Positions 1 through 64,000 of a stretch of 64,000 nucleotides of DNA are shown here, piece after piece. This DNA comes from an uncultured Bacteroidales bacterium. Lineage in GTDB: Bacteria; Bacteroidota; Bacteroidia; Bacteroidales; P3. The translations under genes and the position numbers were made by a program. A model generated the notes under the pieces. The model did not search any database, was not told where the DNA came from, and saw only the letters and a program-made list of their open reading frames with translations. The stretch is from the NCBI GenBank assembly GCA_937886715.1, contig CAKZZD010000020.1:20591-84590 (forward strand), given 5' to 3'. How positions within the stretch are numbered: the stretch's first letter is position 1; every line of letters begins with the position of its first letter.

Positions 1-2156
1 ACACGGTTGATGATCGAAGCGTCGGCCACCACCTGCGCGGGCGTCGAGTCGAAGATGATATAGTCATAATGGGCCCTCAGGTAGTCCACCAGCTTGTCGA
101 TCTTGTCGCTCATCAGCAGCTGCGTCGCGTTGGGCGGAGTCTTTTCGCAGACGATATAGTCCAGATGGTCTGACGTCTCGCTGTGCATGATATACTGCTC
201 CATCGGGCCGTCGTTGTCGATCAGGTAATGGATCAGACCCATCTTGTTGTGGCGGTCGATGGTCTTCGAAAGGCTGCGCTTGCGCAAGTCGAAGTCCACC
301 AGCACCGTCCGCTTGCCCACATAGGCCAGCGACAAAGCCAGGTTCAACGCCGTATAGGTCTTGCCCTCGCCGGGTGTCGTCGACACGGTCTGTATCACTT
401 TCTGTCCCTCTTTCATGAAGAACGGGATGTTGGAATGCAGCAGCCTGAATGCCTCCGTCACGGCGTCAGTGCCGCTGGCCGTCACGATGATCTCGTCGTT
501 CACTCGCGACGACGGCTTCTGCGGTATCTCGCCCAGCACAGGCAGGCTAGTCATCTTTTCCACATCCATTTTCGAGCGCAGCTTCACATCGAAGAAACGG
601 ATGCCGAAGATCACCGCGAAAGGTATCAGCAGGCCAATGATCAGCGCCACCAATCCGTACATCATCAGCCGCGGGCCGGTCAGGCTCACAATGGCGGGCT
701 CCACCACCTTGGCATTCGCCACCGCCACGGCCAGGTTCATCGCCGTCTCTTCACGCTTGCTCAACAGATACAGAAACAATTCCTCTTTGATCTTCTGCTG
801 GCGCTCCACCTCGGTCACAGCCTTGGTCTGGGTAGGCATCATCGCAATCTGGTTGCGCACATGCTGCTCCTGGTTCCGGGCCTCCTGCAGGCGTATCGTC
901 GTGGCATTGATCACATTGTTGATTGACGTGATGATGGCGCTCAGCTGATTGTTGAGCGACTGCTTCAGCTCCCTCGCCTGCGGGTTGTTCTCGCCGGCGG
1001 TGATCGTCAGCTGTTTGTATTGGTTCAGGCTCCGGTTGTAGGCGGCAATCTGGCTCTGCACGCCGGCATCGCTCGTACCCAGGTTCGCCGGTATCAGCTC
1101 CTCTTTGTTCAACGGGTCGGAAATGCTGTTCTTGATATCCCTCAAAATCGACAGCTCGGCTTCCAACTGCACCACCTGGTCGGTATATCGGGTGCTCGTC
1201 TGCTGCAGTATCGACGAGGCACTCGACAATTCAGGCAGCTGCGAGCTCTTCTTCAGCTGCTCCACCTGCGAGTCCACACTTCCCAGCTCGCCCGAGATCA
1301 GCGCTATACGCTCGGTTATGAATTTTTCCGTCTTCTGCGCCACCTTGTTCTTGTCGTCGATGGCGTCGTCGTTGTACACCGCAATCAGCGTGTCCACTAT
1401 CTGCTTGGCGCGGTCCGAATTCTCGTCCTTGTACGAGATGGCCAGGATCGACGCCATCTTGTCCACTCGCGTCACACTCAGGTTCTTCACCAGCCTGCGG
1501 GCCATCGGCAGCACCTCGCTCACGCCCATATGGAGCTTCACTCCCTGGAACTCCGACGAATAGTGCGGCGTCTTGTCCACCTTGATCAGCAGCGTGTCGT
1601 CAAGCTCGACCGGCTCGCCATATTTGGCCAACTTCTTCAGATGGAAATGCTTCGACTCCACCTGGTACGTGTCATGCGTCTTGGGGGTCACCGTCAGGTT
1701 GAGGTTCATCACGTGGCTCTCGCTCTTTTCGTACACCGAAAGCTTGACGGGAGCATTGCCGAAATAGGATATCTTCTTGAACAGGTCGCGACGCGAACAG
1801 GTGTAGTTCAGGTCCAGACGGTCGATCACCTGGCACATCAGCGCCGACGAACGCATCATATAGATCTCGTTCGCCAGCGACAGGTCGGTGTTGCCCATAT
1901 TGTTCAGGATGGCGTCCATATTCTGCGACGCCACATTCTTCTTGTCGTTGTCGCGCACCAGCACCGTGCCCGATGCCGTGTACAACTTCGGCTGGGCTTT
2001 GTACACGAAGGCCGCAATCACGAGGCATGCCACCACCGAGATGACAAACCAATACCAATTGTCAAGAACCATGAAGACGATATCGCGGATCGAAATCGTA
2101 TTCTCCGATTCGTTGCCCGACATGTTCCGGTTCTGGTTGTTGTTGCTATTCTCCAT
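1..2156 (-). CDS. wzc: Wzc-like polysaccharide co-polymerase / BY tyrosine kinase (chain-length determinant); C-terminus lies beyond the left edge
   Basis: Absent from the ORF track because it has no stop in the window. Reverse-strand translation from ATG at 2156 gives MENSNNNQNRNMSGNESENTISIRDIVFMVLDNWYWFVISVVACLVIAAF..., then a long coiled-coil middle, a second TM (LMMYGLVALIIGLLIPFAVIF), a Walker-A-like TTPGEGKTYTALNLALS and DFDLRKRS. Collinear with the paralog at 42197..44662. Confidence 0.85.
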   Translation of the reverse strand, partial: MENSNNNQNRNMSGNESENTISIRDIVFMVLDNWYWFVISVVACLVIAAFVYKAQPKLYTASGTVLVRDNDKKNVASQNMDAILNNMGNTDLSLANEIYMMRSSALMCQVIDRLDLNYTCSRRDLFKKISYFGNAPVKLSVYEKSESHVMNLNLTVTPKTHDTYQVESKHFHLKKLAKYGEPVELDDTLLIKVDKTPHYSSEFQGVKLHMGVSEVLPMARRLVKNLSVTRVDKMASILAISYKDENSDRAKQIVDTLIAVYNDDAIDDKNKVAQKTEKFITERIALISGELGSVDSQVEQLKKSSQLPELSSASSILQQTSTRYTDQVVQLEAELSILRDIKNSISDPLNKEELIPANLGTSDAGVQSQIAAYNRSLNQYKQLTITAGENNPQARELKQSLNNQLSAIITSINNVINATTIRLQEARNQEQHVRNQIAMMPTQTKAVTEVERQQKIKEELFLYLLSKREETAMNLAVAVANAKVVEPAIVSLTGPRLMMYGLVALIIGLLIPFAVIFGIRFFDVKLRSKMDVEKMTSLPVLGEIPQKPSSRVNDEIIVTASGTDAVTEAFRLLHSNIPFFMKEGQKVIQTVSTTPGEGKTYTALNLALSLAYVGKRTVLVDFDLRKRSLSKTIDRHNKMGLIHYLIDNDGPMEQYIMHSETSDHLDYIVCEKTPPNATQLLMSDKIDKLVDYLRAHYDYIIFDSTPAQVVADASIINR

Positions 2157-2186
2157 TCTTTTGGGGGGATATTTTCTGTTTGACGA

Positions 2187-3032
2187 CTAATTGTTCGCGC
2201 CGTTCAGCCTTTGGGCATAGCTGCGCGTCAGGAAATAGTAGTAGAACACACTGGCGATGGTCGACACGATCGACACTCCGCTCGAGATATACGTCAGCAG
2301 TATCGGGTCGCGGTCGGCGGTGCTCCGGCGCTTCTTGTTCGGCTCCACAAACACCACATCGTTCTGATGCAGGTAGTAGTACGGCGAATTGAACACATCC
2401 TTCGAGGTCAGGTCGATCTCGCCGATGGTGCGCATCCCGTTCTCCTCGCGGATCACCGTCACATTGTTGCGCTGTCCGTAGATGGTCAGGTCGCCCACCA
2501 TGCTGATGGCCTCGAATATGGTCAGCCGCTCGCCGCTGGCCTCGATCCTTCCGGGACGGGCCACCTCGCCCAGCACGCTCACCTTGAAATTCATCAGCTT
2601 CACCGTCACCACGGCATCCCTGATGTGGCCTTCCGATATCAGGCGCGACTGCAGCGCCGTCGCCAGCTCGGCAAACGACATCCCCTGCACATGCACCCGC
2701 CCCAGCACCGGGAAGATGATGTCGCCTTCCGGGCTCACCAGATAGCCCGTCACCATCGACGCGTTAGGGTTCAGCACCACGCCGTCGACGGTGGCAATCT
2801 TGTTCGTCTCCTCGTTGAAAAGCGCCGTCGCGGCCGGCGACTGGCTTCCCACGTAGATATACAACAAGTCGTTCGGCTGTATGCCATTCGACACCTGGCC
2901 CTTGACAGCCATCGCCGAATCTCTCGGCGCATCCTTCACATAAGTCAACTCAGTGGGTGTGCTGCACGACGCAAACATCACCGCAACTCCCACAAAAATC
3001 GCTGATGCTACTTTGAAAAAAACACTCTTCAT
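2187..3032 (-). CDS. wza: Wza-like polysaccharide export outer-membrane lipoprotein
   Basis: ORF 2187..3104. The probable start is MKSVFFKVASAIFVGVAVMFASC (lipobox) at 3032. Motifs PNDLLYIYV, GDIIFPVLGRVHVQGMSFAEL and GEVARPG are present. Paralog of 41388..42179. Confidence 0.85.
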   Translation of the reverse strand: MKSVFFKVASAIFVGVAVMFASCSTPTELTYVKDAPRDSAMAVKGQVSNGIQPNDLLYIYVGSQSPAATALFNEETNKIATVDGVVLNPNASMVTGYLVSPEGDIIFPVLGRVHVQGMSFAELATALQSRLISEGHIRDAVVTVKLMNFKVSVLGEVARPGRIEASGERLTIFEAISMVGDLTIYGQRNNVTVIREENGMRTIGEIDLTSKDVFNSPYYYLHQNDVVFVEPNKKRRSTADRDPILLTYISSGVSIVSTIASVFYYYFLTRSYAQRLNGANN

Positions 3033-3091
3033 TATTATAAAATATTCATTGACAATCGCTTTACATATCATTGCCCAAAAAACGGACACCG

Positions 3092-3099
3092 CAAAGATA
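3092..3099 (-). promoter_or_regulatory. Candidate Bacteroides-type -7 box (TAtcTTTG) for wza-wzc
   Basis: The reverse complement of caaagata is tatctttg, matching TAnnTTTG about 60 nt upstream of the wza ATG. No clean TTTG -33 element was seen. Confidence 0.3.
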
Positions 3100-3188
3100 C
3101 ACACTTTTTTTTAATAAAAACATAAAAATAATTAATGCCACATCGCCCTCCCTGCCGCACCATCCCCTCCCCATGGCCGGTCGATGTA

Positions 3189-3245
3189 CGTCTGTTGTAC
3201 GACTGTTGTACGAAAAAAGTTCGTACAACAGTCGTACAACAGACG
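3189..3245. repeat. Perfect 26-bp inverted repeat (5-nt loop) built from 11-bp direct repeats
   Basis: The sequence is cgtctgttgtacgactgttgtacgaa-aaaag-ttcgtacaacagtcgtacaacagacg. It lies in the divergent intergenic region between wza (3032) and the P-loop gene (3371). Confidence 0.9.
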
Positions 3246-3370
3246 CTCAACAGACGCCCACACCACGCACAGCCCTCCTTCCGAAACCGCTCACTATCAA
3301 CCCCCTCGACGCACATCTTCATTTCCGGCTTCCGCAGTCCGCAAATTTGTCGTACCTTTGCATCCCGAAT

Positions 3371-4378
3371 ATGCCATTTGTCAATCAGATACTTCAGCAC
3401 CGGAGCCTCTCTATCGTGGGCCTCGAAAAGAACACCGGCAAGACGGTCTGCCTCAACTATATCCTCCGCCGTCTCAACGAATTGGGTGTTCCCGTCGGCG
3501 TCACATCCATCGGTGTCGACGGCGAACAGATCGACAGCGTCTTCGCCACAGCCAAGCCTGAAGTGACCATCTACGAAGGGTCGCGTTTCATCACCTCCGA
3601 GCAGCACTACATCAAGCGCCAGGCCGTGTCGGAAATCGAGCACGTCGACAGCCGCCGCACCGCCCTCGGACCGCTGGTGACAGCCCGCGTGCTCATCCGC
3701 GGCAAAGTGCTCCTCAGCGGTGCCGCCACCACAGCCTCCCTGCGCGGCCAGATCGAACGCCTGCAATCCATAGGGTGCCGACTGGCCATCGTCGACGGCG
3801 CCCTGTCGAGGCTCAGCCTCGCATCGCCCACCGTGACCGACTGCATGGTGCTGGCCACCGGCGCCGCCGTGTCGGCCAACCTCAAGCAGCTCGTGGCCAA
3901 AACGCGCTTCGTGCACCACCTCATCTGCCTCGACGAAGTGGCCCCCGCCCTCCGCGACACCCTCAACCCCATCGCCGGAGGCCTCTGGGCCATCGACGAC
4001 GACGGCCAGCCACACGACCTCGGCATCGCCTCCGTCTTCCTCATCGGCAACGCCGGCAACGACCTCCTGCGCTTCGGCCACACCCTGTTCGCCTCCGGCG
4101 CCGTCAGCGATCGCCTCCTCAAAGCCCTCGCCCCTCTCGCCAACGACATCACCCTCGTGGCGCGCGACTTCACCAAGCTCTTCCTCACTCCCGAAGCCTA
4201 CAACGACTTCACACACCGCGGCAACCGGCTGCTCGTCCTGCAGCGCTCACGCTTGGTAGCCGTCACCCTCAACCCCACCTCTCCCCAAGGCTTCCTCCTC
4301 GACAGCCGCAACGCCTGCGACGCCCTCAGCGACGCCCTACAGACTCCTGTCTACGACATAATGAAAATCACACAATGA
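3371..4378 (+). CDS. Uncharacterised P-loop (MobB-like Walker A) protein, upstream partner of the MutS-domain ATPase
   Basis: Frame of ORF 3071..4378. The sensible start is MPFVNQILQHRSLSIVGLEKNTGKTVCLNYIL (GxxxxGKT) at 3371. The stop overlaps the next start (ATGA at 4375-4378). Confidence 0.6.
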   Translation: MPFVNQILQHRSLSIVGLEKNTGKTVCLNYILRRLNELGVPVGVTSIGVDGEQIDSVFATAKPEVTIYEGSRFITSEQHYIKRQAVSEIEHVDSRRTALGPLVTARVLIRGKVLLSGAATTASLRGQIERLQSIGCRLAIVDGALSRLSLASPTVTDCMVLATGAAVSANLKQLVAKTRFVHHLICLDEVAPALRDTLNPIAGGLWAIDDDGQPHDLGIASVFLIGNAGNDLLRFGHTLFASGAVSDRLLKALAPLANDITLVARDFTKLFLTPEAYNDFTHRGNRLLVLQRSRLVAVTLNPTSPQGFLLDSRNACDALSDALQTPVYDIMKITQ

Positions 4379-5763
4379 AAATAAAAGACCTCATCAAACA
4401 AGACGCCGGCCTGCAATACGCCGTCGACAGCCTCGAACTGATGTCTGCCGCCGGCCGCCGCGCTTTGCTCGACACCGAGTTCAGCACCGACGCCCATTGG
4501 CTTGAAGCCGAATGGCAACGCCTCGACAGGGCCATCCAGACCACCCTCACTTTCAAATTCAAAAAGCCCTACATCGACCTCCGCCACTGCCTGATGCAGC
4601 TCCACGACCTGCGCTCCACCCTCGCCTCGCTGGCCAGCCACACGCCCCTCAACGAGGTGGAACTCTTCGAGGTGAAAAACCTGGCCCACCTCAACCGCAT
4701 CGCCACTGGCGCCATCAGCGGACTGGGCATCTCCGACATTCTCCCCCTGCCGGCAACCGACGATGTCTTCTCCCTGCTCGACCCCGACCACACAGGCATC
4801 CCCAATTTCTATATCTACGACAGCCTCGACCCGCGTCTGACCCCGCTGCGTCGCAAACTCGGAGGCCTCCAGACCTCCGGCGGCGACCCGGCACGCATCG
4901 CCGCGCTGCTGGCCGAACAGAACGAAATCCAAGGCCAAGTGTGTCTCCGCCTCTCCGACCAGCTGTCGCCATGGGCCCCCACCCTGACCGCCGCACTCGA
5001 CCAGCTGGCCTATGCCGACCTCCTGCTGGCCAAGGCCCAGCTCGCCATCGACTGGCACCTCTCCCGACCCACCCTCGGCAATCATATCGCCTTCACAGGC
5101 CTGGTCAACCCGCGCCTCAAACACCGCAACGAGGCCGCCCATCTACGCTACCAGCCGGTCGACATCACCGTCACCTCGGGCGTCACCCTCATCACCGGCG
5201 CCAACATGGCCGGCAAAACGGTGTTGCTGAAAAGCTTGGGCACCGCCCAAACCATGGTGCAATGCGGCTTCTTCGCTCCTGCCGACGAGGCCGTCACCAT
5301 CCTCTTCGACGGCGTCACCTCCTCCATCGGCGACGACCAGGACGAAATGAACGGCCTCAGCAGCTATGCCGCCGAAATCATCAAAATCAGCGATATCGTC
5401 CGCCGCTGCCGCGACCAGCGCCTGCTGGTGCTCATCGACGAACCCGCACGCACCACCAACCCCGTCGAAGGCAAGGCCATCGTCCAGGCCCTCATCAGGC
5501 TCATGCAGCAGTCCGATTCCGCCACCCTCATCACCACACACTACGGCCAGCTCGGCGCCAACTGCCGCCGGCTACGGGTGCGCGGCTTCGTCGAGGACAT
5601 GGCCGACATTCCGCTCACCCCGCGCAACATCAACCTCTTCATCGACTACTCGCTCACCGAAGACCTCTCCGGCGAGGTCCCGCACGAGGCTCTGCGCATC
5701 GCCGACATCCTCGGATGCGACAGCCAGCTGATCGACACCGCACGGCAATATATTGAAAAATAG
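4375..5763 (+). CDS. MutS-related ATPase (MutS domain III/V only; no mismatch-binding or Smr domain)
   Basis: Frame of ORF 3775..5763. The first 200 aa of that ORF are Pro/Arg-rich read-through of the upstream gene. The real start is MKIKDLIKQDAGLQY at 4375. Motifs GANMAGKTVLLKSLG (Walker A), SSYAAEI, LVLIDEPARTTNP (Walker B) and TTHY are present. Confidence 0.8.
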   Translation: MKIKDLIKQDAGLQYAVDSLELMSAAGRRALLDTEFSTDAHWLEAEWQRLDRAIQTTLTFKFKKPYIDLRHCLMQLHDLRSTLASLASHTPLNEVELFEVKNLAHLNRIATGAISGLGISDILPLPATDDVFSLLDPDHTGIPNFYIYDSLDPRLTPLRRKLGGLQTSGGDPARIAALLAEQNEIQGQVCLRLSDQLSPWAPTLTAALDQLAYADLLLAKAQLAIDWHLSRPTLGNHIAFTGLVNPRLKHRNEAAHLRYQPVDITVTSGVTLITGANMAGKTVLLKSLGTAQTMVQCGFFAPADEAVTILFDGVTSSIGDDQDEMNGLSSYAAEIIKISDIVRRCRDQRLLVLIDEPARTTNPVEGKAIVQALIRLMQQSDSATLITTHYGQLGANCRRLRVRGFVEDMADIPLTPRNINLFIDYSLTEDLSGEVPHEALRIADILGCDSQLIDTARQYIEK

Positions 5764-5792
5764 CATCCTACGACAGCCACAATACAAAAAAT

Positions 5793-5822
5793 GGAGACGC
5801 CTGTCGGCATCTCCCTTTTTTC
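5793..5822 (+). terminator. Rho-independent terminator after the MutS-like gene
   Basis: The stem ggagacgcc-tgtc-ggcatctcc is followed by cttttttt. Confidence 0.6.
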
Positions 5823-5824
5823 TG

Positions 5825-5912
5825 CGGAAAGGAGGGGATTCGAACCCCTGAAGCGCTGTTAACGCTTACTCGCTTTCCAGGCGGGCCTCTTCAACCACTC
5901 GAGCACCTTTCC
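5825..5912 (-). tRNA. tRNA-Ser (anticodon GGA)
   Basis: The reverse complement is GGAAAGGTGCTCGAGTGGTTGAAGAGGCCCGCCTGGAAAGCGAGTAAGCGTTAACAGCGCTTCAGGGGTTCGAATCCCCTCCTTTCCG. It has a 7-bp acceptor stem, the anticodon loop CTGGAAA, a long variable arm and a GGTTCGAATCC T-loop. CCA is not encoded. Confidence 0.9.
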
Positions 5913-5990
5913 AATAGATTTTCTTGACCGGTTGATTTGTCAAAATCGGCTGCAAAAGTACTACTTTTTTTTCATATGACAAAAAAAATG

Positions 5991-5998
5991 TAATTTTG
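5991..5998 (+). promoter_or_regulatory. Candidate -7 box (TAatTTTG) for the peptidase gene
   Basis: taattttg lies 44 nt upstream of the ATG at 6042. It is flanked by the 9-bp inverted repeat atgacaaaa (5975-5983) / ttttgtcat (6001-6009). Confidence 0.45.
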
Positions 5999-6041
5999 CA
6001 TTTTGTCATCACCCCGACGGAATTATTAAAACCCATTCATA

Positions 6042-7679
6042 ATGAAGAAATTATTCACTTGCATCATGGCTATTTCTATCCTAGCCGCAGTAGGCTGCAA
6101 CAACAAGAAAGCAGTTGAAGAAAAATCCGAAATCCAGCAAAAAGTGGACGAGTACGCCGAGTTCACCCTCACCTCCGACCTCATCCAGAACCTCTCCGCC
6201 AACGAGAAGGAGCTCCTCAAGGTCTTCATCCAGATCGGCGAAGTGATGGACGACATCTATTGGGATGAGTACTTCGGCAACGAAAACCGCCGCAACCTCG
6301 ACACCCTCACCGACCCCGCCATCCGCGCCTTCGCCGAAATCCAATACGGCGCTTGGGACCGCCTCGACAGCGAGAAGCCCTTCATCCCCGGCTTCGGCGA
6401 ACGTCCCCTCGGTGCCAACTTCTACCCCACCGACATGACCAAGGAAGAGTACGACGCCCTTCAGGATCCCCTCAAGGAAAGCCAGTACAGCGTCATCCGC
6501 CGCAACGCCGAAGGTGCCCTTGAAGTGCTCCCCTACCATGTCGCCTTCGCCGACCAGATGGCCAAAGTCGACTCCCTCATGGGCAAAGCCATCGAACTCG
6601 CCGAGAACCCCGGCCTGAAGAAATACCTTGAGGCCCGCCGTGAAGCCTTCCGCACCGACGACTACTACAACAGCGACATGGTCTGGATGGACATGAAAGA
6701 CAGCAAGCTCGACTTCGTCGTCGGACCCATCGAGAACTACGACGACGCCCTCAACGGCCTCAAATGCTCCCACGAAGCCTTCGTCCTCGTCAAGGATGAA
6801 CAATGGAGCAACGACCTCAGCAAGTTCGCCGCCATGCTGCCCGAGATGCAGAAACTCCTGCCCTGCGACCCCAAATATAAGAAAGAAGTCCCCGGCACCG
6901 ACTGCGACATCAACGTCTACGACGTCGTCTACTACGCTGGCGACTGCAACGCCGGTTCCAAAACCATCGCCATCAACCTCCCCAACGACGAACGCGTCCA
7001 GCTCGCCAAAGGCAGCCGCCGCCTGCAGCTGAAAAACGCCATGCGCGCCAAATACGACAACATCATGGTGCCTATCGCCAACCTCATCATCTGCCCCGAG
7101 CAGGTCGACAGCGTGACCTTCAACGCCTTCTTCGGCAACACCTGCTACCACGAGGTGGCCCACGGCCTGGGCATCAAGAACACCGTCACCGGTCGCGGCC
7201 CCTGCCGCCAGGCCCTCGGCGCCGAATATAGCGCCTGGGAGGAAGCCAAAGCCGACGTCTGCGGCCTCTTCCTCACCGAACAGCTCATCCAGCGCGGCGA
7301 AATCACCAACACCACCGTCGCCCAGAACTACATCACCTTCATTGCCGGCCTGCTCCGCTCCGTCCGCTTCGGCGCCACCGAGGCCCACGGCCGCGCCAAC
7401 ATCATGTGCTACAACTACTTTAAAGAGCACGGCGCCTTCACCCGCAACGCCGACGGCAAATATGTCATCAACGTCGACAAAGCCCGCGAAGCAGCCCGCG
7501 GCTGGGCAGCCATCATCATCGCCATGGAGGGCGAGGGCGACATGGCCGCAGCCAAAGCCTACAGCGACAAAAACGGCAAAATCGGCACCGAACTTCAGGC
7601 CGACCTCGACAAAATCCGAGACGCCAACATCCCGCGCGACATCCGCTACAACCAGGGCGTAAAAGCCCTCGGCCTGTAA
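6042..7679 (+). CDS. Lipoprotein, DPP-III-like (M49-related) zinc metallohydrolase
   Basis: It has a signal peptide with a lipobox (ILAAVGC). HEVAHGLG plus a downstream EEAKADV resembles the M49 / NUDT3 C-terminal-type zinc site. Confidence 0.6.
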   Translation: MKKLFTCIMAISILAAVGCNNKKAVEEKSEIQQKVDEYAEFTLTSDLIQNLSANEKELLKVFIQIGEVMDDIYWDEYFGNENRRNLDTLTDPAIRAFAEIQYGAWDRLDSEKPFIPGFGERPLGANFYPTDMTKEEYDALQDPLKESQYSVIRRNAEGALEVLPYHVAFADQMAKVDSLMGKAIELAENPGLKKYLEARREAFRTDDYYNSDMVWMDMKDSKLDFVVGPIENYDDALNGLKCSHEAFVLVKDEQWSNDLSKFAAMLPEMQKLLPCDPKYKKEVPGTDCDINVYDVVYYAGDCNAGSKTIAINLPNDERVQLAKGSRRLQLKNAMRAKYDNIMVPIANLIICPEQVDSVTFNAFFGNTCYHEVAHGLGIKNTVTGRGPCRQALGAEYSAWEEAKADVCGLFLTEQLIQRGEITNTTVAQNYITFIAGLLRSVRFGATEAHGRANIMCYNYFKEHGAFTRNADGKYVINVDKAREAARGWAAIIIAMEGEGDMAAAKAYSDKNGKIGTELQADLDKIRDANIPRDIRYNQGVKALGL

Positions 7680-7703
7680 TCCGGCACACTTTACATCACC
7701 CCC

Positions 7704-7754
7704 TCAAGGGCGGTCGGCACAAACGTCGGCCGCCCTTGATTTTAACATTTTTTC
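7704..7754 (+). terminator. Rho-independent terminator after the peptidase gene
   Basis: The 10-bp GC-rich stem tcaagggcgg...ccgcccttga is followed by ttttaacatttttt. Confidence 0.6.
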
Positions 7755-7875
7755 CAGCCATTCAAAATGGACCAATTTGGTTAATTTTAACATTTATTGA
7801 TTTTTTAACATTTATATAAACTTCTGATTCATAGCAATATTAATGAATCAGCAAAAATAAAATGCAAAAAAAAAA

Positions 7876-7905
7876 TTTGTATATCGAATTTATTCCTTAC
7901 ATTTG
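7876..7905 (+). promoter_or_regulatory. Candidate distal Bacteroides promoter (TTTG-N18-TAcaTTTG)
   Basis: tttg at 7876-7879 and tacatttg at 7898-7905. This promoter would give a leader of about 900 nt before upxY. Confidence 0.35.
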
Positions 7906-8386
7906 CCGCGGATTTCGGAAAACACCGGCCGACAAAAACGGCACAGATCTCCAATAATCCAAGCGCCCAATTGGCCGTACCGCCTCCAAAACGGCACCAC
8001 CCGGAAAAGCGCACAACACAGCCAACTGCCATCTGACTGCAACCCACTTCAACCAGCAGCACCCATCGTCAAAAAAAGAGCCGCTAAAGGATGACCTTGA
8101 CAAAAATAACGCCACCACAATAAGCAACCGAGAGCAATAGGAAAGCTGATATCCGCCATTCAGAACAAGGGGTAATCAAATCCACAATTCTAACGACAAT
8201 CATATCTATCACCCCCTGTCGAATGAAGGTTCTTCCTTAGGACTTCAGCCGCAGCCATCGGTTGCTTTTCTTATTTTGTTGTAAAACAACGTCTTCAGTC
8301 ACTCCCCTCCCACAATCCATTCTCCAATTCTTTCCCCCATTTTCATAACCCTCTCCAACCCCGCTCCAACCTCTCGCCTCTTTCCC

Positions 8387-8430
8387 TCGGTGATCCTTCG
8401 GTGATCCTTCGGTGATCCTATACTGATCCT
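8387..8430. repeat. 11-bp tandem repeat tcggtgatcct x3 plus one degenerate unit
   Basis: The sequence is tcggtgatcct tcggtgatcct tcggtgatcct atactgatcct, read directly. Confidence 0.9.
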
Positions 8431-8612
8431 ATACAATCTCGCTGTGGCTTGCTGAATTAGGTTGTCACTTTTGTGTCTTGCGACTGGATCAGGTTGACGG
8501 GTTAATTATTGTCGACTGTTTCCGGTTGTCAGCCGCCTTTATTTTTGATGGCTTTTGTGTCAACTTTTTTCAGCGCAAGACATGAGTTAAGCTGCCGAAA
8601 ATGATAATAATA

Positions 8613-8643
8613 TTTATTAAATTTAAAAAAATTAGTATATTTG
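8613..8643 (+). promoter_or_regulatory. Candidate proximal promoter of the polysaccharide locus (TTTA-N19-TAtaTTTG)
   Basis: tatatttg at 8636-8643 lies in an AT-rich patch 168 nt upstream of the upxY ATG. The -33 element is imperfect (ttta). Confidence 0.45.
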
Positions 8644-8810
8644 CATATTGATTGTCGAATTCCCATAAACCGGAAAAGGCTGTCAATGAACGGGTTGCAA
8701 CAAGCCTCCTGCGATAGGAGCGCCCTGTAAGCCAGAACCTACCGACTGGCGAACCCCATCCCAACCTGCCATGAGCGGGGAGGGGAAGATGTATAAGGAC
8801 AAGAAAAACA

Positions 8811-9332
8811 ATGCACAAAATGCCCAACGACGAGACACCCCACTGGTACGCCATGCGCGTCTACCACAACCGCAGCAAAATGCTGACGGAAACGCTCTCG
8901 GACGACGGCATTGAGTATTTCGACCCGTCGGAGGCCATCGCCTCGCTGCTGTTCGTGCATTGCGACGAGCACTACATCGCCGATTTGGGGTCTCGCTATT
9001 TCGACCGCGTGTGGATCTACCGCCGCACCGGCTCGCGGGTGCCTGCAGTAGTGCCCGACCGCGAGATGGAGGTGTTCCGCTTCGTGGTGACGGCAGGCAA
9101 GCAGGGGCTGACATTCTTGGGCGACGACCGGCCGGAGTATCACCAGGGCGACCGCGTAGTGGTCACCGACGGCCCGTTCAAAGGTGCCGAAGGGCACATC
9201 AAACGCATCAAACGCGACCGACGGCTGATTGTCAGCATCGACGGCGTGGTGGCAGTGGCCACCACATATATCCATCCCAAATTCTTGAAGAAAGTCGACA
9301 TGCCTGAGCCCACTGGGCGCTTCCGGATATGA
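8811..9332 (+). CDS. upxY: UpxY-family (NusG-like) transcription antiterminator
   Basis: It has an NGN-like N-terminus (HWYAMRVYHNRSK) and a KOW motif (GDRVVVTDGPFKGAEGHIKRI). It is the first gene of a long co-directional polysaccharide locus. Confidence 0.85.
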   Translation: MHKMPNDETPHWYAMRVYHNRSKMLTETLSDDGIEYFDPSEAIASLLFVHCDEHYIADLGSRYFDRVWIYRRTGSRVPAVVPDREMEVFRFVVTAGKQGLTFLGDDRPEYHQGDRVVVTDGPFKGAEGHIKRIKRDRRLIVSIDGVVAVATTYIHPKFLKKVDMPEPTGRFRI

Positions 9333-10495
9333 AGACACCGCTGTTCCACCTGCAATACGAGCTCGACCAGCCCTACACCGAAAGGGGCACCGAGTCGGGT
9401 GCGAAACTGTTCACCGACGAGATCGACGACCCCGTCGTGCGCCGTTGTCTGGAGACCACCGGCAAGATGGGGCAAAAGGAGCTGGCCCGGTGGCTGCAGC
9501 GCGAACACGAATCGATCAAGGACAAGGTCTACGTCACGCCGCTGACCACCTACACGCCCGAAGCACTCGACTACAGGCTCGAAGGCATCAGCCCCGCACT
9601 GGTCTACATCTCCCGTCCGCTGCACACAATCATGATGCTCGACGAGTTCCTCCACGAGGCCAACGTGCACCTTGAAACCGGTGCATGGATCAGCTGCCAC
9701 TCGATGACGTCGGTGCTGAAGCGCAAGCTGCTGATGAAGCGCTACCCCTGGGGCATACGCCACGTGGCGGCCGCGGCGCACTATATGTGGCACCGGGTGT
9801 GCCCGAAGCTGGGACTGACACGCAAGCTGTATTTCTCCATCACCGGCGGCAAAAACCGCACCTTCAACCGGGTGGAGATCCTGGGACGGCTCTATCGTGC
9901 CGGCTTCGAGGTGAAGGACGAGCAGTTCCGCGAGGGCGAGTTTTTTGTCATCGCGCAAAAGGTAAAGCCGCCCGTCGAGGACAAGGCACCCACGGGTTCG
10001 CCCATCATCCACCTCCGCCGCGTGGGACTGAACGGCAAGCCCATCGTGGTCCACAAGTTCCGCACCATGTACACCTACTCGGAGTACATCCAGTCGTACA
10101 TCTACCGTTATCAGAACCTGGACAACGGCGGCAAGTTCAAGAACGACTACCGGGTGAACTTCTGGGGCAAGATCCTGCGCAAAAGCTGGCTCGACGAGTT
10201 GCCGATGGTGTGGAACATGATCCAGGGCGACATGAAACTGGTGGGCGTGCGCCCGTTGAGCCAGCAGTATTTCAGCCTCTACACGCCCGAGATGCAGGAG
10301 CTCCGCACCCGCACCAAGCCCGGCCTGCTCCCGCCGTTCTATTACGACGCCGTCACGCCGGAAAGCATCGACGATGTGCAAGCCTCTGAACGCCGCTACC
10401 TGGAAGCCTACCTCAAAGCGCCGTTCCGCACCGACTGGCGCTACTTCTGGGGCATCGTGGGCAACATCGTCTTCCGTAACAAGCGCTCGAAGTAA
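9329..10495 (+). CDS. Initiating sugar transferase (Bac_transf polyprenyl-phosphate glycosyl-1-phosphate transferase core) with an atypical soluble-looking N-terminal domain
   Basis: The C-terminal half has IIHLRRVGLNGKPIVVHKFRTM, WLDELPMVWNMIQGDMKLVGVRP and KPGLL. There is an ATGA overlap with upxY. Confidence 0.75.
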   Translation: MKTPLFHLQYELDQPYTERGTESGAKLFTDEIDDPVVRRCLETTGKMGQKELARWLQREHESIKDKVYVTPLTTYTPEALDYRLEGISPALVYISRPLHTIMMLDEFLHEANVHLETGAWISCHSMTSVLKRKLLMKRYPWGIRHVAAAAHYMWHRVCPKLGLTRKLYFSITGGKNRTFNRVEILGRLYRAGFEVKDEQFREGEFFVIAQKVKPPVEDKAPTGSPIIHLRRVGLNGKPIVVHKFRTMYTYSEYIQSYIYRYQNLDNGGKFKNDYRVNFWGKILRKSWLDELPMVWNMIQGDMKLVGVRPLSQQYFSLYTPEMQELRTRTKPGLLPPFYYDAVTPESIDDVQASERRYLEAYLKAPFRTDWRYFWGIVGNIVFRNKRSK

Positions 10496-10634
10496 CTCTC
10501 GCAGTGGACTTCAACAATTTGCCTCGGAGAGGCCACCCTCACGAAACACAATAAACACCCATACATAAGTACGGCACTGCAAAATAGCAGAACCATAAGC
10601 ATGTCGGGGACATGCAACAAAGCGATTTCATCCA

Positions 10635-11546
10635 ATGAAGCAAGACAATAAAAACTTCGACTCTTCGGCTCCCCAATCTTTCGACCATTCGACATCCAAC
10701 GAGGGCTGGACTACTGTCATCAAGCCGAAGGACAAGTTGCTGTCGGTCGACTTCGGCGAACTGTGGCGCTACCGCGACCTCTGCTCGCTGTTTGTCAGGC
10801 GCAATATCACCACGCAGTTCAAGCAGACGGTGCTTGGCCCGTTGTGGTATGTCCTGCAGCCGATGATCACGGTGGTGATGTATATGGTGGTGTTCGGCAA
10901 CATTGCCAAAATACCCACCGACGGACTTCCTCAGCCGCTGTTCTACCTGAGCGGAATCTGCCTCTGGCAGTATTTCAGCGACTGTCTGAACAAGACCTCC
11001 TCAACGTTTGTGTCGAACGCCAGCATCTTCGGCAAAGTCTACTTCCCACGACTCATCGTGCCCATCTCCAACGTCATCTCCAACCTGCTCCGCTTTGGCA
11101 TCCAGTTCGCCCTTTTTCTGGTGGTGTACGCCGTCTATCAGATTTTCATCATCCCCGGACAGATCCACACCAATTGGTATGCCCTGATGCTGCCCGTGTT
11201 GGTGGCCATGCTGGCCGGCTTGGCGCTGGGTTTCGGAGTGCTGTTTTCCAGCCTGACCACAAAGTATCGCGACCTGCAGCTGCTGCTGGGCTACTTCGTC
11301 AGCCTGTGGATGTATGCCACACCGGTGATCTATCCCTTGAGCACCATCCACAACAACACGCTGCGCTTCATCATGTCGCTCAACCCCCTGACAGGCATCG
11401 TCGAAGCCTTCAAGTATGGCTTCCTCGGCGAGGGTGTCTTCAGCTGGGGTCTGCTGGGCTACAGCTTCGCCTTCATGGTAGTGCTGCTGGCCATCGGCGT
11501 GGTGCTCTTCAACCGGGTGCAACGCACCTTCATGGACACCGTCTGA
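10635..11546 (+). CDS. wzm: ABC-2 type polysaccharide export permease (Wzm/TagG-like)
   Basis: The sequence ELWRYRDLCSLFVRRNITTQFKQTVLGPLWYVLQPM is followed by six hydrophobic segments. Confidence 0.85.
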   Translation: MKQDNKNFDSSAPQSFDHSTSNEGWTTVIKPKDKLLSVDFGELWRYRDLCSLFVRRNITTQFKQTVLGPLWYVLQPMITVVMYMVVFGNIAKIPTDGLPQPLFYLSGICLWQYFSDCLNKTSSTFVSNASIFGKVYFPRLIVPISNVISNLLRFGIQFALFLVVYAVYQIFIIPGQIHTNWYALMLPVLVAMLAGLALGFGVLFSSLTTKYRDLQLLLGYFVSLWMYATPVIYPLSTIHNNTLRFIMSLNPLTGIVEAFKYGFLGEGVFSWGLLGYSFAFMVVLLAIGVVLFNRVQRTFMDTV

Positions 11547-11548
11547 TC

Positions 11549-12586
11549 ATGGCAACCATACAACAGCTGGCATACGGACTGCTGGTGCCCGCCGTGAACG
11601 GTGAGACGCCGCAAGGCGCGCTCTTCGACAACCTGGACACCGGCCAATGGGCGCAGCTGTTCCGCCTGATGCGGCAGAACAATGTGGTGGCGCTGACAGC
11701 CGCATCGGTGGCTCAGCTGGGCGAGCAGGTGCCTCGCAGCATCAAAATGCCGTGGTTGATGGAACGCGAAAAAGCGGCCAGCCGCTACCGCATGCAGGCC
11801 GACGTCGAGCACGACATCAAAGCGTTGATGCAGGAGCACGGCATCAAATGCATGACCCTTAAAGGGACACACCTGTCCCGCTACTACCCCACACCTGAGT
11901 GTCGCGAGTTCGGCGACCTGGACCTCTACTTCTTCGACCGGCAGGCCGATGCCGACCGTCTGATGGCCGACGAGCACGGCGTCGCAATCAGCAACGACGC
12001 CCACCACCACACGAAGTATGTCTACCGCGGCGTCACGGTGGAAAGCCACTACAATTTCGTCAACGTCCACACCCCCCGCAGCAACCGCCGCTACGAACAG
12101 CTGCTCAAAAGCCTGGCACCTTCGCCCACCTTCGAGCTGCTGTTCATGCTGCGCCACGTGGCGGTACACTTTGCGGCCAGCCGCATCACGCTGCGCGACC
12201 TGACCGATTGGCACCTCGCCACCCGGCAATTGGAGGGTTCCGTCGACTGGGACACGGTACGTAAGGCCGCCAAAGACTTCGGCATGGCGCCTTTCGCCGA
12301 TGCGCTGACCTCCATCGTGAGCCGTCGTTTCAACCATGAAATACCTCTCCGCTTTGCCCCCGAAAACGACATCGCCGAAAAGGTGGAGCACGATATGCTC
12401 TTTGGCAGTCCGCAGAGCGAGGAATACCCCGCCAATGGCTGGGGTAGGCTATCCTGGAAGCTGCGCCGCTACCGTGCCAACCGATGGAAACAGCGTCTCG
12501 TCTTCAACGACTCGCCGCTGAGCCTGCTCCTCACCAGCCTCGGCTCCCACTCTCGCAACCCGCATAGCATCCTGCATAAGATATAA
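11549..12586 (+). CDS. Uncharacterised nucleotidyltransferase-family protein (NTP_transf_5-like)
   Basis: Frame of ORF 10763..12586. The N-terminal part of that ORF overlaps wzm out of frame. The sensible start is [12 protein letters not shown] at 11549. The GDLDLYF motif is present. Confidence 0.55.
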
Positions 12587-12596
12587 CCTCACTCCC

Positions 12597-13664
12597 ATGA
12601 AAAAAGCCCTTATCACTGGCATCACAGGCCAAGACGGCAGCTATCTGGCCGAATTTCTCATCGAAAAAGGCTACGAGGTGCACGGCATCCTGCGTCGCAG
12701 CAGTTCGTTCAACACTGGGCGCATCGAGCACCTGTACCTCGACGAATGGGTGCGCGACATGCACCAGAAGCGCCTGGTGGAGCTGCATTGGGGTGACATG
12801 ACCGATAGCAGCAGTCTCATCCGCATCATCAGCGAGGTGCGGCCCGACGAAATATACAACCTCGCAGCACAGAGCCACGTGAAGGTGAGCTTCGATGTGC
12901 CTGAATTCACGGCCGACACCGATGCCAACGGAGTGCTGCGCCTGCTTGAGGCTGTGCGCATCACGGGCCTCTCCCAGACATGCCGCATCTACCAAGCTTC
13001 TACGTCCGAGCTCTACGGCAAGGTGCAGGAAGTGCCACAGAGCGAGACGACACCCTTCTATCCGCGTTCTCCCTATGGCGTGGCTAAGCTTTACGGCTAC
13101 TGGATGATGAAGAACTACCGCGAAAGCTACAACATGTTCTGCTGCAATGGCATACTCTTCAATCATGAGAGCGAACGTCGCGGCGAGACTTTCGTCACAC
13201 GAAAAATCACGCTAGCCGCCGCCCGCATCTCACAAGGATTCCAGGACAAGCTCTACCTGGGCAACCTCAACGCTCTGCGCGACTGGGGCTACGCTAGGGA
13301 CTATGTGGAGTGCATGTGGCTCATCCTCCAGCAGGAAAAACCCGACGACTACGTCATTGCCACAGGCCAGTACCACACGGTGCGTGAATTCTGCACCCTG
13401 GCCTTCAAGGAAGCAGGTATCGAGCTACGCTGGGAAGGCGAAGGCATCAACGAGAAAGGCATCGAGGCCCAAAGCGGCAAGATCCTCGTCGAGGTCGACC
13501 CCAAATATTTCCGCCCCGCCGAAGTCGACCAGCTCCTCGGCGACCCCTCAAAGGCCAAACGCCTCCTCGGCTGGGACCCGCAGAAGACAAGCTTCGAAGA
13601 TCTCGTGAAGCTCATGGTGCAGCACGACATGAAAAAGGTCCGCCGCCTGCACCACACAGATTAA
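12597..13664 (+). CDS. gmd: GDP-mannose 4,6-dehydratase
   Basis: The sequence reads [47 protein letters not shown]..., with YGVAKLY and NHESERRG. Confidence 0.95.
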
Positions 13665-13666
13665 GG

Positions 13667-14139
13667 CACACAGAAACCACAGAAATCACAGAAAAACCGT
13701 CACCCCCACGACACCAAATGAAATAACATACGAAATTAGGGGTGCGATATACGATGTGTATAAAGAACTTGGGCCTGGACTATTGGAAAGCGTATACGAG
13801 GAGGCATTGTGTTTCGAACTAGAACAACGCGGATTATTTATTGAACGACAAAAACAGGTGCCTGTCATATACAAGGGCTGCAGACTAAAAACAGATTTAC
13901 GACTCGATATTCTTGTTGAGGACAAAGTTATCGTCGAGTTGAAATCTGTAGAGGAAATGAAAAAAGTGTTCGCCAAACAACTTTTGACATACCTTCGCTT
14001 GATGGACAAAAGAATTGGGATTCTGGTGAATTTCAATACTGACGACATCTTGACATCAATCACTCGAATAGCCAATTGATTATTGCTCAACAAAATGATG
14101 CGTCAGCATAATTTCTGTGATTTCCGTGATTTCTGTGTG
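13667..14139. mobile_element. 473-bp inverted-repeat-bounded cassette carrying a GxxExxY gene, filling almost the whole gmd-fcl gap (13665..14180)
   Basis: The left arm is cacacagaaaccacagaaatcacagaaa (13667-13694). The right arm is tttctgtgatttccgtgatttctgtgtg (14112-14139), whose reverse complement matches 26/28. Each arm consists of three CACAGAAAY 9-mers. Confidence 0.5.
13756..14079 (+). CDS. GxxExxY family protein (PD-(D/E)XK-like); conserved N-terminus lacks a canonical start
   Basis: It contains LGPGLLESVYEEAL, DILVEDKVIVELKSV and GILVNFN. In-frame upstream codons encode NEITYEIRGAIYD, which is the usual family N-terminus, but no ATG/GTG/TTG precedes the GTG at 13756. Confidence 0.7.
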   Translation: MYKELGPGLLESVYEEALCFELEQRGLFIERQKQVPVIYKGCRLKTDLRLDILVEDKVIVELKSVEEMKKVFAKQLLTYLRLMDKRIGILVNFNTDDILTSITRIAN

Positions 14140-14180
14140 ACAAAAAAATGTTTTAACTCCGTGAGAAACATCAGCAAGAA

Positions 14181-15110
14181 ATGAACAAAGACAGCAAGAT
14201 ATACGTAGCAGGGCATCGGGGAATGGTGGGCAGCGCCATTGTGCGGGAACTGCAACGCAAAGGATACAACAATATCATTACACGTACTCATGCTGAGCTG
14301 GATCTCACTCGCCAAGAGGCTGTAGAATCCTTTTTTGAAGCAGAGAAGCCCGAATATGTCTTCCTCGCTGCCGCCAAGGTAGGTGGCATCGCCGCCAACA
14401 GCGCAGCCTTGGCCGACTTCATGTACCAGAACATGATGCTGGAGATGAACGTCATCCATGCCGCCTGGCAGAATGGCGTCAAAAAGCTGGAGTTTCTCGG
14501 CAGCAGCTGCATCTACCCCCGCATGGCGCCTCAGCCCATGAAGGAGGACTGCCTGCTGACCTCGGCGCTGGAACCCACCAACGAAGCCTACGCCCTGGCC
14601 AAGATCAGCGGATTGAAATACTGCGAATACCTCAATCGGCAATATGGCACCGATTACATCTCCGTCATGCCGACAAACCTATATGGCCCCAACGACAACT
14701 ATCATCCCGAGCGCAGCCACGTGCTACCGGCCATGATCCGTCGTTTTCACGAGGCCAAGATGGCTGGTGCGGAGAGCGTCACCTGCTGGGGCGACGGCAG
14801 CGCGCTGCGGGAATTCCTCTACGTCGACGACCTCGCCGAGCTCTGCGTCTTCCTGATGAACAACTACAGCGGCGACGAGACCGTCAATGCCGGCACTGGC
14901 AAAGAGCTCACCATCCGCGAACTGGCCGAGACTGTAGCCAAAGTGGTTGGCTATGAGGGCAAAATACTGTGGGATGCCAGCCGGCCCAACGGCACTCCAC
15001 GCAAACTCCTCGACGTTAGCAAGGCCACCCGCCTCGGCTGGACCTATAAGACGGAGCTGGAAGAAGGCATCCGATTGGCCTACAACGACTACAAAAACAC
15101 CATTATATAA
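14181..15110 (+). CDS. fcl: GDP-L-fucose synthase (GDP-4-keto-6-deoxymannose 3,5-epimerase/4-reductase)
   Basis: It contains [32 protein letters not shown] and [11 protein letters not shown]. Confidence 0.95.
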
Positions 15111-15227
15111 TCGCTATCGGTTTTGCTCCCCTTTTGCTCATTTTTTGATCACCTTTTGCCTACTCCCTTCGTAATAATAAGACAACCTCGGTGATACACC
15201 GACACATATAGCCAACAGAAAAGCAAC

Positions 15228-16499
15228 ATGCCAACTGCCATAGAATTCAACAATATCAGCAAAATATACCGGCTCGGACTGGTGTCCACCGGCACGCTGA
15301 GCCATGATCTGAAACGCTGGTGGACGATGAATATCCGCCATCAGGAAGACCCCTACCTCACCATCGGCGAGACCAACGACCGCAGCACCAAAGGCGACAG
15401 CGACTACGTGTGGGCGCTGAAAGACATCGACTTCAAGGTAGAACAGGGCGACGTGGTGGGCATCATCGGCAAAAACGGCGCCGGCAAAAGCACCCTGCTG
15501 AAAATCCTCTCTAGGGTCACCGCCCCCACCACCGGCACCATCCGCGCCCGCGGCCGCATCGGCTCGCTGCTCGAAGTGGGCACAGGTTTCCACCCCGAGA
15601 TGACAGGGCGCGAGAATATCTACATGAATGGTGCCATCCTCGGCATGACCAAACAGGAAATCACGCGCAAATTGGACGAGATTGTCGACTTCAGCGGCTG
15701 CGAACGCTATATCGACACCCCTGTGAAGCGCTACAGCAGCGGCATGATGGTGCGCCTCGGCTTCGCCGTCGCCGCCCACCTCGACCCCGAGATCCTCGTC
15801 GTCGACGAAGTCCTCGCCGTCGGCGATGCCGAATTCCAGAAGAAAGCCATCGGCAAGATGCAAGATGTCAGCCGCGGTGAAGGCCGCACGGTGCTGTTCG
15901 TGAGTCACAATATGGCTAGCGTCCAGACACTCTGCGCCAGAGGAATTTTATTGGCAAATGGTACTATAAAGAAAATAGGCACTATTGGTGAAGTAATATC
16001 AGAATATCTATCTACTAACGCATATATTTCATACGATGATATTATGGATAGGTTTAAAGGGAAACAGCTCCCACAAGCCTATTTTACCAAAATTGATTTT
16101 ACTGATGTAGAGGGAAACGTGTGCAAGGCCGCAATATCAGGAGAAACTCTGAATATTGTAATTAGATACATTTCCAATCTCAGACGGCCATTTCACATAA
16201 ATATAGGCATTTACAATCAGGCAGGAGAAAAAATATTACATTTAAGTTCAGAGTATTGTTTGGCAGAAATAGACTTCCAACAACAAGAAGGTACATTTGT
16301 ATTTACCTACAAAAAACTACCTCTACCCAAGGGAGAATACATTATTAACTTCACACTATGGTCTGGATACGAACGAATAGACTGGGTTAGAGATTGCGTA
16401 AAACTAAATGTGACTGAAGGGGACTTTTATGGCAATGGTAAATTACCTGATTCTAAAGAAAATAAAGTTTTAACAGAATATCTATGTCAACAAGTATAG
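15228..16499 (+). CDS. wzt: Polysaccharide ABC transporter ATP-binding protein with C-terminal glycan-binding beta-sandwich (Wzt-type)
   Basis: The nucleotide-binding domain has GIIGKNGAGKSTLLK, YSSGMMVRLGFA and ILVVDEVLAVGD. An extra tail of about 170 aa (ETLNIVIRY...GEYIINFTLWS) is typical of the Wzt C-terminal domain. Confidence 0.85.
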   Translation: MPTAIEFNNISKIYRLGLVSTGTLSHDLKRWWTMNIRHQEDPYLTIGETNDRSTKGDSDYVWALKDIDFKVEQGDVVGIIGKNGAGKSTLLKILSRVTAPTTGTIRARGRIGSLLEVGTGFHPEMTGRENIYMNGAILGMTKQEITRKLDEIVDFSGCERYIDTPVKRYSSGMMVRLGFAVAAHLDPEILVVDEVLAVGDAEFQKKAIGKMQDVSRGEGRTVLFVSHNMASVQTLCARGILLANGTIKKIGTIGEVISEYLSTNAYISYDDIMDRFKGKQLPQAYFTKIDFTDVEGNVCKAAISGETLNIVIRYISNLRRPFHINIGIYNQAGEKILHLSSEYCLAEIDFQQQEGTFVFTYKKLPLPKGEYIINFTLWSGYERIDWVRDCVKLNVTEGDFYGNGKLPDSKENKVLTEYLCQQV

Positions 16500-18919
16500 C
16501 TAAAGGGAAAACAGTTTACGACGTGGTACATGAAAACCTTTGTATTTCATGTGGCGCGTGTAAACCAATTTGCCCTCAAAGTGCCATACAATACAAATTT
16601 GAAAGAGGACTATTTCTTCCCACTATCAACAAAGCTAAATGCATTGCTTGTGAGAGGTGCTTGAAAATATGCCCAAGCCATCAGATTGATGTGGGTGCCT
16701 TATATGGGAATACCGATTTTCTTAACAATGACCAAAAATGTTTTACAGCTTTTTCTAATGACAGAATAATACGACGCTCAGGAACTAGCGGAGGCGTAGT
16801 ATCCACCATTATACTCCGATTGCTTGAAAACAAGGTTTACGAGAAAGCCTACGTTTTAAAGTATGAATCTTTTTCAGACAAACTACAGGCCAAGCTTACT
16901 CCAGTCACGACGAAAGGTGAAATATTGGGCGCAGCCAAATCCAAATACATACCTGCATCTGTCGAAAATGTTATTAACGACATTAGAAACAAACGCATTG
17001 GGAAAGCCATTATTGTTGCAACACCCTGCCAAACAATACCCATTCTCCATGCGATGAAACAATACTCCATATCAGAAGAAGACATATTGATCATTGGCTT
17101 ATTCTGCGACAAAACACTCAACTACAACGTCTATTCATTTTACAGGAAATTGTATGGCAAATACTCGGAGCTTCATTTTAGAGATAAAGAAGCTAATGGT
17201 TGGCCTAGCGACAGTCTACTGGTTTATGGTAACAAAAAGAGAAGAATAGTAAGTAGAGATATCCGAATATCATTAAAGTCATATTTTCAACCGAATCGGT
17301 GCCGTTACTGTTTTGACAAACTCAACCAACTCGCAGATATCAGTTGCGGGGATTGCTATATAGAAAGCGAATGTTCTGCAGAAGGATCCTCAAGTATCAT
17401 AGTTCGTAGCAAAAAGGGCCAAGATGCATTGGATTGTTGTAAACAGGACTTAACATTAAAACTTTCTGATATTTCAGACATAAAAGAATCGCAAAGAACC
17501 GATCTGAAATTAACATCAGTTATACGGAACACCCTTAATGGAGTATTCTATAATTTTCCGGCACTCAGTTATAGTGACAGCGATAAGATTCATTGTTACG
17601 AAAAAAAAGATTTGAAAGATATGGAACTTGGAGGCAAACTTTTTTCTCATGGTGGTTATTCCAAAATCAAAAAAAATATCATTGTGAAAAAATCACATAA
17701 TAACCTCTATTTCAAAAGGATAAAGAAAGTAATCAACTTCTTCAAGCACGCCATTTATAATCCAAGCCGAAAATACAACATACTGATTGACCATATTGGT
17801 TTTAACAATAGAGGTGCTCAACTCATGCTGATGTCTATAGTCGAGCAGATCAAACTTTATATTCCAAAAGCACAGATTGTCGTACCAGAATATGTATACT
17901 ACGAAGGAATCTCATATTGTCATCAACACCATATAGTCCCTCTTCAATATGGCAAAAGTCGAATCAAAACGATTCGAAATAAATATGCTTACCAAAATAT
18001 ACTTAACAAACACACTTATGTTGTCCCTTCCGACATCAATTTGATTCTGGACGCAGGCGGATTTCAGTTCGGAGATACTTGGGTACATGGTGAAAGCGAT
18101 ATTCACCATTGGACTAATTACTATAAACAGTTCACCAAGCCCGAACTGAAGGTTTATTTCCTTCCTCAGGCTTATGGGCCCTTTGACAACAACATTTCAA
18201 AAAAAATCATCTCAATCGCTCACAATGTAGCAACTCGTATGTACTCAAGGGACAATGTGTCCTATGTTCATTTAATGAAAACCTTCCCTGACAGTCAGAA
18301 AATTTTTAAAGCTCCTGATTTTACCATTCTCTTGAAGCCCACAGAATCACCTGTTGTGATACTGAGTCCTCAAAAGTATATTATAATCATCGCCAACAGT
18401 CGAATGATTGACCATTCAGACAGTTCGATTTCCTCTTCATACATTCCATTTTTAGTCCAGATTACCCAAATGCTCATCAATAATGGCGAGAATGTTCTGT
18501 TCCTAAACCATGAAGGTATTGATGATGAATTATTGTTACAAGAAGTCGACAGACAATTGTCTGTCGAAATCCCTATTATCACCCGGATTTCTGCCATAGA
18601 CACAAAAAGCATTATTGGGAAAGCCAAACTGCTAATTAGCTCAAGATTTCATGGGGTTGTAAGCGGCCTTACTCAAAATGTCCCAACATTATGCGCATCA
18701 TGGAGTCATAAATATATTGAGTTACTCAAAGAACATCAATGCGCCGATAGTTTATTGGACACCACTAACATCGAAAGCAGTAAGGTTATAATCAACGATG
18801 CGTTATTGAATCCCCAAAAATACACAAGCAAATTTGGGTGCAATCAACAAATCTCAACAAGTGCAGTTCAGATGTGGAAAGATATTTTTAAACAAGTATG
18901 TAACACACTTGATTATTAA
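16484..18919 (+). CDS. Fusion protein: 2x[4Fe-4S] ferredoxin + FrhB-like (F420 hydrogenase/dehydrogenase beta) domain fused to a polysaccharide pyruvyl transferase domain
   Basis: The N-terminus has CISCGACKPICP and CIACERCLKICP, then SGGVVSTI...ATPCQ...GLFC. The C-terminal half has NRGAQLM, LDAGGFQFGD and LLISSRFHGVVSGL (pyruvyl-transferase-like). It is one 811-aa ORF in a markedly AT-rich region. Confidence 0.7.
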   Translation: MSTSIAKGKTVYDVVHENLCISCGACKPICPQSAIQYKFERGLFLPTINKAKCIACERCLKICPSHQIDVGALYGNTDFLNNDQKCFTAFSNDRIIRRSGTSGGVVSTIILRLLENKVYEKAYVLKYESFSDKLQAKLTPVTTKGEILGAAKSKYIPASVENVINDIRNKRIGKAIIVATPCQTIPILHAMKQYSISEEDILIIGLFCDKTLNYNVYSFYRKLYGKYSELHFRDKEANGWPSDSLLVYGNKKRRIVSRDIRISLKSYFQPNRCRYCFDKLNQLADISCGDCYIESECSAEGSSSIIVRSKKGQDALDCCKQDLTLKLSDISDIKESQRTDLKLTSVIRNTLNGVFYNFPALSYSDSDKIHCYEKKDLKDMELGGKLFSHGGYSKIKKNIIVKKSHNNLYFKRIKKVINFFKHAIYNPSRKYNILIDHIGFNNRGAQLMLMSIVEQIKLYIPKAQIVVPEYVYYEGISYCHQHHIVPLQYGKSRIKTIRNKYAYQNILNKHTYVVPSDINLILDAGGFQFGDTWVHGESDIHHWTNYYKQFTKPELKVYFLPQAYGPFDNNISKKIISIAHNVATRMYSRDNVSYVHLMKTFPDSQKIFKAPDFTILLKPTESPVVILSPQKYIIIIANSRMIDHSDSSISSSYIPFLVQITQMLINNGENVLFLNHEGIDDELLLQEVDRQLSVEIPIITRISAIDTKSIIGKAKLLISSRFHGVVSGLTQNVPTLCASWSHKYIELLKEHQCADSLLDTTNIESSKVIINDALLNPQKYTSKFGCNQQISTSAVQMWKDIFKQVCNTLDY

Positions 18920-18973
18920 CAATCACCGTTGGTAAGCGAAAACATGTAATTCAGATACAACTTAGAATTGATC

Positions 18974-19855
18974 ATGGGAAACAGACCTCTCTTCTCATTA
19001 CTAATAGCCAACTACAACAACGGCTGCTATCTACAGCAGGCCATTGATAGCGTGATGGCTCAGACCTACGACAATTGGGAGATTATCTTAGTGGACGACG
19101 GTTCAACAGACAATTCTGCCGAAATATACAAAAAATACGAATCCGATCCCCGTTTTCATATCTACTTCAACGATAAGAATCATGGCTGCGGATACACCAA
19201 ACGCCGCTGCGCAGAACTGGCCAATGGAGAAATATGCGGATTCCTTGACCCAGACGACGAGTTATTGCCAGATGCGCTAATGCTTCATATCAACGAACAC
19301 CTGAAAAACAGAGACTGCGCAATTGTGTATTCCCGTTGCAACTATTGCAATGACGCAGGTGAAATCATCGGAATTAGCCAGCTCCCTCCCTTTAAGGAAG
19401 GCGAAACTTTTTTTGACTATCGCTGGTATGGTACCATGAACTTTGCTTCATACAAGAAAAAAAAGTATGATAAGACTGAGGGCATCTCTGCCACACTAAA
19501 AGCTGGTGTTGACCAAGACCTTTATTTTAAGGTTGAAGAGACTGGGGAGATTGTCGCTCTAGACAAAATCACTTATCGCTATTACAAAAGACATACAGAT
19601 ATGGCAATCACATCAGTCGCCAATCAAGCTGATCTTTGGTATTGGAATCTTGTAGCAAGAAGGGAAACCTGCAAACGTAGGAACATAGACGAACACAAGA
19701 TTCTCCGCGATGATTTCGAATTTATACACAACTTTCTGATCAAAGAAGAATGCGTTAAAACAGAGATGAGAATCAGAAATTCACTTCCTTACAGAATTGG
19801 TAAGATTTTTTTAACTCCTTTTTATCTCATCCGTAATTTCTTCCAACAAAAATAA
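18974..19855 (+). CDS. Glycosyltransferase family 2
   Basis: It contains FSLLIANYNNGCYLQQAIDSVMAQTYDNWEIILVDDGSTDNS and DPDD. The track start at 18968 is TTG; the ATG is at 18974. Confidence 0.85.
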   Translation: MGNRPLFSLLIANYNNGCYLQQAIDSVMAQTYDNWEIILVDDGSTDNSAEIYKKYESDPRFHIYFNDKNHGCGYTKRRCAELANGEICGFLDPDDELLPDALMLHINEHLKNRDCAIVYSRCNYCNDAGEIIGISQLPPFKEGETFFDYRWYGTMNFASYKKKKYDKTEGISATLKAGVDQDLYFKVEETGEIVALDKITYRYYKRHTDMAITSVANQADLWYWNLVARRETCKRRNIDEHKILRDDFEFIHNFLIKEECVKTEMRIRNSLPYRIGKIFLTPFYLIRNFFQQK

Positions 19856-19863
19856 TCAAGACT

Positions 19864-20961
19864 ATGGGGAAACCAATAGTATTAGCATACTACCTCCCAC
19901 AGTTCCACCCCATACCGGAAAATGATCTTTGGTGGGGCAAAGGATTTACCGAATGGACCAACGTCGGCAAGGCCATGCCTCTCTTTCAAGGTCACTACCA
20001 GCCAAAGGTGCCAGCCGACTTAGGCTACTACGACCTCCGTGTTCCAGAGACACGCATCGAACAAGCCCGCTTGGCAGCACAGTATGGCATCCACGGCTTC
20101 TGCTACTGGCATTACTGGTTCGGCAACAACAAGCAGCTTTTGGAACGCCCTTTCAATGAAGTTGTTTCCTCCGGCGAACCCGATTTCCCGTTTTGCTTGG
20201 CTTGGGCAAATGAGTCTTGGAAAGGATTTGACCATGGACTGAGAAACCGCAAAGTTCTCATCGAACAAACCTACGGTGGAGAAAAAGACTACACAGAACA
20301 TTTCTATTCCGTCCTGCCGGCGTTCCTTGACAAACGGTATATCAAACGGAACGGATGCCCTCTTTTCACAATATACTTCCCTCAAAACATCCCCGACTGC
20401 AAAGCATTTGTCGACCTTTGGCAAACCCTTGCCCAAAAGAATGGTCTGCCCGGAATATTCTTCATCGGGCTCTCCCTACACACCGACGAACAAACTCTTG
20501 CCTCCATGCAACAGCTTGGAATGAATGCAATCTCAACCATCCGGCTGGAAGACTTCTACGGCAATCTTAAACACAAGGTATCGCTGGGACAAAAGATACA
20601 CAATAAACTGACAGGAAACGTCTTGCCTCCAAGAGCACTCGAGTACAAAGACACCATGAAGTACTTCTACAACTCCTTGGATGCCACCCCGAGCATCTAT
20701 CCTACCATTATCTCCGGATGGGACCATAGTCCTCGCACAGGACGTGAAGGCCTCATCATGTACAACTACACCCCTGATTTGCTGAAAGAACACGCAACCC
20801 AGATACTGAGCCTCGTTCAGAACAGAAACGACGAGGATTCCTTTGTCTTTCTGAAATCTTGGAATGAATGGGCCGAGGGCAACTACATGGAACCCGACTT
20901 GAAATACGGGCATCAATTCCTACAGGCTCTGAAAGAAGCAATAGATAGTTTTAGCAAATGA
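19864..20961 (+). CDS. WbsX-like (GH99-like domain) polysaccharide biosynthesis protein
   Basis: It contains AYYLPQFHPIPENDLWWGKGFTEWTNV, FCYWHYWF and SWNEWAEGNYMEPD. Confidence 0.75.
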   Translation: MGKPIVLAYYLPQFHPIPENDLWWGKGFTEWTNVGKAMPLFQGHYQPKVPADLGYYDLRVPETRIEQARLAAQYGIHGFCYWHYWFGNNKQLLERPFNEVVSSGEPDFPFCLAWANESWKGFDHGLRNRKVLIEQTYGGEKDYTEHFYSVLPAFLDKRYIKRNGCPLFTIYFPQNIPDCKAFVDLWQTLAQKNGLPGIFFIGLSLHTDEQTLASMQQLGMNAISTIRLEDFYGNLKHKVSLGQKIHNKLTGNVLPPRALEYKDTMKYFYNSLDATPSIYPTIISGWDHSPRTGREGLIMYNYTPDLLKEHATQILSLVQNRNDEDSFVFLKSWNEWAEGNYMEPDLKYGHQFLQALKEAIDSFSK

Positions 20962-21827
20962 ACCCCATCGTCTCCATCGTCCTTCCCTGCTACAACGGCG
21001 CAGGCTTTCTTGCGCAATCCATCAACAGCGTCGTTGCTCAGACTTTCAACGACTGGGAACTCATCATTGTCAACGACTGCTCGACAGACAACTCGCTAGA
21101 GATCATGCAGCGCTACGCCAATGAGGATATCCGCATTCGCATTGTCAACAACGAACATAACCTCAAACTACCTGGAGCATTGAATAGAGGCTTCCAAGAA
21201 GCCAAAGGCAAATACCTCACATGGACATCGCACGATAACCGCATGGCATCCACCATGCTCGAAGAGTTCGTGTCCTACCTCAATGCCAACCCCGACAAGG
21301 GGCTCGTCACCGCCTGCTATGCCGCCTTCAGCCTCGCGACGGGCGAACAGCTCTACGAAGTCCATCACCCAGACCCTCAGATACACCTCCCGCTCTACAA
21401 CTGCGTCTGCTATGCCTTCATGTACCGCCGCGAGGTACTGGAAACCGTGGGCGACTACGACACCACCCTTTTCCTCGTCGAGGACTACGACTACTGGGTG
21501 CGCATCTGGCTCAAGTTCCCCATCGGCAAGATATACAAAGTGCTCTACTACACCGGCGTCGGCGACGATACGCTGACTCTCTCCCGCAAAAAGGATATAG
21601 CAAAGAAACTGGTGGAAATGCGCCTGCGCTATTTCGACAGCTTCAACGATGCCCTTGCTCTCCATCCGGATCTCCAAAGGAAACTATACAACAGCATCGC
21701 CGACAACCTTCAAGGCCTTCCACGTCTACGATTCACGCTCCAAAGAGGCCTTAAATACAGCGCCTCTTACTGGCTGTTCTATCGTCCAAAGAAGACTCTA
21801 AAGAAACTAAAACATAAACTCAAATAG
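20958..21827 (+). CDS. Glycosyltransferase family 2
   Basis: It contains VSIVLPCYNGAGFLAQSINSVVAQTFNDWELIIVNDCSTDNS. There is an ATGA overlap with the upstream gene. Confidence 0.85.
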   Translation: MNPIVSIVLPCYNGAGFLAQSINSVVAQTFNDWELIIVNDCSTDNSLEIMQRYANEDIRIRIVNNEHNLKLPGALNRGFQEAKGKYLTWTSHDNRMASTMLEEFVSYLNANPDKGLVTACYAAFSLATGEQLYEVHHPDPQIHLPLYNCVCYAFMYRREVLETVGDYDTTLFLVEDYDYWVRIWLKFPIGKIYKVLYYTGVGDDTLTLSRKKDIAKKLVEMRLRYFDSFNDALALHPDLQRKLYNSIADNLQGLPRLRFTLQRGLKYSASYWLFYRPKKTLKKLKHKLK

Positions 21828-21838
21828 ACATTCTTTTT

Positions 21839-22281
21839 CTCAATCAGATTTTAAAAGAATCATGGATAAGGACTTGATATATACTATTATTGGATGCGTA
21901 CTGAAAGTTCATTCAAAATTAGGTCCGGGCCTTTTAGAGTCTGTTTACCAAAAAGCATTGATGATTGAATTGGACAATGAATGCCTTTCGGCAGAAGAGG
22001 AAGTGCCATTAGAAATAATGTATGATGGAAATAACCTCGGATTAGGTTTTAGAATGGACATCTTGGTTGAAGGCTAGATTATCCTTGAACTAAAATCCGT
22101 ATCAGCTTTAGAAAAAGTACACTTCAAGCAGTTACAAACATACCTGAAACTATCGAACAAACCTTTGGGATACCTAATAAATTTCAACGTGGACAAAATG
22201 GTTATCGGCTCAAGCATCCATCGCATCACAAACATCAACTATCAAGAATAACTCTTTTATAATCTTTTACAATCTGATTGA
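21839..22281. mobile_element. 443-bp inverted-repeat-bounded cassette carrying a GxxExxY pseudogene
   Basis: The left arm is ctcaatcagattttaaaagaatc (21839-21861). The right arm is tcttttataatcttttacaatctgattga (22253-22281), whose reverse complement tcaatcagattgtaaaagatt matches 19/21. Confidence 0.5.
21862..22251 (+). pseudogene. GxxExxY family gene interrupted by an in-frame TAG
   Basis: The sequence MDKDLIYTIIGCVLKVHSKLGPGLLESVYQKAL...DILVEG is followed by TAG at 22075-22077. The same frame then continues IILELKSVSALEKVHFKQLQTYLKLSNKPLGYLINFN... to TAA at 22249-22251. Confidence 0.75.
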
Positions 22282-22292
22282 AATTTAAGTCC

Positions 22293-23306
22293 ATGCCGAG
22301 AGTTACCGTGCTGATGCCGACATATAACGTAGCCCCTTGGGTCGAGGAATCCATCCGCAGTGTCCTTAACCAGACCTACCACGACTTTGAGTTATTGGTG
22401 GTCGACGACGCGTCGACGGATCAAACCCTTGATGTGGTAAGAGCCATCCGCGACCCCCGCATCCGCATCGCCTCGTTTCCAAACAACGTAGGCCTGGCCG
22501 ACAACCTCAATCGAGGCCTTGATATCATCGACACCGAGCTCGTGGCCCGTATGGACGGCGACGACATCGCCGAACCCGACTGGCTGGAAACAGGCATACG
22601 CATCCTCGACACCCACCCCGAAGTAGGTATCTGCAGTTTCGGCTTTCAGTTCTTCGGTGCCAAAACTTCTGTGGTCCGATTCCCTGAGCTCCACGAGGAC
22701 TCCAAAGCCCAGATGCTCTTCGGATGCACCGTCATTGTGCCGGTGTTCCGCAAATCCGTCTTCACCGACAACCACCTCCACTACAGCACCGAAGCCTTCC
22801 CGGCCGAGGATTATATGATGTGGGCCAATGCCTACCCCTTGACGCAGATCTACAACGTCCAGCGCACCCTCTTCCACTACCGCACCCACGCCACCCAGAT
22901 CTCCACCTCGCGACGCGAAGCCCAGATCGTGAAAAGCAACGAGGTGCGCCTCAAGATGCTCCAATGGCTCAACCCCGCCTTCACAAACGAAGAAAAGCAG
23001 TACTTCCTCGACAACTTCGTCCCTTGCAAAATCGATTCCAGGAAAGACATCGCCACCCTCACGGCCTTCGCTCAACTCCTCATCGACCGCAACACCCCCG
23101 GCAACTACTCCGGCGATGCACTGCGCCGCAAGTTCAAATCCCATATCGCCTATGGTGCCTTGGACTATGTGGAACACAGATACTTTCCCTCTCAGTACAC
23201 CCCCTTCGCCCTCATCCGACTCCTCGCCAGCGGCCTCTACCCTACCCTGCCAAAGAAAAACCGCCGCAAACTGATAGCCAAATGTCTGCTGCTCAAAAGA
23301 AAATAA
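22293..23306 (+). CDS. Glycosyltransferase family 2
   Basis: It contains VTVLMPTYNVAPWVEESIRSVLNQTYHDFELLVVDDASTD and ARMDGDD. The track start at 22278 is TTG and lies inside the repeat; the ATG is at 22293. Confidence 0.85.
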   Translation: MPRVTVLMPTYNVAPWVEESIRSVLNQTYHDFELLVVDDASTDQTLDVVRAIRDPRIRIASFPNNVGLADNLNRGLDIIDTELVARMDGDDIAEPDWLETGIRILDTHPEVGICSFGFQFFGAKTSVVRFPELHEDSKAQMLFGCTVIVPVFRKSVFTDNHLHYSTEAFPAEDYMMWANAYPLTQIYNVQRTLFHYRTHATQISTSRREAQIVKSNEVRLKMLQWLNPAFTNEEKQYFLDNFVPCKIDSRKDIATLTAFAQLLIDRNTPGNYSGDALRRKFKSHIAYGALDYVEHRYFPSQYTPFALIRLLASGLYPTLPKKNRRKLIAKCLLLKRK

Positions 23307-23314
23307 TATAAAAT

Positions 23315-23413
23315 CTCAATCAAATTGTAAAAGATTTAAAAAGAAAAAACTATTTTTTTACATCCTATTAGCAATAGTAACCATCTTTTATAATCTTTTA
23401 AAATCTGATTGAG
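23315..23413. repeat. Empty copy of the 21.8-kb cassette inverted repeat (about 30-nt arms, 39-nt loop)
   Basis: ctcaatcaaattgtaaaagatttaaaaaga ... tcttttataatcttttaaaatctgattgag. The right arm is almost identical to 22253-22281 and 34822-34851. Confidence 0.85.
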
Positions 23414-23422
23414 ACAAACAAT

Positions 23423-24196
23423 ATGATTGACTTCCGCCGCAAACTCCACAACCTCACCCACCCCATCCTGGGACGCATACTGATGCTCCATCGTGTGGTA
23501 GAACACCGCAACGAAGGCGACAACCGTGAGCTGGAGATTACGCCCGACTTCTTGAAACAAACTATTGAGACCTACCGTCAGCAAGGCCATCGTTTCGTCT
23601 CCATCGACGAGGCCTGCGACATCATTGCCAAAGGTCGCACCGACCAACCTTTCGTCTGCCTCACTTTCGACGACGGCTATCAGGACAACTACGACATTGC
23701 CTACCCCATCCTGAAACAGAAACAAGTACCCTTCGCCATCTACGTCACCACTGGCTTCATCGACAACCGCCTCCCCATGTGGTGGTACCGCTGCGAAAGC
23801 CGAGAGCAGTGCCAAACTTGTTTGAGTAATGCCGAGGTGCAGCAGCGTGAGCGTAGCTACCCTGGCGAACAACTTGGAATCAGTTCCGAATCTCTCAAAG
23901 CCTTAGATGCCGACCCCCTCTGCACCATCGGTGCCCACACGGTCAGCCACCCAAAGCTTGACATTCTCTCGCTCAATGACCAGCAGAAAGAAATCACACA
24001 ATCCCGCCAGGAACTGGAGGCCCTCCTCGACCATCCCATTCTCCACTTCTCCTATCCCCATGGTGCCTACAACTCCGACACTTTGGCCATCATCAGCCGT
24101 CAGCCATTCCATTCCTCCCTCTGTGCTTGGGGAGGCACCCTACGTCGCGGTGCCAATCCTTTGACGCTACCTCGCATCGAACTTCGCCAACCTTAA
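23423..24196 (+). CDS. Polysaccharide deacetylase (CE4) family protein
   Basis: It contains VCLTFDDGYQDNY, GAHTVSHPKL and FSYPHG. Confidence 0.8.
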   Translation: MIDFRRKLHNLTHPILGRILMLHRVVEHRNEGDNRELEITPDFLKQTIETYRQQGHRFVSIDEACDIIAKGRTDQPFVCLTFDDGYQDNYDIAYPILKQKQVPFAIYVTTGFIDNRLPMWWYRCESREQCQTCLSNAEVQQRERSYPGEQLGISSESLKALDADPLCTIGAHTVSHPKLDILSLNDQQKEITQSRQELEALLDHPILHFSYPHGAYNSDTLAIISRQPFHSSLCAWGGTLRRGANPLTLPRIELRQP

Positions 24197-24202
24197 CCTA
24201 TT

Positions 24203-25066
24203 ATGCAAAAACGTCAACTGGTTTTCCATCTTGGCCACTCAGCAGGATTCTACTCCGAATTCAACAATATGGTGCTGGCCATCCTGTATTGCCATAAGCA
24301 TAACATCGATTTCAAACTCTACTCTGCCGATGCCAATTTCCGAGTCAAGAATGGCTGGCAAGACTACTTCCTTCCTTTCTGCAACGAATCCCACAACCCA
24401 GTCCACCACTACATCAACCACCGTTTCGAAGCGCCCAAGGGCGGCAAACGCAAGCTGATCTGCAGTCTCTACAGGTTCATCTTCCCCAACACCCTACTCA
24501 CCTCTGACCTATGGAACAGTTTCCGGCATATCGACCATGAAGAGCTCACCACCTCGGAAGTCCAACAATACTCTTCCGACATCATAAACAAAATCTATCG
24601 TTTCAATCCGTCCACGCAACAAAAGGTGGACAACCTGATCACATCCCTCGGCATCAATACCCCGTATGTCGGTTTTCACATCCGCGGAGGAGACAAAAAC
24701 ACCGAACACGACCTGATCTCCATCGACCGCTACATCTCTCGCGCCGAAGCTTCGACATCCATCCGACAAGGGTTCGTGTTCACCGACGACTACCATTTCA
24801 TTGAGTCACTCCGCAAGAATTATCCCGAATGGCGTTTCCTCACCCTCACTCCTCCAGACGACCACGGCTACTTCTTCTCCGACTTCTTAAAACTTTCCTC
24901 CCAGGAGCGGGACCAGCGACAAATCAACATGTTTGCCTCTATCGAACTCTTGAGCCGCGCGGACCTCGCTTTCTGCACCTACAGTTCAAACGTAGGCATG
25001 TTCCTCGGAATGCGAATGGGATCCCGAGCCATCGGCATCGACATGGACAACTGGATGATATGGTGA
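24203..25066 (+). CDS. Putative fucosyltransferase-superfamily glycosyltransferase (HxRxxD motif type)
   Basis: VGFHIRGGDK resembles the conserved motif of GT11/GT23/GT65-type fucosyltransferases. The gene lies next to a GT10 gene and in a locus with gmd/fcl. Confidence 0.4.
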   Translation: MQKRQLVFHLGHSAGFYSEFNNMVLAILYCHKHNIDFKLYSADANFRVKNGWQDYFLPFCNESHNPVHHYINHRFEAPKGGKRKLICSLYRFIFPNTLLTSDLWNSFRHIDHEELTTSEVQQYSSDIINKIYRFNPSTQQKVDNLITSLGINTPYVGFHIRGGDKNTEHDLISIDRYISRAEASTSIRQGFVFTDDYHFIESLRKNYPEWRFLTLTPPDDHGYFFSDFLKLSSQERDQRQINMFASIELLSRADLAFCTYSSNVGMFLGMRMGSRAIGIDMDNWMIW

Positions 25067-25119
25067 TCCATCCCACGAATTAACGAAATGCTCGTCACCA
25101 TCATAAGACAAGACATCTC

Positions 25120-26103
25120 ATGACACTAAACATAAAACGCTACCGCCGAGCCCTCGTCACCGACGACCGTCGCATCGTCTACCACAATTTCTGGGACGGG
25201 CAGGCTGCCGAAGTGATATGGTTTACCCAGTTTCTTCGCGCCCACCGTCTGCTGGACGGCCATCGCACTCGCCGGTTCATCTTCTTCTCCACATTGGGCA
25301 ACGGACAGGTGCTGTCAACCGACCGTCTGCTCCACCCCTTCAACAAACAACGCAAGCGAATCTTCTTTACGGGCGAAAATGTCCACCATCCTGCCTTCTG
25401 CCAATACGCCGACAACATGCTGTCGCAACCGGACATCGACCTCTCTTTGGGATTCGACTACATCGACGACGATCGCTACCTTCGCTTCCCCATCTGGATT
25501 CTGGAAATGTTTCCCCCACAATCTACCGTCGAAGACATCAAAAACATCTGCCAACAGCTCAGCCACCAACACGTCGACGATTCGCGCAACCGGTTCTGTG
25601 CCATCGTCTCCGGCACCAGCACCATGCTCGGTACCAAGAGCCTCGAGATGCGCACCGACATGGTGAACCGGCTCAACGCCATAGCCCGCGTCGACTGTGC
25701 CGGCCGCCTGTTGAACAACACCGACGAACTAAAAACCAAGTTCAACGACAACAAAGCCGAGTTCCTCAAGCAGTACCGTTTCTACATCTGCCCAGAGAAC
25801 GCCTCTGTCAAAGGCTATGTCACCGAGAAAGTCTTCCACTGCATCGGCTCCGGCTGCATCCCCATCTACTGGGGATCCGACAACAACCCCGAACCCGACG
25901 TGCTTAACCACGATGCCATCCTCTTCTGGAACCCCGATGGCGACAACAATGCCTTGCTACAACAGATTGCAGAGCTGCAAAACAACCCCACCCGCTACCG
26001 CGAATTCTTCGAGCAGCCCCGTCTGCAACCCGACGCCTGGCAGGTAGTGGCCGCTTACTTCGACAGACTCGAACAACACCTCAACAAACTATTCCAATCG
26101 TGA
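25120..26103 (+). CDS. GT10-family alpha-1,3/4-fucosyltransferase-like
   Basis: FYICPENASVKGYVTEKVFHC matches the GT10 signature (F..ENS...YVTEK). The upstream FTGEN and CAIVS motifs are also present. Confidence 0.7.
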   Translation: MTLNIKRYRRALVTDDRRIVYHNFWDGQAAEVIWFTQFLRAHRLLDGHRTRRFIFFSTLGNGQVLSTDRLLHPFNKQRKRIFFTGENVHHPAFCQYADNMLSQPDIDLSLGFDYIDDDRYLRFPIWILEMFPPQSTVEDIKNICQQLSHQHVDDSRNRFCAIVSGTSTMLGTKSLEMRTDMVNRLNAIARVDCAGRLLNNTDELKTKFNDNKAEFLKQYRFYICPENASVKGYVTEKVFHCIGSGCIPIYWGSDNNPEPDVLNHDAILFWNPDGDNNALLQQIAELQNNPTRYREFFEQPRLQPDAWQVVAAYFDRLEQHLNKLFQS

Positions 26104-27044
26104 CCCCCCGCTTCTCCATCGTCATACCTGCCTACAACGCCGAAGCCTACCTGCAGCCATGCCTCGACAGCATCTTTTCGCAAGACTTCCCCGACTTCGA
26201 GGTCATTGTTATCGACGACGGCAGCACCGACGGCACCGCTGCCCTGCTGCACCGCTACCCACAGGCGAAGGTCATCCGTCAAGAAAACCAGGGCATGAGC
26301 ACCGCCCGCAACCGCGGCATCGACGAGGCCCGAGGCGAATACATCCTCTTTGTGGACAGCGACGACCTCCTCACCGACAACGCTCTTGCCGCGCTGGCTC
26401 CCCAACTCGCCGGCGAAGACATCGTCGGATTCAACTGCCAAAAGCTGCTCGAACCTTCAGGCGAATACACCTGCCACCCCTCCATCAGCGAACCCGAGGC
26501 CTCCGACGGATGGACCTACTACAACCGCCACCGCCTCACCCCCACCGACATCCACTTCGTCTGCATCTGGCAACGGGCCTACCGGCGCCAGTTTCTGAAC
26601 GAGAACAACCTGCGCTTCGCCGACGGCATCCTCCGCGCTGAAGACGACCTCTTCACCACCATGGCCATGCTCGCCGCCCAATCGCTGAAAACCATCACCC
26701 CCTGCCTCTACACCTACAGGGTACATGCCAACAGCATCACCACCACCGTCGACCGACGTCGCTTCGACGACAGCCTGAAAGTGCAACACATGCTCGCCGA
26801 CCGATTCATTCCCTTACAAGGCATCGACAAAACAGCCATCTATCGCGTGCTGGCATCGAACTACATCAACCTCTTCTCGCACCGCACTCAATCCCTCTAC
26901 GGCAACATCGACCGTGAAATGAGCCGTTGGATCAACTGGAAACAGTTCCGCACCGTCTGCATCACCCCCCGCCATCGTCGCCTCTACCGCCTCATCCGCC
27001 TCCATCCTGCCCTGTTTCGCCTATTCGAACACCTTACACGCTGA
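26100..27044 (+). CDS. Glycosyltransferase family 2
   Basis: The GTG start overlaps the upstream stop. It contains FSIVIPAYNAEAYLQPCLDSIFSQDFPDFEVIVIDDGSTDGT and VDSDD. Confidence 0.85.
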   Translation: MTPRFSIVIPAYNAEAYLQPCLDSIFSQDFPDFEVIVIDDGSTDGTAALLHRYPQAKVIRQENQGMSTARNRGIDEARGEYILFVDSDDLLTDNALAALAPQLAGEDIVGFNCQKLLEPSGEYTCHPSISEPEASDGWTYYNRHRLTPTDIHFVCIWQRAYRRQFLNENNLRFADGILRAEDDLFTTMAMLAAQSLKTITPCLYTYRVHANSITTTVDRRRFDDSLKVQHMLADRFIPLQGIDKTAIYRVLASNYINLFSHRTQSLYGNIDREMSRWINWKQFRTVCITPRHRRLYRLIRLHPALFRLFEHLTR

Positions 27045-27132
27045 TTCCAAACAATTTGGAATCGATTTTCACCACATGACAACCCCATCTCCCCTCCATA
27101 CCATCTCCATATCATCTCCTGCCACAGTAGGA

Positions 27133-27189
27133 GTTGGTAGGTACATGACTAGGTGTTGGTAGGTGCATGACAAGGTGTAGGTATTGACC
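27133..27189. repeat. 22-bp tandem direct repeat x2.5
   Basis: The units are gttggtaggtacatgactaggt, gttggtaggtgcatgacaaggt and gtaggtattgacc, ending 27 nt upstream of the MBOAT start. Confidence 0.85.
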
Positions 27190-27215
27190 AACCCGCACCT
27201 GCCCCACTCCAAGAT

Positions 27216-28631
27216 ATGCTGTTCACATCGATTGAATTTTTGGTTTTCCTTCCAGTGGTGTTTTCCCTCTACTGGCTGCTGCGCAAGCGACTCCAGTGGC
27301 AAAACCTCATGGTGGTGGCCGCAAGCTATCTCTTCTACGGCTGGTGGGACTGGCGTTTTCTGCTGCTCATAGCCTTCACCACTCTCTGTTCTTTCACCAG
27401 CGGTCTGCTGATCAAGCCCGAACGAAGCCGCCGCCACAACATGACCATCATGTGGCTCAATATCGGCATCAACCTGGGCATATTGGGGTTGTTCAAATAC
27501 TACGACTTTTTTGCATCAGAGCTGGCCAGTCTGCTGGGATGCAATGGCGACAGCGTGATGCTGCACCTGATACTGCCCGTGGGCATCTCGTTCTACACTT
27601 TCCAGGCGCTGAGCTATTCTATTGATGTATACCGCGGAAAGATGGAGCCCACCCGCGATGTGGTGGCATTCTTCGCATACGTAAGTTTCTTCCCCCAGCT
27701 GGTGGCTGGTCCCATCGAGCGCGCCACTAACCTGCTGCCACAGTTCCTGCGACGACGGGAGTTTGACTACGGAATGGCTGTCGACGGCATTCGCCAGATG
27801 CTGTGGGGCTTCTTCAAGAAGGTGGTGGTGGCCGACAACTGTGCCATCTTTGTGGACGAGGTGTGGAACAACATCGGCGGACACAACAGTCTGGACTTGA
27901 TCATGGCTGCCGTCATGTTCTCCATCCAGATATACTGCGACTTCTCTGGATATAGCGACATCGCTATCGGCACAGCCAAATTGTTTGGCATCAAGCTGAT
28001 GCGCAATTTCAACGTCCCCTATTTCAGTCGTGACATCGCCGAGTTTTGGCGCCGCTGGCACATCTCGCTCACCACTTGGTTTCGCGACTATGTCTACATC
28101 CCTCTCGGCGGCAGCCGCGTGGCAAAATGGAAGGTGGTGCGCAACACCTTCATCATCTTCTTGGTCAGCGGATTCTGGCATGGGGCCAACTGGACCTTCC
28201 TTGCGTGGGGTGCTTTCCACGCATGCCTATTCCTGCCTCTGATTCTGCTTGGGAAAAATCGCAGACATACCGACACCATCGCCGAGGGTCACTGGCTGCC
28301 AAGCCTGAAAGAGCTGGGACAGATGGCCTTGACCTTCTTACTGGCAGCCCTGGGATGGATACTTTTCCGCAGCCAGAGCATCGGTGAAGCCATCGACTTC
28401 TACACCGGAATTGTCGGAAACGGATGGTCGGGATTCAACCCGCCAATGCGGGCCATCCTTTTTGTGGCTTTGATGCTGGTGGTGGAATGGCTGCAGCGCG
28501 GACGGAGCCACGGACTAGATATGAATGGCGTTCGCTATGGCGTGGTGCGCTACGCTTGCTATCTCTCTGTACTGGCGTTGATTTTCATGTACGGTGTCTT
28601 CAACGAGACCTTCATCTATTTCCAATTCTAG
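27216..28631 (+). CDS. MBOAT-family O-acyltransferase (AlgI/DltB-like)
   Basis: It contains MLFTSIEFLVFLPVV, many TM segments, FWRRWHISLTTWFRDYVYIPLGG and GFWHG. Confidence 0.9.
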   Translation: MLFTSIEFLVFLPVVFSLYWLLRKRLQWQNLMVVAASYLFYGWWDWRFLLLIAFTTLCSFTSGLLIKPERSRRHNMTIMWLNIGINLGILGLFKYYDFFASELASLLGCNGDSVMLHLILPVGISFYTFQALSYSIDVYRGKMEPTRDVVAFFAYVSFFPQLVAGPIERATNLLPQFLRRREFDYGMAVDGIRQMLWGFFKKVVVADNCAIFVDEVWNNIGGHNSLDLIMAAVMFSIQIYCDFSGYSDIAIGTAKLFGIKLMRNFNVPYFSRDIAEFWRRWHISLTTWFRDYVYIPLGGSRVAKWKVVRNTFIIFLVSGFWHGANWTFLAWGAFHACLFLPLILLGKNRRHTDTIAEGHWLPSLKELGQMALTFLLAALGWILFRSQSIGEAIDFYTGIVGNGWSGFNPPMRAILFVALMLVVEWLQRGRSHGLDMNGVRYGVVRYACYLSVLALIFMYGVFNETFIYFQF

Positions 28632-28634
28632 ACA

Positions 28635-29567
28635 ATGAAACGGTTTCTGGTCAAAACGGGCATCACCATAGCATCATTACTGGTACTGGCCTACGGATTG
28701 GACTGGCGGATTACCTCCCGACTCCGACATTCCGATGCCAGAATGTTCGACACCTATAACTCCATCTCCAACAGCAGCCTGAAATGCAACACCCTCATTA
28801 TGGGCTCATCGCGCGGACAAGTGCAATACTCACCTGCCATCATCGACAGTATCACCGGACTTAACAGTTACAATATCAGCGTTGACGGCCGTTGCATCGA
28901 TGCCGAAGTGACCATGTACAATTTCTACCTTCGGCATTGTCCCAAACCCAAATTGATAATTCAAAACGTCGACTGGGGCACATTGCTGATGTCCAATGGC
29001 TACGAACGGGAACAATACCTGCCCTATCTGCGAAACGATAAAGCGCTATACAATGAGATTAAAGACCGGGAAAGCTACACTTGGGCCGACCATTATCTGC
29101 CTCTTATACGATATGCTGGCTATCATGAAACCATCAAAGAAGGCTTGGGCTGGTCCAACAAGCTAGTCCATCCTGGTAATATCGAAAAAGGGTACATCGC
29201 CACAGATATGCAATGGAATGGCGATGTCTTCCAAACGATTGACACCATTGATTTTGCCGTCAATCCCGAAGCGCTGGTCATTTTCGAACGATATCTTGAA
29301 AAGTGCAAGGACGACGGCATCCAAGTGATATTGGTATTTGCTCCGATCTACATTGGCGTCACCGAAAAAATGGGGAGCGCCGCCGACTCCATGTTCGCTT
29401 GCTACCAGCAGCTTGCCGACCGCTACAGATATCCCATCCTCAACTATACTTACGACAGCCTGAGTCTCGACACCCTCAACTTCTACAATGCCAGTCACCT
29501 GAACCGCCATGGAGCGGAGCAGTTCTCCACCAAGCTGGCTCACGATTTGAAGAATCTATTGAAATGA
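28635..29567 (+). CDS. Membrane-anchored accessory protein of the MBOAT acyltransferase (DltD/AlgJ-like role, inferred)
   Basis: It has a single N-terminal TM and the motif LIMGSSRG, and it sits immediately downstream of the MBOAT gene. Confidence 0.4.
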   Translation: MKRFLVKTGITIASLLVLAYGLDWRITSRLRHSDARMFDTYNSISNSSLKCNTLIMGSSRGQVQYSPAIIDSITGLNSYNISVDGRCIDAEVTMYNFYLRHCPKPKLIIQNVDWGTLLMSNGYEREQYLPYLRNDKALYNEIKDRESYTWADHYLPLIRYAGYHETIKEGLGWSNKLVHPGNIEKGYIATDMQWNGDVFQTIDTIDFAVNPEALVIFERYLEKCKDDGIQVILVFAPIYIGVTEKMGSAADSMFACYQQLADRYRYPILNYTYDSLSLDTLNFYNASHLNRHGAEQFSTKLAHDLKNLLK

Positions 29568-30670
29568 AAAAGATACTTGTTGTTTTCGGCACACGCCCGG
29601 AAGCCATCAAAATGGCCCCTTTAGTGAAAAAACTGGGATGCCGCCCCGACCAATTCGACATGAAAGTCTGCGTCACCGGACAACACCGCGAGATGCTCGA
29701 TCAGGTGCTTGATGTGTTCGACATACATCCCGACCACGACCTCAACATCATGCAGCCCAACCAGGACCTCTACGACATCACATCGCGCATCCTGCTGTGC
29801 ATGCGTGATGTGCTTCGCGAAGAGCGTCCCGACCTGGTGCTCGTGCATGGCGACACTTCCACCTCGACATTCGCTGCTCTGGCGGCTTTCTACCAACAGA
29901 TTACCGTAGGCCATGTGGAAGCCGGCTTGCGGACGGGCAACATCTACAGCCCATGGCCCGAAGAGATGAACCGGCAACTGAACGGACGGCTCTGCACATG
30001 GCACTTCGCCCCCACCGAACGGGCTCGCCAGAATCTGCTCAAAGAAGGCATCGCCAAAGGGCACATCGCCGTCACCGGCAACACCGTCATCGACGCTCTG
30101 CAATGGGTAGCCTCTTCGGGGAAGGCCAAAGCACCCGCCTTCGGACGTGACGAAAGCCGCCGCATGGTGCTCATCACAGGCCACCGCCGCGAGAACTTCG
30201 GCGACGGCATGAAGCATATTTGCCAAGCCATCAACGACTTGGCGGAGAAATTCAACGACGTGGACTTTGTCTACCCCATCCACCTCAACCCCAACATCCG
30301 CCGGGCCGTACGCAGCATCATCGACGACAGTCGCCATAACGTATATCTGCTTGAGCCCCTCTCGTATCTCGAGTTCGTGGCCATGATGCAGCAGAGCACC
30401 CTGATACTCACCGACAGCGGTGGCATCCAGGAGGAAGCCCCTGCCTTTGGCAAACCCGTGCTGGTGATGCGCGACACCACCGAACGTCCCGAAGCCATCG
30501 ATGCAGGCACTGCACGATTGGTAGGCACCGAGCGTAGCACCATAGTGGACGCCGTAACCGACCTGCTCACCAACGAAGAATCCTACCACACCATGTCCCA
30601 CGCCGCCAACCCCTTCGGCGACGGTCACGCCGCACAACGCATTGCCGACTTTATTGCCACGCATGAGTAA
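29564..30670 (+). CDS. wecB: UDP-N-acetylglucosamine 2-epimerase (non-hydrolysing)
   Basis: Frame of ORF 29303..30670, with the real start MKKILVVFGTRPEAIKMAPL at 29564 (ATGA overlap). HVEAGLRT and DSGGIQEEAP are present. Confidence 0.9.
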   Translation: MKKILVVFGTRPEAIKMAPLVKKLGCRPDQFDMKVCVTGQHREMLDQVLDVFDIHPDHDLNIMQPNQDLYDITSRILLCMRDVLREERPDLVLVHGDTSTSTFAALAAFYQQITVGHVEAGLRTGNIYSPWPEEMNRQLNGRLCTWHFAPTERARQNLLKEGIAKGHIAVTGNTVIDALQWVASSGKAKAPAFGRDESRRMVLITGHRRENFGDGMKHICQAINDLAEKFNDVDFVYPIHLNPNIRRAVRSIIDDSRHNVYLLEPLSYLEFVAMMQQSTLILTDSGGIQEEAPAFGKPVLVMRDTTERPEAIDAGTARLVGTERSTIVDAVTDLLTNEESYHTMSHAANPFGDGHAAQRIADFIATHE

Positions 30671-30705
30671 TAAGAAAAACATCTGAGTCATAACTCTATG
30701 AAAGA

Positions 30706-31665
30706 ATGACACTCTTTTCCGTCATCATGCCACTCTACAACAAGGCGCCCTACGTCCGCAAGGCCGTGGAGAGCGTTGTGGGACAGACCTGTAGGGACTG
30801 GAAACTCATCGTGGTCGACGACGGCAGCACCGACGGCGGAGGCGATATCGTGACCTCAATTGCCGACCCTCGCATACGGCTGGTGCGACAGGAGAATGCT
30901 GGCGTGAGTGCCGCCCGCAACCGGGGAGTGGTGTTGTCCGGCGAGGCGGCCTTCAGGTCGCCATATATCTGCTTCCTCGACGCCGACGACTGGTGGGAGC
31001 CTACCTTCCTCGAGGAAATGGCCGTCCTCATAGAACGCCGCCCTGGCGCAGGCATCTACGGCACAAGCTACTGGATTGTCAAGAACGGTCGCAAGCGGCT
31101 GGCACCCATCGGAGTGGAAGAGGGATTCGCAGAAGGCGAGATCAACTACTGTCAGGTCTATGCACGTACACTCTGCATGCCGCTGACCAGCATCACGGTC
31201 TGCATACCCCGCAGGGTGTTCGACGAGACAGGGGGATTCCCCTTGGGCATCACCCTCGGCGAAGACTTCCTGCTTTGGCTGCGCATAGCCCTAACACACA
31301 AGACCGTAATGCTGAACAAACCCCTTGCCAACTACAACCAGGACGTGGGCATCGCTCACCGCGGAACCCACCACCTGCACCCGCCTGAACGGCACATGCT
31401 GTGGCAACTTGGAGAATACGAGCCATTGGAGAAAAGTACCCCCGACTACAAGCAACTCATCGACAACCTCCGCACTTACAGCCTGATGAACTACCTGCTG
31501 GACCACCGCTACCGCAATGCCGCACGCACCGAGCTGGCCAAGGTAGACTGGAGCCGCCAGCCCGCCATGACTCGCAGACTGTACCAACAGCCCGTCTGGG
31601 CACTCCAACTCAGGCAACACATACTGAAGACGGGTTCCCGCATCAAACAACACCTCAAACGATGA
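30706..31665 (+). CDS. Glycosyltransferase family 2
   Basis: It contains FSVIMPLYNKAPYVRKAVESVVGQTCRDWKLIVVDDGSTDG and LDADD. Confidence 0.85.
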   Translation: MTLFSVIMPLYNKAPYVRKAVESVVGQTCRDWKLIVVDDGSTDGGGDIVTSIADPRIRLVRQENAGVSAARNRGVVLSGEAAFRSPYICFLDADDWWEPTFLEEMAVLIERRPGAGIYGTSYWIVKNGRKRLAPIGVEEGFAEGEINYCQVYARTLCMPLTSITVCIPRRVFDETGGFPLGITLGEDFLLWLRIALTHKTVMLNKPLANYNQDVGIAHRGTHHLHPPERHMLWQLGEYEPLEKSTPDYKQLIDNLRTYSLMNYLLDHRYRNAARTELAKVDWSRQPAMTRRLYQQPVWALQLRQHILKTGSRIKQHLKR

Positions 31666-32666
31666 AAGTCCTTATCGACCCTGAAGACGACATCCAATAC
31701 ATTAGTTTCTACATCAAGGGACTCATCGACCGTTTTGGCCATTCGAGCGTGGCTTTCAACCTTCACGCCTTCTACGACCTGCCCACCAACGACCGCGCCA
31801 CACGCACCATGCGGTTCATCACGAAAGACGGCAGACGCGAAAGGCGCTATGTCATCGACACTAACGATAGCTACAAGATTAACGAAGCACTCTACGACTG
31901 GTGCGATGTCTACGGCAGCGTCAACACCAACCGGGCCAAGACCCCGGCAAACCAGCAGGACAAGCTTGTATCCCTCTGCCCGTCGTTCGCCATCCGCTAC
32001 ACCAATCCCCTTTGGGCATGGTTCTCAGCCACCCTGGGGGTGATTGGCACCAGCCGCCCAAAGCGAAAATACCTTGGCTGCTGGCGGAGGATGCTGCAAC
32101 GTCCGCAACTGAAGGAATACACCCCGCATCAGGCGCTCGACAACTACATCTTCCACCTCTCCACCCTGTGGCAGAGCGACGAATGGAACCGCAACAACGA
32201 GGGCGTCAACCTGCGCCGGGCCTATTTTATCAGGGCCTGCCGGACACTGAGTCCTGAGGTTACCTTCGAAGGAGGCCTCGCCGCCTCGCCCGGCAACCCC
32301 TCGGCCGCTCTGTTCTCCGACTGCCTCGCGGGACGTATACCCAGCCATGTATGCCTCGCCAATACCAAGGACTCCACCCTGGTATTCAACACCCCGGCCT
32401 ATTGGGACTGCCACGGCTGGAAGCTTGGTGAATACATGGCCCTCGGCAAAGCCATCCTCTCCACCCCCCTGTCCAACGACCTGCCCGCCCCACTGATTCA
32501 CGGCAAACACATCCACATCACAGGCGCCACACAGGAGGAAATGGCCGACTCCATGAAGTACATCCTTTCGAACAAAGAATACAGGCACCAACTGGAGGCC
32601 AACATCTACGACTACTGGCAGCACTACGGCACTCCAGACGCCTCGCTGAAACTATTAGGAATATGA
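31662..32666 (+). CDS. Putative GT-B fold glycosyltransferase
   Basis: Frame of ORF 31401..32666, with the real start MKVLIDPEDD at 31662 (ATGA overlap). The C-terminal GWKLGEYMALGKAILSTP resembles the GT1/GT4 sugar-donor site. Confidence 0.45.
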   Translation: MKVLIDPEDDIQYISFYIKGLIDRFGHSSVAFNLHAFYDLPTNDRATRTMRFITKDGRRERRYVIDTNDSYKINEALYDWCDVYGSVNTNRAKTPANQQDKLVSLCPSFAIRYTNPLWAWFSATLGVIGTSRPKRKYLGCWRRMLQRPQLKEYTPHQALDNYIFHLSTLWQSDEWNRNNEGVNLRRAYFIRACRTLSPEVTFEGGLAASPGNPSAALFSDCLAGRIPSHVCLANTKDSTLVFNTPAYWDCHGWKLGEYMALGKAILSTPLSNDLPAPLIHGKHIHITGATQEEMADSMKYILSNKEYRHQLEANIYDYWQHYGTPDASLKLLGI

Positions 32667-33385
32667 TACCCAAAACAATACATTACTGTTGGTTTGGCCG
32701 TGGCGAGATGCCGCAGCTGGCCAAGGACTGCATCGCCTCGTGGCACCGGCACATGCCCGACTGGCACTACAAGCTCTGGAACGAGGACAACTTCGACGTC
32801 GACAGCATCCCTTACACCAAAGAAGCCTACGCCGCCGGGAAATACGCCTTCGTGACCGACTATGTGCGCCTCTACGCCCTCAGCACCGAGGGCGGCGTGT
32901 ACATGGACACCGACGTGGAGATACTGAAACCCCTCGACGACCTGCTGCACCTGAAAGCATTCACCGGATACGAAGGAAGTAAGCACAAACCGCCCGTCAC
33001 AGGACTGATGGCAAGTGAACCTGATGGAGAATGGGTGACTGAGCAACTTAATGATTACGTCGACGTTCATTTTATAAAGGATGATGGCTCCATGGATACC
33101 ACCACCAACACCCAACGTATTTCTCGTATTATGATGTCACATGGATTTATACCCGATGGGACATTGAAACAATACAAAGACCTGACCGTTTTCCCGACGG
33201 ATTATTTTTGCCCACACCAAACCACAGGCGAATACCTTAGAACAGAAAACACATACTGTGACCATCATTTCATGGGTTCATGGAACGACATGAAAGGGAG
33301 TGGAATGACAGGGCTTATCAGGAAAATGATCGGCTCGAAAGGAATGATTTCCCTGATAAAACTGAAACGTAAAATAATAGGGTAA
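32663..33385 (+). CDS. GT32-like glycosyltransferase (OCH1/capsular Gly_transf_sug type, DXD)
   Basis: It contains IPKTIHYCWFG, FVTDYVRLYAL and GGVYMDTDVE. Confidence 0.8.
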   Translation: MIPKTIHYCWFGRGEMPQLAKDCIASWHRHMPDWHYKLWNEDNFDVDSIPYTKEAYAAGKYAFVTDYVRLYALSTEGGVYMDTDVEILKPLDDLLHLKAFTGYEGSKHKPPVTGLMASEPDGEWVTEQLNDYVDVHFIKDDGSMDTTTNTQRISRIMMSHGFIPDGTLKQYKDLTVFPTDYFCPHQTTGEYLRTENTYCDHHFMGSWNDMKGSGMTGLIRKMIGSKGMISLIKLKRKIIG

Positions 33386-33391
33386 ACAACC

Positions 33392-34795
33392 ATGATACAA
33401 TATCTGCCTAAAAAAATATCGCAAACGGCAATATACCTTTACTTGGCGCTGCTGACTGCAGTGACATTGTTTTTCATGAACTATGCCATGTCGATCACCT
33501 ACATTGTCATGGGCATCATGTGGGTAGTGGGATTTTTCATGTTGAGCTCATTCTTCAGTCAGCAGTGGCTGGATATCCCAAGAAAAGCATTCATAAGAAA
33601 TGTCTTTCTGATGGCTCTCGGGCTGAGAGTGGCATGGCTGATTTTCAGCTATTTCTACTATATCGCCAAAACAGGAAGTCCTTTTGAATTTTCGGCGGGC
33701 GACTCTATATGGTACTACGAAGAGAGTATCGCAAACCAGCATGCCCATTTGGCTGATATTTGGAAATATCTTTTCGTAACGGCAAGTACTGTTTCCGACT
33801 CAGGATACGTTTTCTACCTATCTCTATTAAGCAAAATCACAGGCGAGAGCATTATCCTACCAAGATTTGTCAACACTTTGTTCAGTGCTTGGACCTGTAC
33901 TCTCATCTACCGTGTGGCCTCAAGAAATATCGGAGAAGAAGGGGGAAGATTGGCCGCTTTGTTTGCCTGCTTCATGCCAAACTTGATATTCTATTGTGGG
34001 CTGCACCTGAAGGAGACCCTAATGGTTTTTCTGACAGTTGCTTTTCTTGAACGTACCGATTATCTTCTACGAAGCAAGAAATACAATATTTTTACCATCG
34101 CCGTTCCTGCTCTATTAGCCATTACGCTATTCACATTCCGTACGGTTCTTGGGGCCGCCGCAGTTTTCTCTTTTATCACTGCACTGGTATTTACCAACAG
34201 CTCAATCATAGGGCGAGGAAAACGTATAATGCTCATCGGATGGGGATTGTTGGCAATCCTCACTATTAGTGGAGGCACTATCATCAATGAACTTGAATCC
34301 TCGTGGGTGGACAAAGACACCAATCAGATTGACAAAAGAAATACACAAACAGCCCGCGGTAGCCAGTGGGCAAAATATGCTACCGGAACAGTGATGGCAC
34401 CTTTGATGTTTGTGCTCCCGTTCCCCACGATGATCGACGTGGACCAGCAATACACACAACAAATGCTTCACGGAGGAAACTACGTGCGTAACTTCCTTGG
34501 CGGCTTTGTGCTCCTTGCCGTGTTCAGTGCCCTGTTTATCACCAAAAACTGGCGTAATCTTTCGCTTCTTGGTTCATTTGTCATTGCCTACTTGGGCATC
34601 GTCTCGACCAGCGGTTTCGCCAACTCGGAACGCTTCCTATTGCCAGGTTTGCCCATTCTGCTCATCATGGCCGCCTACGGCGTGACTTTGCTCACAGAAA
34701 AAAACTACCGTTTCATCAAAATATGGTATTGGATAGTCCCCATCATGGCTTTTGGCTGGGCCGTGTTCAAGCTTGGCTCACGCGGCCTATTATAA
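33392..34795 (+). CDS. Polytopic membrane protein, possibly a GT-C (ArnT/PMT-like) glycosyltransferase or polymerase
   Basis: It has about 11-12 hydrophobic segments and a loop motif GDSIWYYEES after the first TM hairpin. No motif strong enough for a firm family call was seen. Confidence 0.4.
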   Translation: MIQYLPKKISQTAIYLYLALLTAVTLFFMNYAMSITYIVMGIMWVVGFFMLSSFFSQQWLDIPRKAFIRNVFLMALGLRVAWLIFSYFYYIAKTGSPFEFSAGDSIWYYEESIANQHAHLADIWKYLFVTASTVSDSGYVFYLSLLSKITGESIILPRFVNTLFSAWTCTLIYRVASRNIGEEGGRLAALFACFMPNLIFYCGLHLKETLMVFLTVAFLERTDYLLRSKKYNIFTIAVPALLAITLFTFRTVLGAAAVFSFITALVFTNSSIIGRGKRIMLIGWGLLAILTISGGTIINELESSWVDKDTNQIDKRNTQTARGSQWAKYATGTVMAPLMFVLPFPTMIDVDQQYTQQMLHGGNYVRNFLGGFVLLAVFSALFITKNWRNLSLLGSFVIAYLGIVSTSGFANSERFLLPGLPILLIMAAYGVTLLTEKNYRFIKIWYWIVPIMAFGWAVFKLGSRGLL

Positions 34796-34797
34796 TT

Positions 34798-34851
34798 CTA
34801 ATCAGATTTATCACAAATGATTCTTTTATAATCTTTTACAATTTGATTGAG
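34798..34851. repeat. Third copy of the cassette inverted repeat (full right arm, stub of left arm); a further degenerate right arm lies at 34889-34908
   Basis: ctaatcagattt ... tcttttataatcttttacaatttgattgag, and further on tcttttagttctgattgtg. Confidence 0.8.
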
Positions 34852-34924
34852 AAGAAACAAAACGACTCAGAATGACTTCTTCGTGCTTTCTTCCCTATTC
34901 TTTTAGTTCTGATTGTGATATAGA

Positions 34925-35932
34925 ATGAAGATTCTATTGATATGCAACTATAAACCTGGCGTGGGAGGTATCTCCGGTCAGGTAGAGCTCCTTCAGAAGC
35001 ATCTGCATAAAGAGGGGCATACTGCTGACATTTTCACCACAAAAGGCTCTGCTTTTTGGCGGATGGGGCTTCTCTCCAGATTGCGCAAGGAGGCAAAGCC
35101 TTACAATGTCCTGCACATCCACTGCTGCTCCGGATGGGGATTCCTGCCTGCAGTTGTGGGAGTCATGGTGGCGCGTAGGCTCAAGAAACAATGCGTGCTC
35201 ACCTATCACGGCGGTGGCGGCGAAAAGTTTTTCGACAAGCACCCGAAACTGGTGCACCATTTCCTCACCCGCACAAATGCCAACATCGTACTTTCAGGCT
35301 TCTTAGCTGGAGTCTTTGAAAAACACAGTATTCCTGCCGTCACTATCCCCAATATTTTAGACCTCAACGACAACCTGTTCCGCCAACGCGATGCGTTGAA
35401 TCCCAAATATATATGCACTCGCGCACACGAACCATTATACAACATTCCCTGCATCCTTAAAGCCTTCCAAATAGTACAATCGGCACGTCCAGATGCCACT
35501 TTGACCTTGGTGGGCGACGGCAGCGAACACGAGAACCTCGTCCAAATGTCTGAAGAACTTGGCTTACAGAACGTCACATTCACAGGAAGAGTCGACAACA
35601 AAGACATCTTCTCCTACCTCGACAAGGCCGACATTCTGCTTTCATCTCCACGAGTGGACAATATGCCCGTGTCGCTCTTGGAAGCAATGAATGCAGGTCT
35701 GCTGGTGATATCCAGCAATGTAGGAGGGGTACCCTACATGATCAAAAACGGCAACACAGGCCTACTCTTCGAAAGTGACAACCCTGCAGAGCTGTCCAAC
35801 AAAATGCTTTGGGCACTCGACAACCAGAACATCGCCCTTACCATCATTCGACAAGCACACAGAAAAGTCGATGACTACCGCTGGGAAAACATAAAAGACT
35901 CTCTATATCAAATCTATGGCATTCTTTCATGA
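34925..35932 (+). CDS. Glycosyltransferase family 4 (GT-B)
   Basis: It contains MKILLICNY..GGISGQV and PVSLLEAMNAGLLVISSNVGGVPYMIKNGNTGLLF. Confidence 0.85.
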   Translation: MKILLICNYKPGVGGISGQVELLQKHLHKEGHTADIFTTKGSAFWRMGLLSRLRKEAKPYNVLHIHCCSGWGFLPAVVGVMVARRLKKQCVLTYHGGGGEKFFDKHPKLVHHFLTRTNANIVLSGFLAGVFEKHSIPAVTIPNILDLNDNLFRQRDALNPKYICTRAHEPLYNIPCILKAFQIVQSARPDATLTLVGDGSEHENLVQMSEELGLQNVTFTGRVDNKDIFSYLDKADILLSSPRVDNMPVSLLEAMNAGLLVISSNVGGVPYMIKNGNTGLLFESDNPAELSNKMLWALDNQNIALTIIRQAHRKVDDYRWENIKDSLYQIYGILS

Positions 35933-37196
35933 ACATATCATCTTGCCTTTGAGCGACCTGATGAAAGGCGAACAGGTACACAAGTATCTGAGGCTGTTGC
36001 GCGAGGCTGAGTCATGGTCCCCTGCACAAATGCACGACTTTCAGCAGCAACGGCTTCGTGAACTGATCGCCTACGCATCCAAACAGGTGCCATACTATCA
36101 GGATTGGTTTTCGAGTCAACACCTTGACCCCAATACAGTCGCCCTTGACCAATTGCCGATTGTTTCGAAGCATATCATGCGGAAGGAAGGAATCGAACGT
36201 TTCACAGCAGAGCATTTCCCGGAGAAAGAACGAATCCAGGCCAGGTCGAGCGGCTCTACCGGCGAGCCTTTCTCCTTCTACATCTCCAAATTGTCCAACT
36301 CCGTGAACACCGCAGCCAAGTTGCGCACTTGGTATCAGGCGGGCTACCGACTCGGCGACCGCTACATGAAAATTGCAAATGCCAAACGGCCCAACAAGCT
36401 AAAACAACTGCAAGACTGGTCGAATAATTGCATTTACATTCCCTTCTATTCCATTACAGAAGCCAATATTAGAACAATCCTTGAGAGAATCGAATTCTCT
36501 CAACCAAAATTCATACGGTCCTACCCAAGTCCTCTTTACATTTTGGCCCGATATCGCAAAAACCATCCCGAGTACACTTTCAGCCCTCGCCACATCATGA
36601 CCACCGGCTCAACCCTTCCTGCAGCATATCGGATGGAGATAGAAAAAGCTTTCGGCTGCGACATCATCGACTCCTACAGCTGTGAAGGCAACCCCAACAC
36701 ATACGAAACAACAGACCACAACGGATATCACACGACCGACTATTACGGTATTGTAGAGATACTTGACAACAACAACAACCCTGTAACCAATGGTATCGGC
36801 CGTGTGGTCAGCACCGATCTTTGGAATTTTGCCCATCCTTTCATCCGATATGACACGCAAGATTTGGTTGAGGTTCAAAATGGAGCTATCACGAGAATCA
36901 TCGGTCGACAAAGCGATGTTTTTATTAAAGGCAATGGAGCCATATATACCGTGCATAATTTCAGCCACTACTTCCTCCATGAAATAATTGGTGTTGATAA
37001 TTATCAAATTCGTTTGCATAACGACAAATCATTAACAATACTTTTGGTAACCAACCATCATTTCAACGCCGAATGCATTAATGAAATTACTAATCATTGG
37101 AGTCAACTGCTTTCGACGCAAGTGAATGTCCTGATAACGGATAATATTCCATTAATGAAAAACAATAAATACTTAACTATTGTTAAAGACCGATGA
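35916..37196 (+). CDS. Phenylacetate-CoA ligase-like adenylate-forming enzyme (CapK/F390-synthetase family)
   Basis: It contains QQQRLRELIAYASKQVPYYQDWF and SSGSTGEPFSFY. Confidence 0.75.
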   Translation: MAFFHEHIILPLSDLMKGEQVHKYLRLLREAESWSPAQMHDFQQQRLRELIAYASKQVPYYQDWFSSQHLDPNTVALDQLPIVSKHIMRKEGIERFTAEHFPEKERIQARSSGSTGEPFSFYISKLSNSVNTAAKLRTWYQAGYRLGDRYMKIANAKRPNKLKQLQDWSNNCIYIPFYSITEANIRTILERIEFSQPKFIRSYPSPLYILARYRKNHPEYTFSPRHIMTTGSTLPAAYRMEIEKAFGCDIIDSYSCEGNPNTYETTDHNGYHTTDYYGIVEILDNNNNPVTNGIGRVVSTDLWNFAHPFIRYDTQDLVEVQNGAITRIIGRQSDVFIKGNGAIYTVHNFSHYFLHEIIGVDNYQIRLHNDKSLTILLVTNHHFNAECINEITNHWSQLLSTQVNVLITDNIPLMKNNKYLTIVKDR

Positions 37197-37732
37197 CAAT
37201 CATAACAAAATTTGATCAGATTGATTGTTCAGCTTGGGACCAACTGGTTGAAAACTCACCGGTATCCTCATGGTTCCAAACCAGAGAAGCATACAACTTT
37301 TTCGACAGTCTCAATTTTGCTGAATCTTTTGTAGTTGCAGTACAGGAAAATGATATATTACAAGGAGTCACTGTAGGATATATTCAATGTGACGGTTCCC
37401 TGCTAAAACAAAGATTGTCTCGCAGAGCCATTATTACCGGAGGCCCTTTGTTATCAGCACAAATCTCAAAGAGACAGTTAACAAGCATGCTTCTTGCGGT
37501 AAAAGAACTACTCAATACACATCACTGCATCTACATTGAAACAAGGAATCTTAACGATTATTCTTATTGGCGAAATGTATTCGAAAAATGTGGATTCAAA
37601 TATGTTCCACATTATAATTTCCATATCACTTCGTTGGTTTCTTCCAGGAAAACGACCGACCCATACGGCAATCGGTCATCGCCTATCAGGTGGTCAAGCA
37701 TAGAGACGGATCCATCACCTTCCGCCTTGTAG
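37193..37732 (+). pseudogene. FemAB/GNAT-like acyltransferase gene, truncated after about 143 codons
   Basis: The N-terminus (WDQLVENSPVSSWFQTREAYNFF...IYIETRNLNDYSYWRNVFEKCGFKYVPHYNFHI) looks family-like. From about 37620 the frame reads low-complexity TSLVSSRKTTDPYGNRSS, which is out-of-frame sequence of a different gene remnant. Confidence 0.55.
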
Positions 37733-37875
37733 TCAACGACCAGTATAATACTGATATTGAGCACTACATCATCAACTTCTGGCAACAGCAACTCAACTAA
37801 CCTATCACGATCGAAATTGTCAACGATATTCCCCTTATGCAGAATAACAAACGTCTCACCATAGTAGAAGATTAA
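37618..37875 (+). pseudogene. 3' remnant of a second CapK-like ligase gene with an in-frame TAA
   Basis: The frame gives FPYHFVGFFQENDRPIRQSVIAYQVVKHRDGSITFRLVVNDQYNTDIEHYIINFWQQQLN, then TAA at 37798, then PITIEIVNDIPLMQNNKRLTIVED. This aligns with the C-terminus of 35916..37196 (YQIRLHNDKSLTILLV...HWSQLLSTQVNVLITDNIPLMKNNKYLTIVKDR). Confidence 0.7.
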
Positions 37876-37878
37876 CCC

Positions 37879-38376
37879 ATGCCAAGCAGAGAGATACTCG
37901 AATATCACGGGCTATATACTCCTCTGGGGAGGATAAAATACACCCTCATCCAATTGTGGCGTTTCAGCCTCTCACGTCTTGCTTTTTTCATCCCTTTCAA
38001 GGGTTGGCGAGCCACCTTGTACCGCTGGAGCGGCATACATATTGGCAAACGCGTTTACATCGGACATGATATGCTTTTCGACCGTGCATTCCCAGAACAA
38101 ATCACCATTGGTGACGACACTGCCATTGGCGACCGGTGCACCATCACCGCCCATGGATGCATCCCGACACAAACACCTCTGAAAGAAATATATCCACTTG
38201 AGGTAAAACCTGTCAACATCGGCAATCGCGTGTGGATAATGCCCAACGTGACAATCATCTATGGCGTGACCATAGGCGACGAAGCCGTCGTAGCCACAGG
38301 TGCTGTAGTAACACGTGATGTACCCCCTCGCACGTTGGTCGCAGGCATCCCCGCCAAAGTTATCAAACAACTATGA
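37879..38376 (+). CDS. Hexapeptide-repeat (LbH) O-acetyltransferase
   Basis: It contains IGKRVYIGHDMLF, IGDDTAIGDRCTI, IGNRVWIMPNVTI and IGDEAVVATGAVV. Confidence 0.85.
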   Translation: MPSREILEYHGLYTPLGRIKYTLIQLWRFSLSRLAFFIPFKGWRATLYRWSGIHIGKRVYIGHDMLFDRAFPEQITIGDDTAIGDRCTITAHGCIPTQTPLKEIYPLEVKPVNIGNRVWIMPNVTIIYGVTIGDEAVVATGAVVTRDVPPRTLVAGIPAKVIKQL

Positions 38377-39407
38377 AAGTTCTTTTCCAACTGGGACATC
38401 CCGCCCATTTTCACCTGTTCAAAAACACCATCGCCGACCTGCAGCATGATGGGATTCAAACCTATATCCTCATCCGAAAAAAAGACATCCTTGAAGATTT
38501 GTTGAAACAATCAGCGATGCCCTATGTAAACATCCTTCCAAGTGGGAAAAAATCTGTCTTTACCTTGATGCTGAGATTGTGGCGAGTATTCCGCTTCACT
38601 ATCACACATCATGTCGACGTCCTCGTCGGATCCACCCCCGAGGTGGCACAGGTAGCATGGTTGCTCAGACGTCGCTCGGTGATTCTGGCCGAAGACGATG
38701 CTGCCATCGTCCCTCAATTCATCAAAGCGGTGAAACCTTTTGTCGACAACTACCTGTCCCCTGTCTCGTGCAACAACGGCCCCCTTGAATCAGCCACCAC
38801 CCACTACGAGGGATTTCATAAACTGGCGTACCTTCACCCCTCACGATTCTCTCCTGACCCAGCTGTAGTAGACAAATACTTCCCCCACAATAGCACATTT
38901 TTCCTGCTTCGATTTGCCAAACTGAATGCCTACCACGACGTGAGTGCCGATGCCCACGGCATCAACGACAGCATAGCGCAAAAACTCATACAGATACTTT
39001 CCCCTCATGGCACAGTATTCATCTCTTCAGAGCGTGAACTGAGTCCCTATCTGGAACAATACAGACTCAAAATCAATCCCTTGGACATTCACCACATCAT
39101 GGCTTTTGCCGCCCTGTATATAGGCGACAGCCAAAGCATGGCAGTAGAAGCCGCCATGTTAGGCACGCCATCTATCCGTTTCAACGACTTCGCTGGCCGC
39201 ATCGGCGTGTTGGAAGAATTGGAAAAAAAATACAAATTGACCATTGGAATTCCTTCCAATGACACACCATTGCTATACCAAACTATTGAAAGCATGGTCG
39301 ATACAGACAATCTTAAAGAATTGTTCCAGGCTAGAAGAAAAAAGATGCTGGAAGACAAAATAGATGTGGCCACCTACATCACAAACTTTATCGAAAATTT
39401 AAAATGA
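38373..39407 (+). CDS. DUF354-family protein (GT-B-like, function unknown)
   Basis: MKVLFQLGHPAHFHLFKNTI is the characteristic DUF354 N-terminus. GDSQSMAVEAAMLGTP is also present. Confidence 0.7.
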   Translation: MKVLFQLGHPAHFHLFKNTIADLQHDGIQTYILIRKKDILEDLLKQSAMPYVNILPSGKKSVFTLMLRLWRVFRFTITHHVDVLVGSTPEVAQVAWLLRRRSVILAEDDAAIVPQFIKAVKPFVDNYLSPVSCNNGPLESATTHYEGFHKLAYLHPSRFSPDPAVVDKYFPHNSTFFLLRFAKLNAYHDVSADAHGINDSIAQKLIQILSPHGTVFISSERELSPYLEQYRLKINPLDIHHIMAFAALYIGDSQSMAVEAAMLGTPSIRFNDFAGRIGVLEELEKKYKLTIGIPSNDTPLLYQTIESMVDTDNLKELFQARRKKMLEDKIDVATYITNFIENLK

Positions 39408-40144
39408 TGGACTTCACCATCGAGAAATATCGCGCGCTGCTGATGGCACTGCAGAAGCACTCCTGCTTCTGTATCAGACATGATGTGGATCTGCGACCAA
39501 GCTACTCGCTGCGTGTCGCACAAGTAGAGTCATCCATGAAAATGACCTCCACCTATTATTTCCGAACAGTTCCCGAAAGCTACGACGAAAATATCATCCA
39601 ACAGATTGTTTCCTTGGGACATAAAGCAGGCTACCACTACGAATGCCTGACAACATGCCACGGGGATATGGAAGCTGCATACAAAGACTTCTGCAACAAT
39701 TTGGAAAAATTACGAAAGGTGGTACCCATCGATGCTGCTTGTGCCCACGGCAGCCCCAGATCACCCTACGACAGCCAAGATCTCTGGAAAAGATACTCTT
39801 ACCGAGAATTAGGCATCACTCACGAGTCAATGATCGACACCGATTTTTCGCAAACGCTATATCTGACCGACACCGGTCGGAGATGGGACGGATGGCGCGT
39901 CAGCGTCAGAGACAAGGTGCCTCAATATCAGGAGGAATGGATAGCAAAAGGTCTGGCATTTCACTCTACCGACGACATCATCCGCGCACTCAACAATCCT
40001 CAGCACCCCATCCACCAATACAAACTGCTCGTCAACACCCACCCCCAACGCTGGATGCCATTCGGCATCAGGTGGATATACGAAGCCGTGGGTCAAAACT
40101 TGAAAAACATCGTAAAAAGAATCATCGTATGCTCAAAATCTTGA
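39404..40144 (+). CDS. Hypothetical protein, possibly a polysaccharide-deacetylase-like fold
   Basis: The pattern CIRHDVD...YYFR...AHG is reminiscent of CE4-like proteins. The assignment is weak. Confidence 0.35.
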   Translation: MMDFTIEKYRALLMALQKHSCFCIRHDVDLRPSYSLRVAQVESSMKMTSTYYFRTVPESYDENIIQQIVSLGHKAGYHYECLTTCHGDMEAAYKDFCNNLEKLRKVVPIDAACAHGSPRSPYDSQDLWKRYSYRELGITHESMIDTDFSQTLYLTDTGRRWDGWRVSVRDKVPQYQEEWIAKGLAFHSTDDIIRALNNPQHPIHQYKLLVNTHPQRWMPFGIRWIYEAVGQNLKNIVKRIIVCSKS

Positions 40145-41202
40145 CTATCGTCGGCGCACGCCCCCAATTCATTAAGGCCGCAGCTTTGAGCCACGCCATC
40201 GCAGAGCATTTCTCCGATGCAGTCCATGAAGATATTCTCCACACAGGACAGCACTACGACGATGCCATGTCCGAGCAATTTTTCACCGAACTCGACATTC
40301 CCCGTCCCGCCTTCAACCTCAATGTCGGATCCGGCCCCCACGGGGCTCAAACAGCCCGAATGCTGGCCGGGACCGAGGAGGTGCTGACCAACGGGCATTA
40401 CGATGGGGTGGTCGTATACGGCGACACCAACTCGACTTTGGCCGGGGCACTGGCTGCTGCAAAACTCCATATTCCTGTATACCATATCGAGGCCGGCCTG
40501 CGTTCGTTCAACCGAGACATGCCCGAAGAAATCAACCGCGTGGTCACAGACCATATTTCCACCCTACTGTTTGCCCCCACACACACGGCGGTAGCCAATC
40601 TGGAACATGAAGGGTTTGACAACGAAAGCATTATCTTCTCGGGCGACATCATGTTGGACAACGTGCTGCACTACGCCAACAAAAACATAGACAACGGAGA
40701 CCAAATCATACTCGCCACCGTCCACCGCGACTTCAACACCGACTCGCCAGAGCGTCTAACTAAAATACTTTCAGCACTCGACGCAATAGGCAAACAATAT
40801 AGCCTTCCCGTCATCTTCCCGGTACATCCGCGTACAAAAAAAGCCATCGAGCATATCGGCGGCCTTGGACGCTACATCCACATTCAGCCGGTCCAACCCC
40901 TCTCCTACCTCGACACTCAAACCATGCTTCACCGGTCACAAATAGTGCTCACCGATAGCGGCGGGCTGCAGAAGGAGGCTTTCTTCTGCGGCAAACCCTG
41001 CGTGATTCTGCGTCCCGAAACAGAGTGGACGGAGATCGTCGATGCCGGTGCCGCCATCACAGCCGATGCCAACCCAAACCAAATCATATCTGCATGTAAA
41101 GCATTATGGAACAAGTCCATAACAGCACCCATCCAATTCGGAGACGGCCATGCAGCACTAAAGATTCTAGAAGCAATTCTGCAGAAACAACATTGCGTAT
41201 AG
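40129..41202 (+). CDS. UDP-N-acetylglucosamine 2-epimerase, second paralog
   Basis: Frame of ORF 39643..41202, with the real start MLKILTIVGARPQFIKAAAL at 40129. HIEAGLRSFNRDMPEEINR and DSGGLQKEAFF are present. Confidence 0.85.
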   Translation: MLKILTIVGARPQFIKAAALSHAIAEHFSDAVHEDILHTGQHYDDAMSEQFFTELDIPRPAFNLNVGSGPHGAQTARMLAGTEEVLTNGHYDGVVVYGDTNSTLAGALAAAKLHIPVYHIEAGLRSFNRDMPEEINRVVTDHISTLLFAPTHTAVANLEHEGFDNESIIFSGDIMLDNVLHYANKNIDNGDQIILATVHRDFNTDSPERLTKILSALDAIGKQYSLPVIFPVHPRTKKAIEHIGGLGRYIHIQPVQPLSYLDTQTMLHRSQIVLTDSGGLQKEAFFCGKPCVILRPETEWTEIVDAGAAITADANPNQIISACKALWNKSITAPIQFGDGHAALKILEAILQKQHCV

Positions 41203-41387
41203 TCAGAAACATCGCTGTTGAAAAAACAGTTCACAAATTGGCTGTCACCATCCCTGAAAGCAGATTGTAAATGACTGATATAATGCACCTATTTTAAAAT
41301 TAAGAATTTTTAACAATAAAATATAGACATTTTCTGCTTTCGGCACAATAATAAAATCACATCGCCGTTAAAATAATTTAAAATACC

Positions 41388-42179
41388 ATGGTTAAACTTC
41401 GCACTATAAAAACATTGATCTTTGCCGCACTGATTGCGGTTGCGGCAACATCATGCATCACTTCCCGCAGGGCCAACTACCTCCAGGACATGACGCAAGG
41501 GTCTCAAATAGAGCTCGAAAACAAGTTTGAGGCCAAAATTGCCCCCTACGACGAACTGAGCATCATAGTCACCAGTCCCTCGGACAAAAAATTGGCCGAG
41601 CCTTTCAACATTGCCAACCTGGCTGGTACCAACGTTGTTTCTTCTGGGCAACGCAATGGCTATCTGGTGGACGTGAACGGAAACATCGAATTCCCCATCC
41701 TGGGCACATTACACGTGGAAGGCATGACCCGCCTGCAACTGCAGGAAACTATCTCAAATATGCTGATCACAAAGGGCCATATCCATGATCCCTACGTGAT
41801 GGTGAGATTCAACAATTTCAAGGTCTTCTTCCTTGGCAACGGCACCGGCAGGGTGCTCAACATCCAAAACGAACGCTGCACCTTCCTCGAGGCGCTGGCT
41901 ATGCTGAACGATGTGGGCATCTACACCCGCCGCGACCATATTGGCGTGATGCGCGAGGTGAACGGCAAAATGGTGATGCGCTATCTTGACCCGCGCTCCT
42001 CAGACGTCTTCAACGACCCCTTCTTTATGCTGCAGCAGAACGATTTCATCATTGCCGAAACCGTCAACGCCGGCACAGCCCGTTCAGAGTTCGCCTATTG
42101 GACTGGCCTTATCGGCACCGTGGTCTCGGTCACTTCGCTGATCACCTCTATCATCCTGTACAAATCTATCTCAAAATAG
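41388..42179 (+). CDS. wza: Wza-like polysaccharide export outer-membrane lipoprotein
   Basis: It has a lipobox (VAATSC). Motifs YDELSIIV and GNIEFPILGTLHVEGMTRLQL are present, and the C-terminus is hydrophobic. Confidence 0.85.
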   Translation: MVKLRTIKTLIFAALIAVAATSCITSRRANYLQDMTQGSQIELENKFEAKIAPYDELSIIVTSPSDKKLAEPFNIANLAGTNVVSSGQRNGYLVDVNGNIEFPILGTLHVEGMTRLQLQETISNMLITKGHIHDPYVMVRFNNFKVFFLGNGTGRVLNIQNERCTFLEALAMLNDVGIYTRRDHIGVMREVNGKMVMRYLDPRSSDVFNDPFFMLQQNDFIIAETVNAGTARSEFAYWTGLIGTVVSVTSLITSIILYKSISK

Positions 42180-42196
42180 CTTAGACCACTACCCTA

Positions 42197-44662
42197 ATGG
42201 CAGAAGATTCCAACAACAAAAACACATCATTCCTCGACGACAAGAATGCTCCGAAGATGCACATCAAGGATGTGCTGTTCATCATCCTGCGCAATCTGCA
42301 CTGGCTGATCCTCTGTGGCGCTGTAGGAGCACTTATCGCCGGCTACTATGTCCGCCACCAGAACCGCGTCTACGAGAGCAACGCCCGCATCCTGATCAAG
42401 GGCTCGTCAACCAGCAGCGAAAACGCCATGCGCGAAGCATCGGTGCGCAACATGTTTGCCACCCGGTCGCTTTACAACAGCTCGATCAACAACGAGATGA
42501 TGCTGTTGACATCCAAGAATGCACTGAACGAGGTGGTCAAAAACCTGAACCTCAACGTCACATACACCTGCAAGACCAAAATTGTCAACCGTACAAAGGA
42601 CCTCTATGGCGAATCGCCCTTCGTCATCGACTTCATCGACAACGGCGATGACGACTATGTCTCCTTTGACGCCACCGCAAAGAATGCCCGTTCGATAACC
42701 CTCGACATCCCCAACTACAACCAGCAGACTGTCTACTTCGAAGACACCACAAATACCCCCTTCGGCCGCATCGTGGCCCACAAAACCTGGTACTATTCGA
42801 GCGACTACTACGGCACGGTGATCCACGTGACACACAAGAGCCTGAACGCCACTTCCGACTACTATCGCTATGCACTCCGTGTGTCCCGCAACGACGACAT
42901 GAACACGATCATCAACATTTCGCTGAACGACGCTTCGCCCATCCGCGCAGCAGAAGTCGTCAACGAGGTGATCCGTGTCTACAACGAGGACGCCATCAAG
43001 GACAAACGTCGCATCATCGCTGAAACGCACGACTATATCAACAGCCGTCTTCAACTGCTGCAATCCGACCTTGGCATTCAGGAAAATGCCTTGGCCGACT
43101 TCAAACGCGAGAACCAACTGATCGACATCTCGTCGTTTGGCCAGTCCTATCTCGAATCCAGCATCCAATCGTCTACCGAAATCGAGCGCCTGAAAAAGCA
43201 GCTGTCGCTTTCGCGTCTTCTGATCCAGATCAACGAATCAAGCGACAGACCCCAACTGATTCCCAACAGCTTCGGCCTCGACGATGCCAACATCATGGCA
43301 CATATCAACAAGTACAACAACCTGGTGCTTGAGCTGGAAAGCTACGAGAAAAACCCCAACAATCCGACAGCCCAAACCAAAATGGCCGAACTGAACACCA
43401 CTCGCAGCAACATGAACCGCCTGCTCGACGTGTATATCGGCACCATTCAGGAACGCATCGCCGACGCTCAAATCGTGGCCACCTCAGCACAATCAAAGAT
43501 GAGCCAAGTGCCACGCCAGCAGTTGTATCTTGAAAACCTGGAACGTCTGCAGAAAATCAAAGAGGAGCTCTACCTCCACCTGCTCAGCCGTCGTGAAGAG
43601 CTGATGATCAGCCAGCCCACCATTGAGCCTAACGGCAAGGTGCTCGACCCGGCCCGCATCAACCGCACACCCATATCTCCCAACGAAACTCGCACCACAG
43701 CGCTGGGACTGCTGGTAGGACTGCTCATCCCGATAGCAGTATTCTTTATCCGCCGCATGCTCGACACCAAGGTGAAATACCACAACGATGTACTCCAAGC
43801 CACATCAGCACCTTTCCTATGCGAGATACCCGCCCGCGAAAAGAAAGACGACCGCATTCTGGTAGTCACCGACCACGACCACAACGACACCATGTCCGAG
43901 TCATTCCGTCTGTTGAGAGCCAAAGTCGACTTCCTCGGAAACAAGGAAAGTTCCGATGGAAAAGTGCTGATGATTACATCGTTGCTGGCAAGCATGGGCA
44001 AGACATTCATCTCCAGCAACCTCTCTGCCAGCTTCGGCATCGCCGGCAAGAAAGCGATTATCCTCGACCTCGACTTGCGCAAGGGATCCCTCACTCGTCA
44101 GTTCTATTCTCGCCGCCACCCCGGCCTCTCCAACTATCTTGCCAACAAGACCGACGACTGGAAGTCGCTGACCAAATCCAACATCATCTGCAAAGGTGTC
44201 GACGCCCTCTTCTCCGGTCCTATCCCGCCTAACCCGACAGAGCTGCTCGGCAACGGCCGTCTGGACACCCTGGTGGCAGAACTGAAGAAAAACTACGAAT
44301 ACATCATCTTCGACACCGCTCCTACTGGCCTTGTCGTCGACTCCGACATCATCAAACATCTGGTTGACAACACTCTCTTCGTCATCCGCTCTAACAAGTT
44401 CGACAAACGAATGCTCGCCAACATCGACACCATGTACCAAGACCACTCGTTCCCGAACATGGCCATCGTCCTCAACGATGTCCACTACAAGAAGATGACC
44501 CCGTATGAAAAGAAGTACGGCTATGGTTATGGCTATGGCTACGGATATGGCTATGGTTATGGCTACGGTTACGGCTATGGCTACGGTTACGGCTATGGCT
44601 ACGGCAACGAAGAAAAACTTGATCCCGAAGAGAAAGTTCAGGAAGAATCTGATAATAAATAA
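42197..44662 (+). CDS. wzc: Wzc-like co-polymerase / BY tyrosine kinase with a (YG)15 C-terminal tyrosine cluster
   Basis: It has two TMs flanking a coiled-coil periplasmic domain, a Walker A TSLLASMGKTFISSNL, then LDLDLRKGS and IIFDTAP, and ends in 15 YG repeats. Confidence 0.9.
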   Translation: MAEDSNNKNTSFLDDKNAPKMHIKDVLFIILRNLHWLILCGAVGALIAGYYVRHQNRVYESNARILIKGSSTSSENAMREASVRNMFATRSLYNSSINNEMMLLTSKNALNEVVKNLNLNVTYTCKTKIVNRTKDLYGESPFVIDFIDNGDDDYVSFDATAKNARSITLDIPNYNQQTVYFEDTTNTPFGRIVAHKTWYYSSDYYGTVIHVTHKSLNATSDYYRYALRVSRNDDMNTIINISLNDASPIRAAEVVNEVIRVYNEDAIKDKRRIIAETHDYINSRLQLLQSDLGIQENALADFKRENQLIDISSFGQSYLESSIQSSTEIERLKKQLSLSRLLIQINESSDRPQLIPNSFGLDDANIMAHINKYNNLVLELESYEKNPNNPTAQTKMAELNTTRSNMNRLLDVYIGTIQERIADAQIVATSAQSKMSQVPRQQLYLENLERLQKIKEELYLHLLSRREELMISQPTIEPNGKVLDPARINRTPISPNETRTTALGLLVGLLIPIAVFFIRRMLDTKVKYHNDVLQATSAPFLCEIPAREKKDDRILVVTDHDHNDTMSESFRLLRAKVDFLGNKESSDGKVLMITSLLASMGKTFISSNLSASFGIAGKKAIILDLDLRKGSLTRQFYSRRHPGLSNYLANKTDDWKSLTKSNIICKGVDALFSGPIPPNPTELLGNGRLDTLVAELKKNYEYIIFDTAPTGLVVDSDIIKHLVDNTLFVIRSNKFDKRMLANIDTMYQDHSFPNMAIVLNDVHYKKMTPYEKKYGYGYGYGYGYGYGYGYGYGYGYGYGYGYGNEEKLDPEEKVQEESDNK
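44516..44605 (+). repeat. Coding hexanucleotide repeat (TAY GGN)x15
   Basis: The sequence is tacggc tatggt tatggc tatggc tacgga ... tacggc. Synonymous codons are mixed. Confidence 0.95.
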
Positions 44663-44698
44663 AGTAAAATAATTTCATAATAATTAAAACTACCTCCA

Positions 44699-46174
44699 AT
44701 GAAAAAGATCGTTATGATTGTGGCGCTGATAGCTGTTACAATAGGCAGCCTGTCGGCACAAGAAACCAAGCGTAAGGGTGTAGCTCTCGGTGCCGACCGC
44801 GACACACTGGCTTACATCATCGCTTCGCCGTTCGACAACTGGTGGATTAACCTTGGTGGCGGCATCCAGACCTACATCGGGAACACCCCCGATCCCGAGG
44901 CCTACTGGAACAAACTGAACTTGGGCGCTCGCGTCGAAGTCGGTAAATGGCTCATCCCCGACGTGGCTGTCTCTCTGCGTCTTGGTGCCTTCCACACCAA
45001 CAGCCAGAGCCGCTTTGAGGGTAACAATCCTTGGATTGATTACGACAACCCCATCGAATACGATGGCGCAGAAGAAGGCCCCTACTATCCGATGTCAGTC
45101 CACGGCCTGTCGGCCATGGGTATCGTCACCTTCGACTGGACCAATTTCCTTCGTGGCTACGAGGCCGGCAAACGCAAACACTGGCACTTCTACACCCCCG
45201 TCGGACTCGGTGGCGTTTGGCTGTATGGCAAAACCATCAACCCGAACTACATCCATAAGGCTAACCGCAACGACATCCCCGTCGAAATGGGTGATGTCAT
45301 CTGGAACAAAGAACTCGCCTTCACCGGTGGTTTCATGACCGAGTACTTCGCCTCCAAACATGTCTCCTTCAACCTCGCAGCCGAGGTGCTTGGCACTCGC
45401 GGTAGCCTCGACGACCACAACTACAATGTCCGCAGCGGCAAACGTCATGTCGACTGGATTCCTTCCCTGTACGCTGGCGTCAAACTCAACCTCCTCAAGA
45501 ACGTCACCAAGTACAACCCCTACACCAAGACCTCCTCGCGCGAAGTCGTCAACCACGAATTCCTCGCCTACGGTAGCCGTGGCGCCATCGACCGTCTGAA
45601 CGACCGCATCAACCGTCTCAACCGTCAAATCGACTCCCTCCAGAACCTGGCCAACCGTCCTGACCACGAGGCCGAACTCGCTGCCGCTATGGCCGCTCTC
45701 GCAGCCATGCAGCACCAGCTCGACTCGCTCCAGAGCCTGCCCCAGCAGCCTGCCGCCAACAACGTGATGCAGGAGCTCCTCGGCATCAACGACGTGCTTA
45801 ACCTGCCCTCAGCCATCGTCCTCTACGAACTCGACAAATGGGATATCGACTACAACGGCCGTCGTCGTCTGCAGAACTTCGCCAAGACCATGGCCACCCT
45901 CGACGACACCTGCGAGTTCTACATCATCGGCGCTGCCGACTCGGTGACCGGATCTATCCGTCACAACCAGTGGCTCTCCGAAAAACGTTGCGATGCCGCC
46001 TACGATATGCTGGTCAACAAGTTCGGCGCCAACGCCAACCAGTTCATCAAGGTGCCTGTCGGAGGTATCACCGAGTACGAACAGAAGGAGAACAACCGTA
46101 TGGCTCTCGTCATCCTTCGCACTCCTGTGACCGAAGAGATTGTCACCCGCTGGCTGCGCAAATATCAGCAATAA
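44699..46174 (+). CDS. OmpA-family outer-membrane protein (barrel, coiled coil, OmpA_C)
   Basis: It has a signal peptide, a coiled coil (RLNDRINRLNRQIDSLQNL) and a C-terminal OmpA-like domain (SEKRCDAAYDML). Confidence 0.75.
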   Translation: MKKIVMIVALIAVTIGSLSAQETKRKGVALGADRDTLAYIIASPFDNWWINLGGGIQTYIGNTPDPEAYWNKLNLGARVEVGKWLIPDVAVSLRLGAFHTNSQSRFEGNNPWIDYDNPIEYDGAEEGPYYPMSVHGLSAMGIVTFDWTNFLRGYEAGKRKHWHFYTPVGLGGVWLYGKTINPNYIHKANRNDIPVEMGDVIWNKELAFTGGFMTEYFASKHVSFNLAAEVLGTRGSLDDHNYNVRSGKRHVDWIPSLYAGVKLNLLKNVTKYNPYTKTSSREVVNHEFLAYGSRGAIDRLNDRINRLNRQIDSLQNLANRPDHEAELAAAMAALAAMQHQLDSLQSLPQQPAANNVMQELLGINDVLNLPSAIVLYELDKWDIDYNGRRRLQNFAKTMATLDDTCEFYIIGAADSVTGSIRHNQWLSEKRCDAAYDMLVNKFGANANQFIKVPVGGITEYEQKENNRMALVILRTPVTEEIVTRWLRKYQQ

Positions 46175-46217
46175 GCCACTCATGCATCATTGATGCATTG
46201 CTGAAATGCACATATAC

Positions 46218-46256
46218 AAGCGTGCCCGCAGATTCCTGCGGGCACGCTTTCTTTCT
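46218..46256 (+). terminator. Rho-independent terminator
   Basis: The stem aagcgtgcccgcag-attc-ctgcgggcacgctt is followed by tctttc. Confidence 0.7.
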
Positions 46257-46564
46257 GTCCATTTAATCCACACCTAACATATCTTCCAGCAGACAGAAAG
46301 CAGCTCCGAACAAACGAACCATAATCTGTCCTCAAACCCACACCCGCACCTTCCCCTCTCCCTATCATCCACCTCCTCATTGGGTCTTGGTATCTGGACG
46401 ACAGCCTGTTGAGCCTTCCGTGCTTCTTTCTTATCCTAATGAAAAAGACCCCTATAGACCATAATTATGGTTTGACATCCTATAGTCCTAAAGACACACG
46501 GATAATCCCTCACATATAAATATGAGAGCCTTTATGAAACACAAAGAGGCTCCGGCCAGAATCA

Positions 46565-46608
46565 ACAAAAGGAGGAGCCCCGTCAGAGATTAACTCCGGC
46601 GGGGCTCC
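46565..46608 (-). terminator. Terminator downstream of ompH (minus strand)
   Basis: ggagcccc (46574-81) pairs with ggggctcc (46601-08), and a T-run follows on the minus strand. Confidence 0.5.
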
Positions 46609-46628
46609 GCTGCATTATTAACCAATTT

Positions 46629-47141
46629 TTATTTCAATCCGAGTTTCCTCTTCACCTGAGGCATGATATCGTCGCTATCCTGGGAATAGAGTATAGCAGC
46701 GGTGCCGGCATCAAGAATATACGAATAACCGCCCTCGCGAGCCACTTCCTCAATGGCAGCCTTGGCTCGGTCGATGATAGGCTTCAGCAACTCCTGCTCA
46801 CGAGTCTGGAGCTGAGTCTGTGCGTTCTGCTGAAACTCTTCGATACGGGCAGCCATGTCTTGGATCTCACGCTGCTTGGTCTGGCGAATCAAGTCGGTCC
46901 AGCCGGCCTGGTTGGCAACGTAGTCGTTATAACGTTTTTCAGCTTCAGCCTGCATCGATTTGAGGGTCTCTTCAAGATCAGCCACCTCTTTCTGAAGGAT
47001 AGCCTGTGCAGAGTCACGACCCGGCATAATCTGCATCAAGTCGTTCGAGTTGATATGTCCAAGTTTGACATTCTTCTGAGCCATTGCACTGCCGCCAATT
47101 GCGAACAGGCAGGCCAACATTACGATAAAAGTCTTTTTCAT
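46629..47141 (-). CDS. OmpH/Skp-family periplasmic chaperone
   Basis: It has a signal peptide and a long helical K/E/Q-rich body, and lies downstream of bamA. Confidence 0.85.
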   Translation of the reverse strand: MKKTFIVMLACLFAIGGSAMAQKNVKLGHINSNDLMQIMPGRDSAQAILQKEVADLEETLKSMQAEAEKRYNDYVANQAGWTDLIRQTKQREIQDMAARIEEFQQNAQTQLQTREQELLKPIIDRAKAAIEEVAREGGYSYILDAGTAAILYSQDSDDIMPQVKRKLGLK

Positions 47142-47162
47142 TTTAGGTATTGATTGTTTTTA

Positions 47163-47816
47163 TTATTTTCGTGAACCACTGGTCGATTTCAGCGGCGTGT
47201 CTATCTTGCTGTCGCTACTGCGGCGCATCTCGGGATTGGTCGGTTTCTTGGAGGCTTCTCCAGCCCGCTCTCCTTGAGGCGCCGATGATGCACCGGGCTT
47301 GTAGCCCAACAGTTCAAGCACCTCGTCGCTGATGTCATATTTCTTATTGGCAAAAAGAAGTGTTGCACTGGCCGACTTGTCAAACACAAACGCATAGTTC
47401 TTTTCATGTGCCACGCGCTCAATCATCGAATAGACACGATCCTGCACAGGCTTCAGCAGCTCTGCACGACGCTTGTCCAGGTCTCCGCCTGCACCAAAAC
47501 GCTGTTGCTGCAGATCTTTGATCTCCTGCTCCTTGGCACGGATCTCGTCTTTGCGGCGTTTCTTCAGATTGTCGGGAAGCAGATAGCTCTCCTGCTCATA
47601 GTCGGCCCTCATGGCATCCAGTTCGCCCATCTTCCCGTCCAACTCCGCCTGCCAATCGGCCACATACTTGTCAAGCCTCTTGATGGCATTGTTGTAGTCA
47701 GGAATGCTCTTCAGAACATAATCGGTGTTGATACAAGCATATTTCTGCGCCGTTACAGGCAGCACAATAGCAAGAAGGATAACCGCGAATATGATGATTT
47801 TTCTTTTCATTTTCAA
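47163..47816 (-). CDS. OmpH/Skp-family periplasmic chaperone, second copy with a basic, disordered tail
   Basis: Same architecture as the first copy. Its start overlaps the bamA stop by 4 nt. Confidence 0.8.
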   Translation of the reverse strand: MKMKRKIIIFAVILLAIVLPVTAQKYACINTDYVLKSIPDYNNAIKRLDKYVADWQAELDGKMGELDAMRADYEQESYLLPDNLKKRRKDEIRAKEQEIKDLQQQRFGAGGDLDKRRAELLKPVQDRVYSMIERVAHEKNYAFVFDKSASATLLFANKKYDISDEVLELLGYKPGASSAPQGERAGEASKKPTNPEMRRSSDSKIDTPLKSTSGSRK

Positions 47817-50392
47817 TCAAGACTTTGGCCTATCGAGAAATGGAAATGGCTGCCTCCGTTGGCTCCATCGAAACCGTAGCCCCAGTCGAAGCCTATCAAG
47901 CCTCCCAACATGGGAACGAAAAGACGGACACCCAAACCGGCGGAATTGTACATCTTGAAGGGCTGGAACTCGGCCAACGTGGCCCAACTGTTGCCGCCCT
48001 CAAGGAATCCGGCCACCCAGATGGTCATATTGTTGCTCTCCATGATGGGCTGGCGCAACTCCAGGGTGAAGCGGTCAAACACCGATGCTCCAGACACAGG
48101 ACTGAGCGAATAGTTGTCGTATCCGCGCAGGGGCACAATCTCACGTCCATCAAAAGCATAGGATGCAAGGCCGTCGCCACCGAGGAAATAGCGGCCAAAC
48201 GCCGTCAATCCGCGATCCTTGTTGTAGTAGCCCATAAAGCCGAATCTGAAACGCGCATTCAGCACCACATCACCAATCAGATTGAGCATCCACGAGCCTC
48301 GAATATTGAACTTGTAGTATTCCTGCCATTTGTTCTTCTCCTCAACAGTGGCATTCGAATAGTCCTTGCCGGAGAGGAGTGAATAGGGAGGGGTGAAGAA
48401 GGCGCTGAAACTGACATCCGAACCACTGCGGGCGTAGATAGGCGAATCCAGCGAGTTGCGGCTCAGCGTGAAACCGTACGATATATCGTTCGACCTGCCG
48501 TTAGTGAAGTCGATTCCCTGCGCCAATGAATAGTTGTTCAGCACATAATGCTTATAGCTCAGGCCGTGCGACACAATGAAATAGTCGTCGGGCCATTTCA
48601 AGCGTTTCGTGAAGCTGATGCCGCCTCCCGTAATCTGCAGGCTGCGATACTTCTCGTCCGTTCGGTTAATCCAGCGGCCATTGCTGAAGAAAGTATGGTA
48701 TATCGACCCCGTCAGCGACTGCGCGCGATGGCCTCCAAGCCAGGGCTCGGTGAACGACGCACTGAGCGAATTGTACGCCGATCCGTTGGTCACGAAATTG
48801 AGCCCCAACTTCTGTCCGTCGCCGGCTGGCAGCGGCGCCCACGCGTCTTTGTTGAATATATTGCGAAGGCTGAAGTTGTTCAGCTGCACGCCAAATTGTC
48901 CGATGAACATTCCCGAGCCATAGCCGCCCTGCATGTTCAGGGTGCTGGTGTTGCCTTCCTCAACTTTGTAGACAATATCCACCGCCCCGTTTTTCTCATC
49001 AGGACGCGGTTCGGGCTTGAGCGTCTCTTCCTTGAAGTAGCCCAGCGTTGCCAACTCGCGGTGGCTCCTGATCAACGCATCGCGGCTGAAAAGGTCGCCG
49101 GGACGGGTCCTGATCTCTCGCATGATGATCTTGTCGTTGGTCACCGTGTTTCCTTCCACCCACACGTTGCGCACACGTGCCTGACGGCCTTCCTCAATGC
49201 GGATCTCAATGTCAATACTGTCGTCCACCACTGCCACCTCCACCGGTCGCACCTTGAAAAACAGATAGCCATTGTCCATATACAGCGACGTGATGTCGGT
49301 GCCCGAGGGGTTGTACGACAAGTTCATGTCCAGCTGGCTCTTGTTGTAGGGGTCTCCTTTCTTGATGCGCAGCGAGCGGCGCAACAGATCATCGTCATAC
49401 ACCGTATTGCCGGAGAAGGTGATATTGCGAAAATAGAATTTCTTGCCTTCATACACTTTCACCTTCACCTTCAGCCGATCCTGTTGGGCCTTCTTCTTGC
49501 TGCTCAACTTCAGCTCGTCCTGGGGCACGGTCCACACCGTGTCACTCACTATGCGCGCATCGCGGAATCCCTCCTCGTTGTAGTAGTCTATCACCTTGGC
49601 CAGGTCTTCGCGGAAATCGTTCTCAATGTAGCGGCTCTTCTTCCAGAATGGCTTGGTGAAGATGCGCAGCTTCCAGAATTCATTGCCGCTCGACCACAGG
49701 CGCTTGCGGTAGTGCACGTCGCGGGTCTTCTCCATCTTGCTCTGCAGCACCGGCATCGACACTACCTGGTTGCCTTCGAAAATCAAGGAGTCGATTTTCA
49801 CCTTCTTGCCACGGTTCACTTTGAACGTGATATTCACCTTGTTGTTGGTGTCAGGCGTCGTGACAGGTGTCACCTCCACCTGCGTGTACCCCTTGCCGAT
49901 ATAATATCCCTTGATCTTGTTCGACGACGTGCGCAGGAGGTTCTCAGTCACCACATCGCCCGTCACAAGTTTGATCTCTTCCTTGATCTTGTCAGCTTCG
50001 CCCTTGCGAACGCCATGGAAACTGAACACCCCCAGCCGCGGACGCTCCTTCAGCACAAACTTGAGGAAGATGACATTGCCCTGCACTCGGGTGACTCTGA
50101 TCTGCACATCTTCAAACATCCCCTGCTTCCAAAGGTTCTCTACACCCGTCGAAATCTTGTCGCCGGGCACCTTGATCTTGTCGCCCACCTGCAAGCCAGC
50201 CACCAGCTGGACCACACGCGTGTCGAAATTCTCGGCACCCTCGAAGGTGATGCCTCCGATCTCGTATTGCTTGGGAGTGAGATAGTCAAAGTCATATTCC
50301 GAATCGCCACCCACAACCACCTGTGAGCGAACTCCTAATGGCCATAGGCAAAGCAGCGCGACGAGTATTGCAAGTATTCTGGTCTGTTTCAT
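47813..50392 (-). CDS. bamA: Outer membrane protein assembly factor BamA
   Basis: It is 859 aa with a signal peptide, POTRA repeats and a C-terminal barrel ending ...HFHFSIGQSLD. The uppS-bamA-ompH-ompH synteny is conserved. Confidence 0.9.
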   Translation of the reverse strand: MKQTRILAILVALLCLWPLGVRSQVVVGGDSEYDFDYLTPKQYEIGGITFEGAENFDTRVVQLVAGLQVGDKIKVPGDKISTGVENLWKQGMFEDVQIRVTRVQGNVIFLKFVLKERPRLGVFSFHGVRKGEADKIKEEIKLVTGDVVTENLLRTSSNKIKGYYIGKGYTQVEVTPVTTPDTNNKVNITFKVNRGKKVKIDSLIFEGNQVVSMPVLQSKMEKTRDVHYRKRLWSSGNEFWKLRIFTKPFWKKSRYIENDFREDLAKVIDYYNEEGFRDARIVSDTVWTVPQDELKLSSKKKAQQDRLKVKVKVYEGKKFYFRNITFSGNTVYDDDLLRRSLRIKKGDPYNKSQLDMNLSYNPSGTDITSLYMDNGYLFFKVRPVEVAVVDDSIDIEIRIEEGRQARVRNVWVEGNTVTNDKIIMREIRTRPGDLFSRDALIRSHRELATLGYFKEETLKPEPRPDEKNGAVDIVYKVEEGNTSTLNMQGGYGSGMFIGQFGVQLNNFSLRNIFNKDAWAPLPAGDGQKLGLNFVTNGSAYNSLSASFTEPWLGGHRAQSLTGSIYHTFFSNGRWINRTDEKYRSLQITGGGISFTKRLKWPDDYFIVSHGLSYKHYVLNNYSLAQGIDFTNGRSNDISYGFTLSRNSLDSPIYARSGSDVSFSAFFTPPYSLLSGKDYSNATVEEKNKWQEYYKFNIRGSWMLNLIGDVVLNARFRFGFMGYYNKDRGLTAFGRYFLGGDGLASYAFDGREIVPLRGYDNYSLSPVSGASVFDRFTLELRQPIMESNNMTIWVAGFLEGGNSWATLAEFQPFKMYNSAGLGVRLFVPMLGGLIGFDWGYGFDGANGGSHFHFSIGQSLD

Positions 50393-50461
50393 GCACGTAT
50401 TTCACTTAATTATATAATAACTCGCACATGCGCTTTTTATTATATTTAGCTCGCACTTTTT

Positions 50462-51199
50462 TTATTTTTTCTCCTCCACCTGGGCTTCTGTCTTCCCAAA
50501 ACGCCTCTGCCTGCTTTGGTAGTCGGCCACCGCCGCATAGAAATCCTCATGACGGAAATCGGGCCACAGTTGCTCGCTGAAATAGAATTCCGTATAGGCC
50601 ATCTGCCACAAAAGGAAGTTCGACACACGCAACTCGCCGCCCGTCCTGATCAGCAGGTCGGGATCCGGATATTCGCTGGTGGTAAGGTACCGCCGCAATG
50701 TTTCTTCGTCCACCTGGTCGGGCGCCAATCCGTCGCGGCATATCTGTTTGATGGCTTCCGCTATCTCCCAGCGCGAGCTGTAGCTCAGCGCCAGTATCAA
50801 CGTCATCGTCCGGTTGCCGGAAGTCTCGTCAATGCAGCGCTGCAACATCGTCCGCGATCGCTCGGGGATTCGTCCCATGTCGCCTATTGTCCTCAACCTC
50901 ACATCGTTGTCCATCAGGGTCTTGGTCTCGTCTTCCACGGCTTTGATCAGCAGTTCCATCAAGCCGTCGACTTCCGCCTGCGGCCGGTTCCAGTTCTCGG
51001 TGCTGAAGGTGTACAGGGTCAGATATTTCACGCCCATCTGCACCGCCGCTTCCACGGCCTGACGCACTGCCGTAAAGGCGTTGCGGTGTCCGAACAGCCT
51101 CTCGTGCTGCTGCTTCATTGCCCAACGGCCATTGCCGTCCATGATGATTGCCACATGCTGCGGCACGCGGCTCTTGTCGATTTGCTCCAATGTTATCAT
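50462..51199 (-). CDS. uppS: Isoprenyl transferase (undecaprenyl diphosphate synthase)
   Basis: It contains HVAIIMDGNGRWA and LIRTGGELRVSNFLLWQ. The track ORF extends to 51238, but starting at MITLEQ (51199) avoids overlap with the upstream stop. Confidence 0.9.
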   Translation of the reverse strand: MITLEQIDKSRVPQHVAIIMDGNGRWAMKQQHERLFGHRNAFTAVRQAVEAAVQMGVKYLTLYTFSTENWNRPQAEVDGLMELLIKAVEDETKTLMDNDVRLRTIGDMGRIPERSRTMLQRCIDETSGNRTMTLILALSYSSRWEIAEAIKQICRDGLAPDQVDEETLRRYLTTSEYPDPDLLIRTGGELRVSNFLLWQMAYTEFYFSEQLWPDFRHEDFYAAVADYQSRQRRFGKTEAQVEEKK

Positions 51200-51204
51200 C
51201 TTAA

Positions 51205-52071
51205 CTATCTTATTCTGCAACGTTTTGAACGCATCCACCCCATCAGTGTCTCCAGGCTGAACCCAACCGACACATGGAAATACGAGTACCAGTCGTCAAG
51301 CGAATCGTCGCCCCGCTTGATACCGGGTGCGTTGACATAGCCCGGCACCACCTCGCCGCTGCGGTCCGCCAAGGTCGCGGCCAACTCGCCATTCTCCACA
51401 CTCTCCCGCAGCAGGTCGCCGCCCACATACGTCTTGCTCACATCGTCTATATAGTCGGTCAATGTCTTCCGGAATCCATATTCCACCGACAGCGACACCG
51501 TCTTGCCTATCAAGAATTTGGCTCCCATTCCGAAGGGAAAGCACACCTCGGTCAGCTTATACGGGCGCCTGTCCGGATATTCCAGCGTGCCCTGGCCCTC
51601 GGTATGCAGGGGCTGCAAGGCCACCCATTCTTCCATGCCTTCTCCAACGGAATACTTCGCCATCGGGTTGAAATGGAACACGCCTACTCCGCCAAACATA
51701 TAAAGGGTCCAATTGTGGTCGGTCGAACCAAAGCCATACGGCCAGAACGAAAATTCGCCCAGCAACACGCCCTCAAACAGGTCGGTGCGGAAACTCAGGT
51801 TGCGCCGCTCTATGCAATCGGGATTGCCTCCCGACAGGGCTCCGTATGCCACCTCTCCCCTCAACGCCCACCGTTTGTCCAAGCGGTAGCGCAGCCCTCC
51901 GCTGAACGCCGGATGCACACGCCCGAAGACGCTCTGGTTGTTCAGATCGCCGATATAGTTCATCCCTCCGCCGCTCAGCAGTATGTCACTCCGCCCGATA
52001 AAGTCGTCGTGCTGGGCAACCGCCGCCAGCGGAAGCAGCAGAAGCGCTATCGCCCAAATCCTATTCTTCAT
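51205..52071 (-). CDS. Outer-membrane beta-barrel-like protein (DUF6089-like)
   Basis: It has a signal peptide and alternating aromatic/glycine beta-strand patterns. Its position upstream of uppS is conserved, as recalled for Bacteroidetes. Confidence 0.5.
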   Translation of the reverse strand: MKNRIWAIALLLLPLAAVAQHDDFIGRSDILLSGGGMNYIGDLNNQSVFGRVHPAFSGGLRYRLDKRWALRGEVAYGALSGGNPDCIERRNLSFRTDLFEGVLLGEFSFWPYGFGSTDHNWTLYMFGGVGVFHFNPMAKYSVGEGMEEWVALQPLHTEGQGTLEYPDRRPYKLTEVCFPFGMGAKFLIGKTVSLSVEYGFRKTLTDYIDDVSKTYVGGDLLRESVENGELAATLADRSGEVVPGYVNAPGIKRGDDSLDDWYSYFHVSVGFSLETLMGWMRSKRCRIR

Positions 52072-53062
52072 CCTTTGGCCACTTGATCGAATTGCAGATG
52101 CTCTCCACCTGCATCAGATAGTCGCGCTTGTCAAAACGCGGACAGTAGACAAATCCCGTAAGCTCAACCAGCTGCGTCTTGTCGGGCGACAACAGCGTAT
52201 AGGTCACGAACGGGCCTCCCATGAAGTCACCGAACAAGCGCCACAGCCCTCGGGTTTCGACGCAATACGGGCTACCCTCGAATTCCACCACACGGCTCAA
52301 CAGCGGCACTCTGCGTTCCGTGCCCATATAGCTGCTGTCCGCCGGGCCGGCCACCTGCCTCCGCATCACGGTGTCCAGGCGGTTGTATATCTTCGCCACG
52401 GCAAACTGGCTCTCCTCGCGGTACGGCTCCACATACACCAGCACATCCAGCCCGAAGTCTTTCGTCTCTTTGCGGATCCAGGCGAAATCGGCATCGTCTT
52501 TGGCCCATGTGAACTCTTCGCTCAACGTAAGCTCGAAACCGAATTTATCTTTCACCTTCTTCATCAGCCCCACATTGCGGTGATTGTAAAAGGCATTGAT
52601 CATGCGCTTGTGCTCGGCATTGTAGATCTCCTCCACGATCCGCGGCTCATATTTGCGCAGCATCTCTCGAAGCGACGCCTCGCTTTTGGCCGCGATGTCC
52701 ACCACCACCTGCGGACTCGCCCACTGGTCGTGATGGATATAGAATTTGTCCGGATTGTCAGCCTTCACATCGCAGATCACAATGTTGCGGTGCATCTGGA
52801 ACATCTGCGTGTTGTGCAGCGACGATATAGGCACGTTCACCACATCAAAACGCGGCTCCGGCTGCGGCAAAGCTTCCTGTGGGGCACGGAAAATGGAGTC
52901 GATAAGTGCCTTGGTATCACCGGCATAGTAACCTTTGTCGGCAGCTATCAGCACCTCCAGGGTCTTGCCCGACGAGCTGCGCTTGGTCAGGGCCTCGTTC
53001 TGGCGGCTGTGGCACGACACCAGCAGCACCGCCATCATCATAAACAATGCAATATTTTTCAT
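52061..53062 (-). CDS. Lipoprotein of unknown function (DUF4837-like)
   Basis: MKNIALFMMMAVLLVSC is a lipobox. No catalytic motif was recognised. Confidence 0.5.
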   Translation of the reverse strand: MKNIALFMMMAVLLVSCHSRQNEALTKRSSSGKTLEVLIAADKGYYAGDTKALIDSIFRAPQEALPQPEPRFDVVNVPISSLHNTQMFQMHRNIVICDVKADNPDKFYIHHDQWASPQVVVDIAAKSEASLREMLRKYEPRIVEEIYNAEHKRMINAFYNHRNVGLMKKVKDKFGFELTLSEEFTWAKDDADFAWIRKETKDFGLDVLVYVEPYREESQFAVAKIYNRLDTVMRRQVAGPADSSYMGTERRVPLLSRVVEFEGSPYCVETRGLWRLFGDFMGGPFVTYTLLSPDKTQLVELTGFVYCPRFDKRDYLMQVESICNSIKWPKDEE

Positions 53063-54042
53063 TTTCGTAACGTTTTTCTCCATCCATGAAAATCGGATAT
53101 GGCCGTCTCTATCGGCGTCTGCCGAAGACCCAACTCTCTTACGGCCAGCCTATTGTCGTAACATTCACGCACCATCAACTGCTTGACGTTGCGCGTCGAA
53201 AGTTCGGTTCGCACGCCCAAGGCCCGCAGGGCATCGCCCATCGCGCCGGCGGCCGCCATCATCCATCTCGGCAGCACAATCTGCCGTTGGCAATAGCCTT
53301 CCACTCGCGCCTGCACCCTGTACAACTCGCTGATAGTAAGATCTCCCGACGGATTGGTGACGATATATCTCCGCCCGTTTTCCCCACGCGTCAGCGCCGA
53401 CACTGCGGCCTGCGCCACATCGTCCACATGCACAAAACTCTTGCCCCCACTCGGCACCGCCATCAGCGGCTTCCGATATGCCGCCAGTAGCAACCGCCCC
53501 GACGAGGGTTTCACATCATAAGCCCCTATCAGGAATCCGGGGTTGAGCACCACCACATGCCAGTCACCATGTTCCGCGGCAGCTTCAAGCAGCTCTTTCT
53601 CTCCCTCTCGCTTGCTGTCGGCATAATAGCTGCCCTTGAACGGCTCACGCATCTGCCTCCTCTCGTCGGCAGGGTCGTTTGGATCGCCAAAACCGATGGT
53701 ATTGACCGTCGACACATGCACCAACCTACTGATTCCATGACTTTTCATCACCTCAACAAGCCTCCTGCACAGGTCGCGGTTCACAGGAAGATAGTCTGCA
53801 TAATGGCGAAGCGACATGTCCGTGGTGCCGGCACAATTGACAATTGCGTCGCACCCCTCGGCAGCATTGCCTAGCGCCCCGTCGTCAAGCAACGACCCTA
53901 CCCGCTCCTGCCACTCGCCATCGGCCAGGCGCACTTTGCCCGTCTGTCGCACCAGACAAACCACCTCGTGGCCTGCCTGCAGCAGCCATCGCAGCACATT
54001 GTGCCCCAGCAATCCAGTTGCGCCGAGCAACATCACCTTCAT
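53059..54042 (-). CDS. NAD-dependent epimerase/dehydratase (extended SDR) family protein
   Basis: The start is MKVMLLGATGLLGHNV (Rossmann GxxGxxG) at 54042. The YADSK catalytic motif is present. Confidence 0.8.
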   Translation of the reverse strand: MKVMLLGATGLLGHNVLRWLLQAGHEVVCLVRQTGKVRLADGEWQERVGSLLDDGALGNAAEGCDAIVNCAGTTDMSLRHYADYLPVNRDLCRRLVEVMKSHGISRLVHVSTVNTIGFGDPNDPADERRQMREPFKGSYYADSKREGEKELLEAAAEHGDWHVVVLNPGFLIGAYDVKPSSGRLLLAAYRKPLMAVPSGGKSFVHVDDVAQAAVSALTRGENGRRYIVTNPSGDLTISELYRVQARVEGYCQRQIVLPRWMMAAAGAMGDALRALGVRTELSTRNVKQLMVRECYDNRLAVRELGLRQTPIETAISDFHGWRKTLRK

Positions 54043-54480
54043 GCTTTTTTTAACGAAACTTTCCCCATAATATTGTACCCCCGCCCGCGATCCGGCCAAT
54101 TATTCCTCTTTTTCACATTTTTTAAATCTGACCGCCCTCAAAAATGCCCCCGTTGTAGGAAAATCACATCTCCCTCTGAACCAACTCTTTCTACCAAGCC
54201 CCTCCAACCCCTCTCCAACCCCTCTCCATGCCGCCCCATCCTTCATCCGGAAATGGCGATATGTTGCCCCATTGGTGCCTCCCTGTTGCCAAGCAGTTCC
54301 CCACCTGTCACCTGGCTGTCTTCTTTCTGCTGCCAATATGCATCCCTTCTCAAAACCGGTAATCAGCCACATAAACCACATGCTATCAGAAATATAATAG
54401 CATTTTTAGTCCAAATAATAAAAAACCATCATTCAACTCTCATAACAACACATAACTCTCTGCAAGCATGACATATACAA

Positions 54481-54515
54481 CAATGCACCGATGCCGTTAT
54501 GGCATCGGTGCATTG
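54481..54515 (-). terminator. 15-bp perfect hairpin downstream of pgi
   Basis: The sequence is caatgcaccgatgcc-gttat-ggcatcggtgcattg. Confidence 0.6.
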
Positions 54516-54553
54516 CACACTATTAAAGGCATCAGAAAGCTGCGTTCTGGCAA

Positions 54554-55861
54554 TCAGAAACCAGGCTTCCCCAGCAAGTGGAACATGTTCTTCTTGTAAG
54601 CCTCGACGCCAGGCTGGTCAAACGGGTTCACCCCAAGAGTATATCCGCTTACGCCACACGCAAACTCAAAGAAATATATGAGCTGTCCAAGGGTGTATTC
54701 GTCAATGCGTTCCACCTCAATCGTCACCACCGGCACTCCGCCGTCTTTGTGCGCAAGCAGTGTGCCCATCGTAGCACAATCGTTGATCGATGTCAACGAT
54801 TTGCCGTCCAGATAGTTTATGCCATCCAGATTGCGTTCGTCATGCGGCACCGCCACATGGGAGGCAGGCTTCTTGACAAGCAGCATGGTTTCCATCATCA
54901 GGCGCTCGCCGTCTTGCACATATTGGCCCATCGAATGGAGGTCGGTGGTAATGCTGATGCTGTGGGGCATCAAGCCTTTACCCTGCTTGCCTTCACTCTC
55001 GCCGTATAGCTGCTTCCACCACTCGGCAAAATAGCGCAGGCTGGGCAACGCGCTGACCATCAGCTCGATCTTCTTTCCGCCACGGTAGAGCACATTGCGG
55101 ATGGCAGCGTACACAAGTGCAGGATTGTCATCGAAGGGCACCGACGACAAACAGATGCGTCGGGCATCGCGGGCACCTTCGAGCAGGCGGTCGATGTCGT
55201 ATCCTGCCATCGCAATGGGCAACAGACCCACAGGCGTCAGCACCGAAAAACGGCCACCGACATTGTCGGGAATGACATACATCGGATAGCCCTCCTGAAC
55301 GCCAATCTCATGCAGCGCCCCCCGATGGGCATCGGTAACGGCTATGATACGGGATGCCGCCTCATCACGTCCATACTTGTTCTCGAGATGGGCTTTCACC
55401 AGTCGGAAAGCCACAGCAGGCTCAGTGGTGGTGCCCGATTTCGATATCACCACAACGCTGTAGTCTTCGCGGTCAAGCAGGGCAAAAAGCTGCGAATAGT
55501 AGTCCTCGCTCAACGTATGTCCGGCATATACCACATAGGGATGAGCCCCTCGCACCATGGAGGCAAACTCAGACTGCAAGGCTTCGATGACCATGCGGGC
55601 ACCCAGGTAGGATCCCCCAATGCCGATAACCACAAACAATTTGCTCTTGGGCGCAAGGCGCGCCACGTCGGCCTGAATGCGTCCGACGATGGTGGGATCA
55701 AGATTTTCAGGCAGGTCTACCCAGCCGAGAAAATCGTTGCCGGCGGCATCACCGGTGACAAGGTGGCGCTTGGCAGCCTCAACCTCAGGCTTGACAGCCT
55801 CGTAAGCTTCGCGCCCCACAAGGTCAATCGCGTGTTTAATGTTGATATTGATCTGCTCCAT
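54554..55861 (-). CDS. pgi: Glucose-6-phosphate isomerase
   Basis: It contains FLGWVDLP, VVIGIGGSYLGARMV, SKSGTTTEP and GVNPFDQPGVEAYK. Confidence 0.9.
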   Translation of the reverse strand: MEQININIKHAIDLVGREAYEAVKPEVEAAKRHLVTGDAAGNDFLGWVDLPENLDPTIVGRIQADVARLAPKSKLFVVIGIGGSYLGARMVIEALQSEFASMVRGAHPYVVYAGHTLSEDYYSQLFALLDREDYSVVVISKSGTTTEPAVAFRLVKAHLENKYGRDEAASRIIAVTDAHRGALHEIGVQEGYPMYVIPDNVGGRFSVLTPVGLLPIAMAGYDIDRLLEGARDARRICLSSVPFDDNPALVYAAIRNVLYRGGKKIELMVSALPSLRYFAEWWKQLYGESEGKQGKGLMPHSISITTDLHSMGQYVQDGERLMMETMLLVKKPASHVAVPHDERNLDGINYLDGKSLTSINDCATMGTLLAHKDGGVPVVTIEVERIDEYTLGQLIYFFEFACGVSGYTLGVNPFDQPGVEAYKKNMFHLLGKPGF

Positions 55862-56006
55862 ATTTGTTAATATTTAACATTGTTTTTTTCGCTCTGATGC
55901 AGAAAACAAGGGGATTCTGCAAAAAAATGATTGTCGTAACTGCAATATTTTCTTCACATTAACGTAATAGAGAAAAAAATATTTTAATTATATTGAAAAA
56001 AATATG

Positions 56007-56014
56007 TACTTTTG
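56007..56014 (+). promoter_or_regulatory. Candidate -7 box (TActTTTG) for the OmpA-family gene
   Basis: tacttttg lies 64 nt upstream of the ATG at 56078, in an AT-rich region. Confidence 0.4.
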
Positions 56015-56077
56015 CACCCAAATAATGCACGGGAGAAATGTGCCCATTGCAGTAGAAATAAACAACATTAATATATC

Positions 56078-57379
56078 ATGATGAAAAAAGTATTCAAATT
56101 TGGTTTGATGATGTCACTTATGCTGGCATCAGTCAGTGCTTTTGCACAGAGCAGTAGCAAGGTGGAATATCCTCACTACAGCTTCTTCAGCAATTGGTCG
56201 GTGGGAGCTTCCCTCGACCTGAACTGGGAAATCCAGCAGGGCCCCATGGGCTTCAACGATGCCCGTTGGCGCGTGAGCACCAACATCGGTAACGACCTGG
56301 TCTTCCAGAAAGAGTTGGATTACATCCTGGATCTTCGTCTGCGTCTTGGCGCTCCCAGCTGGGGCGACCCCCGCACGGACCTCACCGGTGATGGCGATTT
56401 CTGCGATCTCGACCGCCACTGGACTGCCACCATCGACGCTTTGATCTCGATCAACGACGCTATCCTCGGCTATGATCCCGACCGTCGCTTCAGCATCTAC
56501 CAGTTTGTGGGTGCAGGTGCCAAATTCAGCGGCAATTTCTTCGACCTGAGCGACCCCGAGCGCGACAACATCCATCCTTCGATGGCTAAGGACGGCCGCG
56601 CTACCGTCGTTGTCGATGCCGGTCTCGGTATGAGCTACCGCGTCTGCGAGCACAGCACCCTCTTCTGCGAATATGGTATGGACATGACTGAGCTCCCCGA
56701 CATCTTCGCCCATGGCATCAACACCTTCGACCGTTGGCACAACACCAACGCCATTCTCCGTGTTGGCTACATGTACAACTTCGGTCTGACCGCTGCCGAC
56801 AAGGCCATCGCCGCCCAGAAGTCGATGCTCACTGAAGAAAACTTCGGTGCCCTCAACTCCCAGATCGACAACCTCCAGAACCAGGTCAACAACTCGCGCA
56901 ACAACGAGAAGAAACTCGAAAACCGCATCGCCCAGCTCGAAGATCAGCTCGCTAAGGCCCGCGCCGACCAGGCCAAGGTCAACAACAGCGCTGCTGCCGA
57001 TAGCCTCCAGGCTGTCATCGACCAGATCAAGGCCGACCAGCTGAACTTCTACGCCATGCCCTTCTCGGTGCTCTACGGTGTCGACCAGTGGCAGGTGCCC
57101 GCCAGCGAGAACGACAAGGTTAAAGCCGTTGCCCGCGTGCTGAAAGACAACCCCGGTGTGAAGATCATGGTGGTTGGTTTTGCTGACTACACTGGCAGCG
57201 ACCAGTACAACATGAAGCTCTCCGAGAAGCGTGCCAACGAGGTGAAACGCCTCCTTGTCAACAAGTATGGCATTGCTGAGGATCGCATCCAGACCGACTA
57301 TAAAGGCAAGAGCGTCGCTTTCGGCGACATCCAGTATGCCCTCAACCGTCGCGTCAGCTTCTATCGCGTGATTGAATAG
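56078..57379 (+). CDS. OmpA-family outer-membrane protein (barrel, coiled coil, OmpA_C)
   Basis: It has a signal peptide, a coiled coil (QIDNLQNQVNNSRNNEKKLENRIAQLEDQLAKA), and GFADYTGSDQYNMKLSEKRANEV. Confidence 0.8.
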   Translation: MMKKVFKFGLMMSLMLASVSAFAQSSSKVEYPHYSFFSNWSVGASLDLNWEIQQGPMGFNDARWRVSTNIGNDLVFQKELDYILDLRLRLGAPSWGDPRTDLTGDGDFCDLDRHWTATIDALISINDAILGYDPDRRFSIYQFVGAGAKFSGNFFDLSDPERDNIHPSMAKDGRATVVVDAGLGMSYRVCEHSTLFCEYGMDMTELPDIFAHGINTFDRWHNTNAILRVGYMYNFGLTAADKAIAAQKSMLTEENFGALNSQIDNLQNQVNNSRNNEKKLENRIAQLEDQLAKARADQAKVNNSAAADSLQAVIDQIKADQLNFYAMPFSVLYGVDQWQVPASENDKVKAVARVLKDNPGVKIMVVGFADYTGSDQYNMKLSEKRANEVKRLLVNKYGIAEDRIQTDYKGKSVAFGDIQYALNRRVSFYRVIE

Positions 57380-57401
57380 TTTGCAATCAGCCTATAATTT
57401 A

Positions 57402-57440
57402 GGGAAAGCCCCTGCCTTTCGGCGGGGGCTTTCCTGATTT
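57402..57440. terminator. Bidirectional terminator between convergent genes
   Basis: The sequence is ggaaagcccc-tgcctttcggc-ggggctttcc, flanked by T/A runs. Confidence 0.65.
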
Positions 57441-57461
57441 ATATACTATATGATATGTATA

Positions 57462-58595
57462 CTATTCGGCGACGACGCTGTACTCAACACGGCGGTTGCG
57501 CTGACGTCCTTCCGGGGTGTCGTTGCTGTCGACGGGTACTGCAGCCCCGTACCCTTTCCACATGAGTCGGGTGGGAGAAATCCCCTGGCCGACGAGATAG
57601 TCGGCCACAGCCTTGGCGCGAGCCTCGGACAAAGCCTGGTTGAACTCGGCTGAGCCTTGGTTGTCGGTATGGCCATGCACCTCGATACGCATCGTGGGTC
57701 GAGCTTGCATCAACTCTGCCAGTCGCTGCAACTCGCTGTACGAAGCCGGCAACAGATCGCTCTTCCCCACCTCAAAGTAAATATTGTTCAGCGACACCAT
57801 GGCTGGCGGCGCAGCCTCCTCCGCATCATCGGCCAAGGCCGGCATGCTGACGCACTCGACACTGACATCGTCGACAAAGTAATATGCACCCATAAGCACC
57901 GCCTGGTCGTTGTCCATTTCTGTGACCGACGATTTGTTGAAGTCGTTGAAATTGCCGATGGTGAGGAATCGCTCACCACCTTCGGCCACAAACTCGCCGC
58001 TGACTTCCATCCACTCTTCCATCTGATCGAGCACTCTGCTACGGTCGTTGACAACTTGCGGCAGGAGTGGAGTGGATATGGAGAGGCTGGCATCGTCGCC
58101 AAAACGGGTCTCTTCACGGTTGGCCAGCACCCCACTGATGGAGTCGCCGACCCGCATCGGGGTCATCAAGGCCCCCAAAGTGGCCACCGCATGCGGCGAC
58201 TTGTCGGCCAGGCTGACATAGAACGTCACGCGATAGCGACCTCCCCGCTGCAAGGGCTCCGTCAATTCGGTTTGAAGATACTCTCGGTAGTGTTCCTGCG
58301 AACAATAAATGCCACAATAGGCGTTGCCCGTACGCGGAACCTGCATGCCCAGCTTGTTGCGCGGCACGGTGCATTCGCGCTTGCCGCAAGCATGGAAATA
58401 GTCGCTGCTGCCGGCCGTAGGCTGCCACCAGCCCACAACGCCCTTCATCACACCGTTGGCCTCGACTTTCTCGGGACATAAGGTATGGTCCTCAAACGAC
58501 GGATTGGCCACCAGGTTCCGTCCCGTCTGGGCCACTGCATGGCTACAGAAGAAAAAACCAAGGAAAGCCGACAACAAAAACCAACGCCGCTTCAT
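57462..58595 (-). CDS. OmpA-family protein with an N-terminal beta-sandwich-like domain
   Basis: The start is MKRRWFLLSAFLGFFF at 58595 (ATGA overlap with the upstream GT4). The C-terminus has HGHTDNQGSAEFNQALSEARAKAV. Confidence 0.8.
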   Translation of the reverse strand: MKRRWFLLSAFLGFFFCSHAVAQTGRNLVANPSFEDHTLCPEKVEANGVMKGVVGWWQPTAGSSDYFHACGKRECTVPRNKLGMQVPRTGNAYCGIYCSQEHYREYLQTELTEPLQRGGRYRVTFYVSLADKSPHAVATLGALMTPMRVGDSISGVLANREETRFGDDASLSISTPLLPQVVNDRSRVLDQMEEWMEVSGEFVAEGGERFLTIGNFNDFNKSSVTEMDNDQAVLMGAYYFVDDVSVECVSMPALADDAEEAAPPAMVSLNNIYFEVGKSDLLPASYSELQRLAELMQARPTMRIEVHGHTDNQGSAEFNQALSEARAKAVADYLVGQGISPTRLMWKGYGAAVPVDSNDTPEGRQRNRRVEYSVVAE

Positions 58596-59719
58596 CTGGC
58601 TTCCACTGTGTTCATGAGACTTTGCCACAGCAGACCGGCGGTGCGGTCCCAACTATAGCGCTTGCGCTGCTCGCGACCCCGACTGACGAGATCGGCACGA
58701 AGGTGGGGATCACGTAGACGGGCTATCTTAGCGGCGATGTCGTCGGGACTGTAGGGATCGACATAAAGCACCGCATCGCCTCCCACTTCAGGCATCGAGG
58801 TAGTGGACGAAGCTATCACCGGCACCTCGGCATACATGGCCTCGAGGATGGGTATGCCAAAACCCTCAAAGTATGACGGATACACCAACATTTCGGCAGC
58901 AGACATAAGCAAAGAGAGCAGTTCCGAATCGGCTCGCCCCATCATGATCACATCATCCCGATGATGCATATTGTCGTAGGCGGCAGCCAGCTCGTCTTTC
59001 CACCACACCTTGCTGCCGACAACCACGAGCTTCAACCCGCTATTGTCGTCTTCCTTAACCTTGTCAAAAGCCAACAGCAAATTGGCCAAATTCTTGCGTT
59101 TCAGGATTGTGCTGACAAAGATGATATAAGGGCACCCCTGCGTGAAGCGCTGCCGGACGACGGCATTCTGGGCCTCGGAATGGGGACGATAGTTATGGTG
59201 CGAGCCATTGTAGACCACGTCGATCTTGTCGACATCGATATGATAGGTATCGGCGATGTCGCGCCTGGAGTATTCCGACACCGTCGCCAACCTCGCAGCC
59301 TTCTTGGCAAAACGGGGGAAAAAGTGCGTCATATACCACTGGTGCGATCTCTTCAGGTTGCCGCTGGCATGCTCGAAATTAAGGTCATGTATCACTGCAA
59401 GCGACGGCACACTTGAATGAAGCGGAATCATCCCATCGGGCGACAGAAACACGTCGGCATGGATCTCGTCAAGCTTGCGCCTGACGCTCCATTCAAAGAA
59501 AAGATACCACAAAACGGGATGACGGGCCTGTGGGCACAGCACCACCGGATGCACATTGCGACTGAAAATGAACTCCATCGACGGACGACGGTCAAAGAAA
59601 AAGTAGAACTCATCGTCAGGATGCGCCGCCACCATGCGTCTCAACGTCTCGCAGGTGAACCATCCGATTCCGTCGAGTCGCTGCGGCAACAATAGTCGGG
59701 TGTTGACAGCGATACGCAT
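58592..59719 (-). CDS. Glycosyltransferase family 4 (GT-B)
   Basis: It contains PSYFEGFGIPILEAMYAEVPVIASSTTSMPEVGGDA. Confidence 0.85.
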   Translation of the reverse strand: MRIAVNTRLLLPQRLDGIGWFTCETLRRMVAAHPDDEFYFFFDRRPSMEFIFSRNVHPVVLCPQARHPVLWYLFFEWSVRRKLDEIHADVFLSPDGMIPLHSSVPSLAVIHDLNFEHASGNLKRSHQWYMTHFFPRFAKKAARLATVSEYSRRDIADTYHIDVDKIDVVYNGSHHNYRPHSEAQNAVVRQRFTQGCPYIIFVSTILKRKNLANLLLAFDKVKEDDNSGLKLVVVGSKVWWKDELAAAYDNMHHRDDVIMMGRADSELLSLLMSAAEMLVYPSYFEGFGIPILEAMYAEVPVIASSTTSMPEVGGDAVLYVDPYSPDDIAAKIARLRDPHLRADLVSRGREQRKRYSWDRTAGLLWQSLMNTVEAR

Positions 59720-59724
59720 TCGTT

Positions 59725-60312
59725 TCAGCCTTTGATGGTACGATCGATCACTTGGGGGAAATACTCCTTCTCAAGGAGGTGTATTTTGGCCGCCAACGTG
59801 TCGGGCGTATCGTCGGGTGTCACCGTGCAACGTGCTTGGAACAAGGTAGTTCCGCGATCGTAGTGCTCGTCCACAATATGGATTGTGATGCCGCTCTCAG
59901 TCTCGTGGTTGGCCACGACAGCTTCATGCACATGATGGCCGTACATGCCTTTGCCGCCATAGGCCGGCAACAGCGCAGGATGGATATTGATCACGTGGTT
60001 GGGATAGGCCTTGAGTATCGCCTCAGGCATCAGCCAGAGGAATCCGGCAAGAATCACCCAGTCGACTTGTTTTGCGCGCATATAGTCCAAAACGGCAGTC
60101 GTTTCGTAGAAATCCTTGCGACCAAAATAGCGTGCCTCCACGCCTAAATTGCGGGCACGTTCGGCTATGTAGGCATCCTTCTTGTTATAGATGATACATG
60201 CCACCTCGACATCTTGCCGGCCGGCAAAATATTCGGTGATCTGCTGCGCATTGGTGCCGTTGCCGGAGCCGAGGATGGCCAGTCGGATTACATTGTCCAT
60301 TTGAAGAAGCAT
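59725..60312 (-). CDS. purN: Phosphoribosylglycinamide formyltransferase
   Basis: It contains LAILGSGNGTNAQ, VINIHPALLPAYGG and GITIHIVDEHYDRG. An alternative start, MDNVIR, lies at 60300. Confidence 0.9.
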   Translation of the reverse strand: MLLQMDNVIRLAILGSGNGTNAQQITEYFAGRQDVEVACIIYNKKDAYIAERARNLGVEARYFGRKDFYETTAVLDYMRAKQVDWVILAGFLWLMPEAILKAYPNHVINIHPALLPAYGGKGMYGHHVHEAVVANHETESGITIHIVDEHYDRGTTLFQARCTVTPDDTPDTLAAKIHLLEKEYFPQVIDRTIKG

Positions 60313-60526
60313 TTGGTCCGTTTTGTATTTGAAGATGCAAATTTACATAAAAATACTGACATGGTGAAATCCCAAGGAGAAACTGCGCACAAAATGCATA
60401 CACAAACGACATGTTACATGATAGTTACAAAAAAAAACAATTTAACGCGCAGACACCTATAACACTTCTCTCCTCAATGCTGTTGGGATATAATAAAGAC
60501 ACGCAAATATCGTTATAGCAATCAGA

Positions 60527-61126
60527 ATGATCCACGAAGAGAACATAGCCATCGAACGGCACCCACTGCGGCCCTTCCTTCCCGAGGGGGCACGCCTGCT
60601 GATGCTCGGCAGTTTCCCGCCGCAACGAAAACGCTGGTGCATGGATTTCTTCTACCCCAACCGCACCAATATGATGTGGGAGATTTTCGGTCTTGTGTTT
60701 TTCGGCGACAGCCAGCGGCTGGTGGACGCCGAGCGCAAGACGTTCCGCTTGGCGGATATCAAGGACTTGCTGTCTGACCGCGGCATCGCCATATACGACA
60801 CCGCCACTGCCGTGCGCCGACTCAGCGGCAACGCCTCCGACAAAGACCTCGAGATTGTCGAGCAAACCGACATCGCGGCCCTGCTGGCGCAGATACCGCA
60901 GTGTCACGACATCGTGTGCACAGGGCAGAAAAGCTTCTCGGTGCTGACCAAGGACTACGGTGTGCCCATGCCGCAGATGGGCACTTTCAACGAGTTCTCC
61001 ATCGCCGGCCGGCCGATGCGCCTCTGGCGCATGCCGTCGTCCTCACGCGCCTATCCCATGCCGCTGGCCGAGAAGGCTTCTTACTACCGCCGACTGATGC
61101 AAACCATTGGAATATTGACAAAATAG
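60527..61126 (+). CDS. Uracil-DNA glycosylase superfamily protein
   Basis: It contains LLMLGSFPP and MPSSSRAY, motifs typical of UDG-family (deoxyinosine/uracil glycosylase-like) proteins. Confidence 0.6.
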   Translation: MIHEENIAIERHPLRPFLPEGARLLMLGSFPPQRKRWCMDFFYPNRTNMMWEIFGLVFFGDSQRLVDAERKTFRLADIKDLLSDRGIAIYDTATAVRRLSGNASDKDLEIVEQTDIAALLAQIPQCHDIVCTGQKSFSVLTKDYGVPMPQMGTFNEFSIAGRPMRLWRMPSSSRAYPMPLAEKASYYRRLMQTIGILTK

Positions 61127-61134
61127 CCATAATT

Positions 61135-61422
61135 ATGGAGCACCGTTTTACTGCCATCATCGAGCGCAGCGGCGACATGGATGCCGCCTATGTGGTGGTG
61201 CCTGTCGACATCCGCGCCGTCTATGGCATGGGACGTCTAAAGGTGGAGGCCACCTTCGACGGTGAGCCCTACTGCGGCAGCGTAGTGAATATGGGTGTCA
61301 AGGATGCCGAGGGGCGCATCTGCTACATCATCGGCATCACCAAAGCCATCCGCAAGCGGATTGGTAAAAGCTTTGGCGACACGGTGACGGTGGCGCTGCG
61401 AGCGGTGCCTACCGGAAAGTGA
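61135..61422 (+). CDS. DUF1905-like small protein
   Basis: Frame of ORF 60901..61422. The start is MEHRFTAIIERSG at 61135. The VEATFDGEPYCGSVVNMG pattern is present. Confidence 0.55.
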   Translation: MEHRFTAIIERSGDMDAAYVVVPVDIRAVYGMGRLKVEATFDGEPYCGSVVNMGVKDAEGRICYIIGITKAIRKRIGKSFGDTVTVALRAVPTGK

Positions 61423-62269
61423 GCACGAATTCGGTGCCCGCACCGTCGCTGCGAGTCAGCTCGATGGAACCATTGTGGGCTTGAAGGATCTGGCGCGAAA
61501 GGCTGAGTCCTATGCCGTTGCCTTGCGGTTTTGTGGTGTAGAACGGGATGAATATCTGCTGCTGGCTGCCGGTGGGGATCGGAGCGCCGTTGTTGCGCAC
61601 GCGGATGATGGTCTGGCTGTCGGCGGTGAGCTCGGCAGTGATGGTTATTTGTGAGGCGCCGGCCTCGATGGCGTTGCTGACGAGGTTGATGAGGATGCGG
61701 CTGAGCTGAGCCTGATCGGCATAGATGAGGGTGTCGCTGCTGAGTTCGCTGAAAGAGCAGTGCACACCCGCTTCGCGACACCGTTCGCGCGTCAGGTCAA
61801 TGACGCCGTCTATGAGGTCGCGCACCATCAGCGGTTTCTTTATAGGTCTGGCCACGCCCGTCAGTTCGCGGTAGCTCTGCACGAAGTCGATAAGTCCGCG
61901 GCTGCTGCTGCCGATAGTTTCCAGTCCTGCGGCGATATCGTCTTGGTGTTTCAGCATCTCGTCGTTCGTGTAGCGGCTGAGGGTGTCGCTGAGCGAGGCA
62001 ATAGGACCGACGGTGTTCATGATTTCGTGGGTCAGCACACGGATGAGCTTGGTCCACGACTCGGTCTCGTTCTGGCTTCGCCGCCGGTCGACGATCCATT
62101 TGATGCGGTTCAGCGTACGGTTGAAACGGCTTTTGTCGTCGAAGCGGAAGTTGTATTCGCCGTCCTCAAAAGCATCGAGCATATAGGCGATCTTGCGGCG
62201 GTCGCGCTCGCGCACTATGATGGCGGTGGCTGCTATTGCAACGAAAACGATAACGAAAACGATGTACAT
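61409..62269 (-). CDS. Sensor histidine kinase (HisKA + HATPase_c)
   Basis: It has an N-terminal TM, the H-box LTHEIMNTVGPI, the N-box LINLVSNAIEA and the G-box KPQGNGIGLSL. Confidence 0.9.
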   Translation of the reverse strand: MYIVFVIVFVAIAATAIIVRERDRRKIAYMLDAFEDGEYNFRFDDKSRFNRTLNRIKWIVDRRRSQNETESWTKLIRVLTHEIMNTVGPIASLSDTLSRYTNDEMLKHQDDIAAGLETIGSSSRGLIDFVQSYRELTGVARPIKKPLMVRDLIDGVIDLTRERCREAGVHCSFSELSSDTLIYADQAQLSRILINLVSNAIEAGASQITITAELTADSQTIIRVRNNGAPIPTGSQQQIFIPFYTTKPQGNGIGLSLSRQILQAHNGSIELTRSDGAGTEFVLTFR

Positions 62270-62372
62270 GTTTTTTTCTAATCAACATTAACGTTAACTT
62301 TGACCTTAACTGGCTGCCGCATCACGGATTGCTGGAAACATTCTGAGGTTAACGTTAAGGTTAAGGTTAAAG

Positions 62373-63719
62373 TTAAATATTATACCGTTTCAGTTTGGCA
62401 TAGAGCGTGGGGCGGCTGATGCCCAGCTCTTTGGCCACCAATGAGAGATTGCCTCCCAGGCGTTGCAACGCGGCGCGGATGGTCTGCTCTTCGGCATCTT
62501 CCAAGGGCGTGGCTGCGGTAGAGGCGCTTGTGGAGCTGATTTCCAGGTCGCCGGGTTCCAGCGGGTCGTCGTCGCACAGGATGACGGCCCGTTCGATGAC
62601 GTTCTGCAGTTCCCTCACGTTGCCGCTCCATCGCTGCTGCTGCAACTTTTCGATGGCGGCAGGCGAAAGTCCCTTGACCTGACGGTGGTAGCGCTCCGCA
62701 AAAGTGGCGACAAACATCTCGGCCAGCGGCTGCAGGTCCTCCCTTCGCTCGCGAAGTGGGGGAATGTGCAGGTGGAACACGTTGATGCGGAAGTAGAGGT
62801 CCTGGCGGAAGGTGCCCTCGCGGACCATCGCCTCGAGGTCGCGGTTGGTGGCGCAGATGAGGCGGATGTCGACGGGCACGGCTTTTTCGCTGCCTACCGG
62901 CACCACCTTTCGCTCCTGCAGTGCGCGCAGCAACTTGGCCTGCAGGTGCAGCGGCAGGTTGCCTATCTCGTCGAGGAAGAGGGTGCCGCCGTCGGCCTGC
63001 TCGAACTTCCCCTTGTGGTCACTGTGGGCATCGGTGAAGGCCCCTTTGACATGACCAAAAAGCTCGCTCTCGAAGAGGCTTTCGGGAATGGCACCGGCAT
63101 CGACGCAGACCAAGGGTTTGTCGCGACGGTTGCTGAGGGCGTGAATCTCGTGCGCCAGCACATCCTTGCCCGTGCCGTTCTCGCCGGTGATGAGCACCGT
63201 GGCATCGGTGGGGGCTACCTTTTCTACGATACGTCGCATCTGGGACATTTGCTGGCTGTTGCCCCAGTAGAAATCGTCGCAATGTCGGTCCACGGGCGTA
63301 CACGGGGGTACGCCCCTACGGGTTTCCATTTTCCGTTTTCCCGCGGCGGCTTCAAGAATGGCCACCAGCTTGTCGTTGTCCCAGGGCTTCACGACGAAGT
63401 CGAATGCTCCGCGTTTCATACCCTCCACAGCGAGGTCGATGTCGGCGTAGGCGGTGAAGAGCACCACCTCGGTGTCAGGCCACCACCGCTTTATCTCGTC
63501 AGTCCAGAAGAGGCCCTCGTTCCCGCTGTTGATGTCAGCATGGAAATTCATGTCTAACAGCACCGCGTCGGGATGCTGTCGCTCCATCGTCGCCGGCAAT
63601 GTGGCTGGCGAAGCAATCAGCTCCACCTCGGCGAAGCGCGGCGTCAGCAGCAGCTGCAACGCCTTGCGGACAGCGGCATTGTCATCAACAACTAATATTT
63701 TGGAAGGGGTCCGTTTCAT
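62373..63719 (-). CDS. Sigma-54-dependent Fis-family response regulator (NtrC-like)
   Basis: It contains KILVVDDN...DMNF (receiver), GENGTGKDVLA and GAFTDA (AAA+ with GAFTGA-like loop), and a C-terminal HTH. The track start at 63740 is TTG; the ATG is at 63719. Confidence 0.9.
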   Translation of the reverse strand: MKRTPSKILVVDDNAAVRKALQLLLTPRFAEVELIASPATLPATMERQHPDAVLLDMNFHADINSGNEGLFWTDEIKRWWPDTEVVLFTAYADIDLAVEGMKRGAFDFVVKPWDNDKLVAILEAAAGKRKMETRRGVPPCTPVDRHCDDFYWGNSQQMSQMRRIVEKVAPTDATVLITGENGTGKDVLAHEIHALSNRRDKPLVCVDAGAIPESLFESELFGHVKGAFTDAHSDHKGKFEQADGGTLFLDEIGNLPLHLQAKLLRALQERKVVPVGSEKAVPVDIRLICATNRDLEAMVREGTFRQDLYFRINVFHLHIPPLRERREDLQPLAEMFVATFAERYHRQVKGLSPAAIEKLQQQRWSGNVRELQNVIERAVILCDDDPLEPGDLEISSTSASTAATPLEDAEEQTIRAALQRLGGNLSLVAKELGISRPTLYAKLKRYNI

Positions 63720-63919
63720 AAAGTCATTGTACTCTTGCAATTGCAGTAGATTAAGAAAATTACATTATTTGGTGCAGAAAAATGTATTCTCGACACACTT
63801 TTCTGCACCAAATTCTGTAATGATAACTCAATAGAGGTGCATTTTATTATTAGGTCACCTGAAAATAGTCGGGACAGTTTCCCGCCCCGACTGGCTTATC
63901 AACCAGGATTCAATTACAA

Positions 63920-64000
63920 TCATTCTTTTTTCAGTTCCGCTGCGGGATTGGTGCGGGCACTACGGATGGTTTGCCAGAGCACAGAGAGGAAGGCGGTAAC
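63920..64000 (-). CDS. C-terminal fragment of an FtsX-like ABC transporter permease (gene continues beyond the right edge)
   Basis: The reverse translation is VTAFLSVLWQTIRSARTNPAAELKKE*, the typical end of FtsX/MacB-type permeases. Confidence 0.55.
   Translation of the reverse strand, partial: VTAFLSVLWQTIRSARTNPAAELKKE

Follow-up and report, generated by a model that had tools for sequence, protein, structure and literature searches.

The window analyzed here, a stretch of 64,000 nucleotides (C20:20591-84590), belongs to a 2.50-Mb draft genome with a GC content of 55%. On its forward strand, which carries all the window features described below, two family-2 glycosyltransferase genes, GT2a (20958-21827; PF00535, E=1e-33) and GT2b (22293-23306; PF00535, E=2e-31), form part of an operon whose other products include a WbsX-type transferase and a polysaccharide deacetylase. 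Between them lies an AT-rich cassette of 444 bp (21839-22282), with a GC content of 35-38% as against 54-58% in the flanking GT2 genes. Its left arm (21839-21858) consists of two 10-nt units, CTCAATCAGA and TTTTAAAAGA, and its right arm (22253-22282) of three, namely TCTTTTATAA, TCTTTTACAA, and TCTGATTGAA. A third left-arm unit is present in orthologous cassettes and in the version from run X13, in which it takes the form of a 12-nt unit insertion. The arms enclose an ORF of 129 codons plus a stop (21862-22251), matching the GxxExxY (TIGR04256) and PDDEXK_3 (PF13366) families, whose start codon lies 3 nt past the left arm and whose stop codon lies 1 nt ahead of the right arm. On the outer sides, GT2a terminates at a TAG (21825-21827) 11 nt 5′ of the left arm, within sequence that is absent from the empty site considered below, and the right arm ends 10 nt before the ATG of GT2b.

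The two arms pair across the gene: the segments 21840-21858 and 22263-22281 form a 19-nt inverted repeat complementary at 18 of 19 positions (95%), and this 19-mer, with up to three mismatches allowed, occurs five times in the window as against 0.00 times expected from shuffles. The inverted-repeat score of the cassette flanks is 16, whereas random 390-nt intervals of the genome reach at most 11, with none of 400 attaining 12. The feature is thus real and well defined, and its descriptive parts are solid: it is a GxxExxY nuclease cassette with repeat arms, in a copy that has only recently been inactivated.

A sister cassette at 13667-14139 has 28-nt arms of CACAGAAAY units bracketing a GxxExxY ORF of 47% amino acid identity, which shows no in-frame ATG, GTG, or TTG before its conserved N-terminus. 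A first-pass annotation of this DNA had regarded the cassette studied here as a second inverted-repeat-bounded GxxExxY unit with the design of the 13.7-kb one, its ORF as being in frame except for one TAG (22075-22077), and the 13.7-kb copy as lacking a start. All of this is borne out by the arm complementarity, the two family matches, the translation (MDKDL...DILVEG-stop-IILELKSV...NYQE-stop), and the scan for initiation codons. The same annotation had called the arms of the two cassettes unrelated, which is correct in that their units differ but overlooks that each is composed of tandem 9-10-nt units sharing a ...CAGA... word (CTCAATCAGA versus CACAGAAAC).

The encoded protein and its amber codon

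The ORF product is recognized well above the respective cut-offs by both TIGR04256 (E=8e-41; 139.1 bits, cut-off 35) and PF13366 (E=4e-39; 134.1 bits, cut-off 22), and the ORF encodes the motif residues G23/E26/Y29, D66, E76, K78, Q90, and Y94. An alignment of 34 relatives shows G21, E26, Y29, D66, E76, K78, Q90, and Y94 to be invariant. The AlphaFold2 model built on this 34-sequence alignment (pLDDT 96.5) finds its best structural match in the PDB in the Cas4 protein SSO0001 (E=4e-4; TM 0.58 over the query; 24-27% identity), followed by lambda exonuclease, ACE1 (an Argonaute-associated Cas4-family protein), Bax1, and RecE. Cas4 HMMs match weakly, and a sequence search of the PDB recovered nothing meaningful, its best hit being an unrelated cystatin (E=0.06). 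Based on the D...ExK...QxxxY motifs, the structure matches, and the Cas4 HMM matches, the protein models as a minimal RecB/Cas4-like PD-(D/E)XK nuclease core without the Fe-S module. It is not a Cas4 proper: although the core fold matches, it comprises only 129 aa, has no Cys cluster, and has no cas neighbors. PF13366 is listed with its function as ‘Unknown’ in a published survey (PMC3424549), and our literature search for GxxExxY and PF13366 retrieved nothing on function, with the identifiers TIGR04256 and TIGR02436 being absent from papers.

In the window, this gene is interrupted by the in-frame TAG at codon 72 (22075-22077), between the catalytic D66 and the E76-x-K78 motif. The codon removes the ExK and QxxxY motifs and the window copy is newly dead: its polypeptide ends after D66, whereas the CAG allele encodes the complete D...ExK...QxxxY set in one chain. 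Both alleles are seen in contigs of public gut-metagenome runs, with position 22075 being T in three (X3, X6, and the RNA run X12) and C, yielding an intact gene with CAG (Gln), in four (X1, X8, X13, and X16). Exact-product look-ups likewise recovered the intact 129-aa product in two Logan contigs and the truncated 71-aa product in several public assemblies, among them an independent gut-metagenome contig of 99.6% identity. Among relatives, the position corresponding to codon 72 is variable (E/Q/T).

That this is the only stop in an otherwise perfect frame would be compatible with an assembly error, or with a gene kept intact by a suppressor tRNA or an altered code. However, the T recurs in independent runs and assemblies while others have C, which speaks against a sequencing error; Aragorn detects no CUA-anticodon tRNA among the 39 tRNAs; and GT2a, 35 nt upstream, uses TAG as its ordinary stop. 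As far as sequence data can refute such a reading, it is refuted, and we consider it extremely improbable. The TAG is a genuine nonsense allele, derived by a CAG to TAG (C-to-T) change and polymorphic between strains. Given that the CAG allele is at least as common as the TAG allele in public runs, the latter represents a recent loss that is unfixed. The assemblies with the 71-aa product also include a bioreactor metagenome contig that is itself identical to the window and may be its source. Such cassettes and hairpins are seen to disrupt gene calling, here by producing a 71-aa ‘gene’.

The substitution patterns of the orthologous ORFs indicate that the protein is under strong purifying selection, with dN/dS values of 0.06-0.10 (pN 0.12-0.17 versus pS 0.71-0.87, at which the synonymous sites are saturated) and a value of 0.097 in the sole unsaturated orthologue pair. 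The arms, compared with those of orthologous cassettes, are identical at 18-20 of 20 positions on the left and 27-28 of 30 on the right (90-100%) where pS is approximately 0.8. Taken together, these comparisons show that the protein and the arms are both constrained across the lineage. The first-pass annotation was accordingly right about the good preservation of the arms; its further proposal that selection acts on the repeats or an RNA structure and not on the protein is not supported, given the low dN/dS, the invariance of the catalytic residues in the 34 relatives, and the frequency of the intact allele, and its RNA component also runs counter to the arm comparisons discussed further below.

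Orthologous junctions, gene-less hairpins, and arm families

A search of 40 relatives and species-representative genomes uncovered open-frame cassettes at the same GT2a|GT2b junction in five genomes (G002, G013, L015, G043, and G071). G010 has an empty site (…AAGCTATGCCACGCCTGA…): here the GT2a orthologue ends at a TGA 13 nt inside GT2b, such that the two genes overlap by 13 nt with no cassette, in keeping with the anticipation of the first-pass annotation that a relative might have the two genes directly abutting. The insertion therefore split two overlapping cistrons and provided GT2a with a new stop codon. As seen on comparing the filled and empty sites, it is in the sense orientation and sits exactly at the GT2 stop/start junction of the surface-polysaccharide operon.

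The cassette has a history of its own at this junction, being polymorphic for presence and absence and represented by different lineages in different genomes. Between G002 and G043/G071, the flanks are 92-93% identical in nucleotide sequence (pS 0.18-0.23) whereas the cassettes are only 64-65% identical (pS 0.92-0.94) and differ in their inner arm units; the converse is seen between G002 and G013, with cassettes of 93% identity (pS 0.23) in flanks of only 78-83% (pS 0.43-0.55). When GT2b trees are rooted on four outgroups that lack the cassette, G010, with its empty site, is sister to L015, which has a cassette (support 100/100). A single clade of cassette-bearers, a grouping that was named after the first tree had been seen, is rejected by the AU test on DNA (p=0.003) and not rejected on protein (p=0.08). 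From the nested position of the empty G010 and the discordance between cassettes and flanks, it follows that cassettes were gained, lost, or replaced two or more times at the GT2a|GT2b junction. The flank discordance could also reflect old allelic lineages that were kept at the junction while recombination homogenized the flanks. The same cassette lineage also occurs at other junctions in L017, L018, and G056, and thus occupies at least three. In public assemblies, proteins identical to the G002, G013, and G043 products are found only in the same neighborhood (all 122 blocks in the case of the G043-type product), giving no sign of recent mobility. Hence, the picture is one of between-species turnover of cassettes at one junction, with the flanking genes staying similar and no recent movement seen. 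The locus as a whole is mosaic among strains: contigs of run X12 break from the window at 21738, an additional GT2 gene is found in L055, and in G013 the tail of GT2a is fused to a gene of 550 aa; the seemingly different upstream gene in L062 is a truncated call of this same 550-aa gene.

Type-A arms, i.e., those of the lineage of this cassette, are also found without a gene between them. One such hairpin (23315-23413), with three units in each arm and a 39-nt loop, lies 8 nt past the stop of GT2b and 9 nt ahead of the ATG of the polysaccharide deacetylase gene; GT2b is thereby flanked on both sides by type-A arms in the window, as it is in G002, G043, and G071. Comparisons of its loop with the cassettes gave only short, ambiguous matches, and we do not claim it as a cassette remnant. 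A solo remnant (34798-34851) retains part of the left arm, followed by 12 nt and the complete right arm. A gap-tolerant pairwise alignment shows 39/43 identity of its 12-nt loop and right arm with the 3′ end of the G002 cassette, including the last ORF codons, and the same junction holds a full orthologous cassette in L017 and L018. These two observations identify the 34.8-kb hairpin as an internally deleted cassette. It is accompanied by a second, degenerate arm of the A' subtype (TTCTTTTAGTTCTGATTGTGA; 34898-34918), which is common to L018 and lies 6 nt before the next ATG. Beyond the 23.3-kb and 34.8-kb copies, five further loci of the genome have gene-less type-A arms. The hairpins share a regular geometry: the stop codon of the upstream gene precedes the left arm by 2-25 nt, and 9-15 nt separate the end of the right arm from the ATG that follows.

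Lesions are also seen in cassettes that retain the gene: besides the start-less 13.7-kb copy, that of L018 has a frameshift, and in-frame stops occur in ~5 of the ~105 copies from the genus. As read from these sequence states, the cassettes decay by point mutation and by internal deletion into gene-less hairpins. Related rumen bacteria thus present, side by side, intact cassettes, a fresh nonsense allele within the same species, a frameshifted copy, a hairpin retaining an ORF tail, and a clean empty site. This range of states, along with the turnover at one junction, opens three propositions to testing: that the nuclease acts in the service of its own repeats, that the hairpins are what is left of it, and that operon expression is protected by the arms.

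The arms of this cassette represent one of several types of a repeat family whose members track the gene lineage. Each of the four GxxExxY genes in the genome lies between inverted arrays of 9-10-nt units, the units differing by paralogue. Across 36 GxxExxY loci drawn from the genus and three other Bacteroidota, an inverted-repeat score of at least 12 is attained by 27, compared with 0 of 400 random intervals, and arm similarity correlates with protein identity (Mantel r=0.74, a value reached in none of 5000 permutations). Orthologues of at least 68% identity have arms that all begin with CTCAATCAGA, the group at 54-57% identity uses TCTAACCGAAC…, and that at ~50% has GAAATCTTGG units. Among 61 genomes of the genus, the type-A arm word is present in 6 of 6 with an orthologue as against 8 of 55 others (Fisher p=5e-5, uncorrected for phylogeny). 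Approximately 31 of the 36 GxxExxY genes are co-directional with both neighbors, as would be expected of promoter-less inserts living on the transcription of an operon, and inspection of the right arm by eye for Bacteroidetes-type promoter words (TAnnTTTG) gave no match. The arm design extends beyond the GxxExxY genes: in the genome of the window, it also surrounds a gene for a PF05635/TIGR02436 four-helix-bundle protein (C6:21535-22015) and is shared by several abundant gene-less hairpin families. These occurrences of the same design around another cargo and without any cargo suggest that a host factor, rather than the cargo protein, could read such arms.

Readings of the cassette and its arms

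We favor as the probable reading that an AT-rich unit of ~0.45 kb without a promoter of its own, consisting of the gene for a minimal Cas4/RecB-like nuclease bounded by lineage-specific inverted arrays of 10-nt units, is present here in one of its copies. The unit has its own history and decays, and the copy in this genome has newly been killed by the TAG. It would be expressed by read-through from the host operon, in which the pairing of the arms and their fixed distance from the neighboring stop and start codons would keep polar damage limited. A further proposition, which we put forward only tentatively and with somewhat less than even confidence, draws on the analogy with the Ssn/NTS and RAYT/REP systems: the nuclease may recognize its own arm units, either as iterons at intervals of one helical turn or in the form of a single-stranded hairpin, and may cut at them, with the ensuing recombination or gene conversion spreading or maintaining the cassettes and hairpins. 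Against this reading as a whole stand the absence of signs of recent movement and of a target-site duplication, the small number of arms per genome, and the arm design shared with the unrelated PF05635 gene and with gene-less hairpin families, along with the fact that no activity is known for any GxxExxY protein (PF13366 being ‘Unknown’; PMC3424549).

A more specific and autonomous version appears unlikely to us. Under it, the 129-aa nuclease would read the phased arm units and cut the element or a matching single-stranded hairpin, whereupon repair would copy the cassette to the places in operons where one gene stops and the next starts. A new stop for the upstream gene would come with the insertion, and the arm stem would keep the two cistrons coupled; insertions, being nearly harmless, would then persist after the death of the nuclease gene as gene-less hairpins, and cassette lineages could replace each other at the same junction. 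Were this the case, the locus would lend itself directly to testing, as a single natural population holds its intact, nonsense, empty, and solo-hairpin alleles.

Two other readings shift the emphasis from the nuclease-plus-repeat unit to an RNA or to the host. If the arm pair were a selected intercistronic stem, either cut by RNase III after the manner of 23S rRNA intervening sequences or maintaining translational coupling of the split cistrons by bringing the stop of one close to the start of the other, and the ORF a dispensable passenger, one would understand why the arms are far better conserved than the synonymous sites and why gene-less hairpins persist with the same geometry relative to the flanking stop and ATG. 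The minimum-free-energy fold of 21815-22300 does close on both arms (predicted stem of 19-30 bp), an RNase III with a dsRBD (rnc) is encoded in the genome, and RNA-derived contigs of run X12 span both arm boundaries, joining the GT2a tail to the cassette on one side and the cassette to GT2b on the other. The ORF-bearing intervening sequence (IVS) of Coxiella 23S rRNA also offers a parallel in its size, low GC content, variable tandem units, and decaying ORF (PMC4990558). Yet a passenger would not be expected to have a dN/dS of ~0.1 and an invariant active site, nor would a bare stem require that the arm sequence itself be kept across species and that arm type co-diverge with the protein. Moreover, the whole-cassette fold is no more stable than shuffles (z=-1.5), and an Rfam search of 21000-24000 at an E-value threshold found no match and no rRNA. 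The mismatches in 31 arm pairs comprise 46 of transversion type, 24 A·C, and 11 G·U on the sense strand; the test for the G·U wobble excess of an RNA stem is therefore negative (11 versus 24), with p=0.04 in the opposite direction from loci that are not independent, and the inner units carry uncompensated T/G differences. That conservation extends beyond pairing to the arm sequence would be easier to reconcile with a protein recognizing the arms than with a bare RNA stem. In their layout, too, with two or three successive units of 9-11 nt, close to one helical turn, mirrored at the other end, the arms probably resemble protein-binding sites more than such a stem. While a role as RNA may still apply to the outermost, always-paired unit, we regard this reading as a whole as improbable.

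Alternatively, the bacterium itself may keep the nuclease and the hairpins to make breaks or promote recombination at the junctions of glycan modules, or to modulate DNA uptake in the manner of SsnA, with a faster shuffling of glycosyltransferase modules as the consequence. This could account for the concentration of 5 of the 11 type-A arms of the genome at module junctions of this polysaccharide locus, the bracketing of GT2b by arms in several species, the mosaic structure of the locus between strains (X12, L055, and G013), and the purifying selection on a gene staying at one site; the Ssn/NTS system is also a precedent. However, the mosaic breakpoints actually observed lie inside the GT2a tail and not at the arms, and the other arm copies adjoin unrelated housekeeping genes. 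The gene has also been lost repeatedly, the nonsense allele spreads without visible cost, and 20 of the 61 genomes of the genus have no GxxExxY gene at all. We consider a host-serving role of this kind quite unlikely. The cassettes and hairpins mark module junctions in the surface-glycan loci of gut Bacteroidales, and they place members of the very large PF13366/GxxExxY family among the smallest insertion-like gene-plus-repeat units. Our literature search found no paper describing GxxExxY cassettes, and we present them as a widespread, hitherto undescribed nuclease-plus-repeat element.

Comparison with known systems

Among mobile elements, the ends of the cassette recall the multi-site ends of terminal-inverted-repeat transposons such as Mu and Tn7 and of MITEs. 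Like these, it has inverted ends made of several phased units resembling protein-binding sites, derivatives that lost the gene by internal deletion, and sites in the empty as well as the filled state. It is, however, far smaller, and encodes no DDE or serine/tyrosine recombinase. An assignment to the IS elements or MITEs is rejected, given that there is no transposase domain and that a comparison by eye of four filled sites (including those of the window, G002, and L015) with the empty G010 site revealed no target-site duplication. Integron gene cassettes have a single attC hairpin 3′ of a promoter-less ORF and form arrays beside intI. This identity, too, is rejected, since the arms pair across the ORF with neither forming a hairpin alone, and the neighbors are glycosyltransferase genes.

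Three systems that couple a small gene to flanking repeats offer closer points of comparison, but the cassette is an analogue of them and a member of none, as its protein is neither GIY-YIG nor HUH and its location is outside rRNA. In the REPtrons, a RAYT (TnpA-REP) gene is bracketed by inverted copies of the REP/BIME repeat family that it presumably serves (PMC3333891, PMC3733652). The cassette shares with them this bracketing, the dispersed gene-less hairpin copies in intergenic regions, and the persistence of repeats beyond the gene, RAYT genes being prone to precise loss with their repeats staying behind (PMC3333891). Unlike it, the RAYT is an HUH Y1 transposase, whereas the only domain of the cassette cargo is PF13366. 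REPs have a GTAG/CGTC tag and occur in hundreds of copies, and a REPtron sits at one fixed locus, in contrast to a cassette lineage found at no fewer than three junctions with filled and empty alleles.

The ORF-bearing IVSs of 23S rRNA in Coxiella and Leptospira resemble the cassette in their overall build: each is a low-GC insert of ~430-440 nt with an ORF for a protein of ~14 kDa in the loop of an end-paired stem. That of Coxiella, of 428 nt, has variable tandem heptamers by the start codon and a decaying ORF (PMC4990558); its end units, two to three copies of GACAGAT, parallel the two versus three units of the cassette arms, and in both systems the ORF decays in some strains. IVSs are excised from the transcript by RNase III, whereas excision of the cassette, for which a stem is predicted and an rnc gene is present, is hypothetical. 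Further, the window genome has a cassette of the same design with the IVS-type PF05635 cargo. The differences lie in the location, which is an mRNA operon between GT2 genes rather than helix 25 or 45 of the rRNA, and in the cargo, which is a predicted nuclease under purifying selection rather than an S23p four-helix bundle.

The Ssn nucleases are flanked by the hairpin repeats that they cut (Chenal et al. 2025; PMC11893778). The single-domain GIY-YIG enzyme of the Ssn/NTS/SRM system (cd10448) has a demonstrated single-stranded DNA cleavage activity, whereas the cassette protein is of the PD-(D/E)XK type with no GIY-YIG match and its nuclease activity is a prediction. The NTS repeat is present in hundreds of copies per genome, as against only ~11 type-A arms at seven loci per genome here, and the cassette arms differ from it in being multi-unit arrays that pair across the gene. 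What the two have in common is a gene for a small nuclease of a single domain with its own hairpin-forming repeat on either side, the occurrence of this repeat at scattered sites elsewhere in the genome, and repeat variants that track the variants of the protein.

A mosaic polysaccharide locus and the GT2b gene

The polysaccharide locus is mosaic among strains at window position 21738 and upstream of it, as seen in the related public loci L055 and L058. A contig from the public RNA run X12 carries sequence like that of the related genome G002 from 21738 upstream, L055 has an additional GT2 gene ahead of the glycosyltransferase gene GT2a (20958-21827), and in strains of the G013 type a 550-aa gene is fused to the final ~130 nt of GT2a. 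The breakpoints of this mosaic lie in the GT2a tail and not at the arms. Within 22293-23413, the second glycosyltransferase gene, GT2b, has type-A arms (inverted arrays of 10-nt units) on both sides, namely those of the main cassette (21839-22282) upstream and those of the gene-less solo hairpin (23315-23413) downstream. As arms also flank GT2b in the related genomes G002, G043, and G071, this gene looks like an arm-delimited module.

Cassettes and gene-less hairpins across the genome

The GxxExxY copy at 13633-14079 has no in-frame ATG, GTG, or TTG upstream of its conserved N-terminal helix. Its closest paralog, at C2:160775 (71% aa identity), has an ATG start at the position equivalent to this start-less N-terminus. 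The same cassette design recurs outside the window at C6:21535-22015 (481 bp), where inverted arrays of AATTCGT-type units lie on either side of a gene for a 120-aa four-helix-bundle protein of the PF05635 (23S_rRNA_IVP)/TIGR02436 family, which was originally discovered within 23S rRNA intervening sequences. A 468-bp element with type-A arms in flipped order (C19:100881-101348) has a non-coding interior packed with arrays of TTTTCGTG-type units, and resembles a graveyard of cassettes that are nested or have decayed.

Many contigs of the source genome also carry several abundant hairpin families lacking a gene, in which tandem units are mirrored over a short loop. Their units are of the types CTGTTGTACGA (twice), CAACTCCTACC, and CCCCTCCAACC, each with tens of copies (e.g., C9:22941-22991, C17:14016-14071, and C19:63317-63424).

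Unit number and clustering of the arms

In the relative G013, type-A arms are clustered, with 3-7 arms per few hundred bases at a spacing of ~70-75 nt (its contigs C10:90401-90804 and C74:38204-38405), suggesting a possible local amplification comparable to that of BIME clusters. In one strain, from the public run X13, a 12-nt insertion (TTTAAAAGAATC) within the left arm at 21849 is a polymorphism in unit number; this variation between two and three left-arm units resembles that reported for the Coxiella IVS, with two versus three heptamers (PMC4990558).

Follow-up and report, generated by a model that had tools for sequence, protein, structure and literature searches.

The 64,000-nucleotide stretch of DNA analysed here (the window) comes from a 2.5-Mb draft genome with 55% GC, designated G000; other G-numbers denote the genomes of relatives, L-numbers the contigs or loci compared, and C-numbers the contigs within a genome. 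The window contains a glycan locus, in which we focused on three gene junctions: J1, between GT2a and GT2b; J2, between GT2b and a deacetylase gene; and J3, between a gene for a 467-aa protein and a GT4 gene.

An initial annotation had reported three nearly identical 30-mers, at 22253, 23384 and 34822, each 10–74 nt upstream of the next start codon. We searched the window with the 30-mer TCTTTTATAATCTTTTACAATCTGATTGAA and recovered these three copies, at 22253–22282 (0 mismatches), 23384–23413 (2 mismatches) and 34822–34851 (2 mismatches); 100 shuffles gave an expectation of 0 matches by chance. The distances from the arm end to the next ATG were 10, 9 and 73 nt, respectively. Reverse-complement left arms were found at 21839–21858 and 23315–23344, the former of which pairs as an inverted repeat with 22263–22281 (95%) and with 23394–23422 (93%). 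The features at the three junctions were as follows.

21839..21858, + strand: left arm of the J1 cassette, CTCAATCAGATTTTAAAAGA; found as an inverted-repeat match and one 10-nt unit short relative to relatives (G002 compared)
21862..22251, + strand: GxxExxY / PDDEXK_3 gene of 129 codons with TAG at 22075–22077, a probable pseudogene (PF13366, TIGR04256, translation)
22253..22282, + strand: right arm of the J1 cassette, three 10-nt units (TCTTTTATAA, TCTTTTACAA, TCTGATTGAA); the GT2 start (22293) follows after 10 nt
23315..23344, + strand: left arm of the J2 gene-less hairpin; the hairpin is orthologous in G002, G043, L139 and L078
23345..23383, + strand: loop of the J2 hairpin, 39 nt; site-specific and conserved at orthologous loci
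23384..23413, + strand: right arm of the J2 hairpin; the deacetylase ATG (23423) follows after 9 nt
34797..34808, + strand: left-arm stub at J3, TCTAATCAGATT, 12 nt; begins 2 nt past the stop codon of the 467-aa gene
34809..34821, + strand: J3 remnant of the last codons of a GxxExxY gene, TATCACAAATGAT; 11 of 13 positions match the 3' end of the G002 cassette, TACCACAAATAAT
34822..34851, + strand: relic family-A right arm at J3; 30-mer match with 2 mismatches
34889..34917, + strand: family-B right arm, TTCTTTTAGTTCTGATTGtg; the GT4 ATG (34925) follows after 7 nt; relatives have arrays of tandem A and B arms

Anatomy of the elements

The arms begin with CTCAATCAG and end with CTGATTGAG. In general plan, two or three 10-nt units (ATTKTAAAAG) come after a terminal 9-mer, CTCAATCAG; the 30-mer arms in the window have three tandem 10-nt units each. 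The sequence at 34889–34917 had been read as a degenerate fourth copy of the 30-mer. An arm is indeed present there, but it belongs to a sister family, B, which has the consensus TTCTTTTAGTTCTGATTGAG and is common in relatives. We concluded that each 30-mer is a terminal arm of an intergenic hairpin element, and that these elements make up one small family, A, whose sister is B. The family takes three forms: full cassettes, in which the arms surround a 129-codon GxxExxY gene in the same orientation as the host operon; gene-less hairpins of 80–100 bp; and solo arms, relics and mosaic arrays.

All three forms are represented in the window. J1, at 21.8 kb, is a full cassette (21839–22282) with a nonsense codon in its gene. 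J2, at 23.3 kb, is a 99-bp hairpin without a gene, and its left arm and 39-nt loop are as originally annotated; the RNA of 23315–23413 folds at −25.3 kcal/mol (z = −6.2). The view of such hairpins as gene-less, MITE-like relatives of the inverted-repeat cassette was also borne out. At J3, at 34.8 kb, the decayed state suspected from a left-arm stub could be specified further, because 13 nt matching the last codons of the A-type gene are still in place and thus indicate that the cargo was lost by internal deletion. J3 is what remained of a cassette after a deletion of ~400 bp had removed the gene and most of the left arm. The hairpin fold has been lost from this copy (z = −0.7). Between the J2 loop and the cassette ends, no convincing homology was seen by eye in the sequences compared; the J2 hairpin may have arisen by deletion or may represent a hairpin lineage of its own.

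The cargo gene

Both halves of the J1 gene (21862–22251) matched PF13366 (2.3e-20 and 2.3e-12), and the first half matched TIGR04256. The amber codon at 22075–22077 stands in for a residue of the DILVE-x-x-IILELK block. On an independent metagenome contig (L205) the cassette gene was called as 71 aa; the TAG is thus probably real rather than an assembly error. Among the intact A-type cassette genes of relatives, dN/dS was 0.10–0.13; these genes are under purifying selection, which indicates that the cargo works in genomes other than G000.

Eight residues were invariant in 59 homologues (G23, E26, Y29, D66, E76, K78, Q90 and Y94). We take E26, D66 and E76-x-K78 to be the catalytic E...D...ExK of PD-(D/E)XK nucleases, and Q90xxxY94 to be a RecB-type QxxxY motif. 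The AlphaFold (AF2) model of the GxxExxY protein had a pLDDT of 95.5, and the solved folds nearest to it were Cas4 SSO0001 as the best match, followed by lambda exonuclease, AdnAB and Bax1; a search of the PDB with the GxxExxY sequence itself gave no match. Based on the model, the cargo is predicted to be a minimal Cas4/RecB-like PD-(D/E)XK nuclease. The GxxExxY/PDDEXK_3 family is large, with 7,975 of 8,000 candidates in one search scoring at E ≤ 1e-10, and a 2012 survey of PD-(D/E)XK proteins gives its function as unknown (PMC3424549). In the literature on GxxExxY, PDDEXK_3 and PF13366 we found no description of these elements. The other three GxxExxY genes of G000 have separate arms, built of 9-nt units.

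Genomic and taxonomic distribution

The family-A/B arm core occurs at eight loci in G000. Three of these lie in the window, where they cluster inside the glycan locus over a span of about 13 kb. Of the five outside the window, one separates serC from a serA-type dehydrogenase gene, one follows trmD, two lie beside a LOG-family gene and a Ser/Thr kinase gene, respectively, and the last is at 66 kb of contig C2. We searched 40 relatives in all. Arms were carried by 7 of the 24 congeneric genomes, while the 16 other families gave just two single matches with two mismatches, neither with an extended arm. The element family thus appears limited to one uncultured Bacteroidales genus, and to some species only.

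The family was also present in rumen, gut and bioreactor metagenomes. About 83 of 120 metagenome matches were dropped because the extended arm was absent; the remaining 37 loci comprised 18 gene-less hairpins, 3 GxxExxY cassettes, and several solo arms and mosaic arrays. Their flanking genes included those for a serA-type dehydrogenase, groEL, murD, an amidohydrolase, an aminotransferase, murC/mpl, ispG, tyrS, fcl and GT4. The sites include housekeeping junctions (serC–serA, groES–groEL, murD), and glycan loci are thus not the element's specific setting. The initial annotation had held that a ubiquitous genome-wide REP without enrichment in glycan loci would refute its reading of the repeats. 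The elements are in fact REP-like, genome-wide at low copy number and found beside housekeeping genes, but 3 of the 8 loci do cluster in the glycan locus.

All copies were placed between protein-coding genes, none of them in helix 25 or 45 of 23S rRNA. A search of Rfam over 20.5–36 kb at E ≤ 1 detected no rRNA or other RNA family. Viral contigs gave no sign of carriage by phages: their ten 19-mer matches included none with an extended arm and were chance matches.

Conservation of the arms

The J2 hairpin was ~94% identical between G000 and G043, whereas the third codon positions of the adjacent GT2b gene were 76–77% identical to those of G002 and G043. Likewise, the J1 right arm matched that of G002 at 28 of 30 positions, compared with 72% identity of the enclosed genes, for which dS was saturated. 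In these comparisons the arms were far more conserved than synonymous sites.

Conservation did not extend to the pairing of the arms. Arms of the same copy agreed at 25.6 of 30 positions, and arms taken from different copies at 26.1 of 30 (permutation p = 0.997). Over 12 hairpins there were 0 compensatory pairs, no shuffle paired less well, and in 9 of the 12 copies two stem positions were unpaired. The constancy of the arm sequence, but not of the pairing, suggests that the arms are recognised by their sequence, in the simplest case by a DNA-binding protein. The lack of compensatory changes speaks against a constraint on RNA structure alone.

Orthologous junctions

The block of GT2a, GT2b and deacetylase genes is syntenic in about 12 congeners, and its junctions were occupied as follows.

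J1 (GT2a–GT2b), A-armed cassette: G000, G002, G013
J1, mixed A/B cassette: G094
J1, B-armed cassette: G043, G071
J1, solo arm: G106
J1, unrelated repeat: G099
J1, empty (genes abut or overlap): G010, G096
J2 (GT2b–deacetylase), A hairpin with the same loop: G000, G002, G043
J2, B hairpin: G094, G106
J2, other arm families: G099, G115
J2, empty (genes abut or overlap): G010, G096, G075

At J3 (467-aa gene–GT4), G010 and G121 have a complete GxxExxY cassette whose arms are quite different, and contigs bearing P0031 (L199-type) have a full cassette with A' variant arms. We concluded that the elements are gained and lost within the few nucleotides that separate co-transcribed genes.

Other orthologous sites were inspected in the same way. 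The groES–groEL junction of G000 (C16, ~83200–83303) holds a hairpin of 8-nt units (TAATGCGT and AACACAAT), and that of a relative whose GroEL is 98% identical (L147:2225–2305) holds a family-A hairpin instead. The hairpin family at this fixed site appears to have turned over. In one locus (L096:2232–2246) the murD reading frame runs five codons into the left arm and ends at a TGA inside it; in G000, murD overlaps the next gene (ATGA) and no element lies between them.

Two larger insertions were also seen at these junctions. J1 contains an extra gene of 1.7 kb in G013, G115 and G121. At the GT2b–deacetylase junction of G056 (L057, contig C9) there is a 1.2-kb insertion encoding a protein with an HVHVIL motif, which by eye we take to be a Y1 HUH (RAYT-like) transposase; tblastn with this protein detected no homologue in G000.

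Copying, arrays and insertion sites

The common 80-bp hairpins sort into loop types, each found at several unrelated junctions. Two loop types were present at no fewer than four (≥ 4) non-orthologous sites each, among them serC–serA, mpl–ispG, murD–amidohydrolase and groES–groEL. The recurrence of gene-less hairpins with the same loop at unrelated sites indicates that the hairpins were copied as units. Three hairpin copies share flanks past the hairpin ends and are nested in another repeat family. Identical cassette proteins, on the other hand, shared a single site in every place listed (8 of 8 for J1 and 6 of 6 for J3), so that these comparisons yielded no direct sign of recent cassette transposition.

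Comparison of filled with empty sites (J1, J2, murD–amidohydrolase and groES–groEL) revealed no target-site duplication. No clear target motif was seen either, apart from a frequent TTTAAA(G) on one flank.

In some relatives A and B arms alternate in tandem and in the same orientation: L022 (G013:C10:90401–90804), L023 (G013:C74:38220–38388), L019 (G014:C34:28–272) and L075. These arrays have periods of 54–78 nt and near-identical spacers, and are BIME-like. An identification as CRISPR arrays was rejected, since the 'spacers' in G013 and G014 are near-identical and A and B arms alternate, as in plain tandem duplication.

Module borders

The repeats had been described as lying at the junctions of gene modules, and as possible sites or scars of the shuffling of biosynthetic modules. 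Although the sites do separate genes, recombining modules do not have their borders there. Breaks in homology with G002 occurred at 15.9, 20.96, 24.19, 26.11 and 30.66 kb, and breaks with G010 and G121 at ~30.66–30.70, 36.9–37.3 and 39.4–39.6 kb. The block containing the 467-aa gene has its upstream edge at ~33.39 kb, where gene content changes relative to other contigs and GC also changes. No arm was found at any homology breakpoint (at least eight positions, in G002, G010, G121 and other contigs).

The identical J1 cassette protein was indexed in 84 contig blocks. At 8 of 8 places listed, the order GT2a, cassette, GT2b, hairpin, deacetylase was intact and the outer neighbours differed. The J3 cassette is similarly internal to a conserved block of the 467-aa gene, GT4 and a 429-aa gene. 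Since conserved blocks enclose the elements and the breakpoints lie elsewhere, the elements are passengers within modules rather than boundaries, and the idea that they shuffle modules was not supported. Two further details of the initial annotation had to be revised. The GC transition assigned to 34.8 kb sits at ~33.0–33.4 kb, at the start of the 33392–34795 gene, and the supposed left-arm relic before wza (41258–41274) is an isolated match of 15 of 17 positions with nothing else arm-like around it.

One tandem-unit hairpin (CCCTCCTCACA units; L059:3298–3400, contig C28 of G010) flanks one side of a 2-kb acyltransferase-gene insertion, at the position that corresponds to 30.66–30.70 kb of the window. 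G121 has a similar acyltransferase-gene insertion without a hairpin.

Other tandem-unit hairpins in the genome

We detected 111 inverted-repeat loci in G000. Most were short hairpins with arms of tandem 11-nt units, belonging to the families CTGTTGTACGA, CCAACTCCTAC and CCCCTCCAACC; examples are 3189–3245 of the window (C20:23779–23835) and C9:22941–22991. No gene-bearing copy of the 11-nt-unit hairpins was seen in G000. Tandem-unit families other than A/B have many more copies in this genome, roughly 15–35 in the largest. At C6:21535–22015, a 120-aa 23S_rRNA_IVP reading frame (PF05635, four-helix-bundle) lies between inverted arrays of 8-nt units (AATTCGTT-type). By its layout, the packaging of this reading frame appears to be the same as that of the GxxExxY cassettes.

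Discussion

We think it likely, on balance, that these elements are selfish hairpins of a REPIN/MITE-like and also IVS-like kind with a Cas4/RecB-like nuclease as cargo; their movement and the fate of their RNA are the parts that we infer. The arms would be sequence-specific recognition sites for the cassette nuclease or for a host factor, and the gene-less hairpins would be non-autonomous copies mobilised in trans, in the way that RAYTs mobilise REPINs. In the operon transcript, the arms may fold into a stem of ~30 bp that RNase III is probably able to process, as it does with the intervening sequences of 23S rRNA. Such processing would make an insertion tolerable inside an operon, and an RNase III gene is present in G000. 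Binding or cutting of the arms by the GxxExxY protein is putative. Some observations count against a mobile element: the copy number is low, at 8 loci in G000, and the A-type nuclease gene is broken here, yet the hairpins persist. The absence of target-site duplication and of a clear target motif, and the restriction of identical cassette proteins to a single site in the places listed, weigh on the same side. The presence of different arm families at the same junction across genomes (J1–J3 and groES–groEL) speaks against simple random insertion, and would be explained most simply if insertions survived preferentially when they landed in selfish DNA already present.

We weighed three other explanations of the hairpins. 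They could be RNA elements selected by the host, for intercistronic processing, for stability or as translation spacers, with the nuclease gene as an occasional passenger. The conservation of the J2 hairpin, loop included, relative to synonymous sites fits this idea, as do the strong RNA fold (z = −6), the RNase III gene, the arm ends ~10 nt ahead of start codons, and the filling of the same junctions (groES–groEL, J1–J3) by unrelated arm families, as if a hairpin were 'wanted' there. However, orthologous junctions do without a hairpin in G010, G096 and G075, and at murD in G000 itself; the 34.8-kb copy no longer folds, and Rfam had no match in the region searched. The 0 compensatory changes, pairing below that of shuffles and two stem positions unpaired in most copies are also difficult to reconcile with selection on a folded RNA, and we regard this explanation as unlikely. 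A sequence that is strictly conserved without covariation, in units with a period of 10 nt, would be compatible with an immobile binding or architectural site for a host protein, the phased T-tracts giving curved DNA or a site for a nucleoid protein. The patchy presence of the elements in the genus, the empty orthologous sites, the loops conserved at unrelated sites and the association with a nuclease gene cassette leave that idea with the least credence of all those considered here.

The exchange of polysaccharide gene modules at the arms, as recombination sites or scars and in spirit like integron attC sites, was already disfavoured by the analysis of module borders. It draws on the three loci that cluster in one glycan locus, on the extra 1.7-kb gene at J1 in G013, G115 and G121, and on a solo left arm in G121 where the downstream gene differs. 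Against this, the cassette and the hairpin are internal to conserved blocks whose neighbours are what varies, none of the homology breakpoints with G002, G010 and G121 is at an arm, the same elements are present in housekeeping operons, and only 3 of ~25 junctions in the locus have arms. We judge such exchange to be very improbable. In the annotation of polysaccharide loci, hairpins of this kind should not be taken to mark where modules end or where recombination occurs.

Returning to selfish hairpins with a nuclease cargo, we also put forward a broader version, which we offer tentatively and consider possible rather than probable. The GxxExxY cassettes and gene-less hairpins could together form an undescribed class of mobile DNA, in which a ~15-kDa Cas4/RecB-like nuclease recognises arms of phased 9–11-nt units and moves or maintains both the cassette and the non-autonomous hairpins between co-transcribed genes. 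Newcomers would preferentially replace, or nest in, resident hairpins, which would explain the different arm families per junction, and the 23S rRNA intervening sequence (IVS) would be one special case. If the nuclease does act on the arms, the system would represent a new kind of small mobile element within operons and would give a function to a large 'unknown' protein family.

Known systems share several of these properties. In integron attC arrays an imperfect inverted repeat follows every cassette and an integron integrase lies alongside; here, only 3 of ~25 junctions have arms, and the same elements are present in housekeeping operons. MITEs are, like the hairpins, short, AT-rich, gene-less and bounded by terminal inverted repeats, with a longer gene-bearing element as their relative; at J3, internal deletion gave rise to one copy here. 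Unlike in MITEs, target-site duplication was not found, the parent element encodes no recognised transposase, and the common 80-bp hairpins have loops of their own that differ from the cassette's internal ends. The J3 relic is the only case that shows direct derivation from the longer element by deletion.

In REPIN/RAYT systems, REP doublets form hairpins and are accompanied by a REP-associated tyrosine transposase (PMC3116915, PMC3337134). The similarities are hairpins of 80–100 bp made from two inverted short repeats and dispersed in intergenic DNA, mainly between co-oriented genes, a low-copy gene between the same inverted repeats, the absence of target-site duplication, and mosaic arrays like BIMEs. 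The cargo is different, being a PF13366/TIGR04256 PD-(D/E)XK (Cas4/RecB-like) nuclease and not a Y1 HUH (IS200/IS605-like) transposase. The 5' end of REPs has a conserved GTAG or CGTC tetranucleotide (PMC3733652), whereas the arms here consist of tandem 10-nt units without such a tag, and there are ~8 copies rather than tens to hundreds per genome.

The 23S rRNA intervening sequences of Coxiella burnetii and Leptospira (PMC4990558) likewise form cassettes of about 430–450 bp, in which terminal inverted repeats give a ~28–30 bp stem around a small, often decaying reading frame. Tandem short direct repeats occur in the stem region of both; in C. burnetii these are tandem heptamers, and the stem is cut by RNase III (PMC4990558). 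The present elements differ in lying between protein-coding genes of operons and not in a 23S rRNA helix, in their GxxExxY reading frame, and in having gene-less hairpin copies dispersed in the genome; excision by RNase III is known for the intervening sequences and is proposed here by analogy. The orthologous sites provide a natural series of empty junction, gene-less hairpin, full cassette and decayed cassette, and this series links the GxxExxY proteins both with a REP-like hairpin repeat and with the way in which rRNA intervening sequences are packaged.
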